DNA from: Octopus vulgaris | Lineage: Eukaryota | Assembly: GCA_951406725.2 (NCBI GenBank) | Contig: OX597826.1 | Span: 60,326,001 to 60,390,000, forward strand | Length of the DNA stretch: 64,000 nt | Direction: 5' to 3' | Shown here: positions 1-64,000 of the stretch, one piece after another | How the letters are laid out: each line of letters opens with the position of its first letter | Position numbering within the stretch: the first letter of the stretch is position 1 | Notes under the pieces: generated by a model | The model's database searches: none | The model's input: only the letters and a program-made list of their open reading frames with translations | What the model was told of the DNA's origin: nothing | Translations under genes and position numbers: made by a program

Positions 1-86
1 CCCAAAATTTGTGTAAATGTGCACGCACACAGACACACACAAATATATGTATAGAGACAGAGAGAACTAGATAGAAAGAGAGAGAG

Positions 87-202
<116 letters not shown>

Positions 203-203
203 T

Positions 204-241
<38 letters not shown>

Positions 242-245
242 CATT

Positions 246-280
<35 letters not shown>

Positions 281-1102
281 CATTATATATATATTAAGAA
301 ATAGATATACAAATATATGTGTGAGTGTGTGTGTGTACACATACATGCCTGCCTTTAAATTCATACTGTTGCGCATACACGTGTTCTAACGAGTGTACAT
401 AGGCATTATTTCTGTCTTTATACATGCGAAGCGTCAATGTTTTCCTGAAGAAAAAAGTCTTCACAACATTTGGGTGTAAATACACCTGACTCCAACACCG
501 TTTATTATATTTTGTGAATGTATAATTATACATACATGTTCCTCTAAATAGATGTAATGATATACTTTCATATCTCCTATTGTTTGAAGATATGTATCTA
601 TATTATCATGTCATTGTCCACGTGTGCTATGCATTTGTACGTTGTATCTTACTGTATAATTGCGTGTGGTGGTGCATGCTAATATGTAATAGTATATATC
701 TATGTGTATAGGTGTGTGTCTGTGTGTGTGTCTGTGTGCATGCGTGCATGCTTGTAAATGCATGATATGAATTTGCTTTTAACTGCTTATAGTTTTTGTT
801 CATCTTCTCAAATATATACCTTCATACCTGTTCATAATCGGAGTGGAAATTGCTTCATAATATATAGGTAACTCTATAAGGTTTACATGCACACACACAC
901 ACACACACACACACACCATATATATATGTATATATATATATATATATATATAGACATACATATGACAACACCCACAGAGTGATGCACACATGTTTATGCA
1001 CAGGTGAGCGCGCACGCACACATTGATGTATAATTATATACAACTCGTGTCTATACATATACGGTTATATCTGCGAACGTGTTTGTGTTTGTGACCGTGT
1101 AC

Positions 1103-1146
<44 letters not shown>

Positions 1147-1170
1147 TTATGTGTGTGTATGTGTGTGTGT

Positions 1171-1215
<45 letters not shown>

Positions 1216-1588
1216 TATATGTATATATATATATAATAAATATATATATATATATTATATATATTATATATATTATATACATATATATTTATACATATGT
1301 ATACATATGTATATATATGGATATATATGCGTATGTTCTTATGTTTTTATTGCTACAGATAGATATATTCACCAGATCACAAGTATTTTTCAATGTAGTT
1401 GTGAATATATTTTGCGGCTGATTCTATGGTCGTTATCAGCAACAAGTATGCTTCTTTCAAGTTTTTCCACACGTATGACAACAGATACACACACACACAC
1501 ACACACACACACGCACGCATATATATATATATAGAGAGAGAGAGAGAGGGGGAGAGAGAGCGAGAGAGAGAGTTAGATAGATAGATAA

Positions 1589-1619
<31 letters not shown>

Positions 1620-1637
1620 CATACATACATACATACA

Positions 1638-1669
<32 letters not shown>

Positions 1670-2038
1670 GATATATATGCATACATAAATATATTCATGT
1701 ACACATGAACTGCATACATATATTTGTAAGATACGTAAAGGATTATTAATAGAGAATACGAAAAATAACTGATACTATTAATTGTGTTTGCATATTGCAG
1801 TCAGTAGTAAACATATCCATAAGTGTATGTCTTCACTGTATGCATACATGCGCACACACACACACGCACTCACAAACACACACAAACTCACAAACACACA
1901 CACACTCGCAGAAGCATACACACTTATGATGTGTAACTTGGTATATATTCATATATATATATATTCAAGATGTGACCGCGTGTGTTTCGTTGGCGATTTC
2001 TTTTTCAGTCTTCCCTTCCTTGGATCTTTCCTTTTCCT

Positions 2039-2073
2039 GTTTCTGACGAAGAGCTCCGCTCGAAACGTTAGAC
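2039..2073 (+). ncRNA. Minimal type I hammerhead ribozyme motif (Penelope-type), canonical core
   Basis: GTTT-CTGACGA-A-GAGC(TCC)GCTC-GAAA-CG-TT-AGAC: stem I GTTT/AGAC, core CUGACGA, 4-bp stem II, palindromic stem III ACGT, predicted GUU site. It lies in a ~200-bp unit (1966-2165) between (TA)n tracts. Confidence 0.75.
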
Positions 2074-2168
2074 CCTCCTTCTTTCCTGAGCCTCCAATAA
2101 CACTATACTTGTTAGACGTCCTTGCGTTGTTGTCTTCTCTCTTTGTGTTTTCATGTTTGGATTAACTG

Positions 2169-2212
<44 letters not shown>

Positions 2213-2458
2213 TATATATATATAGATAGATAGATAGATATAGATATATATGTATGTATGCATGTATGTATGTATGTATGTATGTATGCATGTATGTATG
2301 TATGTATGTATGTATGTATGTATGTATGTATGTATGTATGTATGTATGTATGCATGTATTTCAATGATTTTATCCACTACATAAGCAGTATTGTATACGC
2401 TTATTTCTTCATTTCATTCTCCCTGTACATTTGGTTTTATGTGTGTATATATAGAATC

Positions 2459-3258
2459 ATGCTCTACACAAAAGAACCCTTGGAACTGTTTGGATTTCAA
2501 AGAGGCCATATTGTGGGTCTATCTGAAGGTGGACATGGCATAAAATTGCAGAAAATCTTTGGATATTGCATTTCACTAGAGAGGGGAAGGAATCCACATC
2601 TCTTCACCCAAGTTGACCAGGGCTCTCTTAGAAGACCCTTCATTTTGTTATGAGAAGTATGAAGGTTAATTCTTGTTGCAAGGCTTCTGACATAGCAGAA
2701 CACGTTGATGTCAGTCCCAGAATGGTTGTCAGGTATTTTCAGCAACTTGGTTAGTATGGCAGAGCAGCAAGAAGGAAGCCACTTCTTCGACCAGCCAATA
2801 TCAAGCGGAGAAACGATAGGGCCAGTGAAATGGTGGAAAGGCCACTCGCATTTTTGGACAGTGTCTTATTATGCAATTAGTCCAGATTTGTTGTACTTTC
2901 TGACAGTGGTCGAGTCCGAGTCTGGAGACTGTGATCAAGAATTTGACGCGAAAATACTGCAGCCATCGATGAAACATGGCAGATAATCTGTGAAGGTCTC
3001 TGGAGCGATTTGGAGCAATGATGGTTCAGAACTGATGGAGTGTGAGAGAAACATAAACTATGCTAAATATGTGTCCATATTGCAGAAAGGACTCCTTCCA
3101 ATCTTCTCCTGTAGTGAAATGAGTAAAGATACCCCATCTTCATTTATGGAAGATGGGGCACCTTGTTTCACGGCTAAAATGACCTAAGAATTGTCGGATA
3201 GGAAAGGTATTAAAAAGCTTCCATGGCCAAGCCAGTCACCGGATATGAACCCTATAGC
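2459..3258 (+). pseudogene. Tc1-type transposase remnant
   Basis: Frameshifted translation gives FQRGHIVGLSEGG, RAARRKPLL, GRVRVWR, FMEDGAPC and PWPSQSPDMNPI; several stops; no TIR seen. Confidence 0.9.
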
Positions 3259-4611
3259 ATTTCGCCCGCCGCAATAACGGTTCTGCCAAATCGCCGCCTT
3301 TCTTCTAACTAATAATGACTTACGCATGTGGCTAGTATATCCCGCATCCATGGTAAACATTCGCGAAATACTTATGGTAATCACTTCATATCAAGGTTAC
3401 TAATTTCTTTTTCCTCTTCGTCTGTGCTTTTGATAATGGTTTGCCGATTTCTAACTGAAACTGAATCTTAGCCGCATTTCTTCTGCTTTTCAAGCAACTG
3501 GTTTGCTCTTTTCCTAGTAGTTTATTATTATTATTAATTTATTTTACTATATCATTGCAGTTAATGGCTTTTCTAAGCTGTGGAAAATCATGTCATGGCT
3601 CTGTAAGTTTTAGTCTTCGCTGTTTCTGTAGTCTTCATGCTGAATATAGCATTCAATTAGTATTCCCCTCGGCAAACCAGTTAAGCGTTATATCCAACTC
3701 TTTCTGCACACATATTTAATCTAGGAGAAGAAATATTTTAACTAGATATTTGCGACAGATTCTTTTCTGATAACTTCTAGCTCTTTGTTTTTCTTATATA
3801 TATACTTCTCGCAATATTCGTACAGTCCCCCACCAAAGCAAGTTCAAATTTTGCGTTCTTTATTACCAGCAAGCATATACAATGATTACGTCGTTACCCA
3901 TACATCCACTCATAATAATATTAATCCTCTGCATATTAGGGTTGATTTCTATTTTGTTTTCATCTATTTCTTAGGGGCGGAGTGCAAACCTTTCATTTGT
4001 ACACAAAAATCGTTATCCTTTTTTATTCCGCTTAATTTCTGTTTGATTAAGTGAGAACATAACGCTTCAGGCATCCTTCGATTTCAAATAATTTACTCTC
4101 AGTTTATCATTTTCCTTTTCCAGTTTTGAGTTTTTGTTATTGATTCCATGAAGGGTTGTGAGATTTTTTGTTGTACATTATCTGTTATTTCTTTATTGAT
4201 ATTTTCCATGTTATTTACTTTCGTTTTCGCATTTCCATTTGAGAAGATCCGAGCGAGGGCCCACATTCCTTTAAAATTACCCTGGTTTTTTTCATATACT
4301 ATAAATTAAATCTGGTGGTATTTATACTTGTCTATACGAGGGTGGTCATTGCGTTTTGTATTCTTGCTACTTTGTCATTCAAAGTCGTATCTGGGAGCTG
4401 CGTCTTATTTCCACTTTAGGTTTACAGTTATTTATTTGTCAGGATTTACTTTTCCAGTGTCCAAGTTAACTAGTGTTCAGTGTAAGTTATACTGCATCAC
4501 AAAATGTATTTGATCTTCTCTTGGGCTTCCTTCGTTGACATTTTTGTCTTATATCAAACCATTTCTTGTTTAGTTTGGTATTTCTCATATGCTCTATACT
4601 AAACATCCTTG

Positions 4612-5178
4612 GTCTCAATTGCGCAGAATTGTTAGAGCGGTGGGTAAGATATGTTATACTGGTTTTAATGGTTTATTCGTTATCCCTTCAAACCACCGTA
4701 AGGTCAACATTGTTTTCTTATCTCTGCTGAGGCGATGAAATAATATATCTACCTACCTACCAACTAAAAATTTGGAGTCATATAATCGAGTAACCCACTC
4801 CAATTAAATTTCCGTATTTCGTCTGCCGCTACGTTCCCAGTTCAAATTCCGCCGAGGTCGACTTTGCTTTTCATCCTTTCGGTGTCGACTAAATAAGCAC
4901 CAGTTACGCACTGGGGTCGATGTAATCGACTTAATCCGTGTCTCTGTCCTTGTGTGTCTCCCCTGTCTTTAGCCCCTTGAGGCATGTAAAAAAAAGGTAT
5001 TTTATTTGCCGTTACGTTGAGTTCAAATTTCGCCGAGGTCGACTTTACCTTTCATCCTTTTGGGGTCGATTAAATAAGTACCAGTTACGCACTGGGGTCG
5101 ATGTAATCGACTTAATCACTTTGTCTGTATGTTTTTGTCTTTTGTATGTTTAGCTCTCTGTGGGCAATAAAAATTAAA
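4612..5178 (+). mobile_element. tRNA-derived SINE family A, tandem units
   Basis: Two B-box units (GTTCAAATT...CCGAGGTCGACTTT...ACCAGTTACGCACTGGGGTCGATGTAATCGAC) starting ~4813 and ~4996, preceded by a degenerate copy. Confidence 0.85.
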
Positions 5179-5837
5179 TACTTGATATCAATGTGGATCA
5201 GTGAAATGTAAAAAATAGAAACTAAAGTGTCCTTTTATCCCTCAGTATCATCAGAGAATTGACACATGATATCATTCCGTCTCAATGTCAAGTTAGATCT
5301 GAAACGTTTGAGATCTACGTGTTCATTTGATACTTGTATGGTATAGCATCTTTATCATCATTGCAAAAACTCCATAGTCACTAGAAAAAGTAATTTTACT
5401 CAGAAATACATCATATTGCATTCTTCCCAGAGGAAAAAAAAACAGGCCTCAAAACTTATCGCCAATATTTCAGAACGTCAACGTTGGTTTATTTGCCTGA
5501 GAGTGTGGCGAAATTACCAGCAAATAATATAATTTGTTAAAAATGTAAATGTTAAAGTAATAGGGCATATTGCGCACTTAGATACATTGCATCATTCGAA
5601 AATATATATGATGGTCACAGCTTGATCAATTTTCTTAATAGGTTTATGCATTTCAGGCTGACATGGAGATTAAAACATCTACAAGAACCACCGCCACTAC
5701 CACGGTGGAAACAACATTGGGAAGATTAACAACAATCTCTGAAAGGCGGACATCGGAATTTGTTAATAATTTGGCCTAAAAGCAAATGGTTACAAGGCAA
5801 AAAGCATACAGTCGTGTAGGAACATTAAGAGAAAACA

Positions 5838-5886
<49 letters not shown>

Positions 5887-7214
5887 CATGGTCACAAACA
5901 CAAACACGCTCGCAACCGTGGATGTATAGACACGAGTTGTATATAATTATACAATATTAAATGTTAGTTTAATGGATTTTCAGATAGAATAACAATTATT
6001 AAATACAGATAGAACCAAAGAGCTAATTAAAAGGTTTTATTATTTTATAAGAGATAGTGAGACAGCTAAGGTATGTTTTGCACTCTTATCCATTGAAAGT
6101 TATGAGATATGGATGGCAAAAATTACATCTGCTTTTGTTATATTTTGTTACGCCTCAACGCAGCTTCTTTCCTCGCGGTAAGAGAGTTAGGTTGCCTGTG
6201 TACATATGTATGTGTATGTGAAAATATGCGCTGGAACTCCTGTGTTCTTAAGGCTTTCGAAATGCTTCACATGATCCGCCACTTGATCAAAGAAAGCAAT
6301 CCATTACATACGTGACTTCAATCATAGAAGCCATAGAACAGTCAAAGTTTATTCCTAGCAAAATTGCAGATATCTCCCTGACTGACTGCTGAAACTATAA
6401 ATGTATGTACGTATGCATGCATGCAGGTATGTATGTATGTATGTATGTATGTATGTATGTATGTATGTATGTATGTATGTATGTATGTATGTATGTATGT
6501 ATGTATGTATGTATGTATGTATGTGTGTATGTATGTAAGGAATGAGGGTCTTCTGTTGCCAAAGCACCCTTCTTGAAAGGGTAAATTTCTAATCTTAAAA
6601 CTTCGGTTTCAAGCGGTAACTAGTCGTATAGCACCGGCTTACCACTTGGTGCTAATTACGGACGTTCGGAATCGGGTACAAATGTTGTACAAGTGCTTTT
6701 CTATAAACCAATAGTGTAAAGATGTCTCTTTATGATGCTTACATTAGTTTATCTTCAGAACGCCCTAGGGAGATGGAGGGAGATTTTAATTCGAGAGTTC
6801 ATTGGCAGAAATGAGTATACTAGTGACAAATAGGAATTACATGCGCAAAGAGTATAAAGATAGAATATGTATGTGTGTGTATATATGTATGTGCGTATGT
6901 ATGTATTTGTATGTATGCATGTATGTGTGAATGCATCTCTGCCTCTTCTGCATTTAATCATTTAAATTCTTCCACTGAAGGAGCTACTTTCTGAGAAAGA
7001 TACAAAGCTCTATCTTTGGAATATAGATAACGAAAACAATGCCACGTTTTAAACGTGAGAAAAGTTTTGCATTTTTTTACTGTTCTACATAAAGATTGTA
7101 TTTTTAATGCGCAAAACTGTTGATTAATTCCTTTTTCTGAAAATCAAAGCTGATCCAGATTGACAGTTAGGCATTTATTTACAAAACTAAATGCTCCAAT
7201 AATTACTGGTATGA

Positions 7215-7550
7215 AATTAAATTTGTAATCCGGACATAGAAGCTAGATGTTTTGAAGCAGTTTCCATAGTAGTCTTCTTTCTCTTCGAAAATCAAAGAGA
7301 TATTCACATTAGCAGGAAAGATGACCTCTATTATGGTACATACTTTTCCTTGTGTCTCAAACAACAAAATCCCGCCTGTTATGCCTACACTTGACAGATA
7401 TTTTGATGAGAATGTTCCACCAGTTTTTCTTGTCCTGGTATTTGTGTAGGTATTCAATAACACTGGGATTCTCCATATTTATTCCAGGACAGTCTTTTCC
7501 CCGAATGGTGTTGTATATTATTTTTGCGACAACGTCATGTCGCATAAGTA
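7215..7550 (-). mobile_element. RLE-type non-LTR retrotransposon fragment (restriction-like endonuclease domain)
   Basis: LMRHDVVAKIIY...WWNILIK...HNRRDFVV and KVCTIIEVIFPANVNI match the RHD...PD...E motifs of R2/R4/NeSL-group endonucleases. Confidence 0.8.
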
Positions 7551-7639
7551 TGTATGTATAATGGACGTATGAATGCATGTATTTATGAACGATGTGTGTA
7601 TGCATAAGCACTTGTACACATACATCCCAATGCATGGTT

Positions 7640-8640
7640 TACCGAAGTAGTCGTTTCTTCGTTTATACTCTTTTCGTGCTTGTCTACTGCACTCCGTTAC
7701 GAGATGGCTTATAGTTTTGCTCCTTTTCCCACAGATTCTGTGTTTGAAAGTGGTCCGAAACTTCTTTCAGATTCGTTCTAATAACTTGCCCATGAGTGAC
7801 TATATCCTAAGATTATGTTTATTACTTCAAGTTTCAGTCTGTCAGCAATAATCAGTGTTCATTACGGCTATTCTCCTCCGCTTGTTACATGAGTTGCTCA
7901 TTTAATAATTCTTTCTTTTCAAAAAAATTTCCTGTACTTTTTCATTTTGTTGTTATATTCTTTCACTCTAGCAGCGGATATTCTTTTGTCACTAACAACA
8001 ACAAACTAGATTCATTAAGTATGACTTCTGTATCCCCCCACAAAAAAAATTGTATCCTTCACTTTATTAATATTTTTAGTTTGTTTCATAATTTTTTTCT
8101 TTGTATCACATCGAAATGGTAGAATTCAAGTGGGTTCGATCTTGGAAAGAACTCACCACATGTAATCGCATTCATCCAAGTACTTCTCTATGATCTTCAC
8201 CGTTCCTAACAAGCAGGCCAAAGACATGTTTCCATGTACGTTTGCAAGCCAATCATTTCTGACCAGACCTTGAGACTCTTCTCCGTCGTTCGTAAGGCTC
8301 CAGTGACAATTACTACGGCTTTTTTTCTGCAATCCTCTAATCGTTTTATCTCTCTGTTCAGGTCCTGGTATATATCTAGACTGCTGAATTCTACTTTGAT
8401 TCTTGCATCAAATAGACAGGAGAGATAGGTATTTAGTCTGCTACCACTTCTCAAACATGAAGATATATAGTCTGTTATGCTCGAGAATAAGATCCGTTCG
8501 GATGGGAAAGTCGTAAACCAGTTGAACTTATTCTCCGTCACTTCTTCAGTTACATGTTCATATAACTTGTGTTTTGATGAAACGTCAGATCTCGGTCCAC
8601 ATTTCCCAATGTATGGTCAATGCAACATTATATCATGGCT
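7640..8640 (-). mobile_element. Degraded R4/Dong-like LINE fragments
   Basis: C-terminal-like peptide YQDLNREIKRL...VIVTGALRT...ACLLGTVKII at 8180-8400; weaker LINE-like pieces at 7640-8170. Confidence 0.65.
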
Positions 8641-8747
8641 CCAAGATATGTACGATTTCCGTGCGGTTTTGGTATATATGTATCTAAATGTAAAGAAATA
8701 TACGCATATATATACAAGTATATATAAATACATATATGATACATCTG

Positions 8748-8783
<36 letters not shown>

Positions 8784-8878
8784 GCTCTCGGCCGCCGGGT
8801 ATGTTTTGCGTCTGCGCGGATTTACAAACCGTTAGAGCTACACGTGCTCTAACGCTCTGTGCATCTAGGATTTAGAAG

Positions 8879-8928
8879 GCAACCCACTGACGAACCTTGC
8901 GTGGGCAAACATATTCTGTATGTTTTGC
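8879..8928 (+). ncRNA. Degenerate type I hammerhead motif
   Basis: GCAACCCA-CTGACGA-A-CCT(TGCGT)GGG-CAAA-CA(TATTC)TG-TA-TGTTTTGC. All three stems are recognisable, but GAAA reads CAAA. Confidence 0.5.
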
Positions 8929-9169
8929 TAGAAAGAGATAGAAACTGATCAGTCTGGGATACATCTATAATGGTAAATGTTTTAGATTTTCATTCCTTTG
9001 ATGAATTTATCCTTCTTTGTGTTTCTAGCACTTGCTTCCTTATTTGGGAGCCTTTATTATGTTTCTATACGAAAAATATATTAGTCTAATGACTAATTCG
9101 TCTTTTGTGCTAGGCCACTGGTAATAATAACTTATGTTATTACCCTTTTTAATTATATATATGTATATA

Positions 9170-9205
<36 letters not shown>

Positions 9206-9210
9206 TATAT

Positions 9211-9241
<31 letters not shown>

Positions 9242-9303
9242 ATCAGACAGACAGAGAAATAGATAGATATATAGATAGCTAGATAGCTAGCTAGCTAGCT
9301 AGC

Positions 9304-9381
<78 letters not shown>

Positions 9382-9606
9382 TTTATGCAACTCATATAAG
9401 AACTAAGCTTATTGGTTGAGCAATCACTGGTATGGCAATATTCCAATGTCCGTTTGAGCAGGAAGGTGAACACGGAAGCCAAGGGATATTGCCGACCGAA
9501 TGTGCAATAACCTCATCCACGACCATTGGTGGTATTTTGCATGGGCAATAATCATTGATGATCTTCCTCGTTTGCGATGTGACAGCGTTCATATGTATGT
9601 ATGTAG

Positions 9607-9681
<75 letters not shown>

Positions 9682-9808
9682 GATTTGGCTCAAAATGACT
9701 TCTCTATGAATTGACCGCTGCCAAATATACAAGCCAACGAAATGGAAACCTGGACCACCGGCTGCAGCACGAACCTCTTTACAAATGCACATGTTTGTAT
9801 TTATCTCT

Positions 9809-9882
<74 letters not shown>

Positions 9883-9897
9883 ACATATATATGTATA

Positions 9898-9939
<42 letters not shown>

Positions 9940-10398
9940 TCTTATCTCGTATTATATGATAAAATTAGACATAAGTAGTAATTAGACATGCATGAACATC
10001 AGACGGTACATATTAATTCGCCTAATCAAGGCATTTATATCCTGAGAGTGCTCTACGTCAGTACTTGTAGATTGTTAAGTTCACTTCAGAAATGATTGTG
10101 CGATATACAATACTACGTCCTTTAAAGTCCAACAACACGTTACTTATTCTAAGTGCCAACCATAAAGAGAACCATTGTGTAAGTCAATACATAGACTTAC
10201 ATATAAGAGGAAAATAAGTGAAAGATACACACATCCATGCATAAAAACGCCCGCACACGCGATAGACAAAGAAATGGACAGACAGATAGACAGACAGACA
10301 GACAGAGAGTTAGACAGAGGGAGGGAGAAAGAAATACGATTGAGTAGATGGATAGATATAGATATAGATATAATCATATATACATAAGCATAAGAATT

Positions 10399-10464
<66 letters not shown>

Positions 10465-11313
10465 TATATATATGTTTGTGTGTGTATGTGTGCGTGTCTG
10501 TGTGCGTGAATAGGCATATGAGTGTCTATACACATATTTATACATATTTATGAATATATTTATGCGTATACGCATATGCATATATATGTTCCTGTGTGTG
10601 CTTGTGTGTGAGAGAGAGTGTGTGCATATGTATGTGTATCAACTTATAACACAAATTGTAAGTACTTAATGTTAAAGTATATTATAAATAGCGTAAATAT
10701 GTATGTAAATCTAAAGGTGGTGTGGTTATGAATATTAATAAATATCCATGCATATACACACAACCATGAGTATACACTATACATATGCATTTAATTTTAT
10801 AGGCACGCACATACATAAATATTTACATTCACATATACATACATACATACACGGCTATTCGATTGGCTGTGTCTTCTGTAACGCTTGGCGAGTCTCTTGC
10901 ATTCAGCCTAATGAAGCATCGAGAGATATCTTGTGAATATCTCCTTGAAGAATCCTGTCCTTTCAACATGAATTGCCTAGTAACGGCATCAACTTGTACA
11001 GGACTCAGACTCTTATTGTGTTAGAAGCTGTCAATGTTTACCATTCTCACTACTTTGACACACTAAACTCGAAGGAAAACACAAATTTCTTCTTTAATTA
11101 CTGTTTCTGTATTTGCCACAAGTGTATGCCAGATATCAACGCAGTAGAAGACAACAACTGAATAACGTAAAATAACACACGGCGATAGAATGGCTAATTC
11201 GATATTATAAAAACATTTACATAAGGTATACCGCTGAATTACATCTTTACCTGTCACTATCAAGTTTCCTGCGATAAGGGCTTTCGTCAATACTATTATC
11301 TATCTATCTATCA

Positions 11314-11447
<134 letters not shown>

Positions 11448-11786
11448 ATATATATATATATTTATATATCTATGTGTCTGTATAGGTGTGCGTTTATGTG
11501 TCAGTTGAATATTTAAAATTTAAAGTAAATTGAAATATATCCAAATTGCACAGTTCATACTCCGATTCGGATTTGCTATTATATGCTCTTGAATAATAAC
11601 TTTCTCGTTTACGTTTATTCATATCTGGTCTTCGTCTCTCTCTCTCCCTTCTCTCTATTTCTCTCTCTCTCTCCATCTCCCTTTTCTCTATTTCTCTCTG
11701 TATATGTATATGTATAAACACATATATTTATGTATCTATAGTGTATATGTATGTCTGTCTGTGTGTATACACCACATATACGCATG

Positions 11787-11827
<41 letters not shown>

Positions 11828-11836
11828 TACACATAT

Positions 11837-11878
<42 letters not shown>

Positions 11879-11946
11879 ATATAATATAATATAATATAAT
11901 ATATAATATATAATATATAATATATAATATATAATATATAAAAGAA

Positions 11947-12051
11947 AATGGAAATTGGAAAATTAATAATTGTTTATCATTAACAACAAATCAATCATCA
12001 TGATTGATTTGTTGTTAATAATAAACAATTATTAACTTTCCAATCTCCATT
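11947..12051. repeat. Near-perfect palindrome, 51-bp arms, 3-nt loop
   Basis: 11947-11997 versus the reverse complement of 12001-12051: 3 mismatches. Confidence 0.9.
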
Positions 12052-12235
12052 ACTTTTTCTTTACTTATATAAATATAAACTATGTATTTTCATATATACC
12101 TACTATTTTAAGGAAATTAATAACCCCAAAATATTATGTATTGAACCTGTATTTCCTTGAATGAAGTCACTCTTTCATGAGGTTAGCACAACCTCTAATT
12201 TATATATACAGACATATATGTATATATATATATAA

Positions 12236-12317
<82 letters not shown>

Positions 12318-12515
12318 TACCTGGCGTACCCTCGCCTGTTCGAAGTTTCTAATGACACAGCTTCGTGTATCACATAGCTAGCTAGCTAGAGGCAATGGCC
12401 CCTTGGAGCTAATCAACGGTAGCATTCGTCCTACTTTTCTGAACTACCAGGTTAGCTTGGTGATACCTATTAATATATACATACATACTTACATATATAT
12501 ATATATATATATATA

Positions 12516-13390
12516 TGGCACAAGGAATTTATGGAAACAAGAACAGTATTGGATAAAGTGAGGGGTAAACGACCCAAATTGTCTCAGGAAAACATCGATC
12601 ATTTAAGAGGAGCATTTGCTAGTTGTCCTATAAATTCCATACCAATTGCTACCACTCAGTTATGGCTACACACTAGTTACAGCTTGCACAAAGTTCTTCA
12701 CAAATCCTTTTTGATTGTACGCTTACAACGTGCAACTGCAACAGGCACTCCAACCAAATGATAAATCAAGACGAAACGAGTTTGCACTTAACATTCTAGA
12801 ACGAATTTCTGAGGATGCAGCTTTCCTAAATCGTGTTTGTCTTAGTGATGAGCAACCTTTCGTGCTTCTGGGAAACTGAACACACATAATGTGATTATTA
12901 GGAGATCAGAACAGCCCCATTTGACAAGGGAACTTCACTGTGATAGACCAATTGTGAATGTCTGGTGTGGGATGATATGCAAGCGCATCACAAATCCAAA
13001 ATTTTTAGAAATATTTACCTTGATCTTTTGACTGAATATGTGCAGCCACAACTGGGTATCTATTAACCAGCTGTTATTTTCCAGCAGGATGGTGTGCCAC
13101 CACAATGGGAACTACATGTTCGTGGGTTCCTAAATTAGATATTTCTAGATCGATGGATTCGTAGGGATGGCACAATTCCCTGGGTACCTCGTTACCCGAA
13201 TATCACTTACCTAGCATTTTTATGGGATGATGTTAAAGACACCGTGTATCGAAGAAAAATACGGGACATCAACGACCTTGAAGCAAAGAATCACTGTTAT
13301 CCTTGCCACCATTGATAAAGTTACGATACAGTGAACATGGCAAGTAATTGATGACAGTCCTGGTGTGCTTTGTGCAACTAGTGCATTGAA
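12516..13390 (+). pseudogene. Tc1/mariner-superfamily DD41D (rosa-type) transposase remnant
   Basis: LSDE, VNVWCG, FQQDGVPP, RWIRRDG and WVPRYPNITYLA motifs; 41 residues between the second D and the mutated third-D position; frameshifts and stops. Confidence 0.9.
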
Positions 13391-13454
13391 TGAGGCAACA
13401 AAACTTCACTGTCTACTCCTCATTTTGTAATAATTTCGACAGGTTTATTTGCAT

Positions 13455-14235
13455 TGAATTACAAAAATATCGTCGATATAGGATTTTCCTTTCCTGAATC
13501 CAGCTTGGTCTTAGCGAAGGAATTGGTCAACTGCTGCTGTTATGCGCTGCAATATGATATAGGTGAATCTATTACTGGTGGTTGATAATTGGAGAGTGAT
13601 TCCTCTCCAATTATTATTACTGTTTGATGCATCACATTTCTTTAGTAATTCAACAATTAGACCTTTTTACCAGCTGTTTAGTATTTCCTCATTGATCTAG
13701 ATATTTTGTAAAACTTTTTGCAAAATAATTGGTAATGTTTTAACCTCTGCTTTAAGCATTTCAGCACAAACTCTATCTAATTCTGATGATATCCCATTTT
13801 TTTGTTTTTGATTTACGTATAACGTTTACGACGTCGTTTACCGTGATCTCTCCAGTTTTGATTACCAAGTCCTCATCTGCTTTTTTTCAGTTGAGATTAT
13901 GACCTCCGGGCGATTATGGATAGTTTGCAAGTGGTTCTTCCATAATTCTAGATTGGTTTTTACGTCAGTTACTTTGATTCCATCTGCACCTTATACAAGT
14001 AGATCGTAGTATCTTCCTTGATCGCCATAACGACGCATTTTCATTATTTTGTACAATGATCTTAAACCTTTATTAAACCTGATAATTCAGCTTCTTCAGC
14101 TCATTGGTGTGTGTTTCTCCGTTCGACAGTCCGTACAGATTTCTTTACTGCCTTATCGTAATTCCTATATTGCATCATATACTTTTCTTCTCGTTTGGTT
14201 GATGTATAAGTGAGAAGCTTCCTCTTTATTACTAA
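13455..14235 (-). mobile_element. RTE-like LINE reverse-transcriptase fragment
   Basis: VCAEMLKA, WRGITL and ILQRITAAVDQFLR*DQAGFRKGKSYIDDIF motifs, plus YDKAVKKSVR upstream. Confidence 0.85.
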
Positions 14236-14236
14236 A

Positions 14237-14515
14237 GCCTTGTGAGAGGATTTGGTAGACGGAAACTGAAAGAAGCCTGTCGTATATATATATATGTTTG
14301 TGTGTGTGTGTGTGTGTTTGCCCCCACCCAACATCACTTGACAACAAATACTGGTGGTTTTATTACCCCGTAACCTAGCGGTTCGTCAAAAGTGGTTGAT
14401 AGAATACGTGCTAGGCTTTAAAAGAAAATGTCCTGCGGTCGATTTGCTCGACTAAATGCGGTGCTCAAGCATGGCCGCAGTCAAATTACTGAAGCAAGGA
14501 AAAGAATAAAAGAAT
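14237..14515 (+). mobile_element. SINE family B, 5'-truncated
   Basis: Matches the body and 3' end of the full copy at 43897-44304, including the internal TA/TG microsatellite. Confidence 0.85.
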
Positions 14516-16035
14516 GTATTCTGTTCTTTTTTTTTTGCATCATTTCCCATTTGTAATGGTTTCAGGCATAATGTGTTTCATGCTGTACCGCAATAAAATA
14601 TCTTTCAATCATTGCATAGAGTCATGCACATTTCATTCTATATTGCAAAGCTTTTAAATCTATTATTTTCGTGTGCTGTATACCATGCAGTTAATTGAGT
14701 TCTAGGTATTTGTAGAGCAGTGTATGCTCCATCTCTCTTATCTTAGTTTCTTCATTTACTATATTATATGTGTTCTTAATTTACCTCTCTTCAATGTTCC
14801 CTAGGAGCATTTTTCTACTTTGAATTTCATACCAATTTATTTGGTAAATCCATGTACCTTCTGTCGTAAAGCTCTCACTTGTTCGTCAAATACAAATGTG
14901 TAAATTGAGGTGGGCAATATTTTCGCAACATAGCATTTATATCGAAGCCCAATCCCTTTTACCAAGTCGGTTGATAGTGTCAGTAGCGAAACAGAAACGA
15001 ATGGAGACAGGGAATTCTCTTAAAATATTACTCTTTTAATGAGATTAGATTTCCTGTATATAATAACCTCTTTTATATGAACAAAATCTGGTGGCCAATA
15101 TATGACATGGTCAACCCAACATTGCTAAGGCTTCGTTGATGAGGTATTTGTCTTTATAGCCATATGAAACACATCGCTACATAAGAAAGTGACATATTAA
15201 ACCTAATATTTTTCTAAAGGCAAGGAAAGACATGGCAAAAAACCCTTTTTTTAAGTACGAATTGAAACTCTGATCACTTTCCTGCAAAATGTATGTAGCT
15301 TCATTCTTGCATTCGTGTGTCTTCTTCATCTAAAAGATTTTAGTCTTGGTTTCAATTCCACGCTTATATTTGAGACGTATAATTTTGCTCACGAATCTGC
15401 TCAAATATATACGTATATCTGTTGTAGACTGAGCAATATAATGTCTATGCTTCTGATTTAGCTCAAAGACAAGCATTATCTATCTAGTAGAACACTGACA
15501 CATTAACTGTGGTCGTCTAGTATTTTACTTAGACCTCGAACGTCAATTAGAAAGGGGCAGCTGCTTTCATATCTGGTTTCTATATAAAAATTAAAAAATG
15601 ACATCTACTCCAAGATGTAACAATTTTTCTGAAGGAGACTGTAGACAAAATTTGAGAATTCTCTGAATTTATGCAGAGGTTTAACCCCAAATTTTAGAGC
15701 ACGGGTTCATTTAAATATTAATATTCATTATCAGTCATTTTCCTTGGCTATTCGCGAGGAGGGTATTTTTTCATTTTTCATTTTTCCATTATATAACCGA
15801 TATAGGTGCCTATCCAGAATCAAAATTGGTGTATGTAGGTAAAGTAGTAATCATAATTTCCGCCCAAGAATTTGACATTATTGAATATACCGTTATGTAA
15901 TTCTTAGCTGGGAGGCCAAACAACCGAAATAAGTGCTTTCCTCCAAACTTCAGCAATAATGGAAGATTACGTTGAAAAAATTTTGCAGCACAATGCATAC
16001 TTATTAATCTCCTTCAAACCATCACTTTGCCTCTT

Positions 16036-16119
<84 letters not shown>

Positions 16120-16215
16120 AAGACAGAGAGAAACAGAGAGACAAAGAGAAAGGGAGAGCAATATATATGTATATATATGTGTGTCTTTGTATATGAATAT
16201 ATGCTGCAATGTAAG

Positions 16216-16332
<117 letters not shown>

Positions 16333-16851
16333 GTATATATAAAGTTGTATATGACTAAGCATCCGCCGAATGTATGTACTTGTTATATGAATACACAAGC
16401 GCATGTTCAAATTTGATTTCTTTGTTTATTCGAGTTTTTACACTTATCACATTATATCGGAATGTCATGGACTCTTAGCGTTACTTGCGGCATAAGACAC
16501 TGTTCGTAATTTGCATGCATTTATCTGAAGTTTATTTTGATTATAGTAGTGTCAACAATAATATGTTTGAAGGCCTGAAACGCAGTCTTCCTCTCTTTCT
16601 ACGTACATATTATTCTTTTTATGGAGTTGCTCAGATGCAAACGTAGCATTACGCAATAGGTTCGATACCCGCGGTTAATCTATCTGGTTATTTTCTTATC
16701 TACTGCCAACAGTCTTTTTATTTCATTTTTTTGGGGGGAGAGGGTGTTTCCTTGTCTTAAGAATGAATATTCGTCATTATATTTACATTTGAATAATTCC
16801 AAAAACATAAACCATACCAAATTTGAATGTGGTTCCGATAGAGTATGCTAA

Positions 16852-16925
<74 letters not shown>

Positions 16926-16934
16926 GTATATATA

Positions 16935-17835
16935 TTAGATAAATTGAGATAACAAAGCCAAGAATGTGAGGAGTTTACAGGACACTTATTTGGAAAAAGA
17001 TATAGATATAGCCTTAGAGGTGTTTCTGGGATATTATGGATAACCCTTCATCAGAGACGATGTGAGATGGTTAAAGAGAGGTAAATATTTGAGTTCAAAA
17101 TGAGGAATTATTATGGAAAATGAGGACATAGGGTATACAGAGGAAAATAAGAGAATGAAAGTAGAAATTTTATATAAAATATATAAAGAGATTATTGTTG
17201 CAGTTCCGTTATTCGAGGAAAGTGTTGCATAGAAGTGGTAAAGGATTTCCTGTGCATGGTATGCAAGCTCCAATATTAGTACATGTTTAGATATTTCAAA
17301 GTATGGAACCGTGGATTCTGTTACTCATTCGAAAGTGTCTTATGGTGTGAAAGAAAATTTGAGAATGCATAGGTAGTATTTGTGGATAGATGGTGGGGGA
17401 AAGATGTATATGATTAGAATGAGGAGATAGGTCAAAATGAAAACGGGAAGAGAAAGTGAGAGGAAGAAAGAGAGAAAAAAAAAGAGAGAAAAAATTTGAA
17501 AGAAAAAGTGAACAAGCTATGAAAGAAGTGAGAAAAGGAGTGTTAGTTGGTGGTCAAGATAATGTGACGGGAGGATAGACGAGGAGTGGGGGAGGTATAG
17601 ACAGAGATGAGAATGTAAAGAGTAAATAAGTGTCAGATACGTGAGTAAGGGTGATATGACAGAGCTGCATTAAGGGATGGGTAGATATAAGGTATGGCTG
17701 TGGCTTTAGTAGTAAAATTCAAAGTGGAGTGAAGAATACAAGGATGTCAAAGTTCTATAAATAGACGTATGTGATTAAATACGCTAGTGTGATAGTTAGG
17801 AATCAGGGAGAGGCAAAGAAGGTATAATGACTTAC
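16935..17835 (-). mobile_element. Probable Penelope-like element remnant
   Basis: Strand-biased, non-microsatellite block between TA/CA tracts that carries a hammerhead motif at 17011-17058; no ORF recognised. Confidence 0.5.
17011..17058 (-). ncRNA. Type I hammerhead motif with decayed stem III
   Basis: Minus strand GTCT-CTGATGA-A-GGG...CCC-A-GAAA-CACCTC-TA-AGGC. Stem III ACACCTCT is two changes from the palindrome ACAGCTGT. Confidence 0.65.
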
Positions 17836-17941
17836 ATACTCGCGGATACACATACATATGCATGAGCGCATATGTATACATACATATATAGACACACACA
17901 TATATACACATATATACACATATATACATACGCATACACAA

Positions 17942-18019
<78 letters not shown>

Positions 18020-18187
18020 GCATGCTTACGCGCATCCATAAATGTATTCATACACGCACATGCGTACGCATACATATATACATACATGCACACGCACATA
18101 CTGATACATCCGTATACATATACACGCACCAAATCATATATATTTGTATATGCTTATGCACGTTATACATACACACACACTCATATA

Positions 18188-18239
<52 letters not shown>

Positions 18240-18989
18240 CCCACATACATATACTTGCATAAACAGGTATACGTGCACAAACACATTTACACACACAGCT
18301 TGTGTGTCCATACATGTAGTATTAAATGATTGAGAGGCGAGTTAAAAAATAGAAGATTAAAAATTAAGAATGAAAGTTAAATAGGGCGGTTGGGGATTAC
18401 TTAAGGGGTGTTGTGGATATATGCTGTGTGGTTATTTAGGATGTATTTATATTTGTAGTAAAATTCGTAGATCGACATCTTTCATAATAAGAAATTCCAA
18501 GAGATCGCTAGGAATAAAATAACAACTATACCTCTGTGAGTCTGCTTGCTTCTATTTTCTTTCTAGTCAAGCTCTGCTGTATGAAATAAAGAGCTGGTCA
18601 AATGTTTTTTTCCCGGTTTTTGTTGCCATGTCCACTATGTCGAGCAGACCACTTATGAAAAGTATTCCATCTACAACCAGGCTGTCTCTTAAGGATATAT
18701 GTATCAATAGATTATCAAATATTCTATCCCATAGAATATCTAATATTATATAACAGTGTTACATGAATGAAATGTGCTTACTACTTCTAGAAGGTTGAGA
18801 GACCTAACAGAAGATTTATCGTTGGCTCGTTTTACTTGTTTTGTTGATGTTAAAAATGATAGAGAGGTATAGAGTAATGGGGGGGCGTAATAAACACTTG
18901 CCTTGTAAATATCAGGTCCCATGTTCAGACACTCTCCATCGCACTTTAGATATAGGGTCGAGCGAAGCCAATATGAATCTAGATAGAAC

Positions 18990-19450
18990 CTGTGTGTAAC
19001 ACTATTCGTTCGAACAGCACGTGTAATTTAAAACACCAGCTTGTCACATATCTATCGTAAGTTCCAGGGTCTGTTGTGAAGTGATAGCTTCTGTGCTTCA
19101 ATGTCCCTGAGAGAAATGTCCGCGGGAGCACAGTACTTGTAGGGATTGCTGTGCTGGACAAATCAATGAATAGACACCAGACTGATATAGACTACGTCTT
19201 CGGAGAGATAAAAATATGTTTGTATAGGACATCACCACTACCTACAAAAAGAATTACAGAAGAATTGATAACAATTCCAAAGTAACAAAATCTGGGAGGA
19301 GAAGAATTTCACTCACAGAAACATGAAACAACGAAGCTGCAAGGAAGCGCATTGATCCAATTCGACAGAAGCAGTAAAAACTAGTTCCGACTGAAGAACA
19401 GAGGGAAAAGTCGCCGATGTCCAATGCCCCATAAAGAGCAAAGTGCTTAA
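18990..19450 (+). mobile_element. Possible piggyBac transposase relic
   Basis: VGIAVLDKSMNR resembles MGGVD..D; a terminal RRCP-like piece follows; heavily degraded. Confidence 0.25.
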
Positions 19451-20639
19451 AGGTAATATATTTTTTCACATACTTTCCTAAAAAGATTGGTTAAGGATGG
19501 TCTTAGGGAACTACTTTGTTTGGAATGCTCAACTACATACATATTAATTCAGTGAGTTGTAGTTATAGCAAATGCAACTCCTTGTAGTTATTAATTAGCA
19601 CAAGATAAACACAGAATAATGCTGGTCTTGTAATAATTATTAAAAGCTTTTCAGTCTTGACTAATATTGTTTCTTGATGAGTTTTGATTCTAAGACTACC
19701 TTATTCAATGTAGGTCATACTACATTCAATAATTAAAGTATTTTGACAGATTCAATAAACAACATTCATTTATCTTAATTTTGAATTATATTGACTTTGA
19801 TAGATTCATACGATAGAAAACGGTATAGTTTGATGTGAGGCAGATGAACAGAGATGGCTGACGATTTCATTTCTTCGAGGTCCAAAACAATTTCTTAATT
19901 ACAAACGAATCTCGCGAGATTAGCGCTCTTAATTACGATTTCTGTTAAATGACGATTTGACAAAATGGTTTCGTGTAACGAAGATGTGGTGATATCAGAA
20001 GAGGTGAAAAAGCTGGTGGATAATACAAGAGGCAATGCAAAGATCTTCAAAATCTTGCAAATGAAAGAGTTAACCGTTACAATTTAAACAACTTTACTGC
20101 CGTCATTATCCTAGCCGGCGGAGGTCAAACAGCAACAGTAGCAACTTCAGCGACGTTTATTAAAAGAGACAATAGCAAGGATAGTAACGGCTACCGTCTC
20201 TGACTCCACCGCAAATGGTAGCAATATAGCGGTCTCAGCCACTGCTAATATGGAAGCTAGACGAGCGACAAAAATATAATCTCATCCTGCATCAACTCTA
20301 CTAAAGCTACAAAGATTGCGTCCAATAAAGCCACGGTATTACCAACAATGCTATCAACAATAACGACAAAAAACCACCGTATATATTACAGGAACGCTAT
20401 AAATGCTGGCTCCGCTGCTGGTCATTGAATATTATTTGAGCAGAACTTTCTACAAGAGGGGTGCAGAGAGCAAATTAATTCAAATGTTGTGTCGTGAGAG
20501 AAGAGAGTAAGCCTCATTGTTCAAAAACCAAGAGCATCTTGAAGTGATTGAACTACGTCACCAGTGTCGTACCGGCATACGAAGAGACACACAACTCAAA
20601 ATAAATAAAAGAATGCCTCATTGCATATACGGTGAGCTG

Positions 20640-21350
20640 GAGGCTTCGTTATTCGCGACGGATCCTACAACGACGGATCTTACAACGGATCATTTTGGGA
20701 TCAACGGATCCCACAATGAAAATTAAATGAGAAACAAAAACTGTCAAATCTGCAATCACAATACCCGGAATAGCAAAAATCCACGATAGGGTTCACAGAA
20801 AATCAAAGGCATACACATGAGACAAAACCTTCAAGAACTACATAGTAATATACATCTTATCATTCTACAAAGGGTAACTCTGGAATTACTATAAACACAA
20901 ACAGGATAAGTGTACTCCCCAGATCCATTGATCGGCCGATATATTCCTGTTGGGACGCAACAAAAATCTACATTGTTGTCATGAATTGGTTGGCTTGAAA
21001 ATGTAATCGGTCTATGCATTGTTGTAAGGGATGTTTTGGAAAGCACCAAAACTGACTTGCATAGTTCTCTGTGGGATACTCAAAGCTTTGGCAATGTTTA
21101 TGATACCGATTCAACGTAACTTAGAGCTGAGACTGACTCAAACCACAGAAATATTTAAAAAGGGCTTTATAGATAGCCACGTACACATTAAAATTTATCT
21201 CAATCTACGGCGTCTGGATACGCATTTCAATAAAAAGAATCACATCATCACGCACGCGATGGGTTGCAAATCAGAGACAAATAATATCTTAGTCAAAACA
21301 AGACCTTACTTCATGGAGCTGACACATACGGAGCACTTCTCTTTATAGAG
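20640..21350 (+). mobile_element. Possible MULE-type DNA transposon relic
   Basis: Short ACGGATC repeats at 20659-20710; the peptides LKALAMFMIP and RRLDTHFN weakly resemble MULE motifs. Confidence 0.25.
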
Positions 21351-21422
21351 GCCTGCCATTCTACTATCTTTCTCTCTATCTATCTAGCTATTTATCTCTC
21401 TATATATATTTAGCTTTGTTAG

Positions 21423-21815
21423 GGCAGCGAGCTACCAGGATTTTTAGGACGTCGGGCGAAAAGCTTAGCGGTATTTCGTCTGCTGTTACGTTCTGAGTTC
21501 AAATTCCGCCGGGGTCGACTTTGCCTTTCATCCTTTCAGGGTCGATAAATTAAGTACCAGTTACGCACTGTGGTCGATTTAATCGACTTAATCTGTTTGC
21601 CTGTCCTTGTTTGCCCCCTCTGTGTTTAGCCCCTTGTGAGTAGTAAAAAAATAGGTATTTCGTCTGCAGTTACGTTCTGAGTTCAAATTCTGCCGAGGTC
21701 CACTTTGCCTTTCATCCTTTCAGTGTCAATAAATTAAGTTCCAGTTCTGTACTGGTGTCAATCTAATCGACTGGCCCCCTCCCTCAAAATTTCGGGCCTT
21801 GCACCTAGAGTAGAG
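21423..21815 (+). mobile_element. SINE family A, head plus two tandem units
   Basis: GGCAGCGAGCT head; two GAGTTCAAATT B-box units ~184 bp apart; terminal GGGCCTTGCACCTAGAGTAG tail. Confidence 0.9.
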
Positions 21816-21832
21816 ACGTATATATATATAGA

Positions 21833-21879
<47 letters not shown>

Positions 21880-21949
21880 GAGCACGTGTGTATGTAATCA
21901 TTATATTTATACATTCCGGCATTCTCATATATACAAATATATTTATAAA

Positions 21950-22032
<83 letters not shown>

Positions 22033-22194
22033 TAGACTAGATTATCCGTACCCGTTGGGTCACCGGGAAAGTCTGACTTTCGCACCAAGCGTGTTTTGTT
22101 TCATGTGGGATTTTTTCATTTTATTTTGCAAGCTTTCAACGAATGTGACATAGAAATCACACGTAAACGGCACCTTAACCCCAGAAAAGGCTGC

Positions 22195-22285
22195 TATTTC
22201 TAACACGCCTTGCTACCAGGTAACACATATTACGAGTTCTTTATCGCAAATAGTTGTTACGTGGTAGTAGGACGTGCTAGAAATA
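22195..22285. repeat. Imperfect 31-bp inverted repeat
   Basis: 22195-22225 versus the reverse complement of 22255-22285: about 5 mismatches. Confidence 0.7.
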
Positions 22286-22957
22286 CATGATAAATCCTTT
22301 TGTGGTGAGATACGTTGAATGCACTCGAAAAAGAACTATGAAAAAATATTTCACGCTGAGGTTACGAACAGGTCTTTTACGAAATATTTACCGTATTTAT
22401 AAAGTCATTTTTACTTGAAAATATTTTCTAAATATGCCCCACTAGATTTGTAATGGTATTCTTTTCAAAATAATATTTTTTTAAAATTTTAATATTGTCT
22501 GTTTAAAGAAAGCTAACATATAAGTACTTAGTGCACAAACGACTTATATTCTTGAAATAACATTCACTTAAAAATATTTCTAAATGATTAAAATATTGTT
22601 TTTCACAAAAGCGAAAACAGGAACATTTACTATAAAAAAAAAAGCAAATCGTATTATTTCGATATCAAGTCTCTGTGTCTAATCACTGTGTTTAATCAAA
22701 AGGTTTCCAATCAAAAGTTTTCTTACATTTCGGGATAAAGTTATGTTCTGAACAGTTCCCTATTGTGCACCGTTTTGGTCATTTATACCCCCACCCAAAC
22801 CCCGAATATCTCAATAACTGCTGGTCTGATTTACGCGAAATGTGTTTTCTGGCGTTTGTATTAACATTTCAGAGGCAACTCAATTCATACTATTTTCCTA
22901 TTTTGCGTCAGTTTGGCTGTTTAACATTGCAAGCAACATTAAACTTCACTTTTATTA

Positions 22958-23001
<44 letters not shown>

Positions 23002-23114
23002 TGTAATAAATAAAATATATGCATACATACAAACATATATGTACGTATATACTTCTACATGTATATATACATGCATATATAAATATATATACGTGAGTAC
23101 AGGACACCACAACT

Positions 23115-23238
23115 AGACGTAGAACTCAACGAGAAACGAAAACGGAAAAACCACTTCTTTTACAACAGAAAAACAGAGACGTAGAACTCAACGAGAAACG
23201 AAAACGGAAAAACCATTTTTTTACAACAGAAAAACAGA
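23115..23238. repeat. 62-bp tandem duplication
   Basis: AGACGTAGAACTCAACGAGAAACGAAAACGG... starts at 23115 and again at 23177. Confidence 0.9.
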
Positions 23239-23558
23239 GTACAGGACATACTACACAAGGGAAAATCCCCTATAATCAGCTGTCACTAGTTCGACTCTAG
23301 CGTGTTTCGAAGGCAAGACAGGACACGACTCGCCAAACTAGTCCTTCCTGCGAGAGAATTATACAAATATACATGCATATTCATAAGCCGTTGAAAAACT
23401 GATTATAGCAGCGACTATATTTAAGAATATCAGAAGAAGGTATATTATCCCGAAATATCATATCAGACTATGGATGACTAAATTACTACAGGTGTATTGC
23501 CCATTGTCTGTATTATAGTGCATTGTTGTACCATTCAAAACTTTTTATTCTGTATATA

Positions 23559-23592
<34 letters not shown>

Positions 23593-24465
23593 CATACATA
23601 CATACATACATACATACATACATACATACATACATACATACACACACATATATATTTATATATATATATATTTAAATATATATATATACATATTTATGTA
23701 TACATACATAAGAGTAAGTGATAGCATTTAGATAGAGTTAAATTTATGACTTATTTGGTGTTTGTTTCACGTTATCATTCGCGACGCCAAATGTCTTATG
23801 ACGTGGAGTTTAAGCCCGCACACGAAATTTTTATCATTGTTCGTATATAAGCATAGGTGCGTGTGAGACTTTGTAGATAATACGATACAGACATGTTTAT
23901 ATAAAGAGAGGTACACGTACATATATAAATGCGATTACATAGATCTATGTATGTATGAAGATATATGTGTGTATGTATGTGGTGGCAGGTACGTAATCAT
24001 GAATAGAATATATCTCTGTGCGAATGTCTGTGTGTCAGTGCTTGCGCTGTGTTTGCATGTGCACGCACGTGTGTGTATGTGTGTGTGTGTGTGTGTCTTT
24101 AACGATATCTATATGTAACTAAGCATGTATGAAGGAATAACATTGAGTAATGAAATAGGAAAGAGTCGTCATATATCTATGCTCTACATAAATGTTTAAT
24201 GAGGATATAAAAGGTATTTGGTCTAACACCTGCTGCTGTATGCAAATATTATTACATTCTCCTTAGATCTTTCTCTTCTTTCTTTCCCGTTTTCCTTACG
24301 AGTTGATTGCCCTTTCACCAGAATCTGTCGCTACGAATATATCGTTTTGTTTAAAATAATCCTTGAAGCTTCATTTGTCCAGCGATGTCACGTACGAGTA
24401 TGTTCCTTAGTCACACATGAAGAGATGATATAGCACAGCAAGCTGAAGTGATTGAGTAAATATAG

Positions 24466-24640
24466 AAAGAAGAAGAAGGTGGAGAAGAAGAAGCAGAAGC
24501 AGAAGAAAAAGAAGAAGAAGAAGAAGAAGAAGAAGAAGAAGAAGAAGAAGACGAAGAAGAAGAAGAAGAAGAAGAAGAAGAAGAAGAAGAAGAAGAAGAA
24601 GAAGAAGAAGAAGAAGGAGAAGAAGAGGAGGTGGAGGAGG
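24466..24640. repeat. (GAA)n microsatellite
   Basis: Directly visible; explains the poly-K/F/L ORFs. Confidence 0.95.
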
Positions 24641-24812
24641 AGAAATGTGGTGCAGCTTATATTGAACGTAACACGGGCTAAACAACGCAAAACCTTCGGT
24701 ATATCAGTAGGAAAGGCTACTGAAGCTGGTGTGACATCAGTATGTGCGAATGGATGTGAATGTCTTTTGGTGTGTTTGTGGGGGCGTGAGTATTGATAGA
24801 CGCATATGTATA

Positions 24813-24871
<59 letters not shown>

Positions 24872-24988
24872 CGCTTAGCCAGCGGGGTGGCGTCATTTGA
24901 AGGTTAAAACAATGCGAAACGCATTGTGACCAGCGATGTGTTGCAACATCTGATAGCCTGGTCGGTCACGGTGATCACGGTGATATAA

Positions 24989-25021
<33 letters not shown>

Positions 25022-25054
25022 TATACATAATATACATATATATATACACACACA

Positions 25055-25109
<55 letters not shown>

Positions 25110-25147
25110 GCATGTATATATATATATATGTATATATATACATGCAT

Positions 25148-25188
<41 letters not shown>

Positions 25189-25258
25189 TCCCGGGTTGAG
25201 TCGGGGTTAACCACAGTAAATAAGGTACTCAATACATGGCAGAGTAAATTAATTTATT

Positions 25259-25370
25259 TTATAGAAGGAGCTTCGACAGGACTAGAACTGTTTCATTCAA
25301 ATGAAATCAGGAAGCTTGATGATTTCATTTGAATGAAACAGTTCTAGTCCTGTAGAAGCTCCTTCTATAA
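25259..25370. repeat. 51-bp inverted duplication of a hammerhead motif
   Basis: 25259-25309 versus the reverse complement of 25320-25370: 1 mismatch. Each arm reads TTTC-ATTT-GAAT-GAAA-CAG(TTCTAGTC)CTG-TH-GAAGC. Confidence 0.85.
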
Positions 25371-25655
25371 TATATATATATATATATATATTCTTGTATA
25401 GGTACATAAACAGGTAAAGCAGGCAAAGGTGGTGTGATAGCATGGTGTTTTTCTCTGTTCAGGTCGGAATATGGCAGTGAATCTAGGAGGTGTGGATTGT
25501 TCTCGGTGCTATCCCTATCCATTATACTTGCTAAGGAAAAAGTAATTATTAAATTAACAGAAGAAATAACACGTTGTTTACATGTCGTGAAAGTCACCTA
25601 CAGATATTACTACCCTGTAAAAACAACGCTGGACCTGCCATAAATATATAACTAT

Positions 25656-25694
<39 letters not shown>

Positions 25695-25723
25695 CATATA
25701 TATATACATATATATATATATAC

Positions 25724-25858
<135 letters not shown>

Positions 25859-25949
25859 AGTAGGCTGGAGAGGGTCTCTGAGTTTCGCTTTATTGGAAAC
25901 AAAATTCTAAGTTATGGAATAAACGACGGTGTGAATTTTCCAGGTCCGG

Positions 25950-26007
25950 TCGCGTAAAAGGGCATGGCATCGAGTATGGAGGTTGGCTACCATGCCCTTT
26001 TACGCGA
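25950..26007. repeat. Perfect 18-bp inverted repeat, 22-nt loop
   Basis: TCGCGTAAAAGGGCATGG ... CCATGCCCTTTTACGCGA. Confidence 0.9.
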
Positions 26008-26667
26008 ATTAATACAGAAATGTATTATTTGCATCCAAATTAACGTGGATATATATATATATATATATTTATGTATATATACACATATATATATATATAT
26101 ATATATATATGTTTATGTATATATATAGATATATATATATATATACAAACAACACATACATACATATATATATATATGACTGAGCGCCACGCTTCCCGAC
26201 TTTTATTAACAGTAAATTTATATATGTACACACACACATATATATGTATACAAACACACATACGTAATAGATAGATAAGTAGATAGATAGAGAGATATAA
26301 AGCCTGCTTTGAAACCTACAATTACTTAGAATTAAGCACAAATATGGATGTCCATACGCTCCCATATAAACATACACATACGAATGGACAGTACGTGGAG
26401 AGTAAGGTATTATTAGGTTGTGTACAACACTAGGCAACTCGCTAGGAAAGAACATACATTTATTACAGCAATAAGTTACAACTATATTGCACATGAATAG
26501 TTAAAATCCTTGTCTATATTTACCTTATGACAACTCTTTGGTCGTATGAATACGGTTTTCTCGATTATCGTACGCACGCACCTAGAGACACGTTTCACAC
26601 AAACGTAGTAGAGTAGCACATACACATACATACATACACATACCATATATATTGATGTCCTGATATA

Positions 26668-26719
<52 letters not shown>

Positions 26720-26727
26720 ATATATAA

Positions 26728-26776
<49 letters not shown>

Positions 26777-26804
26777 TATGTATATATGTATATATATATA
26801 TATG

Positions 26805-26847
<43 letters not shown>

Positions 26848-26881
26848 GTATATATATATACATATGTATATATATATATTA

Positions 26882-26944
<63 letters not shown>

Positions 26945-27499
26945 GTATAAGTAAGGTATGTTTTGTGTGTATGTATGTTTGTATTGAACGGCTATTACTA
27001 TATATGTCGAAAGAGGACTATCATAGTTCCAATATTGACTGATCAATATTACTATAATTCTTCTGAATTTCATCTAATCTCTTACTGGTTTCCAATATAT
27101 TTCTATTGAAAGATTTACGACATAGCGGAAAGATATTTGGAGAATTTGTAATTCTTTCTTTTGGTTTTTGTCTATTATTATTTTGTTTACATACACTTTT
27201 TCTATGTTACAATTTTAGAGTTATTATGAACACATAAATACATACCTACACATATACATACACACCTTCAGGGAAACAAACACAGCAACATAGTCACAAA
27301 CACATACAAGCGCACACATATGTTTCGTACCTTTTCTAATTCCCTTGTTTTGGCTATTGGACTTCCACCATCCTAGGGCCCCATCTTCGAGGCTTTTCGT
27401 TGGAAGATTCGACCTCTGTTCTAATTTTTGCACCCATGTATTTATTCTATTGTTCTTTATTGCCGAAACTCTAGCTTACTGGTTGTACAGACAAATAAA

Positions 27500-27800
27500 C
27501 AGTGGTTGTCAAATCGTGGTGGTTGTCATACACAAGCACAATCAAACACACACGCACATAGATACATTCATATATACCATAGGCATCTTCGAGTATCCGA
27601 CAATCGAATCCACTCGTTACGGTTTGGGCCGCCCCGTGCTATAACCAAAGACATATGACCAAAGAGCCACGTAATGGAACTGAACTTGGAGCAAAGTTGT
27701 TCGGTAGTAAACTTCTTATCGCACAATCATGCCTTCTCGTTTACTTATTTCGGTTACAGAACTGTGGCCATGCTGGATAACTGCCTTGAATGGTTTCGTA
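27500..27800 (-). mobile_element. Old, degenerate SINE family B pieces
   Basis: GGTTGTCAA, ATCCACTC, GGAACTGAAC and TGGCCATGCTGGA segments match family B. Confidence 0.6.
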
Positions 27801-28158
27801 GAATTCAACGCTAAGAGTTACTTCTGAGTTGGGTATTATTCCCTAGCTTAACTTTGCCAATCCGGCAGATAGAGTAACTTAGAACGATCAACAGTAATAA
27901 TGGGTATGCAATCAAACAAATACAATCAAAAGTATATTGACATGCGTGTGTGTTGCGTGCATATGAATGTATGCATGTTGCATGCGCATCTATATATGCA
28001 TGCATGTATGTTGATAAAGGCATATACCAAAACATCAATACACACACATATATATATATATATATATGTACATATATAGAATGGTATATATATATATATT
28101 TATATATATATATACATGTATACATATATACATAAACATATATGTACATATATAGAAT

Positions 28159-28286
<128 letters not shown>

Positions 28287-28387
28287 ACATATATACATAA
28301 ACATAGTTATGTGTGCATCTGTGTGTGTGTCTGTATTCCGATGGCGATTTCTTCTTTTCATCCTTCTTTGACTCGTTTCCCTTAGGC

Positions 28388-28422
28388 CTTTCCGACGAAG
28401 AGCTATGTTCGAAACGTTAAAC
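28388..28422 (+). ncRNA. Second, mutated copy of the 2039 hammerhead
   Basis: CTTT-CCGACGA-A-GAGC(TAT)GTTC-GAAACGTT-AAAC; shares the upstream TGGCGATTTCTT with the 2039 copy; U4 changed to C. Confidence 0.6.
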
Positions 28423-28541
28423 TCCTCTCTTCACCAGGATATAAGCTAATACACTTCTTTTGCACGTCCACACGTTGGTTGTTTTCGTTTTGTTTTGATT
28501 TTATATTTATTTATTTGAATTGTCTGTTTATTTGATTTGAC

Positions 28542-28605
<64 letters not shown>

Positions 28606-29429
28606 TCGGAATATATTTTTAGTATAGTATGCATATATATATATATATATAAACACATACATACATTGCATACATACATGTATATGTGTGTGTGTGTCGA
28701 GCACTACCGGTTACAAATGCTGCATTCGTGTTATATAAAGAGGTAGCAATATGTATAACTCATTTTATCATAAAATCATATTTTGAAATCATATACCACT
28801 CCGATTTCCGTGAGTATTTATAAATCCAAAAAGCAAGACGTGTGACCTTTTCCTCTTTACGTTACACTGAATTATAAAGTCTGTGGCCACAAAAAAAAAA
28901 TTAATTCAAAATTAGATTTCAATAACTACAAAACAGACAATACACTTAGGATAAATGACTTGCGGAAAATAATTATACGAACAATGAATAAGATGGGTAA
29001 ACATTAAATGTTTATAGAGCGGAAAGGAATCCTACACAAGAAAGTGTATTTGTTCACATACGAGTATGAGCTTTTGTTATAACTTACCTGTTTAGAGAAA
29101 CTTAATCATTAAAGTTGGATTACATGAGTTTAGACTGGCCGAAAAGCTCAGACAAATTGTTCCATTTGAGATCATAACAATGTAGATTATTTTTGAAGAT
29201 GAGTCTCTGGAATGTAAATATAATATGTTATACTTCTTAGTGGCTTTCATCCTTCTGTAATCTACTATTTGATAGCCAAGTTTGAAATATATTTGAGTAT
29301 ACATACGCACGTACATACGTTCATACATACATGCATGCATACATGCATACATACATACATACATACATACATACATACATACATACATACATACATACAT
29401 ACATACATAAGCACATACAAAGAGAGCGC

Positions 29430-29865
29430 GGCAATTACTTTATCCAGATTGCAAGTTCAGAGTTATATTCGTAATTATTGGAGCCCTGGGATATGTAACA
29501 CACTGCCTAAATACCAATCTTGGGAAATTAGGCTTCTCAAAACAAGAAAGGAGAAAGCTAAGTCGAAGACTACAGATACAATCCATCACTAGCTCTGTAA
29601 AAAATCTGTAAAGGTTTCCAGAAGTCTATCATTTAAAAATATATGAGAATGTCCAGACATGCAACTATATGCATGAAAATACATGCATAAAGTAAAACAT
29701 ACAAATCTGCACATATACATACGAACATACATAATTACATGCAAACACACATACATATATACCTTGTTGTTGATGCTGAAGTGCCAATGAAGGAGCCTTG
29801 GATTTAGGTTAGAAAACGGGTCTTTCTGTATTGGCAAGAAATCTGGAAATAAAACTGAACAATGG
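29430..29865 (+). mobile_element. 3' end of an RLE-type LINE (ORF C-terminus plus putative 3' UTR) embedded in (CATA)n
   Basis: QLLYPDCKFRVIFVIIGALGYV...LQIQSITSSVK overlaps the LLCPDYKF end of the 7215 fragment; (CATA)n lies on both sides. Confidence 0.75.
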
Positions 29866-29903
29866 CATACATACATACATACGTGCATACGTACGTACAT
29901 ACA

Positions 29904-30292
29904 TGGAATGGAAGCACTCCGTCGGTTACGACGACGAGGGTTCCGGTTGATCCGAATCAACGGAACAGCCTGCTCGTGAAATTGACGTGTAAGTGGCTGA
30001 GCACTCCACAGACACGTGTACCCTTAACGTAGTTCTCGGGGATATTCAGCGTGACACAGAGAGTGACAAGGCCGGCCCTTTGAAACACAGGTACAACAGA
30101 AACAGGAAGTAAGAGTGAGAGAAAGTTGTGGTGAAAGAGTACAGCAGAGGTCACCACCATCCCTGCCGGAGCCTCGTGGAGTTTTAGGTGTTTTCGCTCA
30201 ATAAACACTCACAACGCCCGGTCTGGGAATCAAAACCGCGATCCTATGACCGCGAGTCCGCTGCCCTAACCACTGGGCCATTGCGCCTCCAC
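29904..30292 (-). mobile_element. tRNA-derived SINE family C, near full length
   Basis: Head GGAGGCGCAATGGCCCAGTGGTTAGGGCAGCGGACTCGCGG...GGTTTTGATTCCC has an A box and a B-box variant. Confidence 0.9.
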
Positions 30293-30339
30293 ACGTACAT
30301 ACATACATACATACATACATACATACATACATACATACA

Positions 30340-30370
<31 letters not shown>

Positions 30371-32839
30371 TTACATACACGATGGCTGCAAACTCGTGTC
30401 CGAATATTGCCATTGCCTGATCGAAAGTCCCCACACATGCGAAAGCTACGAGCAGCCAACGTTATGATAGGTCATGTTATATATATATAGTGGGGAATGT
30501 ATTTGCACACATCTAATCCCACTCTCTGTATATGGACACCATAAACCCGAAAAGGAAAACTAACCAACATCACCGAACATTATCGGTGCCACAGGTTTTC
30601 TGTCAAAGTTTCAGTCTCCTAGAGAGATGTTGTGACAACAAGAGGAAGACTTATCACTCCCAGTTGGCCAACTGCTCGCCTGGAGATCAACCCAAGTGTT
30701 TCCACGTTTCCGCTGATATATTCAAGCATACATAAACATGTAAACATATTGTTGGATGACCGTTGATTGCTCACGAGCGTTTTCGCCCTTTAACAGGTCT
30801 TAGTTTTCGTCCTGCAGTGTATCCAACAATCAGCTACCTCACACGAAGCAAGGCTGATAGGGTTGTCAGTTTAGTCGCCGACGATCCCAATCGCAGGTAT
30901 ACAAAGTTACATGTTTCCAGTAGAACCCGAGGGCGACCTGACATACTTAAATGCATAAATATATGAACACATACATACACACATACATACATACATACAT
31001 GCATACATACATGAAAACTAACCTGGCATACATACGTACGTGCATACATATATACATATTTGCAAACATACGTGTCTATATATGTGTCTGTGTGCATGCG
31101 AGTGTTTCTGTTTGTGTGTGTGTGTGTGCATGTATGAGTAGATGTGCACGTGTGTTCGTAGTTTGTAAACATGCATGTGTTTATTAAGTGAATCTGAAAT
31201 TTCGCGACTTCAAATGTTCCGTTGCCAAATTTTCGAATATTAAAAGAACACAACATAAACTAGACAAAACCGACATCTACATCCCGTGACAATAGAGCTA
31301 TAACTGCCCCACATGCAACACACCCTCACAGTGCCAAAAGAGTAGAGGAAAGGAACATAAAATTAAGTTGCCAACTAGAAATTACGGGCATTACGCTTTC
31401 ATTGGTCAGTTAAAGTTGAGACAGTATCACATGATAACTTGCTGGGGCTTTCTGCTGGAGCCTAGAAGCAGGTATTAAAAGGAAAAAAATTGACAAGACA
31501 GACAGTCGCCCGCTGACACTCGTTGACGCAACATCGAAGAGGCCAGGGAGCAGAACAAATAAAAAGAAAGGAGACATGCACTCAACACCAGAGCTGAAAA
31601 CACTTCCGAAAGAGGGGGCCGCGCCACGTCAAAAATGTAGAGGAATAGGGGCCGAAACCGGACGTGGGTCCTCCTGATGATGTCTTGAGCTCACTGGATC
31701 CTATAAAGGAGCTGTTGTGGTTGCAGACCCCGAAATACGGTTGAAATTCCTGGGGTGACAACACACCGCATCTGACTAACAAAGCCTTAACACCAGTATG
31801 TGCAACATAAAGTAAGCTCATAGTACACAGTGTTGATAGAAAACTGGCATGAATAATAATCTGTTGCCATCCGCTAGTTTATAACGAGATAGACGTTTAG
31901 GTTTGTGCTGACTATTCCGCCAGATATATGTTTAGTCACACCCTGCCGATCACCAGATGGATTGCAGCTGTGATTCCAAGGTTAATTGTTGTTGCTGCAG
32001 GTGTGAACTTTTTGCAAATAGCTTTATTAATGGGTCGGGGTTTTACATAGCTATTATCCATTAAACATACTTTGGAACAGCTTAGTTTTGACGATTCTAA
32101 CCGCGCTCCATTGGATTATTAGATTATCTAAGATGAAAATCACAGATATAGTACTAAACCTATTACCATGTCTCTGAGCAAATAATGTCACAGCAATATT
32201 TGCATAGCAATATACAATAATCTTACACATAAGCACATACTATTATTATAATATAACACTCGTATATACTGACATACCAAAAATCACCCACGAATACACA
32301 CATACGCACTTACACATACGCCATAAGTGATCTCATCGGTAAATGTGGTTTTTACTAAGAAAAAAAATGGAAGCAGAAGCATTTACAAGTCAGCAGCACT
32401 TGCATAAACCTTTGAACATAATCACTTACAAACCCGGACAGATACATTGTCATAAACAAACCTACACACACACATATGTAAATATTTATATATATCATAA
32501 GAAGGAAAATGCACATAGTTTACATAGTTTAAAAAATGTTTGTTTATATTTTTTTATAGCTGAAAGATTATTGCGTTTGTCGGTCAGTTTCGTTTTCGCT
32601 ATTCATGACATTGAAATTATTGTAATTTTGCATTTTCTTAAGATTTTAGCCCATGTTGAGTATGGGAGTTTCTGTATGAAATGAATCAGCAAGTTGGAAA
32701 ATCTAAGGGGAGATAATTGCTGATCATTATTATTCGTGACAGTGGAGCTAAGTTGCTCATATTTTTTTGTGGGGCGGGGGATAAATAGATATACAAATCT
32801 CAAGTGCTAAAGTAGTAAAAAGTAGTAGATAAATAAATC

Positions 32840-33775
32840 ATGCCACGCACGAAAGAAGCATTGGGACTGTCCGAATTTCAAAGAGGCCGTATTGTGGGCC
32901 AATCTGAAGTAAAATTGCAGAAAACTTTCGGAATCCCACTTTCTATAGTTAATACAGTGATTGCGCAATTCACCAGAGAGAGTCCACAACACCTCACCAA
33001 GGTCGACCAGTGTCCACAGCACCTCTCTCAGATCGACCAGGGCCCACTGACAGGACTTCTGCTCTATTAAAAGAAGTGTGAAGGATAATGCTGGCTGCAA
33101 GGATTCTGATACAGTAGAACAAGTTGATGTCAGTCCCAAAACCGCTGCCAGATATCTCCACAAACCTGGCTACTATGGCAGAGCAGCAAGAAGGAAACCA
33201 CTTTTTTGACAAGCCAATAACAAACGGAGAAATGTTCGGGCCAGTGAGATGACAGAGAGGCCATCTGACATATTCTCTGATGAGTCAAGATTTGCTGTTT
33301 TTTCTGACAGTGGTCGAGTGTAGGTCTGGAGACTTTGTGATCAAGAATTCCACGTGAGTAGATTGTAGTCAACAATGAAGCACAGTGGCTATTCTGTGAT
33401 CTTGGCAACATTTTGGAGCAATGTTCGATTTGAACTGGTGGCGTGTGAGGGAAGCATAAACTCAGATAAATATGTGTCCATACTCCAGAAAAAACCTCCT
33501 TCCAGTCTTCTCCAGTGAGAATATGATTAAAGAAGACTCTTTGTTTATGGAAGATATGGCTCAGTGTCACACAGATAAAAAGACCCCAAATTGGCTGGAA
33601 GACAATGGCATTAAAAAGCATATATGGCCGATCCAATCACCAGATATGAACTTTATTGAACACCGTCAGGGCATAACATACAGCACACTTCGTAACAAAG
33701 AACAAGAAAGCAACCTCAAAGCCAGATCTTTTTAGATTACTTTATGAAACTTGACAAAATATGAGCACGGAAGAC
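32840..33775 (+). pseudogene. Tc1-type transposase remnant, same family as 2459
   Basis: MPRTKEALGLSEFQRGRIVG, FSDESRF, FMEDMAQCH and WPIQSPDMNFIEH motifs; frameshifted. Confidence 0.9.
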
Positions 33776-34630
33776 GATACATTCGACTAAAAACCCTTCA
33801 AAGTGGTGCCAAAGCAAGACCGCAGTGAAATCACTGAAAGAATTAAAAAATAAAGGATAAAAGATGGACGCGTAAATGAATTCACAATTGTGTCGCTCTA
33901 GTTTTAAGAATGATTAACTGTTGAACTTACATTAAAAACATTCGCGCTGATTGCTTGGTGAAGACTCAAACATTGTATTTCACCTTAGTTAATTAGACAG
34001 TTATATATGTATCCAACACGCATAGGCTTTTGAATTGTAGCCAGTGGTTGCATACATCCATAAAGGGAACGTGATTTTAGACACATATCTATCGAATGCA
34101 AAGAAAACTACTGAACAAATATTGCGAAAACGGTGAAATGATTTATGGCTTGTACACATAATTACACACTGTGATAGAAACACATACTCATAACCCAAAG
34201 CACTCACAAGCACGCTCATACAAAAACTCATATATATTTACAGGAAAACACACGCGTGCGCGCGCGCATGACCATTTATTTTTCAATAAGAAAGCAACAG
34301 TAAGATAAAGAATAATAAGGAAAATGGATATATTATGGTAGGTGTAGAAATAGATATTTACACGTCGGTTGATGTTTCCGGGCATTTAGAACTGTCATCC
34401 TTCTCTTGCAAATCGTAGGTGTTCACTGATGCACACACACACACACACACACACACCACAAACACACGCGCGCGCGCTCATGCACATGCCCACACATATG
34501 CACATATGTGATTGTATATTGGTATACCTATAGATATGTAAAACTATAAAATGACGTTTTATGTATAAGTGCACACGTCGTTATTGTTTTGAATATATAC
34601 ATACGTAAACACAAAAGATTATCATCATCA

Positions 34631-34695
<65 letters not shown>

Positions 34696-34852
34696 AATAT
34701 ATATGTATGTATACGTGTTTGTGCATCAATATATATATCTATATCTATCTATATATATATATATATACAAGCGAAATCAGTACATATACATACATTCACA
34801 CATATTTATGTATATAGTTCTGTGTATGTAGATATACATATATACATATATG

Positions 34853-34901
<49 letters not shown>

Positions 34902-34930
34902 GTAGGTGTGTATATATCTGTATTTATATA

Positions 34931-35013
<83 letters not shown>

Positions 35014-36540
35014 CAGATAGATAGATACATAGATAGATATTGATATAGATATAACTGTAGATATATACAGCCACGCATACTCCCGCACACATAACCTCAT
35101 TGTGATAACATTAATGGTGAATTATTAAAGAGAAGACGCATCTGAAAGACGAAAGAAAAAACTTTGTATGACGCTCAGATTCACGATGAATAAAAGCAAC
35201 GTTCTTTACAAAAACCACACAAATTTCACTTTCTGCAACTTCATAATTCATAACACAGCAAGACACCTCCAAAATGTTATATTCTATCTCATCCAGCCAT
35301 CTCAATACTTGAATACAACACCACGAGAGAAGTTGAACACAAATAATATCAGCAACAAACAGTTCCAACAAGAAACAAAACATATAACTATACACGTGTC
35401 ATCTGCTAAGCAACGTACTAGCGACTATGCTACTATCATTTGTTTTAATTATGGATTTCATATCAATTCCAGTTTAGCTATAAATGAAAACTGACACATT
35501 TTGTCTTTGCAACACTGCGAAGTACTGGTTCATGCTTTACTCTCAAACTATATTTTACCAATCTGCAACTCATTTGTAATATGTTGCCGTGTTAGACGGG
35601 GTGACAGAGCTGCTTTCGTAATGTATTTAATAACCACAACGTTTAATCGGACCAGAGAGAAGTGCTACAATATATTTCGGCAGATCGTATCGTATACGTA
35701 GCTAATGGAGTCATGCCTCTCTATCTAAATGTTATTTGGCTTGCCCAAAGTTCTTTACTTTTCCTCTTTCATTCTCTCATTCATTCTCTCTCTCTTTCGC
35801 TCCGTCTATGTCTTTCTCTCATTTCTCTCTCGCTCTCACTCTTTATTCCACTCTCTACAAAATATATTTATACACAGATTTTTCGTAATTTCGTTCTTTT
35901 AGTGGTTGAACTGGGGTCATACTGGAGCACTACCTGCTAGGTTTATTCAAACAAATCCACTTCAGTATTTATCTTAGATCTTCTCTTTATCCTATCCGTC
36001 TCAGTTTGCCGAATGGCTACGTCATGGCTTTGTATACAACCTATATTGGCTATCACACGGAAATATTGATTGGCAGGGATCGATTTAAAAATCGATTTGT
36101 ATCTAAATGTAGTGCGCCACAATCGACACGATAATACACGTCAGCAGCAAAACATACGATTTCACAATGGAGGGAAGTTCAGTGGTTGTTTCGCAATCCT
36201 AAAATCCAAGAGTATTCACATCAGAGTAGAAGATTCACCGTGGAGTAATGTAATAATGAAAACAAAATCAGAACAATGTTTAACCGGAAGACTTTATTAT
36301 GACGTAACATCATATATTCAGTTATATAAGGCATACTGCATTCATGAGACGAAGTAATGCAACACAACGTAACAAATATTGACTTGCTCATGAGGGCTTC
36401 ATGATTTGGAGGGTATTATATTGTAATGTGTTGGATAATCTTTTGGATATTGTATGCCTTCTACAACTGAATGAATGATCTAACGTCATAATAAAATCTC
36501 CTAATGCAATATTGTAGCGAGTTCATACAATCTGATATAA

Positions 36541-36610
<70 letters not shown>

Positions 36611-36658
36611 GTAGTAATAATAATAATGATAATAATGATAATAATAATAATAATAAAA

Positions 36659-36870
36659 GGCGGCGGGCTGGCAGTATTTTTAGCACGCTGGACGAAATGC
36701 TAAGCAGTATTTCGCCCGTCGCTACGTTTTGAGTTCAAATTCCGGCGAGATCGATTTTAACTTTCATCCGTTCGGGGTCGATAAGTTAATTACCAGTTCA
36801 TCACTGGGGTTGATGTAATCGACACATTCCTTCCCCAAAAATTGTTGCCCTTGTGGCAAAATTTGAAACT
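36659..36870 (+). mobile_element. SINE family A monomer
   Basis: GGCGGCGGGCTGGCAG head, B box and core; adjacent to (TAA)n. Confidence 0.85.
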
Positions 36871-39800
36871 GTTATTATCCCACAGGGGAGGTGGTCTCCA
36901 TTTATCCATAAATGATCATTAAATATAGGACTATAGTAAAACGTGTCTATAATAGGTTATTAAAACATATATTTCTAGAATAGATTTGAAATGTCGGGAG
37001 ATACATCTGTCATACGTGTAATTTATATCGGAGACTGTGTTTCGAAGCTGATGAGATTTCTTCATGGAAAAGCAAATTCAGCTATCTAAAAGCACACAAA
37101 ATCTGTTACACTTAATTTCCATTCATGTCTTTCACGTGTCAAAATTATCAATAATTATGTTTGCGACAAGGTCCCAACAGTCCGAACAGTTTGTTAGGTG
37201 GTTTTGAATGATTAAATTGGTACCGGTACTTTTTAAAGACGTAATTGATGGGAGTTTTAATTAATAAAAAAAATATGTATCTATGTGCGTGTGTGTGAAT
37301 GAGTGAGAATGCGAATATGGGTGCGTGTGTGTGTTAGCACTTATGTTTACAGATAGATGACAAAATGAATACACCCCAAAAAATAGATTAGATAGAGATA
37401 GATACGGAGCTAGAGAGAAACAGGGTGGACTGAAATTGGGTGAAAGATTCAGAATCATCTATAAGCAGACATGTCACATGACCATAGGTTTCCTTCAGAG
37501 AAAAGTAGATTATATTCGGGAGTACTTCGATACTAAAATTATATAAATCCTTCATGAGGTTTAAAAGGCGTATTCAACTCCTTTAACACCCCCAAATTGC
37601 ACGTCCGCACATTGTTCTCCCGAGAATTATATGTACCGTCTCCAGTTTCAAAATAGTGATCTTAATCCTCGGCCAACGATACATGAAGCTCAGCTAGCTA
37701 CCTCGGGGATTATATAAAGGAAATTTAGTAATGCCTTCGGATAATTCAGCCTACAAAGCGATAAATCACTTCATAGACACCCGATAAAAAAAAATTCATT
37801 CAGAATAGAAAGAACAAAATAAGATAGTGTACACCTCGTCTTTTTGACACGGATGCTTAAGCATGATTAGGATGGTAAACCCTTCCATAAAGACCCACAG
37901 TTTGAATTGGTTGTTCAGGAAATAACTTCAAACTCCAACTCCTTACAAATCTTTAGCAATATCATGCATAGATGTAGTTCATTGTATCTGAGTATCAATA
38001 TGAAGTGAAAGGACGAAGTATAGATCCCTTCATATGGTAGCGTAAGATGCCTCCAGAAAGTCAAAATTGACTACGTCGATAATCATGATGACGGAACATC
38101 TTATTAATGAAATCCTATTTCAACTGCGATGGCACCATCAAAGCCACTCGCTGTTTTGTTGCTCCATTAAAATATACATTGTTAGGGAGCTTCAACGTGG
38201 TCGTGTGATCTGCTAGAAACGTCAGCTAAATAACATCAAAGCTACAACCTCGTGTTATACAAACGAAACAGACGTTAGTCAGTACAATCCTAGGTTTGGA
38301 TGAAGAGAAATATATCATTTATAAAAAAAGGGGGGAACTTGTCATAGTTTTGGATCATAATTGTAATTGATTGCGATTCGGGTTAAACAACAACACGACA
38401 AAAACGAAGCATTGAGCTAGGAAAACGGATTTTAAAGAAACAAAATAAATATCTTTGCATGAAGTAAATATTCGGTGAGAGGTATGGGAAATTTTGCATC
38501 ACAGCAAAATTCTATATATGACGACCCTACGCACATGGACCGAGAAATCTAAACTAAAATTCCCCATCAAGCTGTGCAGCTCACATAGATTGTTGTAATA
38601 CCAGCTTACTTTCACCCTCTTCACTTTCCACATATGAACACAGTATCTGAGTGACGTTAGTTGTGTGGAAGAAGCTGCTTATGGATTAAAACTTCCAGTA
38701 TTACACATAGATATTGTATACAAACTTACACAACATATATATGCATGTGAGGGAAGCGGTGTGGTTGACTGCGCGCCTATGTGTATGTACGTATCTACGT
38801 ACGTATGTATGTATGTTTGTATGTATGTTTGTATGTATGTATGTGTACGTGTGTATGTTCGTGTAGACAGACATATTCTTTTATAGTTTTTTCATCAGCT
38901 TAAATAATAGAAAAAATAATTAGACGAGCATGGAGACAAGAAAAAGCGACAGTCGAAAAACGACATTTAATCTTATAAATCTGGATGTCTTTATTGGACT
39001 TTTTATAATCGTCTTTCATATTTTTTCTTTACTATAAAAAGTAAATATAGAGGATTAGTTTTGTAAAAATCAAAGTTAGACACAAGAAAGTGTAAGTAAT
39101 AATGTTCAAAATTATGCTTTCATTTTAGCATAAAGAAAATTGCATCAATGCTGCAGACTATGTATGCAAAACCTGTACTTTGCGTCTGTTTTGTTTAAAT
39201 GTGAGTATGGAAGTCACTGCAGTTACACATGATATCAGCGAACTCATACGATAATTTACACGCAATATCAATCTCTATGTAAATATAATGCATCTATGGC
39301 ATATTAAACAGTATAATATCGTATGTAACCACACATTTCATCTAGCATAAATGGAAACACACGATGAACCACTTACCGGAACGACAGTTGTACAATGATA
39401 TATCGACTCTTCTCTCAACTAAAGCAATTTTTAGATTCTACTAGAATATAAAAGAATCGTATTCAGGATGTTTGTCTTAGAACCATATAGAGTGCAGGCC
39501 TCTGTCTTGTTTTTATTGAGAATGATTCATGTGCATAATATCCAACGGGCATAAGCCACATGGTTTAGGTCAAGATAAAAACAATCAAAGGTCAATAGTG
39601 AGTTTCCCATATTCTACGGCGCACATATTTCAGTGGGACGCCTGTTTTACATATGAAGATTAAGAAGATAAAAAATGCACCAAATATCTCAAACGTCAAA
39701 TGCCAATGACAAACATATACCCACCAACAAACGGGAACAAATAGAATTCGATATTACAACTTATTAGCACTCAGTCCAAGTTTTTGTAGGTGTATACCAT

Positions 39801-40168
39801 GATTCGCCATGAAACAGAACTGAGCGTCGATATTCCCTTTCTCTCGTATCTTTCATCTCTTTCGCTCTCTATGTATCTCTTTCTCCACTTCCATCCCTAC
39901 TCCATCTTATCTCTCTGTTTCTATTTTTATCCACCTACAGAGCTGTATATGTGCCCATACGCACACATCACATACGCACATGGATGTGTGTGCGTTTGTT
40001 TGTGTGTACATATACACAGCACATGATATCGCTTGATCATTATCTCGGATCCTCCCACACTGAGGTCAAGATGCTCCATGTTGGTTATGTTTGTAAGAAT
40101 CTATGCAAATATTGTTGCATAAGCCGCGACAATTATTGAACAACCAACACGGTGTGTTCTAATCATAA

Positions 40169-40397
40169 GGCGACGAGCTGGCAGAAACGTTAGCACGCTG
40201 GGCGAAATGCGTAGCCGTATTTTGTCTGCCGTTTCGTTCTGAGTTCAAATTCTGCCGGGGTCGACTTTGCTTTCATCCTCTCGGGATCGATAAATTAAGA
40301 ACCAGTTACGCACTGGGGTCGATATAATCGACTTAATCCCTTTGTCTGTCCTTGTTTGTCCCCTCTATGTTTAGCCCCTTGTGGGCAATAAAGAAAT
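40169..40397 (+). mobile_element. SINE family A monomer with TSD-like flanks
   Basis: Full head and core; TGTGTTCT(A/C)ATC on both sides. Confidence 0.9.
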
Positions 40398-41051
40398 GTG
40401 TTCTCATCTCCAGTTCATAGATTCGTCATGAATTTCAGATTCTATAACAAACATAATTGTAGTAAGACAACTACCTCTGTATCGCTATCTAATATATTAT
40501 TTTCACTTATATATAGTTCAGGTTAGGTATAAACTCAATTAAATTAGAATATTTATCATATAATATTTCATTTTCATATTCTTTATTCATCTGTCTTAAT
40601 TCATCTTTCTACCCTTCGACTAGCTTATCATTTATGGAATAAGTATCAGAATTAAGTACCAGTTTTATATATAATTTATATACTTAACCAGTTTTTGTTT
40701 TATTCAACCTATTCATTTGGTTTACTTCATTCTATCATTAATTGCTGTATTTAGTTTATTCGATATTACTTATATGTAATTCACCCTATCCGAATCTAGT
40801 GGTAACATTTATTTTATTTAGTTTATTATTTATTCCCAATGATTATGCACTGTCAATAATGTTTAGTACTTTCAATATCCTATAGCTAACACCATTATAA
40901 CCGGCTGATACTTAACTTTTCCCTCACTACCTGCCATTCCAGATTCACTGTGCTAAAATGCTGTTGTCTGAAGATTTCGTTTATCTTGTTTACAACCCTC
41001 TAACACTACCTCCATTCCCCTTCTGTTCACTGATAAAATGCAGCACGGGTT

Positions 41052-41102
41052 TTTGTCAGTGAACAGGTCGCGGTCTTATAGCGACGAAAATATTTTGACA
41101 AA
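41052..41102 (+). ncRNA. Variant hammerhead motif with G3-C8 core (GUGAACA)
   Basis: TTTGTCA-GTGAACA-G-GTCGC(GGTCTTATA)GCGAC-GAA-AATATT-T-TGACAAA: 7-bp stem I, 5-bp stem II, palindromic stem III. Confidence 0.75.
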
Positions 41103-41300
41103 TTAAACTTAAATGTTGAAGTGGATCGAACGGCTTTTGTGTGTTTCTTAAATGGCTTACAAACACCTTCCACGCTACAATTGTTTATATATATATATAT
41201 ATACATATTTATTCATGCGTTCATATGTGTATGCGTATATGTATATTTGTATGTGTGTGTATATATATATAATATATATTATCATTATTTATATTTGTAA

Positions 41301-41500
41301 GGCGGAGAGCTGGCAGAAACGTTAGTACGCCAGGCAAAATGCTTACCGGTATTTCGTCTGTCTTTGCCTTCTGAGTTCAAATTCCGCCGAGGTCGACTTT
41401 GTTTTCGGGGTCGATAAATTAAGTACTAGTTGCATACAGTGATCGATTGGCCAATCGATTGGCCTCCTCCCTAAAAATGTAAGCCCTAGAGTTGAAAAGA
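41301..41500 (+). mobile_element. SINE family A monomer
   Basis: Head, B box and internally deleted core; ATTATTTATATTTGT repeated on both flanks. Confidence 0.85.
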
Positions 41501-42111
41501 TTATTATTATTTATATTTGTGTGTATTTCTATACCTACTTCTTAAGTTATATCCGACCTCATTGCACCGTTTAATCTCTTTCGACTAACATGCATTACAA
41601 CCCTATCTTTCTTTGACATTGTCCTGAACTCTTTGCATGCCTTCCACTCGTAATCTACCTCAATTTCTCTTCGAAGATGCAACTGATAACTGATAGAATC
41701 ATTAACCACGAAAATTACTTGACTTCCACAATGGAAATGTTAACGGTTATTATCTTCTGTCGATATTTCCTTAATTCTACGATCATTGAACTGCGAACCA
41801 CTGTAATCTTTTACCTTGCATGCTTCTTCACGGAAGTGATTACTCCTAATATTCATGATTAAAGATATGCTATAGTTTTCTCTCTCTTTCTTTCTTTCTC
41901 TCTCTCTCTCTCTCTCTCTCCCTCTCTTTCTCTCTCTGAGAAATGAATAGTTGCGCTACGTTGAAATCTTTACTGAATGACATATGCCCCACATGCACGG
42001 CTATTCTAGAAACAGATGTAAGAGATTTTTGCGCATTATTTCTGAATCCCTTATTTACTATAAATACATTATTTTTGGAACCACAAATTTTGCTTGTTCA
42101 TACACTATTGA

Positions 42112-42149
<38 letters not shown>

Positions 42150-42165
42150 AGTGTGTATATATGTA

Positions 42166-42193
42166 TATAAGACCAAAGTGCGTACGGGCGCCG

Positions 42194-42247
<54 letters not shown>

Positions 42248-43187
42248 ATATGTAAAAAAATACAAACTGGGACAAGAACGCAAAACATTTAGAAGACGAT
42301 ACAGAAAACACGGACGGGACATTCGAGGCCTTCCATCTTCAGTCAAGAACCGGATCATCCTCGCAATTTCGGCTGATTAATCATGAGATTGCTCCGAACT
42401 GGACAGCCCCAAAGGAAAATCTAAGCCAAGCGCATTAGATTCCTTGGAAGAAAGCCTCGAATGTATACAAAACAAGGACGGAAAAACGGACGATGTTACA
42501 CGAATAAGAATACAAAAATACGTAAAGACAATAATGATTACATGAATAGAATACAAAAGTACGTAAAAACAATAATGATAACACGAATAGAATACAAAAA
42601 AACGTAAAAACAATAATGATAATAATAATAACAAAAACAGGACGTCACAGACAGTCGTCTTTTCGACAGGACGAGTAAACTTTGAGCTGGAGTGTTAGAA
42701 AAATGCCTTAGGGCAAGAGAGAGAAAAAATGTGTCTTGCCGCGACAACTGCTGACCACGAAAAGGCTGGCAATCAGTCGGTTAGTCAAGTGTGAGGAGAA
42801 GAGAGAGGAAGAGGGGGGGGACAGAGAAATAGAGAAAAAAAGGGGAACAAGGAACAAAGGAGGAGAAGAAGAGAGAGAAAGAGAGAAAGGCAGATCGAAG
42901 TGGAGTGCAAAGTGTGAAAGGCAGAGAAATGTAGGAGAGGGGGGAGAGAGACAGTGTTATAGAGTCGTACCAAGTTTAAAGAAATATGTACTTACATATA
43001 AGACCAAAAAGGGTACGGGCCCGCTATATATATATGTATATGTAAAAAAATACAAACTGGGACAAGAACGCAAAACATTTAGAAGACGATACAAAAAACA
43101 CGGACGGGATATTCGAAGCCTTCAATCTTCAGTCAAGAACCGGATCATCCTCGCAATTTCGGCTGATTAATCTTGAGATTGCTCCGA
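42166..43187. mobile_element. Non-coding element with ~190-230-bp direct terminal repeats (pseudo-LTR-like)
   Basis: 42166-42397 and 42997-43187 are near-identical apart from (TA)n length; the interior is purine-rich and has its own short tandem repeats. Confidence 0.7.
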
Positions 43188-43896
43188 TCATTGTGAGAAA
43201 TAGGAGGAAAATTTCTACAGGAGGAGTGCAAATGTTGTATGTACTTGTGTGTGTATATTTTATTATAGCACGTTAGATTATTTACGTCGCAAAATCTTTA
43301 ATAGCAATTCCTGATTTTACACACTGCCGTACTTGCGCCATATATACTCTTGTCCTCCGTGTAGCTGAGACAACCCAAATTTCGACATTCTTAAGAGTTT
43401 CGGTATTAGTTTAAGATTGTTTTATACAGAAAATATCTTAAAAGGGATTCGCACAACATACTTATACATTCAGTTACACAGAATGATGCACTGACGCTTC
43501 ATTCTCATATCCTATCTGGGTGATAAAGTTTGACAATATTAACAAGTATAATATAGATTGATTGACTTTATAAAACCAGTTTTCATTCATTAACGCAGAG
43601 ACTTGAACAATAGCATCCTGAAAAGATAAAAGTAAAATATCATAACTGCTGATGGTTTTGAGACAAATCCATCAATATTTATTTTGGAAATGCATTAAAC
43701 TATGAAAGAGTAATCGTTTGTCTATAGTATATTTCTCATAACTTAGACAAATATACAGTGATAATAAACATGCATTGATGTTACTTCCATTTTTCTTTTA
43801 CGCAGTATTGAGAAGGTATGATAATATCAGGTATTTTTGCATATAAACTAATGAATATGCCACATTTTGTAATGTATCTTTGGGAAAATATAACTA

Positions 43897-44304
43897 TCTT
43901 TACTCTTTTACTTGTTTCAGTCATTTGACTGCGGCCATGCTGGAGCACCGCCTTTAATCGAGCAAATCTACCCCGGGACTTATTCTTTTTGTAAGCCCAG
44001 TACTTATTCTATCGGTCTCTTTTGCCGAACCGCTAAGTAACGGGGACATAAACACACCAGCATCGGTTGTCAAGCAATGCTAGGGAGACAAACACAGACA
44101 CACAACACTTACACGCATATGTATATATATATACATATATACGACAAGCTTCTTTCAGTTTCCGTCTACCAAATCCACTCACAAGGCATTGGTCGGCCCG
44201 AGGCTATAGTAGAAGACACTTGCCCAAGGTGCCACGCAGTGGGACTGAACCCGGAACCACGTGGTTGGTAAACAAGCTACTTACCACACAGTCACTCCTG
44301 CGCC
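43897..44304 (-). mobile_element. tRNA-derived SINE family B, full length
   Basis: Head GGCGCAGGAGTGACTGTGTGG...GGTTCAGTCCC; CCTTGGGCAAGTGTCTT core-like segment; internal microsatellite; A-rich repetitive tail. Confidence 0.9.
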
Positions 44305-44596
44305 TAGATAGTTATATTTCAGTATGTTTACGAATGTATGTGCATAAATATCATCAGGCTGGTCCCTTCAACAATCGTGTGAAAAATCGACACAGTAGAA
44401 CTGAGATGACGATTTAGGTGAATTCAAATTTTAAAAATATATATGTACTTTCATGGCAGATGTTTGTACAGCAAATCAAATTTCGGCTGAATAAACGTGG
44501 AAATTCTTACAAGAAACCAATAATACGGGAACCAGTCGTTGAGCACTAATTCACTCATTTGCTTACTCAGATGTGTTTATATATACATACATACAT

Positions 44597-44670
<74 letters not shown>

Positions 44671-44714
44671 CCATATATGCATATATATATACATATCTAC
44701 ACACACACACACAC

Positions 44715-44747
<33 letters not shown>

Positions 44748-45374
44748 CACGTATATATATATATATATATATATACGTATATATATATATATATATACAT
44801 ACATGTGTGTATGCGTGTTTATAAATGTATGCATATATGGTTGTGAGTGTGTGAGTGTGTGTGTGTGCATACGTATACATGTGCGTTTGCATGTATGTGT
44901 ATACTTACTTACAATAATGTATGTATGTGTCTATTATCTTGTGTATTTCAAAATAATATATTTGCATGGTTGCTTTTATGCCTCTTGGGATATAAAGAGC
45001 TAATCATACCGACGCACACGCGTCTACGCTTGTGTATCTAGACGCTCACCCCCACGCAGTTACAAACACACAGACACACACACAGACACACGCACATAAC
45101 ACTCACTCACACACACACACACACACGCATATATATATGTATGTACTTATAGACAAATACATATACATACCTATATCTATTGTATTTATGTGCGTACGTA
45201 CGTACGTACATACTGGCGTATGTATACGAAGTATAGCCGATCTGTATATTTATCGGTGCGGACCCACGCCGTGTGCTTATTTGTTTACATACGGACTTGT
45301 GTGCAGTGTTTCACGAGTATTTTCAACTTGTAGACAACGAGATTTTACAATGTCTAAGAAAACTACATAAACAC

Positions 45375-45412
<38 letters not shown>

Positions 45413-45784
45413 TCACCACCCCCCTTACAGAAACCATCCACGAAGTTACGCACACATAGGATTCATGAGCAAACACACGTACAAATTTTATCCGTTGAAC
45501 ATTAAACTCAAGACAAAGATTATGTGACACAAAAATCGAATGCGAAATAATCTGTTAATGTTATTAAATGTTACTATTGGTTGGAGAACGTTTTCTAGAT
45601 GTCTATATTTTTGCCTAGATGGATATTCATATAAAGGTATATATATGTGTGTGTTTATGTGTGTGTGTTTATGTGTGTGTGCATGTGTGTGTGCATATAT
45701 ATATATATATATGGAGAAAGCGTGATAGGTATAGATAGCCATATATAAATATACATATGTGCATATATATATATATATATATGT

Positions 45785-45848
<64 letters not shown>

Positions 45849-46269
45849 TATATATCTGTGTATATGTATATAAATATATGTGTGTATATGTATATGCGTG
45901 TTTGGATGTGTGTGGTTGTTTGTTCTGTTTGTGTGTTTATTTGTGTTTGTGTGTGAGTGTGTGTGTGGCTGGGTGGGTGGCTGATGGCGCTGTATTGCTG
46001 ATAACATTAAGTGGTCAGACAGGAAATATACTGGAATACGGAAATGTATATGTGTTTAACTACTACTACTACTACTACAAATCATAATAATAAGTATAGC
46101 AACATCAGTAGCAATGATGATGATGACGACGATGACGATGACGACGACGGGGATGATGATGACGACGATGACGATGAAGACGACGACGACGACGATGATG
46201 ATGATGATGATGATGACCATGTTGTTGGTGATGGTGACAAACAATTATTTCTATCTTTGATATCATTTT

Positions 46270-46510
46270 AATAAGGCAGGGAATCGTTAGTCTCCTACAA
46301 TGTGATACACTTTGTTCGGATCTTGTTGTTGTTACAAGTCCTGCAGACAGCTGTTTTATCCATCTACTCACATTAAAAACAGCTACTACCAGATTTGTAC
46401 AGTGGTGTATGGTTTGAACTTCCATTCGCAACATCCACATTGTTGGCCTTGCGACAAAATTAGATACTGTTATATAATAAAGTACTATTGAGGCTGATGG
46501 TCTCAACTAA
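46270..46510 (-). mobile_element. Possible piggyBac C-terminal relic
   Basis: ETISLNSTLLY resembles D.A.INAWILY; VCRTCNNNKIRTKC resembles the cysteine-rich domain. Confidence 0.4.
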
Positions 46511-46557
46511 CTACTTCTGCCTAACTTGCAACACATTATTGTTATCATTATTATGAT

Positions 46558-47748
46558 AGCGGTGAACTGGCAGAAACGTTAGCGCGCCGGGCGAAATGCT
46601 TAGCGGTATTTCGTCTGTGTTACGTTGTGAGTTCAAATTCTGCCGAGGTCGACTTTGTCTTTCATCCTTTCGGGGTCGATAAATTAAGTACCAGTTACGT
46701 AGTGGAGTCGATGTAATCGACTTAATACCTATGTCTGTCCTTGTTTGTCCGCTCTGTGTTTAGCCCCTTGTGGGTAATAAAAAAATAGGTATTTCGTCTG
46801 CCGATACATTCTGAGTTCAAATTCCACCGAGGTCTACTTTGCCTTTCATCCTTTCGGGGTCGATTAAATAAGTAGCAGTTATGCACTGGGGTCAATATAA
46901 TTGACTTAATCCATTTGTCCGTCCTTGTTTGTCCTCTCTGTGTTTAGCCACTTGTGGGTAATAAAGAAATAGGTACTTCATCTGTCTTTACGTTCTGAGT
47001 TCAAATTCCGCCAAAGTTGACTTTGTCTTTCATCCTTTCTGGTTCGACAAATTAAGTACCAGTTGCGTACTGGGGTTGATCTAATCGATTGCCTCGTCTC
47101 CCCAAAAATATTGGGCCTTTTTCCTAAAGTAGAAAAAGAATCATTAGCATGCCGGGCTTAATACTTATCGATATTTCGTCTCTTTATGTTCTGAGTTCAA
47201 ATTCCACCGAGGCCGACTTTGCTTTTCATCCATTCGGGGTGATAAATTAAGTAGCAGTTGAGTACTGGGGTCGTTCCAATCCACTGCCCTTCTCCCTTGT
47301 GTCTTTAGTAAAAAGGTTTATTATCAGCATTATCATGCGAGGCGGTAAAGTGGTGGAATCTTTAGCAATCTGTTAAATTGTTCTGGAACATGTCGTCCAT
47401 CTTTACGTTGTGAGATGAAATTCCGCCAGGGTCATCTTTGACTTTCATCATTACGGGGTCAGTAAAATAAGCACAAATTGAACACTGCAGGCAACATAAT
47501 CGACTATCCCCGAAATTTCTTGTCCCAGATTTAAAACCCCTGGTTTTAAAATAGGTATTTCATATGTTTTTTTCGTTCTCAGTTCAAATTCCACCAAAGT
47601 CGACTTTGCGTTTCATCCTTTCGGGGTCGATAAATTAAGTACCAGTTGCATGCTGGCGTTGATCTAATCGACCGCCCCCTATCCCCAAAAATATCGGGCC
47701 TTGTGCCTAGAGTAGAAAAAAAATCTTTAGCATGCGTAGCGTAAATAC

Positions 47749-47802
<54 letters not shown>

Positions 47803-48110
47803 CATTATTATTATTATTATTGTTGTTGTTGTTGTTTTTGTTATTATTATTAGTAGTAGTAGTATTATTATTATTGTTGTTGTTGTTATTATTATTATTA
47901 TTATTATTAAGGCATAATAATAGCATTTCTTTGCGTTCTGAGTTCAAATTCTGCCGGGGTCGATGAAATAAGTACCAGTTGACTTATTGACTATTCCTTT
48001 CCTCTAAAATTTTAGGCTTTGTGCCTTAGTGGAAATGATTATTATCATTATTGAGGCGGTGAGACGACGGGATTGTTAGCACACCCGGGGAAAATACTTA
48101 GCGACATTTT
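46558..48110 (+). mobile_element. Cluster of SINE family A copies (trimer plus further monomers)
   Basis: Units start at 46605, 46788 and 46972; further copies near 47142, 47340, 47553 and 47925; a head fragment at 48054. Confidence 0.9.
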
Positions 48111-48331
48111 ATTTAACCACTGAGCGTGAGTTCTTAGAATTTATGATTACTAAATTTGAGCATTTTTTTTAGAAACGCAATTAGTAACGTGAATAAAACG
48201 GGATATTATTTTTAGAATACATACTGATATATTAAACCACAAGAGAGTATCCACAAATATAGCAGGGCAAGGACACAACATGAATCGTCATTTCCAGAAA
48301 TGCTCATGAGAAAGTTTGGAGCAACCAGTAC

Positions 48332-49095
48332 TCTTTTCTTCTTTAGGCACAAAGCCCGAAATTTTTGGGAAGGGGGCCAGCGAATTAGATCAACCCAGTA
48401 CGCAACTGGTACTTAATGTATTGACACCGAAAGAATGAAAGGCAAAGTCGACCTCGGCGGAATTTGAACTCAGAACATGAAAGACAGACGAAATACCTAT
48501 TTCTTTACTACCCACAAGGAGCTAAACACAGAGAGGACAAACAAGAACAGACAAACGGATTAAGTCGATTATATCGACGCCAGTGCGTAACTGGTACTTA
48601 TTTAATCGACCCCGAAAGTATGAAAGGCAAAGTCGACCTTGGTAGAATTTGAACTCAGAACGTAAAGACAAGCGAAATACGTATTTCTTTACTACCCACA
48701 AGGGGCTAAACACAGAGAGGACAAACAAGAACAGACAAACGGATTAAGTTGATTATATCGACCCAAGTGCGTAACTGGTACTTTTTTAATCAACCCCGAA
48801 AGTATGAAAGGCAAAGTCGAGCTTGGCAGAATTTGAACTCAGAACGTAAAGACAAGCGAAATACGTATTTCTTTACTACCCACAAGGGGCTAAACACAGA
48901 GAAGACAAACAAGAACAGACAAACGGATTAAGTCGATTATATCGACCCAAGTGCGTAACTGGTACTTTTTTAATCAACCCCGAAAGTATGAAAGGCAAAG
49001 TCGAGCTTGGCAGAATTTGAACTCAGAACGTAGCGGCAGACGAAATACCGCTAGGCATTTCGCCCGGCGTGCTAACGATTCTGCCAGCTCGCCGC
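48332..49095 (-). mobile_element. SINE family A tetramer
   Basis: One head ending at 49095; four GAATTTGAACTCAGAAC units with ~184-bp period; tail at 48332. Confidence 0.92.
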
Positions 49096-49482
49096 TTCGA
49101 AGCAACCAATATCACACAGCAATCATGGTCCATGTTACATTAAATATACGTCGAATCTTTGTCGTACTCGCATAGGTACTATTTCTTCTCTGATACAAGG
49201 TATGATGGTTCATTTATTTGACGGCTTCACGTCTCCCCAACAAATTCCAGGAGGTTTTTATCACTTTTGACAAGGAGTCTCACTTCGATTTTCACGGCTA
49301 CAGACACACTTACAGACCGATATATATATATATATATATATGGTACAGGTAATAAACCTCATTTACGGGATGATAAATCCAATGAAAATACTGGTTAATT
49401 ACCAATCTATAGAAAGTTCAACTATGTCCTTGCATAGCAAGTGACTTGTTCTGTCATCGTGTACTGAAACGAAAACAACTGC

Positions 49483-49550
<68 letters not shown>

Positions 49551-49910
49551 ATGTATATATATACAGAGAGTGAGGGAGAGATAGATATATAGATATATAG
49601 ATAGATAGACTGTTGTGTCTAGGGAGAGCCACTACGTTAATATCAATAACATACGCACTGGTTCAATTCTATTTATTTATCCTAGTATTTATCCTAGTTA
49701 CATATTTATCCTAGTAACTAATTTGTGGGTTAAACAATTACTTGTTTTGCTTTTTATCCGTCAAAGCTCGTCCATTGGCATTTGCAACATTTTCAGTCGC
49801 TTCTCAGTCCGTTACGGGGTCCGCATTTGTCTGTCTGAGACTTCGTTGCTTGAATGTGGATAGAATTTGGAAGGTGAATAAACATATATCCAGATATATG
49901 TATATATATA

Positions 49911-49959
<49 letters not shown>

Positions 49960-49964
49960 GTTAA

Positions 49965-50182
49965 TTCACCGGTTTCTGTGGCGTATGTGTCCCCCCCCCC
50001 CAGCTGGACGGGACGCCAGTCCATCGCAGCGTTACTCAAGAAACAGGAAGAAAGAATGAGAAAAAGTTGGGGCGAAAGAGTACTACATGTGTCGCCACCA
50101 TCCCCTGCCGGATCCTCGTAGAGCTTTAGGTGTTTCCGCTGAATAAACCCACACAATGGCCGGTCTGGGAATCGAAACCGCG
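49965..50182 (-). mobile_element. SINE family C variant with a V-domain-like 3' segment
   Basis: 5' part matches 30100-30240, then switches to CTGCGATGGACTGGCGTCCCGTCCAGC. Confidence 0.75.
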
Positions 50183-50203
50183 AACACACACACACACTCA
50201 CAC

Positions 50204-50234
<31 letters not shown>

Positions 50235-50915
50235 GAAGACAGAGAGACGTAGTAACTTATAATAATTTAAAGCACACTAACTTACATTAAGCATATCAGT
50301 GCCAGCGTAAGAGAAACATCTAATATTTATGGTGTATGTTTTGATATTTTACTTATTAACATCCTCTATTTCCTATTATTCATTATTTCAACAAGCAGCA
50401 TAAATAACGTTACACAGCTAACTACATTACACCTTTTTCAAACGCTTATCTTCCACTTAAAAACCACATGACAATATGTGTGTCTCTGGTTACTGCACCA
50501 GCAATCTCAAATTAGTATTCCCATGTGGCAAGATCAAGAACATAGAATTAATTTCCCTGAAGCTAGCGTAGAACCTGTAAACTTTATCCTAGAAAATGTT
50601 TCTGTTTTTAGTGCAAAACATGGTATTGAATTTTTTTTTTCAGTTTGGCACAAGATCATAAATTTATGAGATGGGTGAAAACAGAATTCGAGGTTATGTG
50701 ATTTCCATATATTCCATACTGGTGCACAGTATTTCCTTGGGTAACGGAATAAAATGTGGAACTATATTGCTTCAACATTCGAGATTTACCTTGATATCTA
50801 TTATAATTAATTGGAATGCGTAGCTTCCTTTTATTTCCGGATTGCTATACATACAAAACACACGAACATATATACATACACTCATATATATACACACTGA
50901 TACACACACACACAT

Positions 50916-50958
<43 letters not shown>

Positions 50959-51015
50959 AGATAAGTAGATAGACAGATAGATAGATGAATGTCGATATAC
51001 GCACACCTATATAAA

Positions 51016-51055
<40 letters not shown>

Positions 51056-51132
51056 TGCAGCGTGGAAGGTGTTTGTAAGCCATTTAAGAAACACACAAAA
51101 GCCGTTCGATTCACTTCAACATTTAAGTTTAA

Positions 51133-51182
51133 TTTGTCAAAATATTTTCGTCGCTAAAATCCGCGACCTGTTCACTGACAAA
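51133..51182 (-). ncRNA. Second copy of the G3-C8 hammerhead motif
   Basis: Minus strand TTTGTCA-GTGAACA-G-GTCGC(GGATTTTA)GCGAC-GAA-AATATT-T-TGACAAA; only loop II differs. It shares a ~85-nt 3' tail ending CAATTG before (TA)n. Confidence 0.75.
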
Positions 51183-51752
51183 AATGCGAGTACATCTCCT
51201 ATATATATATACATACGTACACGCACACATGTATATGCATACAAACACACACATCTATATATATATATACATTCAACCCTCACACACATACACAATAAGG
51301 GAATAAAAGGAGCGCAAGTGGTGTAAACATTATCGATCGCTCATACTTAATGCGTGTGATGAGTTGGCTCGCCGCATTCGCTGCGAGATAACGTTCGGGG
51401 ACGATGCTCCTGCTAACGGTGGTTGTTGAAACACCTGAAAGTTTTAGACAGGCGAGACAACTCGCCTTAGATCGCTTTGAGGTGTGATGGATACTTCAGT
51501 TTTGTAGCTGAACAACGTACTATGCCTGAATCTAGTCACCAGTCTATGACTATATAAATAATGTAAGAACTATCTGCTGATGTGCCTTGGCGGTGTGGAT
51601 GTAAGATCACCTTGAATAACGAGGTAAAAGTGTGTGAGTTCGATATGTTATTTCATGCCACAAGATAGTGTGAAGTGGCTCTGAATTGTACAGCACTTGA
51701 AAGATAAGATCATACATGAGGAAAAATGGTATGATTTCGACAATCATACTAA

Positions 51753-51964
51753 GGTGGCGAGCTGGCAGAAACGTTAGCACGCCGGGCGAAATGCTTAGTG
51801 GTATTTCGTCTGCCGCTACGTTTTGAGTTCAAATTCCACCAAGGTCGACTTTGCCTTTCATCCTTTCGGGTTCGATTAAATAAGTACCAGTTACGCACTG
51901 GGGTCGATATAATCGACTTAATCCGTTAGTCTGTGGTTAGCCCCTTGTGGGTAGTAAAGAAATA
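51753..51964 (+). mobile_element. SINE family A monomer with an 18-bp flanking direct repeat
   Basis: GGTATGATTTCGACAATC at 51728-51745 and at 51965-51982. Confidence 0.92.
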
Positions 51965-52159
51965 GGTATGATTTCGACAATCTAAGGTCAGGGGTTGTGT
52001 AAATATATGCTCGCATCTGTTGTAGCATGCTATATTCGCAGCGATGTCATTTATGTACGAGAAACTTATCTGAACGTTGTAGTTGTCGAAAAGCTTATAG
52101 TACTCAAACCCTGGGGCAAATGCCTCTTGAATGATGAGACAAATCTCCGAGAAATGTTG

Positions 52160-52660
52160 GATTTTAACTTCTAGGTTAAATGGAGCTCTGAACTAGATTA
52201 TCTGTTACACTCTGTTTCTCTTTCTTCTGTGAATCCAGTCCTCGCTAACGACTCGTTGTAATTGGTGTTTCACTATTCAAGATCTCTCTCGACGTTGTTA
52301 ACTTTTGCCTGATTCCAATTTGCCGTAGGGAGACGGTATGAGTTTTGGTTGATATGTGTAGTGTTATCATTTGACTTCCTGATCTAGGCTTACGTTCTGG
52401 AAGTCGACTTTCGTTACGTTAATGGTATGTCCTGAACCTAGACCGAATTCTTTGAAGAACGTCGCTTTCATACTTTGCATTCCTATTCATATAGCTAGCA
52501 ACTTCGAGAGAGTCTCCTCTATACAATGCCGGACTATAGGGAGTGGATTAGCTTCCTATGATAATTCTAGATAAACAATCCGATGAAATTATTGAAATCA
52601 GTACCGTTATACGTCAAAGATTCGTTCGACTGCTTTCATAACCCAGTAGAAAACATGTTC
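52160..52660 (-). mobile_element. Possible LTR-retrotransposon (BEL/Pao-like) integrase relic
   Basis: TYNGTDF, TPYSP, IPLT and NLEV pieces occur in the order expected for an integrase C-terminal half; degraded. Confidence 0.35.
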
Positions 52661-52673
52661 AAACAAGATTAGC

Positions 52674-52727
<54 letters not shown>

Positions 52728-52861
52728 GCACACACATGCATAAATACACAAGAGCCTGTATATAAACGCAAGCGATTTCATTCATATATATATATACATA
52801 TAGATGGATCTATATGTATATATATATATGTATGTACATATGTGTATATATGTCTGTATAC

Positions 52862-52957
<96 letters not shown>

Positions 52958-53458
52958 GCGTTTGTATATATTCTGTATATATGTGCAAATATGTATATAT
53001 ATATAAATACATATCATATATAAATTATATCTTCGTGTTCAGGTGTAGGCAGGTGCGTGAGGGAAGTTTATATATTAGCTTTCAAAATCGGTGTTTCATT
53101 GATATTCGAGGAGTGAAGAGACTGCTCGATAAATGATCTCTATAATGAGAGGGAAGAAATATGAAAATTTTCCAGAATATTTTATATAAAAAAATATATC
53201 AAATATAGGCTATTATTTAACTGTCAGTATATCAAGGCTATAATGCAACTGGTTACAATTTACTTGTCATATAATGTCAGAGTATATTTTCTGTCATTAA
53301 AAACATATATGCGTGCGTGGATCTCTGTTTAAAATGTGTCTGTTTAAAAGGATTACACTGAGAATGGGGTTGTGATTGTTGAAAAACACATTCCCAAACG
53401 CATATTCCCCTACGTCTATATACATATACGCATACATATATACATATATATAAATGTG

Positions 53459-53541
<83 letters not shown>

Positions 53542-53660
53542 TAGATAGATAGATAGATAGATATATAGATAGAAAGATAGATAGATAGATGTGTGTGTGA
53601 ATGTGTGTGTGAATTTGCATAATTATGCTCATTTATTTCACACACACACACACAAAAACA

Positions 53661-53706
<46 letters not shown>

Positions 53707-54203
53707 GTCTATGCATGCGTGTATATATATATACATATGTGCATGTGATGGGCTTCTTACAGTTTCCATCTACAAACTCCATTGACAAGCCTTTGTAGCA
53801 CTAGGTATACATTGGAAGAAACTCTCCCAAAGTAGTACGGTGTTGCGCCTGCGCCGATATGCGCATTTATACATATATACATATGCATATATGCATATAT
53901 ATATATATATGAACATACACATATATGTGCATCGTCTTATGTGCATATGTACGTACGTAAATGCATGTACGTACACATGCGAACACTTATACGCGCGCGT
54001 GTGTGTGTGTACTTAATTAATTGTAGGTCGACTAGTGTTTACATTCGAAATATTTAAAAAGGTAGCACATTCAAATTGCTCATATAATGTAGCGATGCAT
54101 GGAAATGATAAAATATCTATCCAAATCCTATATAATTATGATCATATCACGTGCGTTTGCTTGCAACATATCAATCATATTTGCATTTTCCAGAAATATC
54201 TCC

Positions 54204-54288
<85 letters not shown>

Positions 54289-55051
54289 GCTCTCTAGCTA
54301 TTTAATTATGTATGTTTCTGTATATCTACTCATCCATCTATCCTTCTATCCATCCATTCATCCATACATTCATCCATCTATCTATATGTATATCCATATA
54401 TTTATCTGTCTATCTATCAAACAACATATCATACATGCACACTCGCACACACATATATATAAGTGTGTGTATATATGTATATATGTGTAGTATATGCACG
54501 TATGCATATGCATGGAAATGCATGTGTGTATTAAATCTTCCGAAATTTTTTCTATCATTCATTCACTCTAGATATGGAGACAATCACACATATTTCCATT
54601 TGGTCGCAAATATTCAGAAAGTTGCATGGACAGCCATAGAAGCATGCTTATGAATATCCATACAGAAACATGCATGAAAATGCGTTTAATACCCCATCAT
54701 TTGTGCATAAACAGATACTATGTATGCCCAGTTAGATATCTTTACATGTCAGTGTAGAATCCTGCAAATATGCCCTGTTTCTCAGTCACATAAAAATTCT
54801 AAGTTGGGATCTAACTTTCACTTTCACTTTAGCCTCGGATAAATATAAATAAAAAATATAGAAATTGCAAATCATAGAATTATTCAATTTTAGCTCAATT
54901 CCTTTTAATAAAGCCTGTAGAAAGATTCATAACTACATACACATTTGCATGTGGGTACGTGTACGTGTGTGTATGTGTGTGTATGTGTGTGCGAGCGTGT
55001 GTTTATGTGCGTGTGTGAGCATGTGTGTGATTTATATATACATGTATACCC

Positions 55052-55119
<68 letters not shown>

Positions 55120-55320
55120 ATATGTGTATGGGTGAGTGTTTGTGTGCATAATTGTATTTCATTCTCTTTCCTCTTATTCGTATCATTATTATTATCATTA
55201 CTGTAAGACTACCAAAATATATCAGACTCTCGGAGAATCAGGTTATGCTGGTGTGTCTGTATATACATACATTCATACATATATGTATAGATATCAATCT
55301 CTCTCTCTCTCTCTCTCTCT

Positions 55321-55460
<140 letters not shown>

Positions 55461-55540
55461 TATATATATATAAATTCTTATATACATATATGCATATATG
55501 TGTGTGTCTGTGTGTACATATATATATGTCTGTGTGTATG

Positions 55541-55586
<46 letters not shown>

Positions 55587-56241
55587 CACATACATATATA
55601 CATGTATATGTGTGTGCATGTGTGTGTATGTATACAGGAACATGCAGTAAAAGAGAAAGTGAGCTACCAAATGGATCATTTGGCATTCTTAATGCACATA
55701 CTCACGCATAAACACCCCTATATACACGAGCTCGCGCGCACACACGCATACACACAAAGTCACTTGACAAGTGTTGCTGTCATGAAATGAATGATAATCA
55801 TTATTCGTGCATCATAGACCCTGCAGCACTGATTCCAAACTATATACACCTCTGACATTTGATGACGTATTAAAGATCATTTTCTTTCCACCTACTGCCA
55901 TATTTGACAGCTTAACGATTTTTGACAACGTCTTCGCTCTTTGTTAAATATTTTGAAAAAAAAAAAAAAAAAAAAGAGAAGAAATTACTTGCAACCCATT
56001 GAAATGTTATCCCTTGATTCAAAGCTCCACGCCCTGCATTCTCCTCACCGTAGGAACATAAAAAAAAAAACGAATAAGCATATTAATGTATCAAAGCTGT
56101 TGAAATTTAAATGATTGATATAATATATATTTATATATATATTGAGTTGGCAAATATCTGATATTCATCATCTATGTGTCTGTGTGCGTGATGTTGTGTA
56201 CATGTAAATAAATAAGCATATGCACATGCGTATTTATATGT

Positions 56242-57132
<891 letters not shown>

Positions 57133-57133
<1 letters not shown>

Positions 57134-57378
57134 TATGTTTGACTTTTGCTCCAAGTCTCACCCAGAGACCTCAAGAGACAACAGGTTGGAAGTTCTGTGC
57201 CATATATTTGTTTTTTTTTTTTGTGTGTTGTACTAGTGAATGTCTAATACATAAAAATAAAAAATAAATAAATAAATAAAGTTTGTTTTAAACCTTGGGA
57301 TTACATAGAGAGTATTTTGCGTTTAAGCCTTGGGATTACATAGAGAGTATTTTGGGTTTATTATTATTATCATTATTA

Positions 57379-57451
<73 letters not shown>

Positions 57452-58960
57452 CATTATTATTATTATTATTATTGTTGTTGTTGTTGTTGTTGTTGTTGTT
57501 ATTATTATTATTATTATTATTTCTCAGTTTTTGGTAGGTGTTGACAGATACATTAAGTTCGTTTGGGGCAGTCGTATCAATAAGGAGGCATGATTTTTTC
57601 GGATATTTTTAAATATAATGCCTGGCCTCTTCGTATCTACCTTTCTATCTGTTAGAACGGTGAAGTTCCAGAGGAGTGAGATGTGATTATATTCAAGCAC
57701 TGAAAGTGTCTTGTGTTACCACCAGTTTTTATCATGGGTCAGGTACAGGTTTTTGCAAATTACCCAGTGAATATACTGTGCTACTCAATAATGCCTGTTG
57801 AAATGAGATACTCTGTAGGCGCGATCTTGTGTTGCTATTTTAAACCCTTCTGTTTCTGATTTGAAGCCAGAAGATACGAACCGTTGTTGGGTAAGGGCTT
57901 TGTCAATGTCGGCGTTATTAGCTCTCTTTGGGTATTTTCCATTCAGAGTTTTTTCTTGCCATGACTAACGTATTGGTCCCTTCGTATTGCCCTTACCCTG
58001 TGATAACATCCTCTCCTGATCCTTTTCCTCATTGAATGTTTGATTCCATCACCTTTAATTACCCCTAGGTATTTGTAGCTCTCCGCTGGTTCTAACTCCT
58101 CTGTGACATCCTGCTGGTCACGATTAATGTTCGATGTTTCTGTTATTTTTCCTTTGATAAAGGTAGCTTTTTCATATTTATCGAGGCCAAATAGGATCCT
58201 GATGTCATCACTAATTGTTCAACAATTGTTAGTAAGCCCTATAGTTGTTGGCCACTTTTTGCAAAGAGCTTTAAATCACCCATGTAAAAGAGATGGTTTA
58301 TATTTTTTGCAAACATTTAACAGCTATATTGTACATCGTCGAGCAATTTTGAGGTATTAAGGTTAGACAAAAGAGGAGTGGTGATATAGAGTCATTCTGG
58401 AAAAAGCAACATGAAATTATTACATCTCTAGCATTGAAAGATGGATTGTCACTATTCAAAGTCAGTGTGGTTCGCCATGATCTCATACTTACAGACAAGA
58501 AGTTTCGCAGAATTTTTAGGAGAGTGTCATGTTCATTCACACCGGTTTCTTAAATTTTCCGCCATTCAATCATGATTTGATTCTCTAGATCATCTAGTTT
58601 AGTTAAGTCAATTTGTGTTTAACCTTCTTCATCTATATGATTTTCATCTGCTTTTGTGTTTATAGTTGATTCAGAGAGTATTTCACCTTGCTAATATCTA
58701 GCCTCCACTTTTCCTACAGTTTCCAATCAATGATTTCGCTACGTGGTCGTTTCGTCACAACTTGTAGTGGTTTGAGGCATGCCTGGGACATTCGTTCGTG
58801 ATATATTCTTGCCGAATATAGCATTGCTCTTTTTCCGCAGGTCGACAATACTTGTCCCAATTTCCAGTATTATTCAGCCTCTCAGTAAGCAGATTAAGTG
58901 TTATACTATGTCCGCCGTTTGTTTTCCACAAACTTTTCATCTCGCTGGTTAGATCCTAAA
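57133..58960 (-). mobile_element. R4/Dong-like LINE remnant (RT, RLE and 3' UTR) ending in (TAA)n
   Basis: FQNDSISPLLFCLTLIP, YMGDLKLFAK, YKYLG, LNGKYP..ADIDK, GFKSETEGF, VAQYIHWVICK, LLWNF..TDRK..RP and terminal RKILSM*. Internally deleted and interrupted by (TTA)n at 57359-57520. Confidence 0.92.
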
Positions 58961-59214
58961 ACGTTATTATTATAATGACGGTGAGGTAGCACCTGCGACG
59001 GGTACAACTTGATGGAGTATACGGAAGTCATTGAGACCGCAGTGTTTAGCAAGGTGTAGCGGATGAGTCTGAAGCCCGGATTGTCTGTTATGAATATATT
59101 AGCATCATCAACTCCTGAATATTATTGTCTCCTGTCTTAATACGCACAAGGCAGGCTACCTGATTTTTCATGGCGTATAGATAGAGATTAGAACACTGCA
59201 CTTGAACGGAAGAC

Positions 59215-59345
59215 CATCCTGTGATGATCGGGCTGAAGCAACGTGAAAGGAAGTACTTGGCTCAAGAATAAAATGTGCTATTCACTCCTGGAATCGAAAC
59301 AAAACCGCAACAATTCGTCCACCGAACAATGCAGTGTCATTAACT
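59215..59345 (-). mobile_element. Degenerate SINE head/core fragment
   Basis: Minus strand GTTTCGATTCCAGG ... CTTGAGCCAAGTACTT ... TTTCACGTTGCT. Confidence 0.55.
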
Positions 59346-59788
59346 CATTTATTGTACATAGATGTACAATAAGTTATCAATTATTGACAGCATTAACACC
59401 TTTGCACAATTGATAATTTTCAAACATTACTGAATGATGATATACCGACCACTGCGTCTTCCGCACTTTCAAACTATTTTTTACAGTTTTATCTATATAA
59501 TTATCGCTTCACTTATTTGTCTCACTAACAGAACCTAAATTACTTTTTGATCAGTTTAACAGTCTGCAGCTGGGTTACTTAACGAAATTGTTTTATGGCC
59601 GTTTAGTATAATGGAGACGTATGTATTTGTGAGTCATTTTAATTTACATTCGATGTTGTTTTTCATTATTTTAATACTATATTCCGCCATGTTCCGCATC
59701 TGTGTTGAATATATTTCTGTGTATATTGGTGTTAATTGTTATTTTAAAATATATTATATTACCGCGTAAATGGTTCTTTAGCTATTCG

Positions 59789-59872
59789 ATTACTTCCTTT
59801 AGTATTCTTGCCTTCTCTACTGAAACCAAAATTACTTCCTGTAGTATTCTTGCCTTCTCTGCTGAAACCAAA
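59789..59872. repeat. 42-bp tandem duplication
   Basis: ATTACTTCCT.TAGTATTCTTGCCTTCTCT.CTGAAACCAAA occurs twice. Confidence 0.9.
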
Positions 59873-60237
59873 ATCTTTATAGAAGGATTTATACTATTTT
59901 TTTTTACTTGGAAGGAAGTGCTAAGTTAAACATCATATACGTTTTAGCCTGCGATACGTAGGCTAAATTTTTGGCTATGTCGCCGTAAGTTGAAAGACTT
60001 GAGGCAAGTTGCGAAGATATAGGGGGAATTATTATAGTTAAATCACAGGAAGAGATAGACTCCTCATGAAATTCTATATGAATTGAGGATAATGAAGGAA
60101 ACTGACGACGAAATCAAAACATATTTTGCAGTAATAATGTCCAACGTCTCAAGACAACGAATTAGAAGACTTAACAAAATAATTTTCTAAATTTATCCGA
60201 CAATTGCTGATATAGAAAATTATATTTGATTTTAAAT

Positions 60238-60285
<48 letters not shown>

Positions 60286-60434
60286 TACAGACAGATAATT
60301 ACAAAGTAGTAGAAATTTATATATATATCAATGCAAGCATAGTATATGCATGTATGCATATGAATATACGTATGTACTACGTACGCATGTATAAATGTGA
60401 ATGTATGTACATATATATATGTGTGTTGAGTGTG

Positions 60435-60473
<39 letters not shown>

Positions 60474-61077
60474 TCATAAAATACAGTGTGCATTTAAACA
60501 CATAAGGAATCCATTCATTAGATTCATCACCCTAGAAAGAACAGCTAAGTTCCAAAACCACAAAATTAAGGATAAAATCCAGAAAGGTATGAACTGAAAA
60601 TTTAAAACTTTACCATCTAGTTTCCTGGACCAATTGGTTTCTGATTTTAGTTTAGCAAATAAAATAATTTTTGCTAAGTGAAATCGTCATCAACAGGTAT
60701 ACCTTAGATTAAATATATAAAGACGAGGCAATCAATTATATGCCTCTTGTTTATACATCCTAATCTTTTTCAAAGTCTACTGCGCAGATGCAGCTCCTCG
60801 TCGGCAATAAAAAAAAATGCCAACTTTTAAAATTCAAAAATTATCTAAAAACTCACAATACTTCATCATATCGAAGGGAAATGGAAATTAATAGAAATTG
60901 TCACTTCCAGTGGCCTAGCGTGTGAAAATTAGGATACACACACACGCCCCCCCCCCCCCATATATATATATATATATATACTCACACACATATTATTGTG
61001 AGCGTGTGTCCGCGTGTATTGTCAAGAAATTGAGAATAATCGTACAGTAATATTATAAAATGGATATATATATATAC

Positions 61078-61119
<42 letters not shown>

Positions 61120-61440
61120 TATATATATATATACACACACACACATATATATATATATATATTTATTTATATATATATATGCTTATATGAGTGCGATAGA
61201 TTATGAGCCTGAGTACTTATTATTATATAATATTATATTGAAAATTAGGTGATGCAATTGTTTGCCTAAGTACAATTTTCAAATACTGCGTAACATTCTC
61301 TTTAACAGACTAATATCCATTCAAATATCTGTACATCTGTGAAAGTTTTACCCAGTTATTTTTACCTAGCCCATAATTCGCACAACTCGAATATGATTTT
61401 GCACTATACGCTTCAGTTCCTACAGCTGTGTCCCAGTATT

Positions 61441-61611
61441 TATTCTTTTATTCTTTCATTCTTTAATTCTTTTACTTGATTCAGTCATTTGACTGTGGCC
61501 ATGCAGGAACAATCATTTGCCGAACTTTGCTAAGCTACGGGGGTCGTAAAAACACCAAGATTGGTTGTCAAGCGATGGTGGGAGACTCACACAGACACAC
61601 ACACACACACG

Positions 61612-61660
<49 letters not shown>

Positions 61661-61819
61661 GGCCTTCTTTCAATTTCCGTCTACCAAATCCACTCACAAC
61701 GCCTTCGTCGGCCTCAGATTATAGTAGACGACACTTGCTCAATGTGCCATGCAGTGGGACTGAACCCGGAACCATTTCGTTTGGAAACAAACTTCTTACC
61801 ATACAGCCACTCCTGCGCC
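61441..61819 (-). mobile_element. SINE family B copy
   Basis: Same head (GGCGCAGGAGTGGCTGT), internal TA/TG tract and tail as 43897-44304; has an internal deletion. Confidence 0.9.
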
Positions 61820-61989
61820 TATTTGAACACTTATGTTTCATCAGACTCCACCGTGAACAACAACCACCCAAACCACATATCACATATATTTATTTAGTAA
61901 AAAGCTCCAAGCACTTCAACAATTATCTGACTACATATATTATCTAGAATATAAAAGAAACTAAACCTAACTCCGAGTACAGAACTACT

Positions 61990-62340
61990 GTATGAGATTG
62001 CTGTATGAGGTTCCTCACAGATTTACACACTTACTGCAACAGTCTTTCTGTTTTTCTAAGCCCTTAAGAGAACTCGGAAGGTTGTTGCCTTCAATCAGGC
62101 ATATTGCGATATCCTTCAACCTAGAAACTTTACAGCAAGTCCTCGCGATTAAGAGGGCAAGTCCTCCTCAGTTGGAAAGTATAAATTCCCATTCAGCCAG
62201 GCAATGCCCGCTTGGTTGTGTACGGAAAACATTGTCCAATGAATTAAATTCAAACTGACGTTTTTCTTAACCAAAATAATAAGCAGAATAATAAGTACAT
62301 ATTGCTTGCAGGGCTCCAAGATAATTTCCAAGAGGTTTTA
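61990..62340 (-). mobile_element. Possible piggyBac relic
   Basis: NQAGIAWL and CSKC...ICEEPH-like terminal pieces. Confidence 0.3.
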
Positions 62341-62440
62341 ATCACTAAAGACAAAATATTGTTTTTGATATTAATTTGTCGCAATATACATGTTGTAGAA
62401 CTATGGAAAACTAAATAGGATATATGCCTGCATGTGTATC

Positions 62441-62499
<59 letters not shown>

Positions 62500-62802
62500 G
62501 ACGAGGAGGAGGAGGAAGAAGAAGAAGAAGAAGAAGAGGAGGGGGGAGGAGGAGGGAGGAGGAGGAGGAGGAAGAGGAAGAGGAGGAAGAGGAGGTGGAA
62601 GAAGAGGGGGTGGAAGAAGAGGAGGTGGAAAAGGAGGACGAGGGAGAGGAGGGAAACAGTAGCGGTAGTGACCGTAGCAGCAGCAGAAATGTATCATTGA
62701 GGGTTTAGAAACAAGAATACGAAGAAGAAAGGCATATACAAAAAGATGTTCCAGTTGTTTTCGTTAGTGATGATGAAGATGATAATGATGATGATGATGA
62801 TA

Positions 62803-62849
<47 letters not shown>

Positions 62850-62850
62850 A

Positions 62851-62923
<73 letters not shown>

Positions 62924-62960
62924 CGGTTGTGGTGGTGGTGGTGGTAGTGGTGGTTTTGGT
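62441..62960. repeat. Triplet microsatellite cluster (AGT, GAA/GGA, GAT, GGT)
   Basis: Directly visible. Confidence 0.95.
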
Positions 62961-63104
62961 GTGTAGTGGTCTGTAGTGGTTCTAATAATTAATGCTCTGG
63001 AAGACCGTCATAATGATAACGAAGAAGGGAAAGAGACAAAATATATAAACAACAATAAAAGCATAGACAAAAAGAACATAAAACATAGAATGTGCAAGCA
63101 TACT

Positions 63105-63140
<36 letters not shown>

Positions 63141-63142
63141 CA

Positions 63143-63181
<39 letters not shown>

Positions 63182-63730
63182 TAGACATACATACATATAA
63201 ATGTATATATATATATATATATATCATATGTCATATTCATATATATATATATATATACTTGTATACATACGTACATACATATATATATATATGTGTGTGT
63301 CTGTGTGTGTGTTTGTGTGCGTGTGTATGTGTTTGTGTGTATGTATATACGTATCTGTGTGTGGATGCATGTGAAAAGTATGGACTCGATATATTTGTGC
63401 TTGTCTTTTTTTAAATAGATTATGTATGCTTGTATATTTCTTTGTTTTTGTTTTAGGGACAATATGAATTATATATTATTTCGGTTTTCTTTCTCTATAC
63501 TGTCACACCTTTCAACGTTGTCAAGAAGTGAAAATTAAATCACCTTTCAAACAATATATTATTGATTAAGTAGTCAAATTCAGAAACGACATTTTACGTA
63601 CGTATCTTTGTATCCCTCTATGGCAAGTGACATACAACCAGACATGTTCCTACGTATCCGTATATATATTTGCTTGTTTGTGTATGTGAGTGTGTGCGTG
63701 CGTGTATACACATATATATAATTATATGTA

Positions 63731-63780
<50 letters not shown>

Positions 63781-64000
63781 TGATAGGTGCATGTTTGTAT
63801 GTGTGCATGCATATATGCAGAGAATTGCAGCGTATTACCATCCTTCATATTGCCTAGAATTGTGTAACCCTAAAAATGTCGAAATAAAATATAAACGGGA
63901 AACCGTTGTTTAGCCATCTTTGCTTCAAATTGCATAGCAGCACCCCTTTTTCTTATAGCAATGTGTGTACGTTTATACACACACACACACACGCACACAC

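Follow-up and report, generated by a model that had tools for sequence, protein, structure and literature searches.

The window, that is, the whole 64,000-nucleotide stretch of octopus DNA analysed here, contains two copies of a minimal type I hammerhead ribozyme motif, the only two hits in its 64 kb when both strands are scanned with positions 3 and 8 left free. Copy 1 lies at 41052..41102 on the plus strand. Its stem I is formed by 41052-58 (5′ strand) and 41096-41102 (3′ strand), and its core box (positions 3–9, 41059..41065) reads GUGAACA, a swapped state shared family-wide that places G3 at 41059 and C8 at 41064. An extra G (41066) comes before stem II, which has 5 bp and a 9-nt loop; GAA and the palindromic stem III/loop AAUAUU (41089..41094), the predicted dimer interface, follow. 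Cleavage is predicted after U17 (41095). Copy 2, at 51133..51182 on the minus strand, is the same apart from loop II, which has the 8 nt of the young subfamily. The first-pass annotation had described both the type I layout with a GUGAACA box and a second copy differing in loop II alone; the former was confirmed position by position, and so was the latter.

Based on this layout, the motif has the type I features (A15.1-U16.1 and a three-way junction that includes stems I and II), together with U4 G5 A6, A9, G12 A13 A14 and the NUH site, in which H17 is U. It also has the traits of minimal Penelope-like element (PLE) hammerheads: an extra nucleotide after A9, G10.1-C11.1, a palindromic stem III and a location in the pLTR. 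The literal consensus C3 and G8 is not matched, since the motif has G3 and C8 instead. Positions 3 and 8 form a Watson-Crick pair in the catalytically active hammerhead fold, a pair originally inferred from structure and double mutants, and here the pairing is satisfied as G3-C8. Folding z-scores for the two window copies are -2.6 and -3.4 (200 shuffles), with stems I and II formed. The 6-bp self-duplex of AAUAUU is worth -0.2 kcal/mol, and -3.8 kcal/mol was also computed for the palindrome region; the 10-nt palindrome 41087-41096 that contains it could, if paired, invade the hammerhead core in such models.

Rfam scans returned microsatellite-driven miRNA hits only, and the Rfam hammerhead covariance models left the motif unmatched at E values up to 10. 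A C3-G8 sister was equally unmatched, so the swap alone is not the cause of this miss. The expectation at first pass that searches would overlook the motif accordingly stands for CUGANGA descriptors, by construction, and does not extend to attributing the Rfam miss to the swap alone.

Each window copy is a short insertion into (TA)n and carries the opening codons of an ORF. The sequence common to them reaches beyond the motif to about 135 nt (41050-41184 versus 51184-51051, 96%). The first insertion (41038..41184, plus strand) begins at the pLTR 5′ end, extends to the first of the common 3′ ends and closes with 11 ORF codons, MAYKHLPRYNC (41152..41184, plus strand), in a frame that runs on into a long ORF in full elements; the ORF start at 41152 has a homologous counterpart in a sister family. 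The (TA)n run at its 3′ junction (41185..41208) is the likely target. Upstream lies a short inverted arm (41023..41038, minus strand), 15/16 complementary to 41051-41066, a 5′ inversion of the PLE-insertion type. This 16-nt antisense arm could, as judged from its complementarity, sequester the core of copy 1. The second insertion (51051..51184, minus strand) ends in (AT)n, and an inverted fragment of the element's tail (51184..51199, plus strand) is joined to its 5′ end.

The window also contains other repeats. A SINE-like repeat of 170-230 nt occurs in many copies (4812-5171, 21420-21814, 36657-36823, 40166-40409, 41298-41478, 46558-49096 and 51750-51969) and forms tandem and inverted arrays between 46.5 and 49.1 kb. 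At 25252-25377 an inverted repeat of 114 nt, near-perfect (93%), resembles a MITE-like hairpin, and a long tandem repeat with a 9-nt period occupies 56109-56850.

A Penelope-like element with a G3-C8 core

The host is an octopus, since a protein recorded for Octopus vulgaris is 100% identical to the genome over 796 residues. We searched this 2.8 Gb genome with a 20-nt pattern in which positions 3 and 8 were free and found 6,905 matches compared to 0 for a reversed-pattern control, so the motif is not a product of chance. Among the first 100 of these matches, scored by eye, there are 95 with G3-C8, 5 with a single change and no C3-G8. One 27-nt pattern gave 5,889 copies with G3-C8, 366 without C8 and 164 with C8 and without G3; G3-C8 thus accounts for 5,889 of 6,419 pattern matches (92%). 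G3-C8 is the family state of an element of about 6,000 copies.

The 11 stretches between inverted pairs that we retrieved for ORF inspection all contain part of the same ORF, and 10 of the 11 have two or more motifs. In its representative P0001 (L066:3344-5515) we read the motifs of a reverse transcriptase (RT) with YVDD, a CxxxCxxC linker and, at the C terminus, a GIY-YIG endonuclease. The hammerhead motif is found about 1 kb past the ORF stop on the same strand. One locus (L106) has the order motif-ORF-motif, with motifs at 2241 and 6502, 4,261 nt apart, and an ORF start about 60 nt past the cut site. No Pfam domain scored on P0001 itself. Among five homologues scored, RVT_1 was found with E values of 4e-5 and 3e-4 in two and 0.004 in a third, and GIY-YIG was a marginal hit in one of the five. 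The alignment profile recovered RT chains in the PDB.

RT and GIY-YIG therefore stand in one ORF, the defining combination of EN+ PLEs, and partial tandems forming pLTRs, inverted 5′ arms and an optional 3′ tail are all present. An octopus Penelope-like retroelement carries the motif as its pLTR hammerhead. The first-pass annotation had proposed a mobile family with a covariant core and had suggested looking for a Penelope RT/GIY-YIG ORF; both are borne out by the roughly 6,000 copies, the ORF linked to the motif and C3-G8 sisters in the same layout (below).

The two preferred 3′ ends, inverted 5′ arms and (TA)n targets of the copies fit the PLE anatomy described in PMC8557442. Among 140 copies, all selected on the motif, 88 start 9-18 nt upstream of stem I, and this clustering suggests that the RNA has a defined 5′ end. 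A branch-point-like CTAAC, a pyrimidine run and YAG, in CAG and TAG forms, stand immediately upstream of that common end in 890 matches (for example L017:1464-1489, L027:1467-1489 and L106:2200-2221). This sequence resembles a 3′ splice site, but we saw no spliced copy, and copies starting there have no common upstream exon; the position would be either a start site or a splice site.

As described by Craig et al. 2021 (PMC8557442), the Neptune and Nematis clades resemble the octopus element in having a C-terminal GIY-YIG, a CX2-5CxxC linker, (TA)n targets, inverted 5′-truncated arms, an optional tail and a pLTR hammerhead. An identity with Naiad was ruled out, because the Naiad endonuclease is N-terminal and the one here is C-terminal. 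P0001 and its homologues P0002-P0121 have about 130 aa between RT motifs 3 and 4, a segment like an insertion in fingers, compared to about 60 in the Poseidon row of PMC8557442; this long spacing does not match Neptune or Nematis, as the linker does. The P0001 family, for which 273 homologues were found, also combines a GGAIG motif with the C-terminal endonuclease; GGAIG was not found in the text of the PMC8557442 supplement, where long sequences are cut. As judged from these sequence features and the accessible clade descriptions of Craig et al. 2021, outside which this combination falls, the family possibly belongs to an unnamed PLE clade.

Several dispersed copies (L268, L269, L280-L283 and L241) have one and the same inverted junction in common upstream of stem I, which suggests a palindromic non-autonomous derivative that spread on its own. 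Separately, a tandem array of fucosyltransferase genes (Glyco_transf_10; L031-L033, G000:C28 about 25.04-25.07 Mb) with a period of about 5.2 kb carries two or three copies of the hammerhead element in each unit.

Covariation of positions 3 and 8

The best-known sister is the P0002 family (57% protein identity), which has many intact frames and the same layout with C3-G8. A pattern excluding G3 and C8 gave 1,864 matches, and 80 of the first 100 are C3-G8 by eye. The C3-G8 matches form at least four families, whose tails are homologous; besides that of P0002, three were linked to endonuclease fragments. The extra G, a GUC-C/G-GAC stem II, a 6-nt stem III and the tail are common to the sisters and the G3-C8 family. 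When the families are set side by side, no variation is seen at U4, G5, A6, G10.1-C11.1, G12-A14, 15.1-16.1 or the extra G, and pairs in stems I, II and III are altered on both sides, as expected of compensatory change. Positions 3 and 8 switch jointly between families. Given that the other core letters are kept and the stem changes are compensatory, the swap looks selected from these alignments.

A tree built from 23 rows of the endonuclease region, two of them under half filled, groups the G3-C8 family and four C3-G8 families with support 96/92. The G3-C8 family is sister to the C3-G8 clade and is not nested within it, so that a derived status of G3-C8 rests on the universal C3-G8 consensus. 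We also scanned 42 metagenome loci of related PLEs, giving no bonus to 3-8 pairing, and found 17 sense motifs and 0 antisense. These represent a few families and not 17 events, and all 17 are Watson-Crick at 3-8 (9 C-G and 8 U-A).

The octopus genome itself holds three 3-8 pairings, C-G, G-C and U-A. The last is found in a second, retrozyme-like hammerhead family with tandem units of about 362 nt (L073:5646 and 6007, minus strand; 1,217 matches genome-wide).

Minimal dimeric type I hammerheads of metazoan PLEs were described by Cervera and de la Peña 2014 (PMC4209133). They are likewise located in the pLTR and have an extra nucleotide between 9 and 10.1, G10.1-C11.1 and a short palindromic stem III, and their elements occur as thousands of truncated copies and as inverted pairs. 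The natural covariant given there (Schistosoma) is U3-A8, whereas the octopus family is G3-C8 and has lost the purine at position 8; neither octopus nor GUGAACA occurs in the searchable text of the supplement. Perreault et al. 2011 (PMC3088659) first reported natural 3-8 covariation; in the accessible text the named case is U3-A8 only, and a filter on the final alignment disqualified core changes. The same bases at 3 and 8 are known from the engineered C3G/G8C double mutant, a laboratory construct in which, according to PMC11167929, PMC8495972 and PMC3884650, cleavage is partly rescued, including in a PLE hammerhead. Unlike that mutant, the octopus G3-C8 occurs naturally, as the consensus of about 6,000 copies, and comes with U17. 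In the text of the accessible papers searched we found no report of a natural G3-C8 or of an octopus PLE hammerhead. That the minimal PLE hammerhead occurs naturally as a G3-C8 variant, fixed in a large family, is well supported. Such a family would complete the covariation series C-G, U-A, G-C, and CUGANGA descriptors are shown to miss whole hammerhead families.

Conservation of the core and stems was tested on 201 distinct copies, leaving out position 8 and CpG columns; motif patterns had served to pick many of the copies, which biases the test towards the core. Subfamily-level changes affect 5 of 9 loop II sites compared to 1 of 42 sites in core and stems, the single change there being an A to G that keeps a U·G pair. 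In the flanks, 13 of 152 sites as entered are changed, with one further column at 11% left out. The idea that core and stems are kept over their surroundings was thus upheld against loop II (p 3e-4) and did not reach significance against the flanks (p 0.31). Old and young subfamilies, with ORFs that are up to about 20-25% different, otherwise keep the motif intact.

Position 8 shows a distinct pattern of change. By eye, the first 100 copies without C8 have 41 G, 40 T and 19 A, compared to a background at non-CpG sites of 26 G, 100 T and 38 A; the excess of G8 over the background C>G:C>T ratio of 26:100 is significant (p 9e-6). Decay at position 3 tracks the background (about 60 A, 30 T and 10 C in the first 100, by eye). 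The G3·G8 class scales to roughly 150 copies, and none of the 41 has C3. At inverted loci with two arms, G8 is found in both arms in 4 of 5 cases and T8 in 0 of 3. G8 in both arms implies that it was already in the template, so that transposition was possible with a core that is predicted to be dead; this weakens the case for cleavage being required. G8 occurs on several haplotype backgrounds and does not behave as one clean sublineage. From these patterns, G3·G8 would be either a surviving ancestral intermediate mixed by recombination or the result of repeated reversion.

Young copies of the P0002 family (L142-L161), many of whose frames are open over about 1,310 codons, have a hammerhead with A9C and U17, and older copies have A9 and C17. 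The altered core in a young sister with intact ORFs suggests relaxed constraint on catalysis in the group. Natural G3-C8, G3·G8, C3-G8 and A9C versions side by side offer a ready test of the role of the Penelope hammerhead in vivo and in transposition.

Cleavage and the role of the hammerhead

Several features argue for weak cleavage. The cut site reads UUU, G3 pairs with U17 in the lowest-energy fold (probability 0.67), stem III has A-U pairs only, copies derive from uncut templates and G3·G8 templates transposed. The copies span the cut site, which means that their templates were uncut RNA, and their 5′ ends do not pile up at it. A break-enriched pattern near the site has 432 matches. About half of the first 100, by eye, are intact motifs with a small indel or a point change; the true junctions are scattered over neighbouring positions, with about 8 exactly at the site and 3 more explained by stem I microhomology. 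We therefore rejected a genomic footprint of cleavage as a signal.

The identity of position 17 may matter for a G3-C8 core. PMC3884650 states, with data not shown there, that G17 made a G3-C8 variant more active than C17 did. By analogy, C17 may trap G3 in an inhibitory G3-C17 pair, with U17 being permissive. U17 is also found in three C3-G8 sisters and hence is not specific to G3-C8. One G3-C8 copy (L105/L131:3902, minus strand) has C17 replacing U17.

A lizard PLE provides an experimental comparison. In PMC11167929, cleavage by its hammerhead is assisted by protein, lost in C3G or G8C and partly restored in C3G/G8C; hammerhead mutants had no effect on insertion in vitro, for which cleavage was not needed; RNA-seq ends were not seen at the cut site; and reverse transcription began internally.

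We consider it fairly probable, on the sequence evidence, that the octopus motif is a weak hammerhead that depends on a dimer or on the ORF protein and is dispensable for some insertions. The element RNA would begin about 15 nt upstream of stem I. Initiated internally at either of two sites (about 90 and 150 nt beyond the cut site), reverse transcription would proceed to the RNA 5′ end, yielding the thousands of 150-200-nt copies in (TA)n, including both window copies. These short copies would be cDNA of the uncut RNA 5′ end. Cleavage after U17, if any, would be slow and conditional, either on two pLTR copies in a tandem transcript pairing via AAUAUU or on the ORF protein chaperoning the hammerhead fold. 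U17 would perhaps be permissive, and C17 would make the inhibitory G3-C17 pair.

A somewhat unlikely alternative is that the hammerhead fold, including the 3-8 pair, is kept for structure (protein binding, a promoter or 5′ leader, or RT recruitment) and that cleavage in vivo is negligible. The predominance of uncut templates among insertions, the transposed G3·G8 templates, the young A9C/U17 sister with intact ORFs and the lizard results on insertion and RNA ends (PMC11167929) would all be expected if so. Nonetheless G5, A6, G12, A13, A14 and 15.1-16.1 are all retained across families with barely alignable flanks, and the 3-8 pair belongs to the catalytically active fold.

A further reading, which we regard as doubtful, holds that the family carries a natural functional G3-C8 hammerhead fixed in a high-copy retroelement, the roughly 150 G3·G8 copies being a fossil of the single-mutant step across a catalytic valley and the U17 background avoiding G3-C17.

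Neutral substitutions, complementary by chance, in a vestigial motif carried by a successful element are quite improbable: the copies descend from few master elements, making the swap one event, the single-change class G3·G8 exists and the tree, with the family as sister to the C3-G8 clade, leaves the direction of change unfixed, but differences from the A9 sisters affect only 2 of about 13 conserved positions, both of them known partners (a rough chance of <1 in 200), and the motif is otherwise intact across subfamilies with such diverged ORFs.
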